DNA of 64,000 nucleotides. It comes from Diadema antillarum (Eukaryota). Both the position numbers and the translations under genes were made by a program. The stretch lies in assembly GCF_040938485.1 (NCBI RefSeq), contig NW_027272389.1, forward strand, positions 496,001 to 560,000. The letters are read 5' to 3'. This document shows, piece after piece, positions 1 to 64,000 of the stretch. A model generated the notes under the pieces. That model was not told the origin of the DNA. It ran no database searches and worked only from the letters and a program-made list of their open reading frames with translations. Each line of letters starts with the position of its first letter. Within the stretch, counting starts at the first letter, position 1.

Positions 1-489
1 TTTCAAATTTCGTTGGATTTCGTGAATTTAAAGGCGTAATTTATTATTTGCAGATGAAGCAAAAACCCAGCATCAGTGCTTTAAAATAGTTCTAAAATGT
101 GATTAGGGATAGAAACAACCACTCTAAAAACTTGAATGGGTAAAATCGACGTTAAGTATTGTTAAATATGCAAAATGTGAACAATAGTTTCCGGACAAAA
201 AATTTCCAGATTAAACCATCGACAGTTATGGTTTATTGAGAGAAAATACTGATATCTCCAGGCTTTATCAGGAAAATTTTATATGATAGGATGTTTTGTG
301 GTACAACAGACCTACACATATGCAATGAATGTCATATCTTGACATTTTTTCAAATCACTGTTCCCAAAAGTAAACAGGACCTTTAACAACACACGAAAAT
401 GTCGCCATGTGCTATAGGCTACCAGTGCACTTGCAAACCTCGGTGTCAATTCGCTAAAGCGACATCTCGCGAAAATGTCCGTGACCTGC

Positions 490-534
490 TCATTTGCGAA
501 AAATATCTATGCGCAAAAATAACAGTTTATACAG
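490..534. mobile_element. Right terminus of a CTGTA...TACAG-type (Tc1/mariner-like) MITE; left end probably outside the window
   Basis: ...gcgcaaaaataacagtttatacag|ta resembles the termini of the elements at 44630, 47083, 50298 and 56385. Confidence 0.35.
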
Positions 535-1084
535 TATGTCTGATTGTGTGTGTAATCCTTTAGAGAACAAGTTTCAACAGAAATATAATTTGAATGTCCA
601 GAGTGCAGAAAAAATGAAATATATACATGTGGACCGGACTTATTTAAAAGTGAGTCTTTCAATGAATGAGCAGGACTTTCAGTCTTGCCATGTCTTTGTC
701 TTTCACTCATTTAAGGGAATGTAAGTATTGGGTGGGGGAAAAGAAATTGCATTATGACAAACTGAAATAAGTGTTTCAATCAAAACACATGAAAATCGTG
801 TCTCTGTTCCCATTCCTATTTTTTTTTGGGGGGGGGGGGGGAGGGGGGAAGGGGAGACAGGCACTGTATTGTAGTGGATAAGGCTCTTGACTTTCAAACA
901 GAGACCTCAAGTTCCATTCCTGCCAGGTGCTTTAATTGACAAGACGAGCTGGTTTTACCTCCGATGTCTGAATATTGAATGCCTGAAAATGCTGGGGTTA
1001 TAATGATGGCAGCACCCTGTGGAAAAACAGTGCTAACGCTGAAGAGGATACCGGGGATGAATTAGGCCGTAGTTATCACTGTTG

Positions 1085-1395
1085 TTATTACCCACGCCGA
1101 TGAAAATCGGCAGGGGGTTNNNNNNNNNNNNNNNNNNNNNNNNNNNNNNNNNNNNNNNNNNNNNNNNNNNNNNNNNNNNNNNNNNNNNNNNNNNNNNNNN
1201 NNNNNNNNNNNNNNNNNNNNNNNNNNNNNNNNNNNNNNNNNNNNNNNNNNNNNNNNNNNGAACGGGTAAACGGATTTGCACGAAATGTTCAGGGGATGTC
1301 TGGATAATGACAGGAAAGAATCGATTAGATTTTGGTGATAATCGGTTGACCCTTACAAATTCTGTGCGACCTTTAAGTTTTGACCCCATGGTATA
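1085..1395 (+). mobile_element. Helentron/HINE-like non-autonomous element, 5' fragment spanning a gap
   Basis: ttattacccacgccgatgaaaatcggcagggggtt 5' hairpin; the gap sits where the microsatellite is expected; body resembles other HINE-like copies. Confidence 0.45.
1120..1259. other. Assembly gap / masked run (140 N)
   Basis: N run. Confidence 1.
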
Positions 1396-2441
1396 GTGAC
1401 CACTCTGAAAATTTCCCGTTTCTCACTTTGCGATTTTCCGCTACCATACGAAAACATAAACTCCCAAACGATCGGACTTCGCTGCTCAAATGTTCGTAAG
1501 AATTCCGAAATTTACGTTTAGGCCTATTTGAAGGACTATGTCCTTCTGGATTTATGAAAGTTCGTTCTCCGTCGTCACAAACTGGCCCGTATTTTGATGA
1601 TTTTTCAAATTAAAATTGATTGTTTTTTTCGTTGGAGGAGCATTTGCTCGGTCGCAGTCACACTGCACGATATGCGCGCTCAATGTCAATGCGTGTGCAA
1701 GGCCGCTGAAAATGCATCGCGCTCTACCCTGTTGGTGCAAAATAGCATCGGGGACGTTGCGGCGCTCGTTGGTGACCGAATACTGGTGCAGTAGACATTT
1801 GCATTTAACCCTTGCATTGAATAATTCCCGTAGACACTAATCATAGGGGTAATTGCCTAGGGGGTACGTAAATTTTGTTTTTCTTTTGCGCTTTTGTGGA
1901 TACCATCAAAGATCGTACACTCATACGACCTTTGATATCAACACACTCTCGGCTTGCTATAAGCAAAATATCCCGCAAGAAAACGGCGTATTTCTCGATT
2001 TTTAGCGCTTTTTCGGCGACCCGTCGTGTAGACAATACTCTTAAAACTGGACTTAATTCGCGCGCGCTTGGAAAAGTTCCGAATCTGCACTTTTGACGAT
2101 GGAATTTGGGATTTTCGATGGATTTTTGGAGGAGACTAAAGGACTTTCCTGTGGTGAGTGTTACCGTATGTGAAATGATGAGATTTGCATGTGATGTGAC
2201 TGTAGAACCAAAGATCGTACACTTCAGTGTACGATCTTTGGTAGAATGCACTGGCTGGTGATAAAGGACACTGGCAATTAAGTGACCGAATTCTGGTAGA
2301 TGACCGAATGCACAGTATGTTTACCCCGACTTTGTACAAGGCGTGGGTCTGCCGCCTTTGACGGCCCCTCTCTAGTTATTATTGTTTTCATTGTTGTTCT
2401 TGTCACCGTCACCGTCATTATTTTTATTATTTTTCTGGCAG

Positions 2442-2554
2442 GGGACGAGGCCAGCAACACCATGCCACAAGACTTGGCCCAGATCTGGAACCTGAGGGGG
2501 GTCATGAACAACTCTTGGATCCGTGTCAAGGTCAACTCGAAGTCCCGTTTTTAG
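2442..2554 (+). CDS. Terminal coding exon of an unidentified upstream gene (xDEASNTMPQDLAQIWNLRGVMNNSWIRVKVNSKSRF*)
   Basis: Pyrimidine tract plus CAG acceptor at 2439-2441; GC-rich coding-like composition; TAG at 2552-2554; AATAAA at 2855. Confidence 0.55.
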
Positions 2555-2973
2555 GACAGCCAGGCTGACTGAGAGTTAGAGATGGATGGAGCACATTAAT
2601 GGAAGTTCTCTTGCGAATGATTCAAGTATTTGGGCAAATCATTCAAATCAAACTTCTCACATATACATTATAATTGAGGAATATATTCTCAAAAGAGAGG
2701 GAGAGAGAGAGAGAGAGAAAAAAAAAAAGAAGGAATATATTCTTTAAAGGGAGGAAGAGAACTAGAGAGAGAATAAAATCTTATGAGCCTCAACATAGAA
2801 AGATATGTTCATTGGCGATTTATATGCTTGAGCATAATGCATTGAGAATGCATGAATAAAGTTGTATCATGATGCTGTCGATACAGCAGGTAGCCACTTT
2901 TTAGCATCACCTTGGGATGGATGATGCCATCCGGCCAAAGCTTTCTTCCGTGTGAGTTGCTTCCCAGGAGGAT

Positions 2974-2987
2974 GTTGCCATGACAAC
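2974..2987. promoter_or_regulatory. RFX X-box-like motif GTTGCCATGACAAC
   Basis: 13/14 match to GTTGCCATGGCAAC; no associated gene start identified. Confidence 0.35.
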
Positions 2988-2997
2988 AATGAACAAG

Positions 2998-3044
2998 AGT
3001 TGGTCCAAAGCCTCCTCACCGGGAGAATCTACCCTATTCCTGGA
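2998..3044 (-). pseudogene. Degenerate remnant homologous to an exon/intron junction of the ARM-TIR gene (38769-38815)
   Basis: 38/47 ungapped identity including a 19-nt exact match; splice donor equivalent preserved (GTGAGG vs GTAAGG). Confidence 0.5.
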
Positions 3045-5611
3045 AAATCTTGGCAATAAACTTGATTTTACTTGGTGATTTTACTAGCCGTGAAATCTAG
3101 CAATTGTAGTTTTTAAATGTCAAAGCAGCATCAAACCCGAGAGGTGCTTTTAATGAATAGGCAGTGATTCTCGGTGAATCCCGTAGAGAGATTTTGCTCC
3201 TTCTTAGATGTGCTTTACGTGGATTGAGTAGCACTCTTGTGTCACTATATGTTTTAACTCTTTTTTTGACTCGTACACAGAGCATTCATGCATGTAGTGT
3301 TTGTTTTAATCACAATTATGTGTGTTTAATGACACCCAGAAGAGCTGCTTTCTTATACCTCCTGTTTTTTTCTTTCTTTTCAGCATGCACAAAGCATGAC
3401 AATCATTGGGCCATCAAATCAATGTGGCAGAAGCACGGCTTTCAGATTGTGAATAAGCTTAGAATTATTCTGTGCACAACGTTAAAAACATTATATCTAC
3501 TCGTGTTTTGCATCATTTTTGAAAGAGATGTGAAATCAGATAAAAGTACTGGTACTGCTGATTTGAAGCAGATGTCGCACAATGTGAAGTGATATCATTA
3601 CTCAGAGAAACAAACAAAAGCTTGGAAATAAACGCCTGGCTCTGAACTGTTTGTATGCTTCATTATCCTCCATAATCAGTAGTTAGAATGTGTACTTGCT
3701 GTATTGATGTACTATGCTGTTCCAATCTTGAAGAGTCACGAATAGACTCTTGAGCCTCGGGTACATATACCATGTGGCATAATATATTACAAGGAACCAT
3801 GAAATGGTTATGTTTGTATTATCTGTTATGTACTTGTTTTGCTGCACATTCATCATATACACTTTACTCCATTATTATTTTGCATCTTGATGTTTAATCA
3901 CCTCGCCAAACCAAAAAGTATCTGGGCATGTCTGTGGGAAATTTAACCTCATTCCTTATCACTTGTCTATATCTTAACGCTCACTAGCTTTTATTCTACT
4001 AACAAGATTGCCTGTATGTCTAGTAGGTTATGTATGCTCACATGAGAGGTGGTCTTTAACCTATTGATGTTTAACATCTTGAGTACAGCTCTCATGAAAC
4101 TTGTCTGTAACAGCCAGAAAATATCAGTCGTGACTCCTCATGTCTTGGTCCCTGTCAGCACCTACATGATATTTCCTTCATTCAGTCAACCCACCACAGT
4201 CCATGTCTGAGTGAAGGGAGTGCTGGTTTGCATTCAAACTTGGAGCGAGATCCCCACATATAGGCCTCAGAAACACGACGCACTCTGAAATCCTGCACAC
4301 TTGATTTGTAGACCATGTGATAGCTGTCGCGAGTCTCTCCGCCTACTGACATTCAATTTTAGCACGGTGAGTCACTCCATAAACCAATGTTGGTATCCGC
4401 ACACATTGCACAGCATCTCATGTCCGTTTGTCTGATCATGCATGATCCAGTTTATCCCATGCCAGTTGTGTGCTGTGATTCATGCAATTTGCACTCTGTA
4501 ACGCTATTTGACAAGGGGAATTGGCAGCGGGCAAATGTTAATTGATATCCTGATATTTATGGAAACAGAATTATGTCATTTTGCATCAACCTTTTTTTTT
4601 TGTGTGTGTGTGTGTGGGTGAAAATCTTACGTTTTTAAGATGATGGGCCATGTCATTTTCATTTTTACTCTTATGGAAAGTAGAGTAAAATCTTGTGAAG
4701 AGAACAGTGAAATAGTTTATGAAAATTTGACGTGGAAGATGTTTAATTGTAATATGAGATAACTTTCTTATTTTTATGACTGATTGTGCATAAACGTGTA
4801 TTAATTTTATTGGTTGGTTGTACTGTACAGTCAAAAGCAAAAAGTGAATTATCCACCTCTAAAGTCCACAACTTGCTGAATTTTCTTCCAATTTCATGGA
4901 AACATGCGCTGTTCAGTATGTGTGTGATGTGACTTAGATACAAGAGTGGCATTCCACTGATACGTAAATGGAATTACGTAGAGGATTCAAAGAGTATAAT
5001 TATACAGAATTTCTCTTGTTATGCTGCTGGAATATATATTTTTCAAGTTGTTCAAACCAGTTTTGTGTGGAGGTTTTGTTCATTAATGTCTTTACTCTTA
5101 AAGTAGTTATCCTTGGTTGATGCTCTCTCTTTCTCATTCTTTGATGGATGGTCATATTGCTTGACAGAATATTTCATTGTGGCATAGGTATAATGTATGT
5201 CCAAGCTAGGGCAAAAATCTTGCTTACTGTTCCAAAAGATTGTGAAAATTCATAATTGAACGGGGTCATCCCACTAGACCAACACCTATGAGTCATACAG
5301 TCAGCAAGTTCAACACTCCGCAAATAAAGCCCATGAAACCGACACTTGGTAAAAACAGCCCACGAGTTTGACAGATACAATACGGGGTTTAATGTGTCGG
5401 TCTCGTGGTTTTTGCTTGCTTAGTGTCAAACTCATGGGCTGCATGACTCGTAGGCTGTATGGCTTGTGGGTGTCGGTCTTGTGACGTTCACCCTAATCAA
5501 ATGTGTGTATCCATGGTATACAGGAGCTCATGCTTTAAACAGAATTGGACTTTTCTCTTATTATCCCAGACATTGGACATTCATGCTTTATGTGCTTTTT
5601 CCACCAAGTTC

Positions 5612-6418
5612 TTTTTTATGCCTCCGCCACGAAGTGGTGCCGGAAGCATTATGTTTTCGGGTTGTCCGTCCGTCTGTACATACGTACATACATCCGTGCG
5701 TACGTCCGTCCGCATTCGTTTACGCGATAACTTGAGTAGTATTGACTGGAATTTTACCAAACTTGGTCCAAGTATAAAGTATGATGGGCAATTACTTGAT
5801 TAGATTTTGGGTGAAATTGGCTGAAGGCCAAGGTCAAAGGTCAAGGTCAAATCATGAAATTGTATCTGCGCGATTACTCAAGAGTAGATCAAGCAAATTT
5901 CACCAAACTTTGTCTGAGGATGATGCATGATGGTAGAATTACTTGATTAGTTTTTGAGTGAAATTGGACTGAGGTCAAAGATCAAGGTCAAATCCTAAAA
6001 TTTATCTGTTTACGTGATGACTCAAAACTGGATAAAGCAACTTTCACCAAACTCGGTCCAAGGATGAAGTATGATGGGACAATTAGTTGAGTAGTTTTTT
6101 AGTGAAATTGGCAAGAGGTCAAAGGTTAAAAGGTCAAGGTCAAATGTCGACAATGACACAAGGAACAAATTCAATTTTGGAAGTGATCAGGGAATTTGTA
6201 TGGATTTTTGAAGGATTTTTTATCTTGAGGCATATTAGGTTAATGAACTGGGAGTTCTAGTTGTGCGTACTGGATGTTTACAAACGAGCGCTAAAGCACA
6301 TGCTCTGCGTGGGCAAGGCAGCATGGCGCAGCTGGAAGTTATGAAATTTCATGCGTGTATGGGTGGAAATGAGTTGTTGGCTTGGCGGAGGTCTGCCCTG
6401 TCCGAGTGCTATTCTAGT
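5612..6418 (+). mobile_element. Helentron/HINE-like non-autonomous element
   Basis: T-run, 5' hairpin atgcctccgccacgaagtggtgccggaagcat, (CGTC/CATA)-type microsatellite, internal GGTCAA repeats, 3' subterminal ggcggagg followed by ctagttt. Confidence 0.75.
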
Positions 6419-6862
6419 TTTTGTTTGTTTGTTGTTGTTTTTTTAAACAAGCTGTATCCAGTTGGAAGGCTTTATTCGCATGCTGGCGTGGGCTGCTCAG
6501 GTGTGGGTTGAATTATTAAATGGTTAGCATGTTTTCTTCCGTCAGCTGAACATCCTTAGGAAGTACACTGTCTTTGGTGGTGTGTTGAAGTGATTAACTT
6601 ACAAACTTTTTTTCTTGTTGTTTTTCTTTTCTTTTCTTTTCTTTTCCTTGTTTTTCTTCTTTTTTTTTAAGACTGCCACTAACTATCAAGCACCTACCTG
6701 AGGTGGCGTATTCCTGCAGTTTTCTTTCTCTCAAATTTGAATTCATTGTATTGTTGACTTCCTTGAATTCAGTGTGATTTGTCCATGTATCTTGAAAATT
6801 GTCTCCAATTGGCTTATACATATTGCATTTATTTTGTAGATATTTGATCAGTTATATGAATC

Positions 6863-7227
6863 ATTACCTCCACCAGCTGAGGTTNNNNNNNNNNNNNNNN
6901 NNNNNNNNNNNNNNNNNNNNNNNNNNNNNNNNNNNNNNNNNNNNNNNNNNNNNNNNNNNNNNNNNNNNNNNNNNNNNNNNNNNNNNNNNNNNNNNNNNNN
7001 NNNNNNNNNNNNATGATGTCAAAGGTCAATGGTTCTGGGGTTATGAAGGACATAAAATAAGCTTGAAATCTAGCAATAACTCAAGAACGGATTATCAGAT
7101 TTTTACCAAATGTATTATATAGATGTCCCTGTACCTCTATGTATGTGTTTGAAGATATTGCATACAAAATGGCGATAGCCTAATCATGCATGGTTACTTG
7201 GAGGTCTGCTCTCTCAGAGTGCTTCTC
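6863..7227 (+). mobile_element. HINE-like element spanning a gap
   Basis: 5' attacctccacc...gaggtt before the gap; 3' end ggaggtctgctctctcagagtgcttct resembles the ends at 6385-6418 and 25217-25260. Confidence 0.55.
6885..7012. other. Assembly gap / masked run (128 N)
   Basis: N run. Confidence 1.
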
Positions 7228-7554
7228 AAATTTTATGCTACTAGTAGTTTTCCATGGAAAATGTAGAGATTTAATCAAAGTGAATTAAAAGAACCAGCAT
7301 TATATGTATGAAAACTGGATTACTAATGAGAACATGATAAACCCTCAAAGCACCACTACCTGAAAATGCCACTGACTACTGCAAGTGAACAGGTTTCTCT
7401 TGATACTGACAAAGAGAGGAAATCCCCATCACTCTCAGGAATTTGAATAAGAACCGAGAGGCTTGTTTAGTAGCAGCATGCCCCATACAATGTATTCCAT
7501 TCACCATTCAATGAAACTGATAAATGTGATACTGATGCATTTATCAACTGCAAT

Positions 7555-8016
7555 AGGCATTTTTACATCAGCCTGATAAAAATCCAAGCTCGAGATATTT
7601 TTCGCGATTGCAAATTAGCGTGCTATTTCATTTCCTATTCACATCAGCCTGACGAGAATTAGCCCGAAATTTTTTCGAGCTAATTCGACAGCTGAGCATG
7701 CGCAAACAGTGCTGGGCTTACCAGTAGTGCCTGCGCACGCTTTCAGGTCACACACGCTAGGCATGATGGGATGCATTGCGCTAGTTTCTTGAGGCGATTT
7801 CACATTATTGAGTAGCGCACCAGTTCGCTATGTTATCCCGCTATTTCTGAAATTTCCCGAGTTGGACTCGAGAAATTTTCTCGATCAGAGCAATACAATT
7901 AGCACGCTAATTTGTGTTCACATTATCAAATAGCGCGCTATTTCGTGATCGGGTTAATTTCCCAAGTCAGAAAATAGCGCGCTATTTCGAAACATCGGGC
8001 TGATGTGAAAATGCCT
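7555..8016. mobile_element. MITE, PIF/Harbinger-like (3-bp TSD AAT)
   Basis: TIRs AGGCATTTTTACATCAGCCTGAT / ATCGGGCTGATGTGAAAATGCCT; AAT on both flanks; internal AAATAGCGCGCTATTT palindromes. Confidence 0.8.
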
Positions 8017-9125
8017 AATGTCACATACCCTTACCTCCTTTTCATTCCTCTGGTGTGAACATGAGGAGCCTTGATAACACGTTTGCTGACTCAACTTGTC
8101 AGCTACACATTGTAGTATACTGTATTATTATGCTTTCCCACCATACATCCCTTCACCTATAACCTTAAAAACAAAACAAAATATAGAGGTGTGTGTTTGC
8201 CTGTTCCATTGTATCCTCACATGTGTTTGTTTGTTTTTCTTTTCCACTTTCATTGTTATCTCTATTACACAGATACATTTATCTTGTTTGCTTTCATGTA
8301 TAATCTAATAGACTTCACTGCAGAATCTCTGCTCTGTGTGGGTGGAAACTCTTATGTTACTAATGCATTGCAGGAAGATGTGTTAATTTCATGTAAAATG
8401 CCATGAAGATTGTACCCCCCCCCCCCAAAAAAAAAAAAAAAAAAATCAGAAAATGGCATAGCCATTCAGATTTTAGACATTTGTCTTTAAATAAACATAA
8501 AAATCAATACACGAGAACATTGTCATTGTGCGTTAATTTCATTGAGTTGTTTATTTCTTCATGTGAGCTTTACCCACACAACTTTATAAAGTCACTTAAT
8601 GGACACACCTGTGATTGACAATTGGTATCCTTTCCACAACTAAAGGTCTGTAGTACCTCTCAATTACAAATCCACTTTGAAATTAGATATTTAGAAGAAG
8701 ACGGGTGCAGATGCCAAGGTGAGATTTTACGGGAATAATAGTGTAAAGATACTACAGTAATATGGTTACACTGGAGGGCAAAAAAAAAAAAAAAAATGAT
8801 TGGTTGAAGCTGTACACCAAAGCCTTGTTTACTCCTGTCACTGCTGAGGAGAGAAAAGGAAAATCAAACTACATTTAGTTCTGAATATCTCATCGGCCTT
8901 ATGCCAAAATGGCTCTAACATTGTACAAAGTCTATGGTGTTAAGGACCTTTTACTATAAGGCGTAAGGCCGACGCTAGGTAGACATGGTAAAGAAGTTGC
9001 CTGTGATGTCTTCTGTTTAATCTTTCACATATCTTATGTGTGTTTACAGGTCTCTGGCCTCATGGCCCGAGGCCACTAAATTTGACTTTTTAAGATTTTT
9101 CAGGTCAAGCACTGGTGTGTGTGTG

Positions 9126-9173
<48 letters not shown>

Positions 9174-9176
<3 letters not shown>

Positions 9177-9728
9177 TCAAACCTGCCTTAGCGGCCACCT
9201 CTCTATAGCGGCCACCTGTCTATAGCGGCCACTGAAAAATCCCCCCGAGAGAAAAGCCATGTTAAAGACCCTGTGTATAGCGGCCACCTGTCTAACGCGG
9301 CCAGCGGCCACAAATTTTGTTTCCCGCGGTAGATTTTAACCTGTCTATAGCGGCCAAAAACCCGATGGAGCCGTAGCCGAGCTGATAATTCAGGGTGTTT
9401 TTCTGCTTTTTAGCCGTGCCAGTCATTTCCGGGCAACATTCAGTGATCGCCACCGTTGCATTCATCACTTATTCAGTCACAATAATGCACTAATTCATGA
9501 CTGTGCACATGCTACATCTAGTGTACTGTGCAACAATTTCATAAACACCAGCATATTGTTCTACGCATGATACACACGTGTGCATACGTACACACATAAA
9601 TACAACAATGATACATGTACATGTAGGCAATGCACACAAAGTTGGATTACCTGTCTATAGCGGCCACCTGTCTATAACGGCCACTTTTTCTGTATCCCTT
9701 GGGTGGCCGCTATAGACAGGTTTGACTG
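9174..9728. mobile_element. Tc1/mariner-type MITE inserted in a (TA)n tract
   Basis: TIRs CAGTCAAACCTG / CAGGTTTGACTG; TA flanks; subterminal TATAGCGGCCAC repeats. Confidence 0.85.
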
Positions 9729-10993
9729 TATATATATATATATTTAAAATATAGATATATACGTTTATATATCAAACCAGTTTCTTCTGCCAATCTTTGA
9801 TATGGGAGGCATAACTACTGGAAGCATGACTGTATACATACACTACATACACCAGAAAGCATGTACACCTTCACCACAAAAAGGCAGTTTAGGTGAGCTA
9901 TTGAGGAGTATATGTTAAGTTTCCTTAACATGTCTTAATAAATATGAATGCTGCTCCTACAAGTAAACTTTTCTATCATTTTGGATATCTCATTGACAAA
10001 TTCGGTAACACCAGAGGTACCTTGGTCGGGTTGATAAGTGTGTGTGTGTCTGTGTTATATTTGTGAATAGACAAGCTGTTGTGTCATTATTACGACTTAT
10101 GCAAATATTGATTTGCACTTAATTATCTTTCAGTTGAAGGCTCTTGATGTATAAAGAGATAGAACAGAAGCGAAGGGAGCGAGGAAGGGAGAGAGAAAAG
10201 AGGGAGTGAAATAAGAGATAAATAGCAAGTTTCAAGTTTATGTCACATCTTTAAAGAGAAATACAGTATAAACCAAAAGGTACTACATGCAAATCACATA
10301 TCGAAGTTTTACACAAAAGGTATGGTAATAAGGTCAGATCTGACACGGGACGGGAAAAAAAAATCATAGCAGATGTGGAGGATTAGTAAAAGCCATTGAC
10401 ATAATATCAAGGCTACTCCCCCTTTTTACTGCTCTTGCTACATTTTGCTACAAACATAAACAAATAAAAACAAACTATTTAAGTTACCACGACAACAACA
10501 AACTATACACGAACGAACAACAGGCATTCAGTAAACATTATAATCTTACAGTATATTGCATATTATTATTTCTGTTGATTAAAGCAAAAAAAGATCAAAA
10601 CAGATAGGCAGCAGAAAGGGAAAGAAAAGAGGACTGGGTGTTATTTTCATGGTTTTGAGAGCTCAGAAAAATACTCCTTGTGATGAATATTATTTCGGAT
10701 TATTACCGTTTCCATTACCACAGCAGAAACCGCAAAGCTCTCGCCGTGGTATACAGGTGATTATTAACGAGGATTTTGTTTTTCTCTCCCTCTCGCTCCG
10801 ACCCCGCTCGTCCGTGGAAGCATTGAGCCAAGACCTTTCCGGTTTGTGCGAGTTTGAGAAACTTCTATGCAGCACGTGTTGTATACTTGATAAATCATAT
10901 CTGGTTTGAAATGCGGTACGTCTTTCATTCTCGACTTTACCGAGTAAATCTCTTTTAAAGGCAACTCTGGTAAAGCTTGACTACAGAGATGAC

Positions 10994-11003
10994 AGATAGA
11001 TAA

Positions 11004-11059
<56 letters not shown>
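10994..11059 (+). repeat. (GATA)n microsatellite
   Basis: Direct inspection. Confidence 0.95.
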
Positions 11060-11082
11060 GAGCCCGTTGTTATTAAAAAGAG

Positions 11083-11480
11083 TTCATTCATTCATTCATT
11101 CATTCATTTTTATTTTGTCACGGTACCAGGCTCAGCCGGAGGCTGTTTTTCAGCCAGTCCGTGAATTAAAAACACACGTTACACAATGAATTGTACAATA
11201 CAAAAGTTACTGTATGCAATCACCACAATCATTGACAATGGCGAGATTTCTGTCAATCTCGTAGTGCTCGAGTGTTAACATATTAGAGCAGAGATTGCCC
11301 CAGGCAGAAAATGGCTTAGATCACTCTCGAGTCTTACTGTAGTGACGCTGTGATAATCGAAGATTTTAGAATTGTAATCATCCAAACACGAATTGCTCGG
11401 CAGCACTGACCATTTTCGGATGCCTTTCCAGCCTATCGAGATTTCACAAATCGGGAGATCTCCCGTCCTTATCTTCATTC
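11083..11480 (-). mobile_element. Possible 5'-truncated LINE (L2/CR1-like) 3' end
   Basis: Minus strand ends with AATAAA and (TGAA)n, preceded by a cagcc-tcc-ggctg stem-loop; ORF GIRKWSVLP resembles the LINE ORF2 'IRxWNxLP' motif. Confidence 0.4.
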
Positions 11481-13215
11481 CCTGATTATAATACGTACGC
11501 TCTCATGATAATCCGGACCACCGACGTAGAGATGTGTTTGTGTATTACTTTCATCCAGTTCCAGGGACTAACCAACCTGCTACCGTCACGAGGGCATAAT
11601 CCAATCAGACGTGTTTCCTCTCGTATCAACAGCCAATCAGAACTCGCAGGACGGTGTCTGAAAGAAAAACAAAAGCGTGTCGCCCAAAGTGTCGCCCAAT
11701 CAGCACGCGCGCATGTTATGCCATCAAAGCCAAATATTTACATTTCGCGGGGAAACTGGAGATGTTATTTATGCCGAGTTTTTGGCTAGTAACCCACAGT
11801 TTGGCAAGTGTGTAGCATTGTGACCTACACCCAAACTACACTGACCCCGATCACAGAAACGGCGTTATTTCAGTTGAAAGTTCCTATACAACCACGATAA
11901 ACCGATGATAACCATATAAGCAGGTAAGAGACTAATTCTGGAACAAAACTTCAAAGAAGCCTGTTGGAGGAGAGGTGTGAAAACAGACTTGTGTGTCAGA
12001 GGTAAGGCGACAGTCGCAACTATACAATGTATAATGTTTAATTACTACTTTTATGTATAGCCTATATGTGTCTTTAAAGTAAAATCACATTGAATTGATT
12101 TGCAATATAAACTTTTGAATTAAAAAAGCTGGTCAATTCATTTCCAGTTTGATTTTTGTTTTCATCCATGTCTGCGGTATTCTGATAGTGAAGCTTTACT
12201 TAACGCAGGTAAGCATTCATTGTCTAAAGTCTCAAAAATATGTCTCCGCTCAGATGGTTTTTTCTGTTACTTTGTTTGCTTTTCTAAAGAAGTTTTTCGT
12301 CATTATCTATTGCAGTGTCTCAGTGATAAGATATAATTGCCATTTCACTTCTTCTAAAGCTAACTTTCTCTTTCCGGGATCCTTAAAAGGTCTTGAAAAA
12401 ACCCCAGAAAGGATTGTTCATTTGGGAACCGTAATAAGGTCAGCTACTCTTCATCAAACTCAAACAATGTCAAAAATGAATCAATCGTTAGAGCGCGGAC
12501 ATATTACAGTAAAGACTCGGATCGGATTAACTTGTTTCGGCATTATGCGTGAAAGTAAGTATATCATCGCCTCTGCTCACGATTGACATTCAGTTAATAT
12601 TGGCGTTCAGTTTCTAATCATTGTTGTTGATTTCGACATTGTATTCACAGTATATTTGAGGGTAGTACACATCTGAAACTCTTTAATGTGACAACGGCAG
12701 AAATGATCGACAAGAAGCGCGTTGACAACTAGAGGACGGAATTTTGCATAATAAATATGTTAATTTGATGTAAGTATTTGACACCACTCTGCGACTGATG
12801 GACACAAGCGCAGTCCTTTATTGAGGAAAGGTGCTCAGACCATTTGAACCACCATCTCATAATGCCATCGAAATTGAGCATCGACAGGTTGTCAATGATA
12901 ATGAAGTGGTTTAACAAACGAAAACTTGTTACGCAAGCTTTGTTACGGGTCCATGTGCCAATTTCCCCCGAAATGACCTTCCCCTTTTCTCGTTCCTCAC
13001 ATCACTGCTGTTGTACATGACCTTGTCAGGTCGATCGTCTGGTCTGACAGGCACGATCAAGTCAAACGATCCTGGCCCTGTGCCTCAAACACACTCCTTC
13101 TGTCTTCCTTCGTCCTACCAACAGGTCGTATTTTGTATGGATGCCCCTTCCCTTCCTACCAACAGGTGTAAGGGTTTCTGACTTGGTATCGATCTGAGAG
13201 CGTGGCGGCACGAGA

Positions 13216-13476
13216 ATGCATGCGCACATCATCGCGCGCTCCCCGCTCTGGCGATTCGGCCACGTCCAGCGCGGCATTCAGCCCGACCCATCGCCAGCCC
13301 GACTTCGAGCCATGGAGGACAGATTCGTGCTCGACTGCATCTCCGTGGAGAAACTGCGATACAAGTGGTCATCCGACATCATCCCGAGGTACGATGCCCT
13401 CGACGATCCCTACGCCCGACACTATTTTCAGTCGCCCATGGTAAGAGGCGTCATCACCAAGACGTTAGGGAGAGAG
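13216..13476 (+). CDS. SPMAP1/C17orf98 (DUF4542)-like paralog A, exon 1; alternative start at 13312; downstream exons unresolved
   Basis: MEDRFVLDCISV...IPRYDALDDPYARHYFQSP aligns with LEKDFLLDCIAI...IPGYNAQKDKHVRMYF at 22186; phase-0 donor GAG|GTGAGT at a similar position. Confidence 0.75.
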
Positions 13477-13485
13477 GTGAGTTCA

Positions 13486-13517
<32 letters not shown>

Positions 13518-13978
13518 ACCTTCTCCTCTGTTCTCTCTATCTCTCGATGATGTCGGTCTCGGAAAGATAATTGACGATTGTTTGAAAAAAAGAAGAAAAT
13601 AACAGATAAAAACGAGAGTAGTTGAACATTTTCCACACGCGTTCTCATAAGATGCGCTTCGTTGCTCTATAAGCTATACCAGCACGATTGTATGTAATTA
13701 AAACCTGTGACGTTATTCTCTTTTTCGAAAGGAATACCTTGCACCTCATACACTATGCTTTGATGGGTGCATAATTATTATGTCTACTCTTAGAGTTTGC
13801 AAGTAATAATCATAGGCCCTATTCTGCTTTTGCGTGTCCTCTTTATTTCCTTGTCGAACTCACAATATCAGCTGACAGAAGAATATTTATACAAAGTACG
13901 ACCAAAAGGAGGATAAGAATATCTCGCGGTTTTGCAACAGTGGCCTTTGAATTTCCGTTTTCTTTGAATCCACGGGAC

Positions 13979-13991
13979 GTTCCATAGTAAC
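13979..13991. promoter_or_regulatory. Degenerate X-box-like motif GTTCCATAGTAAC in intron 1 of paralog A
   Basis: 13-bp variant of the RFX consensus. Confidence 0.25.
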
Positions 13992-16900
13992 ATAGGAGCG
14001 ACGAGATAATTATGCTAAGTTCCTTCGATGTAACATTGTCACTATTTTACGGGTCGTCTATTACTAACCACATCACTGTCAGCTACAAAGGACATAACGT
14101 ATATTTTTGTCCGATAATGAAAGATAATACTTCAGTAAAAGAAAGGGCATAATTTTGATAAGCTTTACCACATTCAAAGGCAGAATGTATACCATGTCTT
14201 TTATATATTTAGATAGATAGATATATAGATGAATGAGTGAATGAATAAAAACAAAAAATAATCAATCCATCAATCAATCAGTCGGTCAGTGATTAGTAGG
14301 TATAGGTAGACAGCTATAGAGTTTGTGTGGAAATGTAGTTTTTTAAATATTTAATTGCTCTATTGTACAATATGCAGGAAATAAAAAGGGTACCTCAATG
14401 TAAGACATCACTGACAAAAATGGAGTGACCCTCTCTTGCAGCAGGTAGAATTTCTATAGAAAGAATAGAGAAAAAAAGGCAGATTCAAAATGAAATCCAT
14501 TCGTGTACTCTGCTGTGAGTCTGAGTCGACTGCTGTCATATTTGATTATGTCATTTTATTCCGCATCTCTTTGGGTTTCCATCCAAACAAAAAATATAAA
14601 CCTAGGTTGATGATTGCATTCTTGTTCTTATGGGGAATTTGAGATGCATCACTTGGTCATGTTTACGGTCGCAGGCACTGGAAAAAAAATAGCCATTACC
14701 AAATTGCAGAGAAAAGAAAAGTTAGAGAAAGCAGTAAATCATTGTAAGATGCACAAACTCCTGAAAGCCATTTTCATTCTCTCGCAAAAAGAAAAACAAA
14801 ACAGAAATAAAAATTCGAGTTTGAAGAAGGTGCCAGATGAACTTGAATGAATAATCAGTTACTTAACTATGTCGTACTTATATCATTAATTGCAGGTTCC
14901 GTCCAAAACCAGGTCAGACAAAACAAAGAAAAACACACAAAACCCCCTTCTTCATGACTTATGTGTATGCATGCATGATTTTATGTTTGTGTGGAGAGAT
15001 TCTGCTTCAATATCCGAAATGCAAATCTCGCAGGAGTGCACAGAGTCGCTGACAGCACTTTAAGTGTAATAAATTTAACGCAATATAATTTTCAATCTTG
15101 TTATTGTTATTGTTGTTGTTGTTGGACGTAAAGTCACTCGACATAATTTGTTAGGCATTAGAAATTCCATAATAGGTGATGGTTAAGAACAAAAAAAAAA
15201 TCGCTTCACTTTTTCTCTGACTTTATGAAAATATCAAACAATGAATATGTAAAAAAGACAAATGACAGATAAAAGGAAGTAAAGAAGGAATGGTATTATC
15301 ATCAGGTTCGCATGTTACACGCATCTGCGAACACAATCATGATGTGCATGTACTAATTATGGCAACTGTTCTTGACAACGGCAACCACTGAAAGTAACGT
15401 TTGGTGCCTGACAGTATGAAGTCTAACAAATTTAGCCCGACGAGTGCAAGTGCAACTGATGAATCGTGATGAAGGTTATATTATGCATCCTAGTATTATA
15501 GGGTCATTATTTATGATAACTCTTTGGTGGCACGGTGCAAATAAAAATCGACTGATGTTTCGTTTTGCTATCTCAAAAGAAGTCGAATGTATGAATTAAG
15601 TAAGAGTAACTACTGACACGAGCATGTCGCGAGAGAAAGACCGAGCAAGTCAGAAACTCAAGGTTATCGCCTATTCTCTTGTCTGTCTACGACAGAAACA
15701 AAATGAAGGGGAAGAAATTGATCCGCTTTCTTTTATTGTGCTCGTCACAATGGAGCGATCGATGACGAACATTGTTACCCCTTCCATGTTGTGTTTTTAT
15801 GTCATCCGCTGGCTGTCGCCCCGCGCGTGAAGAATCAATGTACCAGAACCCCTTTTCCGTATAAACAGAGAGCAGGTCACGCATTCAAATAATGTGACAG
15901 ATCTTCATGATCTTACGGCATGAACAGACTTCCTATATAAAAGTTATAGATAGAGTATCTCTCTATCATGTTCGGTCTACAAAAGAGTTCGCACTCATGT
16001 TAAGGACTTTGTTCAAGATGTTTTATCACCTCCTTCCTATCTCCTAGAGGATTAACAATGTAAACATATTTACCTTCCTCTTGTTTGCCAATGCATTAAG
16101 GAGACAATGGAATTGGGCCTGAGACATGTTACCAAGTGAAAGTTCTGAAGGGGGCATGAATGGTTACTACAATGGGTACCGTAAGAGGAGAAACACTGAA
16201 GTTAATCCTTCAGTTAACACTCAGAGGGCCTTAATTACGGCTTTTTCGAGTGATATTTACCGAGCCACTTCAATAATTACTTTCTCTCAACCAAGCAGAG
16301 TTTCAGTGGTGCTCAGAGGGAAAATTCCTGCTTACGAGACTTATGAGACAATATTGAAATATGGTGTAGTGTTGACAACTACAACAGTTTTTTTTAAAAT
16401 ATAATTACATTAAATCATAGTTCCTTTAGTATAGGCCTATACTCATTTTTTTTTTTAAATTGAAGGCCATTCGAGACTCCCCTGTCCCTGCACTCGCACT
16501 TGTCCATCCTCCTTTTTTGTGAGTAATACCTGAGAATAGTTTTTGGTCGTTTTGTCAGAAAAGGCCTGTTCCCTCGTTAAATATAATTACGTATGCAGGT
16601 TGTCTATTGCGACTGCCCCTGCAACGTGGTCATGTAATGAAAGTGAAATGCAATAAATGAACATTTGTTTTCTTCCTCGAAAATTGTATTCTAATCGGTG
16701 TTATTGTAATTTCTTTTGTACATTTTATTTTAAAAAAGAAACATCGCAGAAATAATTTGAATTTGAAAAAAAATGACGTCAATTCAAGTCTTTTTTCTCA
16801 AATCAATATCTCCTCTATTCGTATTTATCTTTCTCTTTCTCTCTTTCTTCTTTTTTTTTCTTCTTCTTCGATTTCAACTTATAGCATGCTCACTATACTC

Positions 16901-17546
16901 ATTTTCTTCTCTCTCTCTCCTACACTGTTTCTTCTTTACATATCTCTCAAAGGCCTACATAGTTTTAATGTCTGTAAATGTAACTATGATACGATAAGAA
17001 TTTTATACGTCATTACGGTATAATGAATTTTATGGAATGATTACATTTTTGAATGCGCCAGCATTTTGAACTAATGAACAATATGTAAATGACTGAACTT
17101 ATGTATCTTAATCGATGTTTATGTTTTTTTTTTCTTACGAGGACTCCTGCTTTCCTTTTCTTTGTCTCTCTCGATCTCCCACCCTCATTTCTGCATCTCT
17201 AACCCCCTATTAGTAACTCTGTCTATCTTCTCCTTCTCCCTTCGCTGAGGCTTCCTCTCGAGTCCATATCCTGGTTAAATATGATATGTTTATGATGGAA
17301 ATGCTTTTTGTAATTTTATCATTCTTTTATCCGTATTGTTTTGTATCATATTTTATTGTAACATCGTGCAATTCAGTCACTGACTGCAATGCGATTGAAA
17401 TAAAACCATTATTGAATTGAGTTGAATTGAATTGACAACACTGATTTTCATATCTATCATACCATATTCCAATTGACTAGAATATATACAAATATATAGT
17501 ATATTCAGTATCGTCCCTATATATTCTATAAAACCATGTTAATCAT

Positions 17547-17561
17547 GTTGCCATTAGCAAG
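17547..17561. promoter_or_regulatory. Degenerate X-box-like motif GTTGCCATTAGCAAG upstream of paralog B
   Basis: GTTGCCAT half-site about 35-50 bp before ATG 17596. Confidence 0.3.
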
Positions 17562-17595
17562 AGATTACTGACCTTTTAGTTTATTTATCAAAACA

Positions 17596-17811
17596 ATGAC
17601 GACATCACTCTCCCCGACTCAGAATCTACCGGAGCCATGGAGGATAGACCCACTCCGACCGGTCCTAACGGCCACGCATCGACGTAACAGTCGATCACCG
17701 AACCGATGCTCTCTCTCGGCCCAACAACGACTGCCGCGGAGTTCGTCGCTAGACACCCTGAGAAGGCGGCGAAACGACTTCAAGGTTGACAGCGTGTATG
17801 CTACAAATCAG
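17596..17811 (+). CDS. SPMAP1-like paralog B, exon 1
   Basis: ORF ending ...RRRRNDFKVDSVYATNQ|GT; the phase-0 donor joins 18570 in frame; DFKVD matches the FxLD motif. Confidence 0.6.
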
Positions 17812-18569
17812 GTACAATACATGACCAGTGCATAAAAAGATGATAGCATGGTAATGTAGTCTGTAATTATAATTCTATCCTGTTATGTAATAGCCAAGTA
17901 TCAGTCAGTGATTGGATAATGACGGGCGGGAAGAGGCTTTGTTAACATAGCCTGCATGTGGGCTCAATATTCGTACTGCTGTGGAAAGTGGCTACAACGG
18001 AAAATTAGAGTTCTCCTGTTGGGACAAACCAACAAACATTGATCACAGTTTTTGGCAAGAAATAATACGAAATGTTTTGACCGCGTTGAATTGGTTTGAA
18101 TGTTACTTCGGCATGCACTGGGAGGGTTATGCGTCCTTATAGACCATGTAGACTTTGTCTCGGGACTTCTAACATTCCACAAAGTACTTTTGACATTTGT
18201 GGGAAACATTATACCATCCCACATGTCTGCATATACTTGTGTGTTTTTAACATTGTTTAAACTGGCCCAAAACGAGACTCACCACGTACAAAAGTGGGTA
18301 CAATATAGAAGTGCTTGTGCATCTGAGAAAACAACTATTAGAAATTAGTACTATTAGTATAGTACTAATTTAGACTGACATCAAATGGCTTTAATCGACA
18401 ATTAGACTGATGGATTGATAACCTGTTGACGATAATCAGATAATGGATTAGTTCATATCTACATTATAATCACCTATCTTTCCCCCTCCCTCTCTCCCTC
18501 CCTCTTTGTCTGTGTATCCGTCTGTCTGTCTGTTTGTCTCTCTCTCTCTCTCTCTCTTCATCGCGAAAG

Positions 18570-18727
18570 GTGACAGAGAGGAAACCGATGTTTAAACCGT
18601 ACGATGCCCTCCACGACAAGCACGCGGCGGACTATTTTGAGAGGAAAGGAGTTAAAGAGACGCTAGGCGTGACGATGACGTCACCAAGGTACCATAGAGC
18701 TAGATCACCACCAGTACCTACCAAAAG
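18570..18727 (+). CDS. SPMAP1-like paralog B, exon 2
   Basis: Long CT tract plus AG acceptor; KPYDALHDKHAADYFERKGVKETL matches the family PxYxAxxDxHAxxYF motif; donor AG|GTTCGT is phase 2 (end uncertain). Confidence 0.7.
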
Positions 18728-19009
18728 GTTCGTGCTTTTGCCCTGCTGTAACTCACATTATTTTTCTTCAAAAGGAGTCCATTCATATAGCAAAGTACTA
18801 GTAGGGCCTACCCTATGATAGACCTGCTCGGTTTGGAGTACTGTTTTTTTTTTCAGTCATATGGGGGGGGGGGGGGGGGGGCTTCAGTATATGTTTGTTT
18901 GTTTGTTTGTTTGTTTGTTTGCTCATTTTCCATCTGAGAAGATGGCTGGATAGCCCATATTCAGCTACGTTAAGCTGGTCTTCCATGGGGTCCAGTTGGA
19001 TGTGAGGTG

Positions 19010-19140
19010 GGAACACTTCACCGGGTTAAACACCCTGCTCTTTGCGATGAATGAATGAAGCGGGATCTTTTACGTGCATGAGTTGTTACTCTCTCATACA
19101 CGGGACCTCCAGTTTATGTCCTATCCGAGTATATGACCAA
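19010..19140. mobile_element. Fragment resembling the central domain of invertebrate tRNA-derived SINEs
   Basis: ccctgctctttgcgatg...gggatcttttacgtgca...gggacctccagtttatgtcctatccgag, recalled similarity only; needs a Dfam search. Confidence 0.35.
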
Positions 19141-19485
19141 TAACTGTAGGTAATTTATGCACTGACATAACGATGCACCTAACTCATTGCACAACCAACT
19201 GAATCGTCTTTTCTTCTTATTTTGGAAGATCCCCAGTATTATGGCCGACATAAGTTACAGTGTTTTACATCCTATATTCATAGCTTCGCTCTGGTATAGG
19301 GGGCGTGCTTCGATCTCTATTCGATTTCGAAAGCGTGTAGATGATGTCTTTTGCAGATTACTGTGCAGTTCCGTATTTTACTCAACTCCTGTCAGGGAGA
19401 AAATTAGGAAAGTATAAAATCGACAAAAATCCATCGATGAATGCCCCCCCCCCCTCTTTCTTATACAATTTCTGCGTTCTTACAG

Positions 19486-19540
19486 GTCTTGCCATTTGAT
19501 AAATCAATTCGAAAGTTATCAACTGCCGAGGATAACGTGA
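19486..19540 (+). CDS. Paralog B candidate terminal exon (SCHLINQFESYQLPRIT*); full model 142 aa
   Basis: Strong pyrimidine tract plus CAG; phase 2 matches the 18727 donor; total CDS 429 nt. Confidence 0.5.
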
Positions 19541-19749
19541 GCCTGTAACTGCCGACAAACCTAGGGAAGTTATTTTGAAGGATTTTATTTGACTTTTTTT
19601 TCACAAGTCATCCACGATCGTTACGCAAATAGATTTGGTGAAAATACACGCACGACAGAGAAAGCTACATTACAATGGCAATGAGAAGATGGACTCATAT
19701 TACAGGTTATAAGAACAATAGCGATCGTGACTGTAATGGCAGTGGTGTT

Positions 19750-20040
19750 GAAAATGACAATTATGATAATAATACTAGTAGTAATAAGAATATTAGCAAC
19801 AATAGTAATTGTAATGATAATAGTAGTAGGGATAATGATGGTGAATATGATAATAATGATAATGTACAGTGAAATGGTAAAGCTGATAATGAAAATAAGA
19901 TAGTAGTAATATTGATAACAACTTTTGGTGTAGTATTGTCACAACAACAACAACTACTACTACTACTGCTTCTACTTCTACTACTACAAATACTACTATA
20001 ACTATAATGTACTACAACTAGTAGCAGCAGTGATGTAGTA
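19750..20040. repeat. Degenerate trinucleotide low-complexity tract (AAT/AGT/CAA/CTA)
   Basis: Direct inspection. Confidence 0.85.
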
Positions 20041-20689
20041 TTGCTATTTTCATGTGACAAATTCAAAAATATCATTAAAACACTATGAATTATACCAAAC
20101 GGCATACATCACACTTCACTTCCGACACTCTCAGGCGCGTCGCCCTTCTACGAAGTATTTCAATGAGGCTGTCGCTTTTTGATGCACATTCTTATGTAAG
20201 TTCTTTTTTTATTTTTATTTGATTTGGAATCGATTTTTTTTTCTGCATTCCTTTTCCATACGAGAATATAACACAAAGTCAATTGATCGAAGTTATTGAG
20301 TAATAGAAATTTGAATCTAACAGTGATTGACTTAAATGTAGGCCCTACAAAATTGTTTTTCCTGAGAATATAAAATGAAAACTAGCAGGTGTCATTTTAT
20401 GCATATTGAAACTTTTTAACATATTAAGATTTTCATGCATATGAAAACAGTATTGTGATTTAAAAATACCGCTTAATTTTTTCAACTATACACCCCTGGA
20501 ATATTATTTCATCTCAACGAATCAGTCAGTTTCTACAACGAAATTTCATAGATCAGTATACAAATGAAAATAATTATCTTTTCTCAGCTTGGTTTGATTA
20601 CAGTGCAAATTCTTGTCAAGGCATAAGCGTGCTACTTTATTACATTCTGATTATACAAATTCATGAAATTCTTCCGTCGAGATGTTTTC

Positions 20690-20862
20690 ATTGCAACTGA
20701 TTGACAAATTGCCCTACATCGACGTAAATAAGCACTGAATTGATCAGTGTTTTAGTAGTAGCCATGAAAAAAAAAATTATCATGGCTATATACTACTAAA
20801 ACACTGATCAATTCAGTGCTTATTATACGTCGATGTAGGGCAATTTGTCAATCAGTTGCAAT
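20690..20862. repeat. 173-bp near-perfect palindrome
   Basis: Arms of about 80 bp (attgcaactgattgacaaattgccc... / ...gggcaatttgtcaatcagttgcaat); one arm recurs at 50135. Confidence 0.9.
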
Positions 20863-21028
20863 TCTGATTATATTTATCTATTTTATATATCTATTGGTTT
20901 TATTCAAACAAGGTAGCGATTGTGACTAGAGCGATAATAATATACAACACGAGAACATTAATATTTCTATAATTATTATCTTTGAAGGCTTCCGTGGTTG
21001 TAGAACGTTGGGTGCTAGGCTCAATTAA

Positions 21029-21266
21029 CGGCGCGCCACATATTCTTTCGTGGTCATGTATGTGGCCCTGAAAAGGGCCTACCCAGTCAAGACGTTTCGG
21101 CAGGCATGTTCTCGCTTGTTTATTCTGTTTTATATGAAATTTTTGTACTTCAGCAAATAATATTATTCCCTTGAGAACGGCGAGAATATGCTTGCCAAAA
21201 CGTCGGGACAGGGTAGGCCCTTTTCAGGGCCACATACATGACCAAGAAAGAATATGTGGCCCACCG
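21029..21266. mobile_element. TTAA-flanked MITE with long TIRs
   Basis: TTAA at 21025-21028 and 21267-21270; arms of about 90 bp including a perfect 33-bp inverted repeat. Confidence 0.8.
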
Positions 21267-21719
21267 TTAAGTCTTCTAAAACCCAATATTTCTATACCTC
21301 AACAACCAAATATGAATAAACAGACCACAACAACGACAAATAACCACACAAGCAAAGTTGTTCATGTCAGAACATGTACACCAGAGTGATGTGTCAGTGC
21401 ACATTAAAAATGAAAAAAAGTTTCTATCTCGTGTATTTTGTTTTTTTTTAAACATGCAAACTATATTTTCTTCACAACCGTAAAACGCTGAATGGAAATG
21501 AAGAGTCACTACATTCACCGTTGAAGCTGACAAAATATTTTATTTACAGGCAGTAGGCCTACACGTGTTTCACGAAAAACTGTAAATTTTGAACTGCAAC
21601 GCAGCCTACAAGTATACCAACCAAACGAAAACGTATAGAATATCTTCCTGTTGTTTCTATCAATACAGGGTGATAGATAGATAAAAAGATAGATGGGCAG
21701 ATGTAATAGAGAGAATATA

Positions 21720-21890
21720 NNNNNNNNNNNNNNNNNNNNNNNNNNNNNNNNNNNNNNNNNNNNNNNNNNNNNNNNNNNNNNNNNNNNNNNNNNNNNNNNN
21801 NNNNNNNNNNNNNNNNNNNNNNNNNNNNNNNNNNNNNNNNNNNNNNNNNNNNNNNNNNNNNNNNNNNNNNNNNNNNNNNNNNNNNNNNNN
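21720..21890. other. Assembly gap / masked run (171 N)
   Basis: N run following GATA-rich sequence. Confidence 1.
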
Positions 21891-21988
21891 TGAGAAAGCG
21901 ATTAACAGCATGCAGCAACAAAGCCATATAGCCGCCGAGCCCACGCCGAGCGAGCAGCAGACAGCAAGGCCGAGCGATTCATTTACCC

Positions 21989-22001
21989 GTTGCTAGGCAA
22001 C
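21989..22001. promoter_or_regulatory. RFX X-box GTTGCTAGGCAAC (reverse complement GTTGCCTAGCAAC)
   Basis: Canonical 13-bp RFX site in a CpG-rich region 185 bp upstream of the SPMAP1 ATG. Confidence 0.75.
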
Positions 22002-22185
22002 TCCAGTCGGCTTTCCCAGCCGCTTGGTAGCGCGTGTGCGGTCGATACGAGAATAACTTCCGCGTTGCGATCGTAAACATACCTCGTAACAAGCGTGTTC
22101 ACGGAGAGCCGAACAAGGGGTTAGTGGTGCGGTTGAAATAGATAATTCATTTTTGTGGGATATTGCAATCATCAAATTGTGAAAA

Positions 22186-22440
22186 ATGCCTGACAGTGCT
22201 GCTAAGAAATCCAAGAAGGTACCAAGGGGACCACCGACGCCTTCCGTGGAAGAGCTGGAAACTCTAGAGAAGGATTTCTTGCTAGATTGCATAGCGATAG
22301 ACTGCATAGCGAAGGACTACTCGATGGCTCAGCCGAAGCTCGGCCCAGCGATTCCAGGCTACAACGCACAGAAGGATAAGCATGTCAGAATGTACTTTGG
22401 ACGTGAGGGTGTAACAACTACGCTTAGAAAGACTGGACAG
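22186..22440 (+). CDS. SPMAP1: Sperm microtubule-associated protein 1 (C17orf98, DUF4542) orthologue, exon 1 of 3
   Basis: LEKDFLLDCIA...PKLGPAIPGYNAQKDKHVRMYF...LRKTGQ matches recalled human LEKGFILDGVA...[22 protein letters not shown]...LRKTDQ; phase-0 donor CAG|GTAAAA. Confidence 0.9.
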
Positions 22441-22953
22441 GTAAAAGATATCGTCGAGCTTGCGCAAATAGCGGAAATATTTGCTTGCAAAAAGCAAATA
22501 GTAGTTACAAATGCTGTTAAGTAAAGTAATAGTGTGACAATTATATGACTTTTTTTTCATAGTAGTATAGATTAGAAACTATTAAGTGTAATTTTGTTCA
22601 ACCCCTTTGATCTACATTAATTCAACAAAATGACTTTTGAAACTTGTGCAAATCCAAACCATTATCGATAGGCAAGCACAAGGATGTAATCACGCAAGTG
22701 TTGATGTCATGCCAACCATTGATTCTACCATTTAATTAACACACACCGCATCATGTACAATGTAAGATAGAGATTGTTACATGTGTACAGTCTACGAGAG
22801 ACAGATGAGATATATAGCAACCTGAGGAATCAATCAACTGATGCTATATCTTGCAACCAATTGCTACAATGACTGCCATCTTGTGAAAATTGTGGCTCAG
22901 TTGGCCGGAGAAAGGGATGAACACATCCTGCTAACTAGTCAAACTCTTCTTTC

Positions 22954-22967
22954 ATTGCCATGGCAAC
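22954..22967. promoter_or_regulatory. X-box-like motif ATTGCCATGGCAAC in SPMAP1 intron 1
   Basis: 13/14 match to the RFX palindrome. Confidence 0.5.
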
Positions 22968-23057
22968 ATATATACCATATATTCATATAGTTTTAAGTGT
23001 GGAAGGTCCAGATGTTCAACTATTTGTGGTTTTTTTTTTTTTCCCCCCGCTATGCAG

Positions 23058-23166
23058 GACAAGGGTGGTACCTCAATCGACGGACCTGTCATTGACCGTT
23101 TCATCGAATCCGGGGCGGGGTACAAATACCTCCACGCACGCAATCAAGCACCAGGCGCTGCCAAGG
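23058..23166 (+). CDS. SPMAP1: SPMAP1 exon 2 (DKGGTSIDGPVIDRF...GYKYLHARN)
   Basis: CAG acceptor; G|GTGAGT donor phase 1; similar to human DHGGTGRDGWIVDY...QRYLNRRN. Confidence 0.9.
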
Positions 23167-23639
23167 GTGAGTTTGGCATTTCAGTCCATCATAAGCTGTG
23201 ATGAGAATGTTGGGATCCTAGTGTAGGGCATACAACAACTTGTATGATTTATCATTGTTGGTGCAGATCATTAACCGTACACTCATTTCTGAATAGTTGA
23301 AATTATCATAACATGACTAGATAAGGAACTTGGATCCAGGGTGTTTTCTGGATGAGGTGAAAATTTTTGCAAACTCTTGTATAGTTGAGCAGAAAAATGT
23401 TATATGTATGACAATAGGATATGGCAGATGGCCCTCACTTTTAAGTGTTCAAATATATGCGTGCATATGAATATAGAGAGATAAAATTATTATCTATGTA
23501 CAGATTTGTATATCTACAATCTATCAAACTGCTCAATATCTGAGTGGAACTGTGTTTGTACAGTGTAACATGTTTTGCCCACAGATCATGTCTACATGTG
23601 TTCATTTAATTAAATTGTGTTTTAATATTGCCTATCCAG

Positions 23640-23800
23640 CTGGACACTGCAAAGATCAAGTAAATGGACACGCCCAGTTCATGCAGGATGTCAAACCAAT
23701 CTTCGGATACCATGGCCACTTTGGCTACCGGAGGAACAGCCCCTGGTTACGGAAGATGCCTTCTCCCTTTGGCGTAGATGTCCGATCTCCAACACACTGA
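23640..23800 (+). CDS. SPMAP1: SPMAP1 exon 3 (terminal; total 174 aa)
   Basis: VKPIFGYHGHFGYRRNSPWLR...PSPFG matches human [21 protein letters not shown]...SVFG; phases consistent. Confidence 0.9.
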
Positions 23801-25216
23801 GAAACACACGCACCTTGCCTCCACCAACTACCGGTATAAGAGCAACCTCTAGGGCTTTGAGAAAGTGGACTTTACACATTCAAAGATTGATATTTATCGC
23901 AATTAAGATTTCTCATGCTGCCATTGATGATATGCCTAACTTCATACCGTATACCACCTGTGCAGCTAAGATGCTTTCTAGCTCTGAGTTCTCTTGAGAG
24001 TACTTGGTTGTATGTAGTGCAGATAATGTACTTACAGGTGTAATTTCCTCAGTGTCAACATAGAGAAATAGGATGTTCATATTGTCCATGGAGTTGTTTT
24101 GGTCTTAATGCTCTTTTTGCTCATTTGTGAAGACTTTGCCATTACCTTAAGCCCCATCAGAGTATGTCTCCATCTTGTTTGAACAGATTTTATCTTGTGA
24201 GGTTCAGAAGGTTGGCAGTGCAGCTACATGCATGCATGTCATTGTTGAATGTGAGATTTTATGCGTACACACATTTCTCTCATCTTTCAAGATGTAAATC
24301 GTAAGTCATCATCAACTTTCTCGTTCCTACAAAACTTACGATACCCTAAACCTGATCTGATTCCATCCATTTGTTGCGTAAAGCATCTTCAACAAGTTAC
24401 CATACATGTTGTACTTTATACAAAGAGGTAATATTCACAAAAGTGCCATATCATATGTTTAGTCTCAGCAAAGAGCTAGCAATAAGATTAATTTATTTTC
24501 AAAGTTAGTCTTATACATGCATATCAGCGGTGACTACAGCTTTTAGTTATATCTGTCCTGCAACCCATGGTACATATTAATTTTATGTGTGTTTCTTGGT
24601 GTGCTCCCATTCATTTGTAGATATGATTGATATTGGAGAAATTAAGCAGGTCTTAATTTTGAAAGAAAATGTTATATGTAATTACAGCTAGTGATTACAT
24701 AGATGAGGTGTATTCAACTTGCTTTCTCTTGTTTTATCCTTAAAATGACTGGGTCATTCTTTTTCCATGTAATTTTCAGTAGCACTTTTTTTTTTCTCAA
24801 CTATTTTATCTATTTCAAACAGAAATACATGATGAAATCCGTCCATTGAAAAAAATGAAACACAGATTCTCTTCCATTTTTATCGCGCATCTTATATTTC
24901 ACAATCACAAAGTGATGTGATTGAAATGACGTGTCAATAATGTCTTGAAAGCAATAATTTGATGACAAGTGTATACAGTGTATTTATGCTCCAATTGCGT
25001 GCAGTGTAAATACATAAGTCTCCGTGTACATCATTTTTAAGCATGGAAATTAACTGTGAAGGTTTTATTAGTTCATTCCTGATACATTCTTTTGCCAGTA
25101 AATATTCACATAAATCTGCTCTTTCATCTGACAGCTGACCTACAACTGTACATGTACATGTTGTATATGACTGAAAGTTATTGTATCTCATGTCTGATTA
25201 TGATAGTGTTACATAC

Positions 25217-51010: not shown

Positions 51011-52417
51011 AATCTTTAGTTGAATCTATTCATTATAAATAATTTGCATAGGGTAGAGTAATAAAATTACTGAATTAAATTCATAGGAACCCTTTGTAGT
51101 TCATATGAAAAGCACATGCTGCAGTAGCTGAAAGCCAGAAAAGGATGTCCTTATATCGTTAGTACGTGTATCATTTACAGTGAATCACTGGGGAAGTGAC
51201 ACTGTATTCTACCTGAGCACTAGGCAAAAGGAAATACATTCATACATTCACATGTGACTCATGTACAAACGGACACAAGTGATATTAGGATACTCTTGAC
51301 CTAACAACATATGTTGTCTATCCAAGCCAATTTAATTCAAATTTTCGACACTTTGCTTTTCTCATTTTCTTTTTACTTTGTTTGTGCATGAATGTGAGTG
51401 AGCTTGTTTATTTGTTTGTTTGTGTGTGTGTGCGTGTGTGTGTGTGTGTACGTATGTGTGTGTGCTTGCATTTGACGAATTTTTGGGATTGCAAATGGTT
51501 GAATGATTACCATGGCACCAAACTGATTTTGCTGTAATAAGACATGAGGCAATTAACTTCTCGTAAGAGCGCAGGCTGCTACATGTAGGACCTATCTGAT
51601 GAAGACGTACGTAAGTTGGGATTAACGGTGCACCAAACTCATCTAATAGAACCAGACACAATGACACATGACATGAAAAAGTCAATTTAACGGGAGAAAA
51701 AAACAAACGATTAAGCATGTTGATTGGAATTGAAGACTTGTTCCCTATGGGCAAGTTTACAACCGAGGCAGTAGTGTTGGATAGGGAAGTATGTGTCACA
51801 ATAAAAAAAGACATGATCTTGATCACCTGATGTAAAGAAAAAAATATACATATATGATATATAGATGAAAAATCAAGTAAACAATATTTTAGAGCACTCT
51901 TTTGAAACATATTAACGATGTATACTCATTTTCTAATACCCAAAATCGTTTGTAATATTGATCTTTATGACCCTTTTAGGTGATTCTTGTAGTGAATGAC
52001 TCTACTTGCACCTGCAAAAACCTGGAAGTAGGCGGTATTAACGTCATTTCCCTTTGCCCCACCTATCCTTGTTTGGTAATCCTCCCAGCAAATGGCTCTT
52101 AACTGTATCACATTTGTCTGATAATACAATATTAATGAAACAAGTACATCAATAAGGAACTACAAGTGTACTTGGATTTTGCCACTGATGCTACATATCA
52201 ACAGGAAGTGATCTGGTGTTCTTTACTCCACTTTCAAGGTCACTGCTCTGCATTCAGCACTTCACTGTACCGACAGGATTTGGCTGCAACACACAAGAAC
52301 ATGTGCACATACATGACCACGTTTTCACACGGGTTGAGATCAAGGCATGGTTGCAATGCTGACTTACAATTATAACGATTACAATTACGGTAGGAATTAT
52401 CATTCATACACGTATGT

Positions 52418-53215
52418 GGGTAATTCCATGAAGTTGGGGCAGTGTCCATGTAGCATCGTGATATTTGAAAAATACATTTCAGCATAACTCAATATTAATT
52501 ATGCTATACATTTATTGTTTGTAGGCTTTACATTTGCATTGAGGTCACACATTTTCCTGGAAATTTTGTGCCATTCAGACTCAATTTTGATGAAGTTATT
52601 AAACAATATGTAACGGTGTCCTGTAGCATCGTGACATGTCCATGTAGCATCGTGAAATTTTAAAATTTGGTCCTAAGAGACAAATTATGGCAATAACTTG
52701 ACCAAAATTTGATGCAATAAGCATATTTACTAGATTAGTCAGACAGCTAAATATCTCAAATTTCCTGAACACAGTTTTAATTTTAAAAGAAAATTACAAA
52801 ATGTATCACGATGCTACGCGGTGTCCTTTTTTGTTACACTTGGTGGACATAGTGACACATTGTGTAATTTTCTTGTAAAAGTAAAACTGTGGAAAGGAGA
52901 GTTAAGATATTTAGCTATCTGACTAATCCAGTAATTATGCATATTATATCAAAATTTGGTTAAGTTTATTGCATTAATTTGTCTTTTAGGACCAGATTTT
53001 AACTATCACGATGCTACATGGACACGTCACGATGCTACAGGACACCGTTACTTTTTTTTTAAATAACTTCATCAAAATTGAGTCTGAATGAAACAAAATT
53101 TCCAGGAAAATGTATGGTCTCAATACAAATGTAAAGCCTATAAAGAGTATAGCATAATTAGTATTGAGTTATGCTAAAATGTAACACTTTGTGCCCCAAC
53201 TTCATGGAATTACCC
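52418..53215. mobile_element. 798-bp foldback/MITE with about 380-bp degenerate inverted arms
   Basis: GGGTAATTCCATGAAGTTGGGGCA / TGCCCCAACTTCATGGAATTACCC; repeated GTAGCATCGTGA motifs; TSD unclear. Confidence 0.85.
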
Positions 53216-53995
53216 ATGCTGTACACACGCGCAAGGAAGGAGTTGCAGATTCTGCAGTTTTGAATTACAGAGCAAGGAGAGGAGGTATGGCTCTTTACTG
53301 AGTTCCCATCAATCTCTCTTGAGCAGTACCGTAAGGAGTATGTTTTTCTGTGAAGTGGTTGTAAGGTTACCTTAAGCTTCGACCCCCCCCCCCCCCCCAA
53401 ACACGATTTGGAGGTCAATCCTTACACACGACTGTGTCTTTCCATAAAGTCTGGAGATCGTCACTGAAAAACACCTTCAGACTGTCATTTGAATTGATTA
53501 CCATTTGCATTACCATTCAACTCAGCCTCCAAAATTCCAGTTTGCATACACACGGTCAAAATGCATCATTTGAATTATGATTCTAGTGGTGTATTTCGCT
53601 CAAATCGTGTCTCAAATTTGATATCCAAACTCGGTACTGTGAAAACCACCAATGACACATCCCGGTCAATGACGTTGGACACACGATTCTCACAGAGCCA
53701 ACGGAAGGCCTGAGGTATATCAATGGGTGTCATTATTTACAACACAAGTGCAGATCTGTCACAGATAAGGACATCACATATCCTCTCTAATCGATAGTGG
53801 AACTACATTGTACCATCTTTGCCACTTGATCCATCCTCACACACACCTCTTTTCATCTAGATAAATTCCTCAACAAGTTATAATGTACACATACGAGTGA
53901 TGTACAAGGAAGACACATGATTTTGGCTAGCTACTGTACAAATGCGACCAGGAATTACACACTGAATATCAGATATGCTTATAGTTTTTGCTGTC

Positions 53996-53998
<3 letters not shown>

Positions 53999-54031
<33 letters not shown>
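53999..54031 (+). repeat. (TG)n microsatellite
   Basis: Direct inspection. Confidence 0.95.
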
Positions 54032-54033
<2 letters not shown>

Positions 54034-56384
54034 ACACAGAAATATCACGGAAATATAACTAGATTTACGAGAAATTTGCAAGCTGAAGCAAATCTCCCAA
54101 CCGTCACAAATTTGGCAAAAAACGCTGGGTTTCTACATTCTTTTGTCATTTCGGTTCTAATATTTCAAAAGAAAAGAAAAATGCTGCAAGATCTTGACAA
54201 TTCTCCTCTTTTCCTGTTCTGCACTGAAATACCATGCACTACAGTAAGATGAAGTTTTGCGGCAACCCACTGATATCATGTGTTGCCGTGAACATTTATT
54301 GTTGTGACCGAGAAGATTACACAGTGCAAAGTCAGCGAGGTATGCAACCATCTATTAAAGCTCACACAAAGTTCTGGTACGCCTGCAAAAGTTGTCAAAT
54401 TTCGCTCCCAAATGTGAACGTAAGCCTAGGAAATGTGCGGAATAACGCTGTAATAACAAAATATTCGATGGGTAACGACAAAAATGTGAAATATTAACCA
54501 AAAAGGTTCAGTCTCAGAACTTACCCGAACGGGGTCAGGCTAAACTCGGACTCGGGGATAACTCGGCCTCGCTTTGACGGCGGGCTGAGTTGTCTTGGTT
54601 GTCCCTCTGGATTGTACAGTGTTGTACTATGGGAACGGCCTGTATAGCGCTTCACGTTCTGGCTACTCGCAGTAATGGTCCGAGTTGTCACAACGCACAC
54701 ATCAAAAAACCTCTTTGGCACGCATGCAAAGTTAGTGTGCGCCTATCAAGCACCTCTAAAAACAATCAAAGACGCTTGATAAACAACAACAAAAACTTAA
54801 ATGACAGCGCGTCTCAGCAACTGAGGTGATGTGCGTATCGCTTGAGGACCGCGCACTGTCCATTTGTTTTGTACAGGATTAGCACGCACTTTCCTCTCTG
54901 TTCAGTTAGGCCTCGTTTGGTATTGGGTATTATATGCCTACAGTAGAATATGGCGATCACAAACTGCGTGCAAATTGTCTGAAATAGGGTCGAGTTTTCC
55001 CTGAGACCGAGTTAGTCTGGATCCTTCCGGAATAAAAGTCGGTTTTCCGACTTTTATTATTTTTCTCAAAATACTCCAAAACGACTCATCATCCTGGCAA
55101 ATCGCGTCAGCCAGGTAAGTTTCTTTGTAGACTCTTTCGATATATTGCGAGCAAATATGAAATGGTGCCAGACGGGTTCTCAATCCCTTACCAAAACTTT
55201 GTTTTCACTTTAAACCCTGCTCCCCGTAGCCAGATACATATATCTACGTAAGTATGAGAGGAAGGGACTCGAGGTAATAGAAATATATCTAATCTCGAGG
55301 TTTCATTGTAGGTGGTACTACTCTGGTCTGCCAACATTCCCGGATCAGAATTTTTTTCTTCTGCTTTAATTACGGACATGATATGATATCTAAATTCTCA
55401 GGGAGCCTCTTACAGACTACAGGAGACTTGGTACATTGTAGCTCTGTAACATTTTCATACATTATTGTTAATTTTTTGAACTTTTAGTAACCTAGGAAAA
55501 TAACAGTTTAATGATAAAACTACACATCTGAAGGTAATCTTCTTGAAGATTGGAAGATAATATATGCATGAAGGGTTTTTTTTCAATTATTTTTTCTCTA
55601 ACTCAGCAGATAATACTTCTCTCAGATGCACAAAACAGTGACAATACTGCCGATACGCTAGTCACAAATTTTTGCCCTTTCAACCTCTTTATAAAACTAC
55701 TATCACCCACTCCCTCTCAAGGAAGAGACTAAAGGAGGAGAAGGGGATATGATCAATTCAAATTAGCCTTCCTCATTGTCAGCTCAAGCTTGGAATGCAC
55801 ACTAATGGGATTTGGTGGAGAATAGGTGAGCGGAGTTGCTTCTTTTTTTTTTTGAGTGGTCCCAGGGGACCCCAAGTCACTTCCTTATCGCCGCCGAAGT
55901 TATCTCCTGGCTGGCCGACCAGGAGACATCTCCTCAAAAGCAATTTTGGCGCTGTGATGTGAAAGCAATTTGAATGAAATAGACATGAGGAGGATGATTC
56001 CTGTGTAATGGTCATAACCATCATGAGTTGTACTTGGATGAATTATATATACTTTTATTATTATTATTATATATGACACAGCAAATGAAAAATAATACAA
56101 CATCAAACAAGTTAAGCAGAACAACCAGGCTTAGGTGAGGACGAAAGCCAGTTCACACTCAATAGAAGGTGGATTTTGAGTCACACTTACTTGAAAACTG
56201 TCTCAACACTACTACAATTTCATATCGATTTTGATAACACAGTATTCTTTGTCTTCCAAGACATTGCCATACAATGATGATATGCTAAGTTGAATCTGCA
56301 TATCAGAGTCAACAGATCAATCTAATTAATATTCTGCATTATAGATCATAAATGCAACGGGACTTCTAAAGAGGCATGAGGATA

Positions 56385-56591
56385 CTGTAAAACACGATAT
56401 ATTCGCGGCACGAAAATTTCGCGAATTGGAGCCGACGACCTTTCTCGCGGCGTGAAATTTTCGGGAATTGCCTCTGGCGTCCCATGCGTATTGTGCAGGC
56501 AAGAACTTTTGCGTGCATTTTATTTTCACGAAAGTTGGCACTCGTGAAATTCGCGAAATTAAAATGCACGCGAGCATTTCTCGTTTTACAG
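56385..56591. mobile_element. 207-bp CTGTA-type MITE (related subfamily)
   Basis: TA|CTGTAAAAC...GTTTTACAG|TA; CGCGAAA-rich interior. Confidence 0.8.
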
Positions 56592-56923
56592 TACACCTAT
56601 ACTTTTACTAAAATATGAATCACACTCTGGAGAGATGAAACAAATTATATTTATAGTATAATCATTTCTCCATTTTTTTCTTCTTCTTCTTTCTTTCTTT
56701 CTTTGTATTCTGTTTTTGTTCTTGTTTTTTCAAAATGCAAAAAGTTACACTTGGAATCATTGATCCTGTCCACCCAACTTCCCCCTTTTAGATCTTTATT
56801 ACACTGTACATGATGGAATATATAATAATTTACAGTGAACACATCAAGTGTATGCAAAATATAATGATAAACTGATGGGCTGCAGCTGCACACAAAAGGG
56901 CATTGTCCTACAATATATATATA

Positions 56924-59461
56924 TGTGAGGGTCACAGTAATATCAGCACTCACCCCCCCCCCCTTTCCTGTGATGATTACACTCGCTCATTATATTATGT
57001 AGTATTTATATGTATGTTTATCTATTTGATTCTCTATCCACACATGTAGGTGCATGATATATCACAGTACTCTAGTTGTATAGTAGAGGTACATACACGG
57101 TGGTGTAAGGTCAGGAGGTAATTTACATAATCATGGGAAACACCCCCCCCCCCCATAAGTGGAATCTCCCTGTGAGGGGGTAAAGCGTGTCCTAAAGTTA
57201 TTCAGAAGGGGCACCTCCTTTGATCATTCTTGAGAAGGCGTCCAAGCAGGCAACGTCACTTTAATCAACCTGCTCCTGTGGCTGTAGCATAGTCCCGTCC
57301 CTCATCCTTTGTACAAAGGTAAGAACATCTGTATGATGTGTCTTTGATATTTTATATTGATTAACATCATAATTTATGTGGTGTTCATTATATTACACAT
57401 GATAATTTGAGAGTGTTTGGTTTTGCCAAATAATTAATGGATGAGGTTTCATTCACAAACGAGTGGTTAATGAGGATGGCATGTCAGTTGCCCATGAAGT
57501 GCATTAGCGACTTAGAATTTATAGTTCTGTTCTATCTATGTTTTATATCTATGCTTTAGTGTTATCAATATGAAGTGATATTGGTAGGGAACATCACTTA
57601 CAGCAAGCTTGATGAAGGACTGTAGATGTTTCTTATTTCATCTTTATTCTATGTGACTTTGAGAAGCGTGCTTGATGCAGAGGGTAGCATAGAATATAGC
57701 GCTGTGGTGTATGGAGATAAAAGCTAAGTGTTCACACAGCCCGATGTACACTATAGTTGATTTTGGTAGGCACGCTAGAGGATTAAAAACAAAGGACAAT
57801 GAACTTGGCCCCAGTACAGGGGATGATACAATATGCTGGTAGGTGCCTCGGCTTACAAAGGGTGACTGCCTTAAAGCAGTGGCTACATTCCAAAGACTGT
57901 TCTTTTTATGTTTACTGCTTGGCAAACTTCCTCTCTAACTATTTCAAAGACTTGGGTTGATGTGTACTATGCACTGTGCACCCCTATTGATGAAGATGTA
58001 GGCAAGCTGCTCTTTGTTTCTATTATGAGCGAAGGAGGTAGCTAGTAAGATTGAGTTCAGGCAGGAAAGCCTCTACGCCCATTGACGCATGTACAATATA
58101 TTTCAAGTTGCTAGATATAGGAAATAGGAATATATATCCCTTGTACATATGTATCTATCTTTTGTATATAATTATGTCTATTACTGTGCTATCCTAGCGA
58201 AGGCAACTGATCAGTCCTTTGAGTATAGCTTTCAAACCGCTGTATGATGCATTATTTTATCGGTTAATATAGTTAGCACTGGTTTATTAGTACAGTGAAC
58301 GATGCTTGGGTCGAATAATTCGATTTGTTCATCATAAACACAAGCACATATTTGATTTCATTCATAGATTCCTAACATGGGGAAAGATTTAAGAAAGTAT
58401 ATTCATTTGCATTGTCAATTTTAGAAGACACCAAGACTTCTGTCAAGTGGATGGACCCCAGCGCACTGCACATGCTGTAATGTCAGAGGTGAATAGTTTT
58501 TTCTCAATATTGTGTCTCATATCTTGTATGGTAATGAAATCAACAGGCGGAATATTACTATGACATAATAATTATTATGTTTTGCATTCTTGGAGTTTAC
58601 TTTTCAGATGGCTTTGCCTCCTTGAATCAAATAATGTTGTTACTGTTGTTGATAGAAGATATAGAGTTTGCCTGTCATGGAAGTTTGACGATAGTGCATT
58701 AACGCTATTGAGTCCGTGTGACATATGTATTTGGTTGCAGGCGACAATCATATCGTACATTCAAAACTGTATGGTTTTACAGATGAATTGCGTATCAACG
58801 AAAGCTTGAATAATCAAACATTACCAGCTTTAATTCAGATAATACAATGTATTGTAATGTTCACATATTGGAAAATACATATTGTAAATACACATGTCGC
58901 TGCGTTATGTAAATATGAGTGTGTAAAGTAACGAGATGATTGGTTCATCCCTTGTGTTATGTAGCTTCTGTGGGAAAGGGACACGGACTTGCTGTATTCT
59001 GCGTCGGACAGTGTTGCGTTGTTATTCGTTGCTTGTTGCGTTGCATTTTGTTATTTTTAAATGTTGCTCTGTTATTAGCCACTTTTAACCGTTTGCTTTA
59101 GATTCGTTGCGTTGCTTTTAAGAGCTGTTGTTGCATTGCCTCTTGTTGCTTTTAGTGTTGTTTTGTTATTAGTTGTTTTTAATTTGCTATAAGTTGCTTT
59201 TCGTTGTTTTAAACTTGTTTGTTTTGCGTTCAGTCTAATGTTACAATTTTGGAGTTATTTGAGTTTTGGCTTAGTTTGAAATACTGCAACAAAGTGAAGT
59301 AATAAAGACACCTTTTTTTTTTGTAACAGAAACAGAAAAATTATCTTTGAGCATTCCTTCTTTTCCCAGTCCTTATTAAATAGAACCAGGTGATTGATTT
59401 TGTCTAATTGAGTCTGAGCTATTGTAGGTCAACACTGACTGGACGTGTCCAGCCGGTCACA
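56924..59461 (+). repeat. 5' LTR (2538 bp)
   Basis: TGTGA...TCACA termini; followed by the PBS; AATAAA at 59301; duplicated from 62548. Confidence 0.9.
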
Positions 59462-59467
59462 TAATTT

Positions 59468-59486
59468 TGGTGCCGAAACCCGGGAT
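59468..59486 (+). other. Primer-binding site complementary to the tRNA-Phe 3' end
   Basis: TGGTGCCGAAACCCGGGAT is the 19-nt reverse complement of eukaryotic tRNA-Phe ...AUCCCGGGUUUCGGCACCA. Confidence 0.92.
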
Positions 59487-59590
59487 TACTGAAAAGAAGG
59501 AAGCTCGCATAGACTTAAACTCTAAATTGATTAATAAGTTGATAAGGTTTAAAGAAATAGCAACGCAACACTGTCTAATTAGTCGTCAAG

Positions 59591-60683
59591 ATGGCCTCTC
59601 CCATTCCACCGAGTGATGTGAGAACTCCAACAGACGATCCCCGCAGCATGCCGAGAGCGACGTCGACGCCGGAGCCGATGACTCCAGCTACGTGGCAGTA
59701 CCCAAGGCCAGCTGTGACCCCGCTTCAGATGGCAGGATTTGACCCCGTTCCTGAGCCGACACAGAGACAGGACCAGTTCATTACGCCGAGGCTCGTGGTG
59801 TCTCATCAAGTCAAGGGTGTCAATGTCTTCACAGGTAAGGGGGGAGTAAAAGTAGAGGATTGGGTGCGTGATATGAAGTATTTCATAGAATCTAAGGGCC
59901 CAATGCCGCCACAAATGCAGTTCAATGAAATTGTTAGGCACACAGGGGGAAGAGCGCGGGACCTCATCCTGAATTTGGAGCTCCGTGGTGACGAGGAGAT
60001 GACGCCTTCGCTGGCTTTCCGAGAGCTTCTCGACGAGTTCGGGGACCACGACATCGCCCATGGCAAGCTTCTATGCCCGAACTCAGCAGGCCAGCGAAAC
60101 TCCATCCGAGTACGCTGTCGCACTGGAGGCAAAGCTGAGGATCGCACGAGATAAGGGGGACCAAGCGGCAATGGTTGAAAAGCCCGTGCGGGACGCTATG
60201 CTTACTACCCAATTCATGTTCGGCTTGAGGGACCAGAAGGTCAAGGCTCGTCTAGCCCCGATGAGACCGAGGGAAATGACATTTCGAGAACTTAGATGGG
60301 AGTTGCACGTAATCGAATCAGAGGGGCGTCTGACCTCGGCCCAGGTATACAGGCAAGATGTGAAGGAGGCGTCGAAGGATGCACAGACGATAGAGCAACT
60401 CACTAGGAGTATTCAAGAGCTGGCCGCCACACAGCATCAGCATATGGATCTGTTCCATAGGGTAGTTGAAGACCAGCAGAGGAGGATTGCTGAATTCGAG
60501 AGTAAGTTGCAGCAACAATGGATTCCCCGAGGTGGCAGTCGGAGAGGGAGAAGAAGAGGTGGTGGGCAAACACAACATAGCAATGCTTGCTATACCTGTG
60601 GACAGCCTGGCCACTATTCACGGACTTGTCCCAATCGACAAAACTCGCAAGGCTTCCGTGGACCTCAGCATCCTTTAAACTAG
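59591..60683 (+). CDS. gag: Gag (PNMA-like capsid plus CX2CX4HX4C knuckle at 60588-60629), split by a +1 frameshift near 60047
   Basis: ORFs 59591-60154 and 60060-60683 give ...LDEFGD/TTSPMASFYARTQ...QFMFGLRD...CYTCGQPGHYSRTC. Confidence 0.88.
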
Positions 60684-60713
60684 TTCGACCTGCAGACGAG
60701 GGGCAGTCTGTGG
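60674..60713 (+). promoter_or_regulatory. -1 programmed ribosomal frameshift signal (T TTA AAC plus stem-loop)
   Basis: Heptamer 60674-60680 ends at the gag TAG; the pol ORF is in the -1 frame; 8-nt spacer, then cctgcagac / gtctgtggg stem. Confidence 0.8.
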
Positions 60714-62488
60714 GTGCATTCAACAAACGTAGCCCTGGAAGAACTGGATCAAGCTACCAGACGCAGGTGACAACGGGGAATAACACTGGTGAGGAGGAGC
60801 TTGTGGTGTCCTGGACCCCTTCCTCAGATGTGAAACAAGCATTAGACATGCCAGTCGATACAGCAGCAGAGCAGACGAAGGATGACTCACCCTTGCATCA
60901 GGCGGCAGCCAGCCACAACGTTAATGTTACACCTGCAGAGCAACATGATGATGGCTCATCTACTTTGTTGGCAGGCGTAGGTGTGGAAGAGCTTGCACGG
61001 CTGCAGAGAGAGGACGTCATTATCAGCCGAGTTGTCGAGCTCCTTCAAGCCGGACAGAGACCAGCCTCACGTCAGTTGCGAAGGGAAGCAATCGTTGCTC
61101 GCTTGCTGCTTCGACAGTGGGATAGACTGCACGTGTGCGAGAATGGCGTACTATGGTATAGTAGAGGAGATCGTAGACTACTCGTTCTGCCTAAAGGTCT
61201 GAGGAAGCTGGCTCTCCGTAGGGCACATGTTGAAATGGGACATCTTGGGCTTGACAAGACTTTGGCACTCATGCAGGACAGATTCTACTTACCTGGCATG
61301 AAGACAATAGTCCAGCAGTACATCCAGAGGTGTCGAAGGTGCACTGTCCGGAAGACGACGGAAGCAAAGTCCAAAGCCCCACTTCAACCCATCAAGTCAA
61401 GCAGACCACTTGAACTGGTATGTATCGATTTCCTTAGTTTGGAGACATCACGGGGAGGCATAGAGAATGTCCTGGTGGTCACGGACCACTTTACTCGCCA
61501 CGCCCAAGCTTTTCCTACTAGAGACCAGTCTGCTCAAACAGTGGCTAGGACTTTGTGGAGCAGGTACATAGTTCACTATGGCATACCTGAACGCTTCCAT
61601 AGTGATCAAGGCAGGTGTTTTGAGGCAGCTCTAGTACGCGAGTTATGTGAACTACTTCACATACAAAAGAGCAGGACAACGCCGTATCACCCACAGGGGA
61701 ATGGAATGACCGAACGTTTCAATGGTACACTCCTTAATATGCTAGGAACACTGGAGCCATCGCAGAAGCCGAACTGGAAGGAGCACGTTGAGTCTCTCAC
61801 CCACGCATATAATTGCACCAAACATGCATCGACAGGCTTTTCCCCATTCTCTTTGATGTTTGGAAGAGAGCCACGTATCCCCCTTGACCTCATCGGCACA
61901 CCCCCGGAAGATGACGACAAATCCATCTCCAACTATGTCGACGAGCTTCGCCTTACTCTCCAAGAGGCTTATCGAAATGCCCACGAAAATGCCGAAAGTG
62001 CTCGCGCCAAGCAGAAAGGCACGTATGACAGGAAAGCCAAGGATGCTCCCTTTGAACATGGAGATAAGGTACTCGTAGCACATAAGGCACTGATAGGTCG
62101 TCAAAAGCTGGCTGACAAATGGGGTGAGTCTCCTTACACTGTGATACGCAGGCTGCCAGACCAGGATGTCTACACTGTCAGAGAGGACAGTACAGGCAGA
62201 GAGCGGACTCTTCACAGGAATATGCTGACTGCGTGCACATTTTTGCCGGGTAGCAGTGAAAGTGAAGACGATGCTGATGAAGACAGTACAAATGTATCGA
62301 GTGAAGAGGATGGCAGTATTGCTCGTGTGGACCCAAGTTCGAGTCATCCTCCAGGGAAGAAGCGCAGTGAAGTCGATTCAAATCGTCAGCGGCGCTCATC
62401 GAGAACACGACGATCTCCCCAAAGATATGGAGGCCCAACCTCTTCCCTCAGGGTGCAACAAATACGACCTCGACTAAATTCAATTTAA
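60674..62488 (+). CDS. pol: Internally deleted pol: linker plus intact integrase (no protease, RT or RNase H)
   Basis: H-X4-H-X29-C-X2-C; CIDF, HSDQG and MTERF with D(35)E spacing; GPY/F-like WGESPYTV; RRSSRTRRSPQRYG tail; no DTG/DSG or YxDD motif. Confidence 0.93.
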   Translation, partial: FKLVRPADEGQSVGAFNKRSPGRTGSSYQTQVTTGNNTGEEELVVSWTPSSDVKQALDMPVDTAAEQTKDDSPLHQAAASHNVNVTPAEQHDDGSSTLLAGVGVEELARLQREDVIISRVVELLQAGQRPASRQLRREAIVARLLLRQWDRLHVCENGVLWYSRGDRRLLVLPKGLRKLALRRAHVEMGHLGLDKTLALMQDRFYLPGMKTIVQQYIQRCRRCTVRKTTEAKSKAPLQPIKSSRPLELVCIDFLSLETSRGGIENVLVVTDHFTRHAQAFPTRDQSAQTVARTLWSRYIVHYGIPERFHSDQGRCFEAALVRELCELLHIQKSRTTPYHPQGNGMTERFNGTLLNMLGTLEPSQKPNWKEHVESLTHAYNCTKHASTGFSPFSLMFGREPRIPLDLIGTPPEDDDKSISNYVDELRLTLQEAYRNAHENAESARAKQKGTYDRKAKDAPFEHGDKVLVAHKALIGRQKLADKWGESPYTVIRRLPDQDVYTVREDSTGRERTLHRNMLTACTFLPGSSESEDDADEDSTNVSSEEDGSIARVDPSSSHPPGKKRSEVDSNRQRRSSRTRRSPQRYGGPTSSLRVQQIRPRLNSI

Positions 62489-62547
62489 ATGTTGTTGTTT
62501 TCTTATCTACATTGTTGAGGACAACAATGGTTTTAAACGGTGGCAAA

Positions 62548-64000
62548 TGTGAGGGTCACAGTAATATCAGCACTCACCCCCCCCTTTCCTGTGATGATTA
62601 CACTCGCTCATTATATTATGTAGTATTTATATGTATGTTTATCTATTTGATTCTCTATCCACACATGTAGGTGCATGATATATCACAGTACTCTAGTTGT
62701 ATAGTAGAGGTACATACACGGTGGTGTAAGGTCAGGAGGTAATTTACATAATCATGGAAAACACCCCCCCCCCCCATAAGTGGAATCTCCCTGTGAGGGG
62801 GTAAAGCGTGTCCTAAAGTTATTCAGAAGGGGCACCTCCTTTGATCATTCTTGAGAAGGCGTCCAAGCAGGCAACGTCACTTTAATCAACCTGCTCCTGT
62901 GGCTGTAGCATAGTCCCGTCCCTCATCCTTTGTACAAAGGTAAGAACATCTGTATGATGTGTCTTTGATATTTTATATTGATTAACATCATAATTTATGT
63001 GGTGTTCATTATATTACACATGATAATTTGAGAGTGTTTGGTTTTGCCAAATAATTAATGGATGAGGTTTCATTCACAAACGAGTGGTTAATGAGGATGG
63101 CATGTCAGTTGCCCATGAAGTGCATTAGCGACTTAGAATTTATAGTTCTGTTCTATCTATGTTTTATATCTATGCTTTAGTGTTATCAATATGAAGTGAT
63201 ATTGGTAGGGAACATCACTTACAGCAAGCTTGATGAAGGACTGTAGATGTTTCTTATTTCATCTTTATTCTATGTGACTTTGAGAAGCGTGCTTGATGCA
63301 GAGGGTAGCATAGAATATAGCGCTGTGGTGTATGGAGATAAAAGCTAAGTGTTCACACAGCCCGATGTACACTATAGTTGATTTTGGTAGGCACGCTAGA
63401 GGATTAAAAACAAAGGACAATGAACTTGGCCCCAGTACAGGGGATGATACAATATGCTGGTAGGTGCCTCGGCTTACAAAGGGTGACTGCCTTAAAGCAG
63501 TGGCTACATTCCAAAGACTGTTCTTTTTATGTTTACTGCTTGGCAAACTTCCTCTCTAACTATTTCAAAGACTTGGGCTGATGTGTACTATGCACTGTGC
63601 ACCCCTATTGATGAAGATGTAGGCAAGCTGCTCTTTGTTTCTATTATGAGCGAAGGAGGTAGCTAGTAAGATTGAGTTCAGGCAGGAAAGCCTCTACGCC
63701 CATTGACGCATGTACAATATATTTCAAGTTGCTAGATATAGGAAATAGAAATATATTTCCATTGTACATATCTATCTATCTTTTGTATATAATTATGTAT
63801 CTTACTGTGCTATCCTAGTGAAGGCAACTGATCAGTCCTTTGAGTATAGCTTTCAAACCGCTGTATGATGCATTATTTTATCAGTTAATATAGTTAGCAC
63901 TGGTTTATTAGTAGAGTGAACGATGCTTGGGTCGAATAATTCGATTTGTTCATCATAAACACAAGCACATATTTGATTTCATTCATAGATTCCTAACATG
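62548..64000 (+). repeat. 3' LTR (partial)
   Basis: Matches 56924-58379 with 11 substitutions and a 3-nt C-run difference by manual alignment. Confidence 0.97.

Follow-up and report, generated by a model that had tools for sequence, protein, structure and literature searches.

A window of 64,000 nucleotides of Diadema antillarum DNA very probably carries two head-to-tail genes on the + strand, one encoding a protein with two SPMAP1-type N-terminal modules (gene AB) and, downstream of it, a canonical SPMAP1 orthologue (gene C). The original prediction had described three tandem SPMAP1/DUF4542-type units, A, B and C. Matches to the profile PF15075 were indeed found at all three places, but A and B are collinear with the Strongylocentrotus purpuratus protein LOC755292, with equal exon sizes and phases, and are therefore read as exons of one gene, so that the cluster would consist of two genes. 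Gene AB would comprise exons at 13216-13476, 17623-17811 and 18570-18727 and encode a protein of about 205-235 residues, in which a short H-x-H...SPL head is followed by two tandem SPMAP1 N-terminal modules with no GYRRN part. It would be the orthologue of LOC755292 and belong to an ancient family of SPMAP1 paralogues in Bilateria. Gene C (22186-23800, +) would be transcribed from its own RFX-type (cilia/sperm) X-box promoter. All searches of the window were performed exon by exon, with the S. purpuratus protein as a stand-in for whole-protein analyses. A second copy of the cluster in the same genome, on contig C600, was used for copy-versus-copy comparison.

Exon structure of gene AB

The first exon (13216..13476, +) contains the start codon, the head and N-module 1 in 87 codons and ends at a phase-0 donor, GTGAGT, at 13477. 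In the HMM search suggested earlier for A and B, the open reading frame of A from 13216 matched PF15075 with 32.2 bits (profile 1-57; hmmscan), above the cut-off of 27 bits. With residues 1-85 of LOC755292 the exon shares 72% identity, and its S. purpuratus equivalent likewise measures 261 nt. Its head follows the pattern H-x-H-(I/V)-x-x-x-S-P-L, MHAHIIARSPLW aligning with MHHHVISHSPLW, and the SPL column is invariant in the family. From about 13525, a few tens of bases past the donor, C600 matches at only 50-70%, as against 93-100% before.

Exon 2 (17623..17811, +; 63 codons) extends from the acceptor cag/AAT to the donor GTACAA at 17812 and holds the LS.R.R.P linker and the first half of N-module 2. 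It shows 58% identity to residues 89-150 of LOC755292, the junction of exons 1 and 2 is free of indels, and its linker SLSAQQRLPRS aligns with the family linker L-S-x-R-x-R-x-P. The start of B had been placed at the ATG at 17596; this ATG is intronic, as the exon begins at 17623 directly after a conserved cag acceptor. Exon 3 (18570..18727, +) completes N-module 2 with its second half (PYDALHDKHAADYF...) and adds a short basic tail; it ends in a phase-2 donor (AG/GT), the same phase as in S. purpuratus. The intron that had been predicted within the module of B was recovered, splitting it between ...FKVDSVYATNQ and VTERKPMFKPYDAL. The second piece of B (18570-18728) scored 22.4 bits (profile 30-59, E 1.8e-4). 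Identity between exon 3 and module 2 amounts to 53-56% in the proteins of sea cucumber, brittle star, acorn worm and S. purpuratus, and exon-by-exon blastp and tblastn placed it on residues 151-186 of LOC755292, with junctions free of indels.

AB thus carries two linker-joined PF15075 N-modules, each scored per exon. Its exon structure equals that of the S. purpuratus orthologue (261 + 189 nt, phase-0 introns, the intron at TNQ/VT and a phase-2 last donor), and the junctions 13476^17623 and 17811^18570 are predicted from this homology and from splice-site consensus. In each module, a Pro-rich leader would be followed by an F-x-L-D helix, then by an I-P-x-Y-D/N-A-x-x-D-x-H-x-x-x-Y-F loop and lastly by a short helix pair. 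The segment that separates the F-x-L-D helix from the I-P-x-Y motif is about 6 residues shorter in the AB modules than in that of SPMAP1. Within the window, tblastn matched A to C at E 3e-7 and B to C at 3e-4 to 9e-4.

The N-terminal module of SPMAP1 (profile 1-60) is present twice in AB, whereas profile positions 60-134, including GYRRN, are absent. The lack of a GYRRN C-terminus in the upstream part had been foreseen and holds: C exons 2 and 3 have no further copy in the window, and none was found elsewhere in the genome outside the two copies of the cluster. AB is therefore SPMAP1-like rather than SPMAP1. An open reading frame at 16126-16404 that reads GYYNGYRKRRNT was considered as the lost C-terminal exon of A and rejected. 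It had no PF15075 match and reached C exon 3 only at a tblastn E of 10; in the sequence, no phase-compatible acceptor was found past its upstream stop, and its motif bears four non-synonymous changes in C600.

The last exon and stop codon of AB were not found with homologue tails, DNA alignment or an acceptor scan. S. purpuratus DNA aligned to the window DNA in coding exons only, and homologue tails gave no alignment to the region past exon 3, with 19486-19540 included. The end of B that had been set at 19540 was not upheld, since at least nine candidates, the exon 19486..19540 (+) among them, are compatible with the phase-2 donor of exon 3. The only AATAAA in the search for the 3' end lies at 21315.

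Gene C and its promoter region

As originally predicted, 22186-23800 encodes a full SPMAP1 orthologue, with PF15075 covered exon by exon. With corrected borders, the gene has three exons and 174 codons. Exon 1 (22186..22440, +) carries the N-module (71.1 bits, profile 1-58) and is 78% identical to Strongylocentrotus SPMAP1; exon 2 (23058..23166, +), with a phase-1 donor, scored 24.3 bits (profile 60-89) and is 95-97% identical to S. purpuratus; and exon 3 (23640..23800, +), which holds the GYRRN C-terminal part and the stop codon, scored 61.6 bits (profile 92-134) with 90% identity. Gene C thus covers the whole profile of SPMAP1/C17orf98 (PF15075; bovine 8otz_N, 9fqr), both the F-x-L-D...I-P-x-Y-N-A-x-x-D-x-H-x-x-x-Y-F module and the central and C-terminal parts, including F-G-Y-R-R-N, being present.

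The intergenic region contains an assembly gap of Ns (21720..21890, unstranded), 2,992 nt past exon 3 of AB, the last one identified, and 296 nt ahead of the ATG of C. Given this position, no identified reading frame crosses the gap, and searches of the window and the genome returned no coding match on either flank. By coordinates only, the spacing around it (2369 nt, 19531-21900) agrees to about 7 nt with that in C600 (2362 nt, 46499-48861), and so the estimated length of the gap is about right.

A palindromic RFX X-box, GTTGCTAGGCAAC, is located at 21989..22001 (unstranded), 197 nt (start to start) ahead of the ATG of C. The window's 64 kb contain no other strict X-box, the expected number being 0.54. 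The identical 13-mer occurs at the same 197-nt offset in C600 and 256 nt ahead of the SPMAP1 ATG in S. purpuratus. The 286 nt flanking it have just two occurrences in the genome, so that it does not lie on a transposon. Upstream of AB, a search over about 2.7 kb in the window and over 6 kb in S. purpuratus found no X-box, and there was none between the two starfish genes. As judged from the conserved X-box of C and the transcript-like contigs described below, gene C is a separate transcription unit with its own promoter region and a putative RFX X-box.

One gene, two genes or three

It is unlikely that A, B and C are one transcription unit whose product, if only in one isoform, has three modules and the SPMAP1 C-terminus. 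Such a protein is modelled in XP_030828456.1 of S. purpuratus (401 aa), in Apostichopus isoform X1 and in amphioxus LOC109474278, and fused RefSeq models exist in four deuterostome lineages (S. purpuratus, Apostichopus, Anneissia and Branchiostoma). AB exon 3 also ends at a conserved phase-2 donor without an identified terminal exon, and the sequence, on reading, shows an AG within C exon 1 (22195-22196) that would preserve the frame; this acceptor, however, has a poor pyrimidine tract. The 401-aa S. purpuratus model runs through the SPMAP1 5'UTR, whereas its Diadema counterpart has a stop codon there: an in-frame TGA (22180-22182), one codon ahead of the ATG of C in both copies, bars a junction of the S. 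purpuratus type. A junction to C exon 2 would require a phase-0 donor in place of the conserved phase-2 donor. Furthermore, the spliced cDNA-like contigs of SPMAP1 (L014, L015 and L018) begin 58-105 nt past the start of the S. purpuratus X-box and contain no AB exon, and the starfish annotation has the AB-type gene and SPMAP1 as two genes. From AB exon 3 to the SPMAP1 ATG the distance is 0.4 kb in S. purpuratus versus 3.5 kb in D. antillarum. The two-gene reading suggests that the current 401-aa RefSeq model over-merges two genes.

The opposite proposal, three independent tandem genes of which A and B are each truncated single-module SPMAP1 paralogues, agrees with the ATG-initiated open frames at 13216 and 17596 and with a PF15075-type module in each unit. 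We regard it as very improbable. No homologue has a counterpart of the stretch 17596-17622, which runs into a conserved acceptor; neither a terminal exon nor a stop was found for A, whose read-through region is rich in indels between the two copies; and more than 20 two-module proteins from six phyla, that of S. purpuratus being one of them, are collinear with A+B without a junction indel. That A and B might be decaying relics of old SPMAP1 duplicates would be in keeping with the divergence of their modules (31-34% identity to C), the score of B alone, which is under the Pfam cut-off, and the missing C-terminal part. Against this, 12 of the 13 differences between AB and C600 in 606 coding nt are synonymous; about 3.7 would be expected, and 12 were reached in none of 50,000 resamplings (P < 2e-5). 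Exon 1 contributes 3 synonymous and no non-synonymous changes and exon 2 contributes 8 and 1, all 8 at third codon positions of the frame. Both copies have open frames and intact, identical splice sites, and orthologues have been kept across phyla, which makes a pair of pseudogene pieces next to inconceivable. On the substitution pattern, AB is instead a gene evidently under purifying selection, and the two-gene reading is adopted in what follows.

The two-module family and its likely function

A profile search of 1.84 billion proteins gave 213 matches, the best of which are proteins of 165-265 aa with two modules (three in Lineus) and no GYRRN; the motif is absent from the unmerged two-module models, about 23 of the 27 two-module entries among the sequences fetched. 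Their architecture of SPL head, module 1, LS.R.R.P linker, module 2 and short tail, common to these invertebrate proteins and AB, aligns across phyla. RefSeq counterparts occur in starfish, brittle star, sea cucumber, crinoid, acorn worm, amphioxus, tunicates, molluscs and a nemertean, including Acanthaster LOC110976175, Amphiura XP_072019992.1, Ptychodera XP_070535947.1, Branchiostoma LOC109487895, the two tunicate paralogues (Ciona LOC100178654 and LOC100183978), Crassostrea LOC105329545, Patella LOC126821388 and the three-module Lineus LOC135498338. None of the named matches is from a vertebrate. In the tree, the module-2 sequences of molluscs group with those of deuterostomes (98/95), the SPMAP1 N-modules form a group of their own (99/98), from which AB is set apart, and A of the window pairs with S. 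purpuratus module 1 (96/89); B was excluded, its module being split by an intron.

The S. purpuratus orthologue LOC755292 (XP_011672745.1, 214 aa, and the newer merged model named above) resembles AB in its MHxHxI..SPLW start, its two modules and linker, its 261 + 189 nt exons, the intron inside module 2 and the phase-2 last donor. Identities per exon are 72%, 58% and 56%, and the tail past module 2 is not alignable. It likewise lies directly upstream of SPMAP1, and in both species an ARM/TIR gene follows on the opposite strand. The synteny suggested as a check on the cluster was also found in starfish, where the two-module gene lies 463 nt upstream of SPMAP1, while the oyster two-module gene has no SPMAP1-like gene within 10 kb. 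Merged models suggest that a two-module gene is directly upstream of SPMAP1 in amphioxus too.

Since it shares its two-module layout with proteins of other echinoderms, a hemichordate, amphioxus, tunicates, molluscs and a nemertean, AB is, on these comparisons, an ancient paralogue and not a new expansion. The cluster had been proposed as a possible undescribed expansion of sperm/cilia microtubule-associated proteins, to be abandoned if A and B belonged to families already annotated. This is partly the case: the RefSeq counterparts are all matched by PF15075, and all are named 'uncharacterized protein'. What stands is that no paper describing the two-module family was found in the literature searched.

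SPMAP1 is among the sperm-specific external microtubule-associated proteins (PMC11779644; PMC13406575). Among relatives, a structure exists only for bovine C17orf98 in the sperm doublet (8otz_N, 9fqr), where SPMAP1 was resolved on the outer surface of the doublet microtubules (PDB 8OTZ), a location established for the bovine protein alone. By analogy with this protein, AB would be a non-globular axonemal microtubule-associated protein that contacts the tubulin lattice twice, once through each module, as a two-footprint binder. The AlphaFold model of the S. purpuratus orthologue shows a helix-loop-helix pattern twice and no globular fold (pLDDT 64.9, pTM 0.22). Foldseek of this model against the PDB returned no row at E <= 0.001, the best being the SPMAP1 chains 8otz_O (E 0.7) and 8otz_N (E 2.9), neither of them significant; LOC755292 had no match among PDB chains, and the ESM Atlas gave no usable match. 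We propose tentatively, with rather less than even confidence, that the two-module protein is an ancient bilaterian component of the doublet exterior, adjacent to SPMAP1 in echinoderms and occasionally read through into a three-module form, which could correspond to unassigned external densities of sea-urchin sperm doublets.

For annotation, two supposed genes are merged into one and the exon borders of SPMAP1 are fixed. For cilia and sperm biology, AB is a conserved relative, as yet unstudied, of a sperm microtubule protein that has been mapped structurally, in a group of animals whose sperm is a classic axoneme system. The repetition of the N-terminal module alone in AB makes this module a candidate self-standing lattice-binding unit.

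PF15075 matches and the exon structure of gene AB

The window is AT-rich animal DNA with many introns, and the motif F-x-L-D ... P-x-Y-D/N-A-x-x-D-x-H-x-x-x-Y-F occurs at three places on its plus strand, here A, B and C, read in the original prediction as three SPMAP1-type units. The pieces were searched against Pfam with hmmscan one exon at a time (cut-off 27 bits), and PF15075 (SPMAP1-like) was the sole family matched. The three plus-strand exons of C scored 71.1 bits (22186–22440 searched, profile 1–58), 24.3 bits (23058–23168, profile 60–89) and 61.6 bits (23642–23797, profile 92–134). On the same strand, A (13216–13476) scored 32.2 bits (profile 1–57) and the second piece of B (18570–18728) 22.4 bits (E 1.8e-4, profile 30–59); the first piece of B (17596–17811) gave no PF15075 match. 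By tblastn within the window, A matched C at E 3e-7 and B matched C at E 3e-4 to 9e-4, and no further copy of C exons 2 and 3 was found, in agreement with the proposed lack of the C-terminus upstream. Because of these matches the three-place motif is real and well above chance, and the assignment of A, B and C to the SPMAP1 family stands. When the entire assembly was searched in six frames, PF15075 matches were confined to this cluster and a second copy on another contig, C600.

A profile made from the alignment of the shared module and searched against 1.84 billion protein representatives (E ≤ 1e-3) matched 213 proteins. The top matches were not single-module proteins but proteins of 165–265 aa with two matched stretches (three in the nemertean Lineus), the closest among those listed being Strongylocentrotus purpuratus LOC755292 (XP_011672745.1, 214 aa). 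Exon-by-exon comparison of the window with this protein aligned plus-strand exon 1 (13216–13476) with residues 1–85 (72% identity), exon 2 (from 17623) with residues 89–150 (58%) and exon 3 (18570–18727) with residues 151–186 (56%). The 87 and 63 codons of the first two exons finish exactly at residue 150, so the junctions are free of indels. The exon at 17623 is preceded by a good acceptor (ctctccccgactcag|AAT), and its phase fits the phase-0 donor GAG|GTGAGT at 13477. At the S. purpuratus locus the first two exons are likewise 261 and 189 nt, the module-2 intron lies at the same site (STNQ|VT), as proposed for the split module of B, and the last donor is also of phase 2. The exon match and splice sites therefore place the supposed start of B at 17596 inside intron 1. 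Judged by sequence, A and B are one gene, AB, and the cluster holds two genes instead of three.

Gene C as a separate transcription unit

RefSeq models merging AB with SPMAP1 exist in S. purpuratus, Apostichopus, Anneissia and Branchiostoma. The S. purpuratus model XP_030828456.1 (401 aa; AAGJ06000006.1:225362-247537 reversed, gene 6001–16176), which fuses LOC755292 and SPMAP1, runs from AB exon 3 via the 5'UTR of SPMAP1; in Apostichopus isoform X1 module 2 is spliced to SPMAP1 exon 2, and the Anneissia and Branchiostoma models are of similar kind. An AB-to-C read-through isoform is possible, and the AG at 22195–22196 would preserve its frame, although this acceptor has a poor pyrimidine tract. 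An in-frame TGA lies one codon upstream of the ATG of C in both the window and C600, and C exon 2 would have to follow a donor of phase 0, not one of phase 2 such as the conserved AB donor. The sole strict RFX X-box of the 64-kb window, GTTGCTAGGCAAC (0.54 expected by chance), starts 197 nt before the ATG of C, with an equal offset in C600; the 286 nt surrounding it are present in the assembly only in the two cluster copies, so this box does not sit on a transposon. S. purpuratus has the identical 13-mer, its start 256 nt upstream of the SPMAP1 ATG, although the DNA around it can no longer be aligned. Three contigs of about 1 kb from runs SRR317986xx are spliced SPMAP1 cDNAs without any AB exon, their 5' ends lying 58–105 nt past the first base of the S. 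purpuratus X-box. The Acanthaster annotation keeps the two-module gene and SPMAP1 as separate genes of one orientation, 463 nt from each other, and in oyster there is no PF15075 neighbour within 10 kb of the two-module gene. From the TGA, the phase mismatch, the X-box, the cDNA contigs, Acanthaster and oyster we conclude that AB and C are two transcription units. XP_030828456.1 looks over-merged, because the cDNA-like contigs begin within its supposed intron, just past the conserved X-box.

Near-palindromic X-box-like sites also occur at 2974–2987, 10483–10496 and 34191–34204 (GTTGCCATGACAAC, GTTACCACGACAAC and GTTACCGCAACAAC), a count at about chance level for a loose pattern.

An assembly gap, an N run at 21720–21890, could hide the last exon of AB. 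It begins 2,992 nt past the final exon assigned to AB and ends 296 nt upstream of the ATG of C and 99 nt upstream of the X-box; none of the reading frames found in the window crosses it. By coordinates alone, 19531 to 21900 in the window (2369 nt) corresponds to 46499 to 48861 in C600 (2362 nt), so the length estimated for the gap is approximately correct.

The second cluster copy and neighbouring features

The whole AB-C cluster occurs twice in the 1.75-Gb assembly (C600:37988-51678 versus window 12700–23800). C600 and the window share 81–91% identity over long blocks and 93–100% over exons; within the cluster exons are 98–100% identical, while introns fall to 50–80% with indels of about 300 nt. 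From about 13525, a few tens of bases past the donor of exon 1, identity drops sharply. The C600 copy is probably the other haplotype or a recent duplicate; the two copies look like deeply diverged haplotypes, separately assembled. Across the 606 coding nt of AB, 12 of 13 differences are synonymous, at third codon positions; about 3.7 would be expected, and 12 was reached in none of 50,000 resamplings. One changes the inner ATG at 17637 to GTG, synonymous in the AB frame, which counts against a frame starting at that ATG. The two copies agree at the start codon and at each of the five splice sites, and gene C shows six synonymous and no non-synonymous differences. From these sequence comparisons, AB is a working gene.

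A stretch of poly-C and then (CA)n microsatellite repeats (13486–13520) begins 10 nt past the exon 1 donor and differs in length between the copies. Further downstream, a 333-nt unit is repeated 5.5 times in a GC-rich tandem array at 29804–31619 (91% matches), and a Pro-rich peptide (GPIRTPPHPPPPPPP...) recurs in the ORFs of this array. Both urchins have an ARM/TIR gene downstream of SPMAP1, on the other strand (window 35315–49962, minus; 22003–22176 of the reversed S. purpuratus locus), and the local gene order is therefore shared by them.

Age and likely function of the two-module family

Among the matches listed, named members come from a brittle star, a starfish, sea cucumbers and crinoids, from an acorn worm, at least three amphioxus species and at least four tunicates, and, in protostomes, from at least four molluscs and a nemertean. 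The family alignment has a common layout, in which a head whose S-P-L is invariant precedes module 1, and a linker (L-S-x-R-x-R-x-P) leads on to module 2 and a short tail. In a tree of 42 module sequences, from which B was excluded because its module is split by an intron, the SPMAP1-proper modules, C among them, grouped together (99/98), a second group (98/95) comprised eleven module-2 sequences of molluscs, amphioxus, acorn worm and echinoderms, and A paired with module 1 of S. purpuratus (96/89). The two-module layout is therefore older than the protostome-deuterostome split, and on this sequence evidence the AB family is old and not a new expansion. No vertebrate was among the named two-module matches (the best 150 of 213, not all of them named), only an indication that such proteins are absent from vertebrates.

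In birds, 'hypothetical proteins' of Columba livia (KAK2528993.1, no Pfam match) and Grus japonensis (GAB0197181.1, sub-threshold PF15075 at 26.1 bits) carry 4 to 11 tandem repeats, each matching solely the module core Y-N-x-L-x-D-x-H-x-x-x-Y; these may represent exons repeated in tandem, or else a distant motif family.

The named two-module members are all labelled "uncharacterized" or "hypothetical" and all already matched by PF15075, and the AB-C locus is an orthologue pair already in public annotation. The original prediction of an undescribed expansion erred on gene number and novelty; its underlying observation was sound except for the unit boundaries. The literature searched contained no mention of LOC755292 and a single one of DUF4542, in a Nematostella apical-organ gene set (C17orf98 and its S. 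purpuratus counterpart).

A solved structure exists for one relative only, bovine C17orf98 (SPMAP1), which accounts for seven chains of the sperm doublet-microtubule entries 8OTZ and 9FQR; both profiles used here align to its residues 10–70. Two papers (PMC11779644, Extended Data Fig. 3; PMC13406575) list SPMAP1 among the sperm-specific MAPs on the exterior of the doublet. For whole-protein analyses the S. purpuratus protein stood in. It matched no PDB chain, and AlphaFold, run with the family alignment, gave no globular fold (pLDDT 64.9, pTM 0.22) and predicted one local pattern twice: a 22-residue helix, an 18-residue loop with I-P-x-Y-D-A, and a short helix pair. A fold search with this model returned nothing significant.

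The upstream gene AB belongs to a two-module branch of SPMAP1 relatives that is conserved yet unstudied. Its product may be an extended axonemal MAP, each module of which would dock on the tubulin lattice, and C would be the canonical SPMAP1, with its expression governed by RFX.

What the first reader, a model, noticed from the sequence alone, without database searches (positions are those of the whole stretch)
59462..62547. Gypsy element encoding Gag plus integrase but no protease, RT or RNase H
After the gag frameshift site, a single 604-codon frame runs through a roughly 100-aa low-complexity linker directly into a complete integrase (HHCC, D,D35E, GPY/F-like, basic tail) with no stops. The in-frame loss of PR-RT-RH, with PBS, slippery site and near-identical LTRs retained, suggests recent mobilisation by a helper RT. 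It may represent a stable non-autonomous lineage supplying its own Gag-IN, rather than a one-off deletion. That interpretation is inference.
Basis: partly seen in the sequence, partly recalled or inferred. Interest (0 to 1): 0.85.

Follow-up and report, generated by a model that had tools for sequence, protein, structure and literature searches.

The report
Gag-plus-integrase non-autonomous gypsy retrotransposon lineage
This is a jumping gene of the gypsy type that has cleanly lost its protease, reverse transcriptase and RNase H but kept its coat protein and integrase. It has still copied itself to at least five places in this animal genome, most likely by borrowing the missing enzymes from full-length relatives that carry the same end signals.

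Summary
Window 56924-64000 carries an LTR retrotransposon with 2.5-kb LTRs that differ by 14 substitutions in 2534 aligned bases. It has a PBS, a gag with a CCHC knuckle, a U_UUA_AAC slippery site with a hairpin, and a 604-codon frame ending in a complete integrase (HHCC, D-58-D-35-E, GPY/F-like). Pfam finds no PR, RT or RNase H.

Six full-length partners in the same genome have identical LTR termini, spacer, PBS and PPT region. They carry PR-RT-RH exactly where this element has a net 2238-bp (746-codon, in-frame) gap.

The same junction (60797-60816) occurs in 8 assembly copies at 5 distinct loci. These copies are 94-100% identical and fall into two subclades. Flanks are locus-specific, all in (TA)n, with TATA duplications at the two loci where both ends were read.

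So this is a propagating non-autonomous lineage, not a one-off deletion or an assembly collapse. Fixed differences between the two subclades are mostly synonymous in the lineage-specific gag C-terminal half (16 syn, 10 nonsyn; p about 1e-5), which points to selection on Gag.

The integrase also looks constrained, but it recombines with the helpers, so whether the lineage needs its own integrase is open. In this particular copy gag is frame-broken.

This is a new variant of a known kind; compare GAG-only plant elements and mouse IAP I-delta-1. Other first-reader notes report further non-autonomous LTR derivatives elsewhere in this genome.

The parts
56924..59461 (+). 5' LTR, long form (2538 bp), starts TGTGAGGG and ends GGTCACA
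   Evidence: Offset-5621 self-match and sequence reading. K2P 0.0055 to the next LTR. The LTR ends are identical in full-length partners.
59468..59485 (+). Primer binding site TGGTGCCGAAACCCGGGA, preceded by the 6-nt spacer TAATTT (59462-59467)
   Evidence: Read. Identical, or with one change, in all deleted and full-length copies. The tRNA-Phe assignment is from memory only and could not be verified.
59591..60154 (+). gag, N-terminal part. The frame ends early in this copy because of an 8-nt length difference near 60047.
   Evidence: ORF list. Lesion map. Other copies have one 370-codon gag frame.
60060..60683 (+). gag, C-terminal part in the original gag frame, with a CCHC zinc knuckle. Stop TAG at 60681-60683.
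   Evidence: Pfam zf-CCHC, E 1e-6. Bases 60240-60796 are a lineage-specific divergent island, 69-83% identical to the helpers.
60674..60715 (+). -1 frameshift cassette: slippery U_UUA_AAC (60674-60680), 7-nt spacer containing the gag stop, then a 10-bp-stem hairpin (60688-60715)
   Evidence: Frame reading. Fold (the 117-nt stretch as a whole folds no better than shuffles, z -0.56). Kept in all 8 deleted and 6 full-length copies, with one compensatory C-G / U-A pair.
60674..62488 (+). Truncated pol frame, 604 codons: 41 aa of pol N-terminus, the junction, about 125 aa of linker, the integrase, and a basic tail
60797..60816 (+). Deletion junction. Full-length partners carry 2258 bp (PR, RT, RNase H; pol aa about 100-851) where this element has 20 bp. 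Short AGCT(T/C)GT microhomology lies at both breakpoints.
   Evidence: BLAST against a full-length copy. Identical junction in all 8 deleted copies. Domain positions.
61190..61357 (+). Integrase zinc-binding domain (HHCC: H214, H219, C249, C252)
   Evidence: Pfam Integrase_H2C2, E 5e-17. Residues located.
61400..61813 (+). Integrase catalytic core (D281, D340, E376; D-58-D-35-E)
   Evidence: Pfam rve and rve_3. Residues located.
62123..62137 (+). GPY/F-like motif (GESPY) of the integrase C-terminal domain
62503..62547 (+). Region just upstream of the 3' LTR where the polypurine tract is expected. It is not strongly purine-rich.
   Evidence: Read. Conserved in all deleted and full-length copies with few changes. 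Its function is inferred from position only.
62548..64000 (+). 3' LTR. It continues past the window to extended coordinate 65081 and also serves as the 5' LTR of a second, 99.6% identical internal unit.

Best explanation
The element belongs to a non-autonomous deletion-derivative lineage of a Ty3/gypsy-type LTR retrotransposon family that is, or very recently was, active in this 1.75-Gb animal genome.

Shown:
- One ancestral in-frame deletion removed PR, RT and RNase H (pol aa about 100-851). It left the LTRs, PBS, gag, the -1 frameshift cassette, the RNase H-to-integrase linker, the integrase and the region upstream of the 3' LTR.
- The deleted form sits at five or more loci and splits into two subclades.
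- Full-length relatives with identical cis signals are present. Their LTR pairs are as similar as those of the deleted copies.
- The deleted and full-length forms are mosaics of each other, apart from an island around the junction.

Inferred:
- The deleted RNA is transcribed from its LTR and translated into Gag and, by -1 slippage at U_UUA_AAC, a protease-less Gag-linker-integrase fusion.
- It is packaged into particles together with helper Gag-Pol. The helper protease processes the proteins.
- The helper RT copies the deleted RNA from the shared PBS. Template switching between co-packaged RNAs produces the mosaicism.
- The DNA is integrated into (TA)n with a 4-bp TATA duplication.

Gag of the lineage has stayed under purifying selection, so it most likely contributes its own Gag. 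Whether its own integrase is used is undecided. The copy in the window is itself already damaged, because its gag frame is broken.
For: Junction and partners:
- The junction is identical in 8 copies. These lie at 5 loci with different flanks, and TATA duplications are seen at the two loci read at both ends.
- The partners carry PR, RT, RH and IN in the gap.
- LTR termini, spacer, PBS and PPT region are identical in both forms.

Timing:
- LTR-pair K2P is 0.003-0.0055 for the two deleted loci measured and 0-0.0066 for three full-length copies.

Genealogy:
- The two forms are split by 0.21 substitutions per site in 60240-60796 (100/100 support).
- After the junction the split is only 0.016.
- In the PBS and gag N-terminal segment a full-length copy nests inside a deleted subclade (98/98 support).
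- Sliding identity shows the same island of divergence.

Selection:
- Fixed differences between the deleted subclades in the gag C-terminal half are 16 syn and 10 nonsyn (pN/pS 0.17, binomial p 1.2e-5). In the integrase core they are 8 syn and 0 nonsyn.
- Pairwise NG86 omega is 0.18-0.22 for the gag C-terminal half and 0.05-0.12 for the integrase core.

Copy state:
- Frame-breaking lesions are private to each locus, so the progenitors may have had both frames open.
- The slippery site and hairpin are kept in all copies.
Against: - No RNA data exist for this organism in the runs offered, so transcription and frameshifting are not shown.
- The short public contigs did not visibly bridge the junction in an independent run.
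- Only five loci and one internal branch carry the selection signal.
- The constraint on gag or the integrase could have been imported by recombination with autonomous elements, sampled or unsampled.
- gag is broken in this copy and at one other locus. The truncated pol frame is broken at two loci.
- Without its own protease, the fusion protein depends on helper processing at sites that were not identified.
Confidence: 0.85

Rival explanations
1. The lineage is a purely cis-acting parasite. It is mobilised in trans as described, but its Gag and integrase reading frames are dispensable passengers. The low dN/dS reflects sequence repeatedly re-imported from autonomous elements by template switching, not selection on the deleted element's own proteins.
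For: - There are no fixed differences between the deleted and full-length forms in the gag N-terminal part or the integrase core.
- Tree topologies conflict between segments.
- C48 and C758d are 99% identical in gag but only 95% identical in the integrase part.
- Several copies have broken frames.
Against: - The gag C-terminal half (60240-60796) has no close counterpart in any full-length copy found; all 20 candidates were scored.
- That same region still shows 16 syn and 10 nonsyn fixed differences between the deleted subclades, p 1e-5.
- The lesions are private to single loci, so they are compatible with decay after insertion.
Confidence: 0.3
2. The lineage has a chimeric origin. The divergent island around the junction was imported from another, unsampled gypsy family in the same template-switch event that made the deletion. 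On this reading the large divergence in the gag C-terminal half (dS about 0.9) measures the distance between families, not the age of the lineage.
For: - Identity changes sharply at about 60240 and about 60870.
- There is microhomology at the junction.
Against: - No donor family was found in this genome. Families 2 and 3 are no closer in the island.
- Even on this reading, the two subclades share the junction and have diverged by dS 0.25-0.28 under constraint, so the lineage is still old relative to its insertions (LTR K 0.003-0.006).
Confidence: 0.25
3. This was a one-off deletion after insertion, later copied by segmental duplication, or an assembly collapse.
For: - Three of the eight assembly copies (C1501a, C1501b, C600) are one locus, and C48 and C76 are another.
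- So some of the apparent copy number comes from haplotigs or duplications.
Against: - C289, C1554 and C758 have their own flanks. C289 has its own TATA duplication and its own near-identical LTR pair.
- The copies differ by up to 6% yet share the junction to the base.
Confidence: 0.03

Closest known systems
Mouse IAP I-delta-1 (1-delta-1) proviruses
   Same: A common deleted form with one defined internal deletion that fuses gag and pol frames into a novel fusion protein. It is non-autonomous, needing Gag and Pol in trans from full-length elements, yet it is a major source of new insertions (PMC6466679).
   Different: IAP is a mammalian endogenous retrovirus, not a gypsy element. Its 1.9-kb deletion removes part of gag and pol. 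Here gag is untouched and PR-RT-RH is excised cleanly, leaving a whole integrase. Mobilisation and a cis effect of the fusion protein were shown experimentally for IAP. Nothing was tested here.
[quoted passage not shown]
   Same: An autonomous and a non-autonomous pair with identical PBS, identical LTR termini and conserved LTR. The non-autonomous partner keeps an open gag and is thought to contribute Gag. Recombination between lineages occurs by template switching (PMC11302176; PMC13570524).
   Different: Those elements lack RT and integrase. This one keeps a complete integrase behind a working-looking frameshift cassette, and it lives in an animal genome. In sugar beet, families with pol remnants carry 'partly decayed' domains. 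Here the integrase frame is open at three of five loci.
LARD and TRIM elements
   Same: LTR elements without their own reverse transcriptase, mobilised in trans.
   Different: LARDs and TRIMs have no coding capacity. This lineage keeps two protein-coding parts under apparent constraint.
Domesticated gypsy integrase genes (GIN1-like; many database hits are labelled 'Gypsy retrotransposon integrase-like protein 1')
   Same: An integrase open frame without RT.
   Different: Those are single host genes without LTRs. This one has LTRs, a PBS, target duplications and multiple copies, so it is a mobile element and not a domesticated gene.

Membership tests
Ty3/gypsy-type LTR retrotransposon | Long terminal direct repeats with TG...CA ends, flanked by a short target duplication | tested here: met
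   LTRs at 56924-59461 and 62548 onward, starting TGTGAGGG and ending GGTCACA. TATA lies on both sides at C1501 and C289. The target is a TA repeat, so the duplication length is only weakly determined.
Ty3/gypsy-type LTR retrotransposon | pol domain order PR-RT-RNase H-IN | tested here: met
   Met in the full-length partners: Asp_protease_2, RVT_1, RT_RNaseH, Integrase_H2C2 and rve, in that order. The window element itself has only the last of these.
Ty3/gypsy-type LTR retrotransposon | Gag with a CCHC knuckle; integrase with HHCC, DD35E and a GPY/F module | tested here: met
Ty3/gypsy-type LTR retrotransposon | PBS complementary to the 3' end of a host tRNA | tested here: inconclusive
   The PBS starts with TGG and looks like the complement of animal tRNA-Phe (from memory). 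Four pattern searches of the genome and ARAGORN on the three hits found no matching tRNA gene.
Autonomous / non-autonomous LTR partner pair (criteria as used for Cereba/Quinta, PMC11302176) | Identical PBS, identical LTR termini and a conserved LTR in both partners, with one partner lacking RT | tested here: met
   (PBS, spacer, termini, PPT region). (LTR ends 92-100% identical). (domains).
Autonomous / non-autonomous LTR partner pair | Independent insertions of the non-autonomous form | tested here: met
   Five loci with distinct flanks. The two loci measured each have their own near-identical LTR pair.
Autonomous / non-autonomous LTR partner pair | Actual trans-mobilisation by the partner's proteins | not testable with these tools
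   Inferred only. This needs an experiment.
TR-GAG / LARD / TRIM | No pol-derived coding domain (TR-GAG: gag only; LARD and TRIM: none) | tested here: not met
   A complete integrase is present.
Domesticated integrase host gene | Single-copy locus without LTRs or target duplication | tested here: not met
   LTRs, PBS, TSD and multiple copies are present.

The most novel reading that the evidence does not exclude
This is a long-lived 'half-autonomous' satellite retrotransposon. It is selected to make its own Gag and its own integrase, delivered as a protease-less Gag-integrase fusion by a conserved -1 frameshift. It outsources only protease, RT and RNase H to a helper. The island of divergence in the Gag C-terminal half marks a specialisation, for example preferential packaging of its own RNA or better exploitation of helper particles. 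That island is maintained against constant recombination with the helper.
Probability: 0.3. Interest if true: 0.65.

Novelty: new variant of a known kind. Interest (0 to 1): 0.5.

Why it matters
Non-autonomous LTR elements are usually described either as coding-dead (LARD, TRIM) or as Gag-only. This lineage shows a third stable state in an animal genome: structural protein plus integrase, with the whole replication block cut out in frame.

It offers a natural test of which retroelement proteins must act in cis and which can be borrowed.

The mosaic pattern gives genomic evidence for co-packaging and template switching between a parasite element and its helper. Identity to the helper is near-complete everywhere except an island around the deletion junction. 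That island could be used to date such partnerships.

The practical value is modest. The finding improves repeat annotation of this genome, where such copies would otherwise be scored as damaged full-length elements.

Tried and rejected
- **First bulk fetch:** Small end pieces were fetched instead. The C289, C76 and C48 end pieces missed the LTR ends, because those copies have short or rearranged LTRs. The flanks were read from loci already held.

- **Reads:** no run on record as RNA holds the stretch. Logan contigs are short unitigs, and two of them stop at 60800. Neither expression nor an independent bridge over the junction could be shown. One adapter-flanked 86-nt piece in a run guessed to be RNA (X17) is not evidence of transcription.

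- **Cross-species search for the deleted architecture:**
  - The 633-aa frame has no close relative in the protein database; the best hit is 56% identical.
  - The gag C-terminal search found an 82%-identical 207-aa protein on a 1.4-kb marine metagenome contig. By its C-terminus it looks like the helper gag type, judged by eye.
  - A 62% relative sits in ordinary full-length elements.

- **tRNA identity of the PBS:** four pattern searches and ARAGORN gave nothing.

- **Outgroup polarisation of integrase changes onto the deleted-lineage branch:** only 2 usable changes, so no power.

- **Donor for the divergent island:** families 2 (C1276, C587, C113) and 3 (C419, C361) are no closer than the helpers.

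- **Family 3:** this looked like another deletion derivative, but it has no open frames of 120 aa or more in its gag part and was dropped.

- **Frameshift region fold:** the 117-nt region as a whole is not more stable than shuffles (z -0.56). Only the local hairpin and its conservation are cited.
Full report
**Anatomy**

A direct repeat at an offset of 5621 bp starts at 56924 and again at 62548, and runs to the end of the window. Sequence reading shows that the repeat starts TGTGAGGG and ends GGTCACA. The 5' LTR is 56924-59461 (2538 bp). It is followed by a 6-nt spacer (TAATTT) and a PBS, TGGTGCCGAAACCCGGGA, at 59468-59485. The internal region is 59462-62547 (3086 bp, the finding's coordinates).

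ORF listing and Pfam give:
- gag in two pieces, 59591-60154 and 60060-60683, the second with a CCHC knuckle;
- a long frame, 60587-62488, with Integrase_H2C2 and rve;
- no protease, RT or RNase H at E<=0.1.

The gag frame ends ...CCU UUA AAC UAG. This places the canonical slippery heptamer U_UUA_AAC at 60674-60680 in the zero frame. The -1 frame reads on for exactly 604 codons. A 10-bp-stem hairpin starts 7 nt after the heptamer.

The integrase has HHCC, D281/D340/E376 with spacings of 58 and 35, GESPY, and a basic tail.

**Corrections to the observation**

- gag in this copy is not intact. An 8-nt length difference near 60047 (gag codon about 153), relative to copies with a single 370-codon gag frame, splits it.
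- The 'linker' is about 170 aa, not about 100.
- The window holds only the first unit of a tandem LTR-internal-LTR-internal-LTR. The second internal unit is 99.6% identical, and the three LTRs differ pairwise by 14-16 substitutions.

**What is missing, and the partners**

The window's genome (1.75 Gb) was searched with the internal region. Eight collinear copies at 94-100% identity were returned. Six further copies had the query split after base 1335 by about 2.26 kb.

After merging their loci, four of these six have uninterrupted gag (370 codons) and pol (1404-1408 codons) frames, and two are broken. Pfam places Asp_protease_2, RVT_1, RT_RNaseH, Integrase_H2C2 and rve, in that order, in one such pol.

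Alignment of the window against a full-length copy gives these results:
- The partner has 2258 bp where the window has 20 bp (60797-60816).
- The net difference is 2238 bp, or 746 codons, so it is in frame.
- The gap runs from about 10 aa before the protease domain to about 20 aa after the RNase H domain.

All eight deleted copies have the same junction to the base. Both breakpoints in the full-length form carry AGCT(T/C)GT, a short microhomology compatible with template switching or end joining.

**Independent insertions**

- C600 has the same flanks as the window locus (98-100% identical flanks). It is the same insertion, either a haplotig or a duplicate.
- C48 and C76 likewise share their upstream flank.
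- C289 has its own flanks and TATA on both sides.
- C1554 has its own 3' flank.
- C758 carries a deleted unit in tandem with a full-length unit, sharing one LTR.

That makes five loci. Every flank read for deleted and full-length copies lies in a (TA)n tract directly before the TG of the LTR.

LTR-pair distances are 0.0055 (window locus) and 0.003 (C289) for deleted copies. They are 0, 0.001 and 0.0066 for three full-length copies. Both forms therefore inserted in the same recent period. An assembly collapse or a unique post-insertion deletion cannot produce diverged copies with one junction at different sites.

**Shared cis signals**

The last 30 nt of the LTR, the spacer, the PBS, the 45 nt upstream of the 3' LTR and the first 30 nt of the LTR are identical or nearly so in deleted and full-length copies. 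This meets the published criteria for an autonomous and non-autonomous pair (PMC11302176).

LTR length is polymorphic in both forms. The variants are a 2.5-kb form, a form of about 1 kb lacking LTR positions 395-1498 and 1565-2038, and a form of about 0.8 kb.

**Mosaic history**

Sliding-window identity between the window element and the full-length copies runs as follows:
- 94-100% over the shared LTR parts, the PBS and the gag N-terminal part;
- 69-83% from about 60240 to the junction;
- 80% just after the junction;
- 94-100% through the integrase.

The island is shared by all deleted copies. It is no closer to two other related families in the genome. A gag-only search scored all 20 candidates and found no full-length copy of the island type.

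Maximum-likelihood trees agree:
- In 60240-60796 the two forms are separated by 0.21 substitutions per site (100/100 support).
- After the junction the separation is only 0.016.
- In the PBS and gag N-terminal segment, a full-length copy nests inside one deleted subclade (98/98 support).
- C48 and C758d are 99% identical in gag but 95% identical in the integrase part.

The simplest reading is repeated recombination between deleted and full-length RNAs. This is expected if they are co-packaged. The sequence linked to the junction is the only part that cannot be swapped without restoring full length. An alternative is that the island was imported from an unsampled family when the deletion arose.

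**Selection**

Copies were projected onto an open reference frame, and gapped or stop codons were skipped.

NG86 estimates for the gag C-terminal half:
- between the two deleted subclades, dS 0.25-0.28 and omega about 0.2;
- between deleted and full-length forms, dS about 0.9 and omega about 0.1.

Only differences fixed between subclade 1 (C1501, C289, C1554) and subclade 2 (C48, C758d) must have arisen in replicating lineages. Counting those gives:
- 16 synonymous and 10 nonsynonymous in the gag C-terminal half (pN/pS 0.17, binomial p 1.2e-5);
- 8 synonymous and 0 nonsynonymous in the integrase core (p 8e-6).

Because the gag C-terminal half has no known full-length counterpart, its constraint is best explained by selection on the lineage's own Gag.

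For the integrase the same signal is ambiguous. There are no fixed differences between deleted and full-length forms in the core, and recombination is evident. An attempt to polarise the changes with an outgroup had no power.

Frame-breaking lesions are different at every locus. This fits decay after insertion from progenitors with both frames open.

The slippery site, the stop, the spacer length and the hairpin are kept in all copies, inside the otherwise divergent island. The closing pair is C-G in the deleted form and U-A in the full-length form.

**Mechanism**

Shown:
- the structure;
- the multiple insertions;
- the partners;
- the mosaicism;
- the constraint on gag.

Inferred:
- transcription from the LTR;
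- translation of Gag and, by -1 slippage, of a Gag-linker-integrase fusion that has no protease of its own;
- co-assembly with helper Gag-Pol;
- processing by the helper protease;
- reverse transcription by the helper RT from the shared PBS, with template switching;
- integration into TA repeats.

The native RNase H-to-integrase linker is retained. A natural cleavage site upstream of the integrase may therefore still be present, but this was not tested.

**Comparison with the literature**

- Mouse IAP I-delta-1 is the closest in logic. It is a defined deletion, makes a novel gag-pol fusion, is non-autonomous and is highly successful (PMC6466679).
- Plant Quinta, Sabrina, WHAM and TR-GAG elements keep only gag (PMC11302176).
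- In sugar beet, some non-autonomous families keep decayed pol remnants (PMC13570524).
- A full-text search for 'gag and integrase' together with 'non-autonomous' and 'retrotransposon' found no paper. This is weak evidence of absence.

I therefore file it as a new variant of a known kind.

**Limits**

- The organism is coded. Run labels, and another agent's note calling the genome a sea urchin's, are hints only.
- There are no RNA data, and short public contigs did not visibly bridge the junction.
- One run of a second coded organism holds the lineage-specific gag part at 93% identity. This suggests the lineage is not confined to one species label.
- The N runs in the window (1120-1259, 6885-7012, 21720-21890) were left untouched.

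Noticed in passing
window 56924-64000 and on to contig C1501:566701 (L031); compare L002 with L032 and L033 (C600): At this locus the element is a tandem LTR-internal-LTR-internal-LTR. The two internal units are 99.6% identical, and the three LTRs differ pairwise by 14-16 substitutions. Contig C600 carries the same insertion, with the same flanks, as a single unit. This is either a structural polymorphism between haplotypes or an early unequal exchange.
   Followed up: partly
L008, L012 and L017 (contig C758:455530-467821): A full-length unit and a deleted unit lie head to tail and share one LTR. The outer LTRs of the full-length unit differ by 9%, so the array arose by recombination between two elements rather than by one insertion.
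   Followed up: partly
5' flanks of all copies, e.g. window 56905-56923; L004:440-502: Every insertion of this family whose flank was read sits in a (TA)n tract, and TATA lies on both sides where both ends were read. This is a strong target preference for TA dinucleotide repeats.
   Followed up: partly
window 57318-58421 and 58422-58961 (inside the 5' LTR): The LTR length is polymorphic. The 2.5-kb form has two extra segments that are absent from the roughly 1-kb LTRs of most other copies, in both deleted and full-length forms. The first segment occurs at 10 or more further loci at 91-96% identity. These may be solo LTRs or LTRs of other elements.
   Followed up: partly
L024-L027 (contigs C419 and C361): A related family is about 82% identical in gag and 79% in the integrase tail. 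It has only about 2.1 kb between the gag part and the integrase tail, which suggests another deletion derivative with a different junction. It has no open frames of 120 aa or more in the gag part. It may correspond to another first-reader note (s1-208774).
   Followed up: partly
window 60688-60715: The closing pair of the frameshift hairpin is C-G in the deleted lineage and U-A in the full-length copies and family 2. This is one compensatory change. One copy has a U-G wobble, and family 3 has a C/A mismatch.
   Followed up: partly
window 57644-57925 and 63265-63546, minus strand: A 93-codon open frame lies inside each LTR. It is a mechanical ORF with no domain evidence sought.
   Followed up: no
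genome-wide: No gene matching the expected 3' end of a tRNA complementary to the PBS was found by four pattern searches. Three sites with the 16-nt core are not tRNA genes by ARAGORN.
   Followed up: partly
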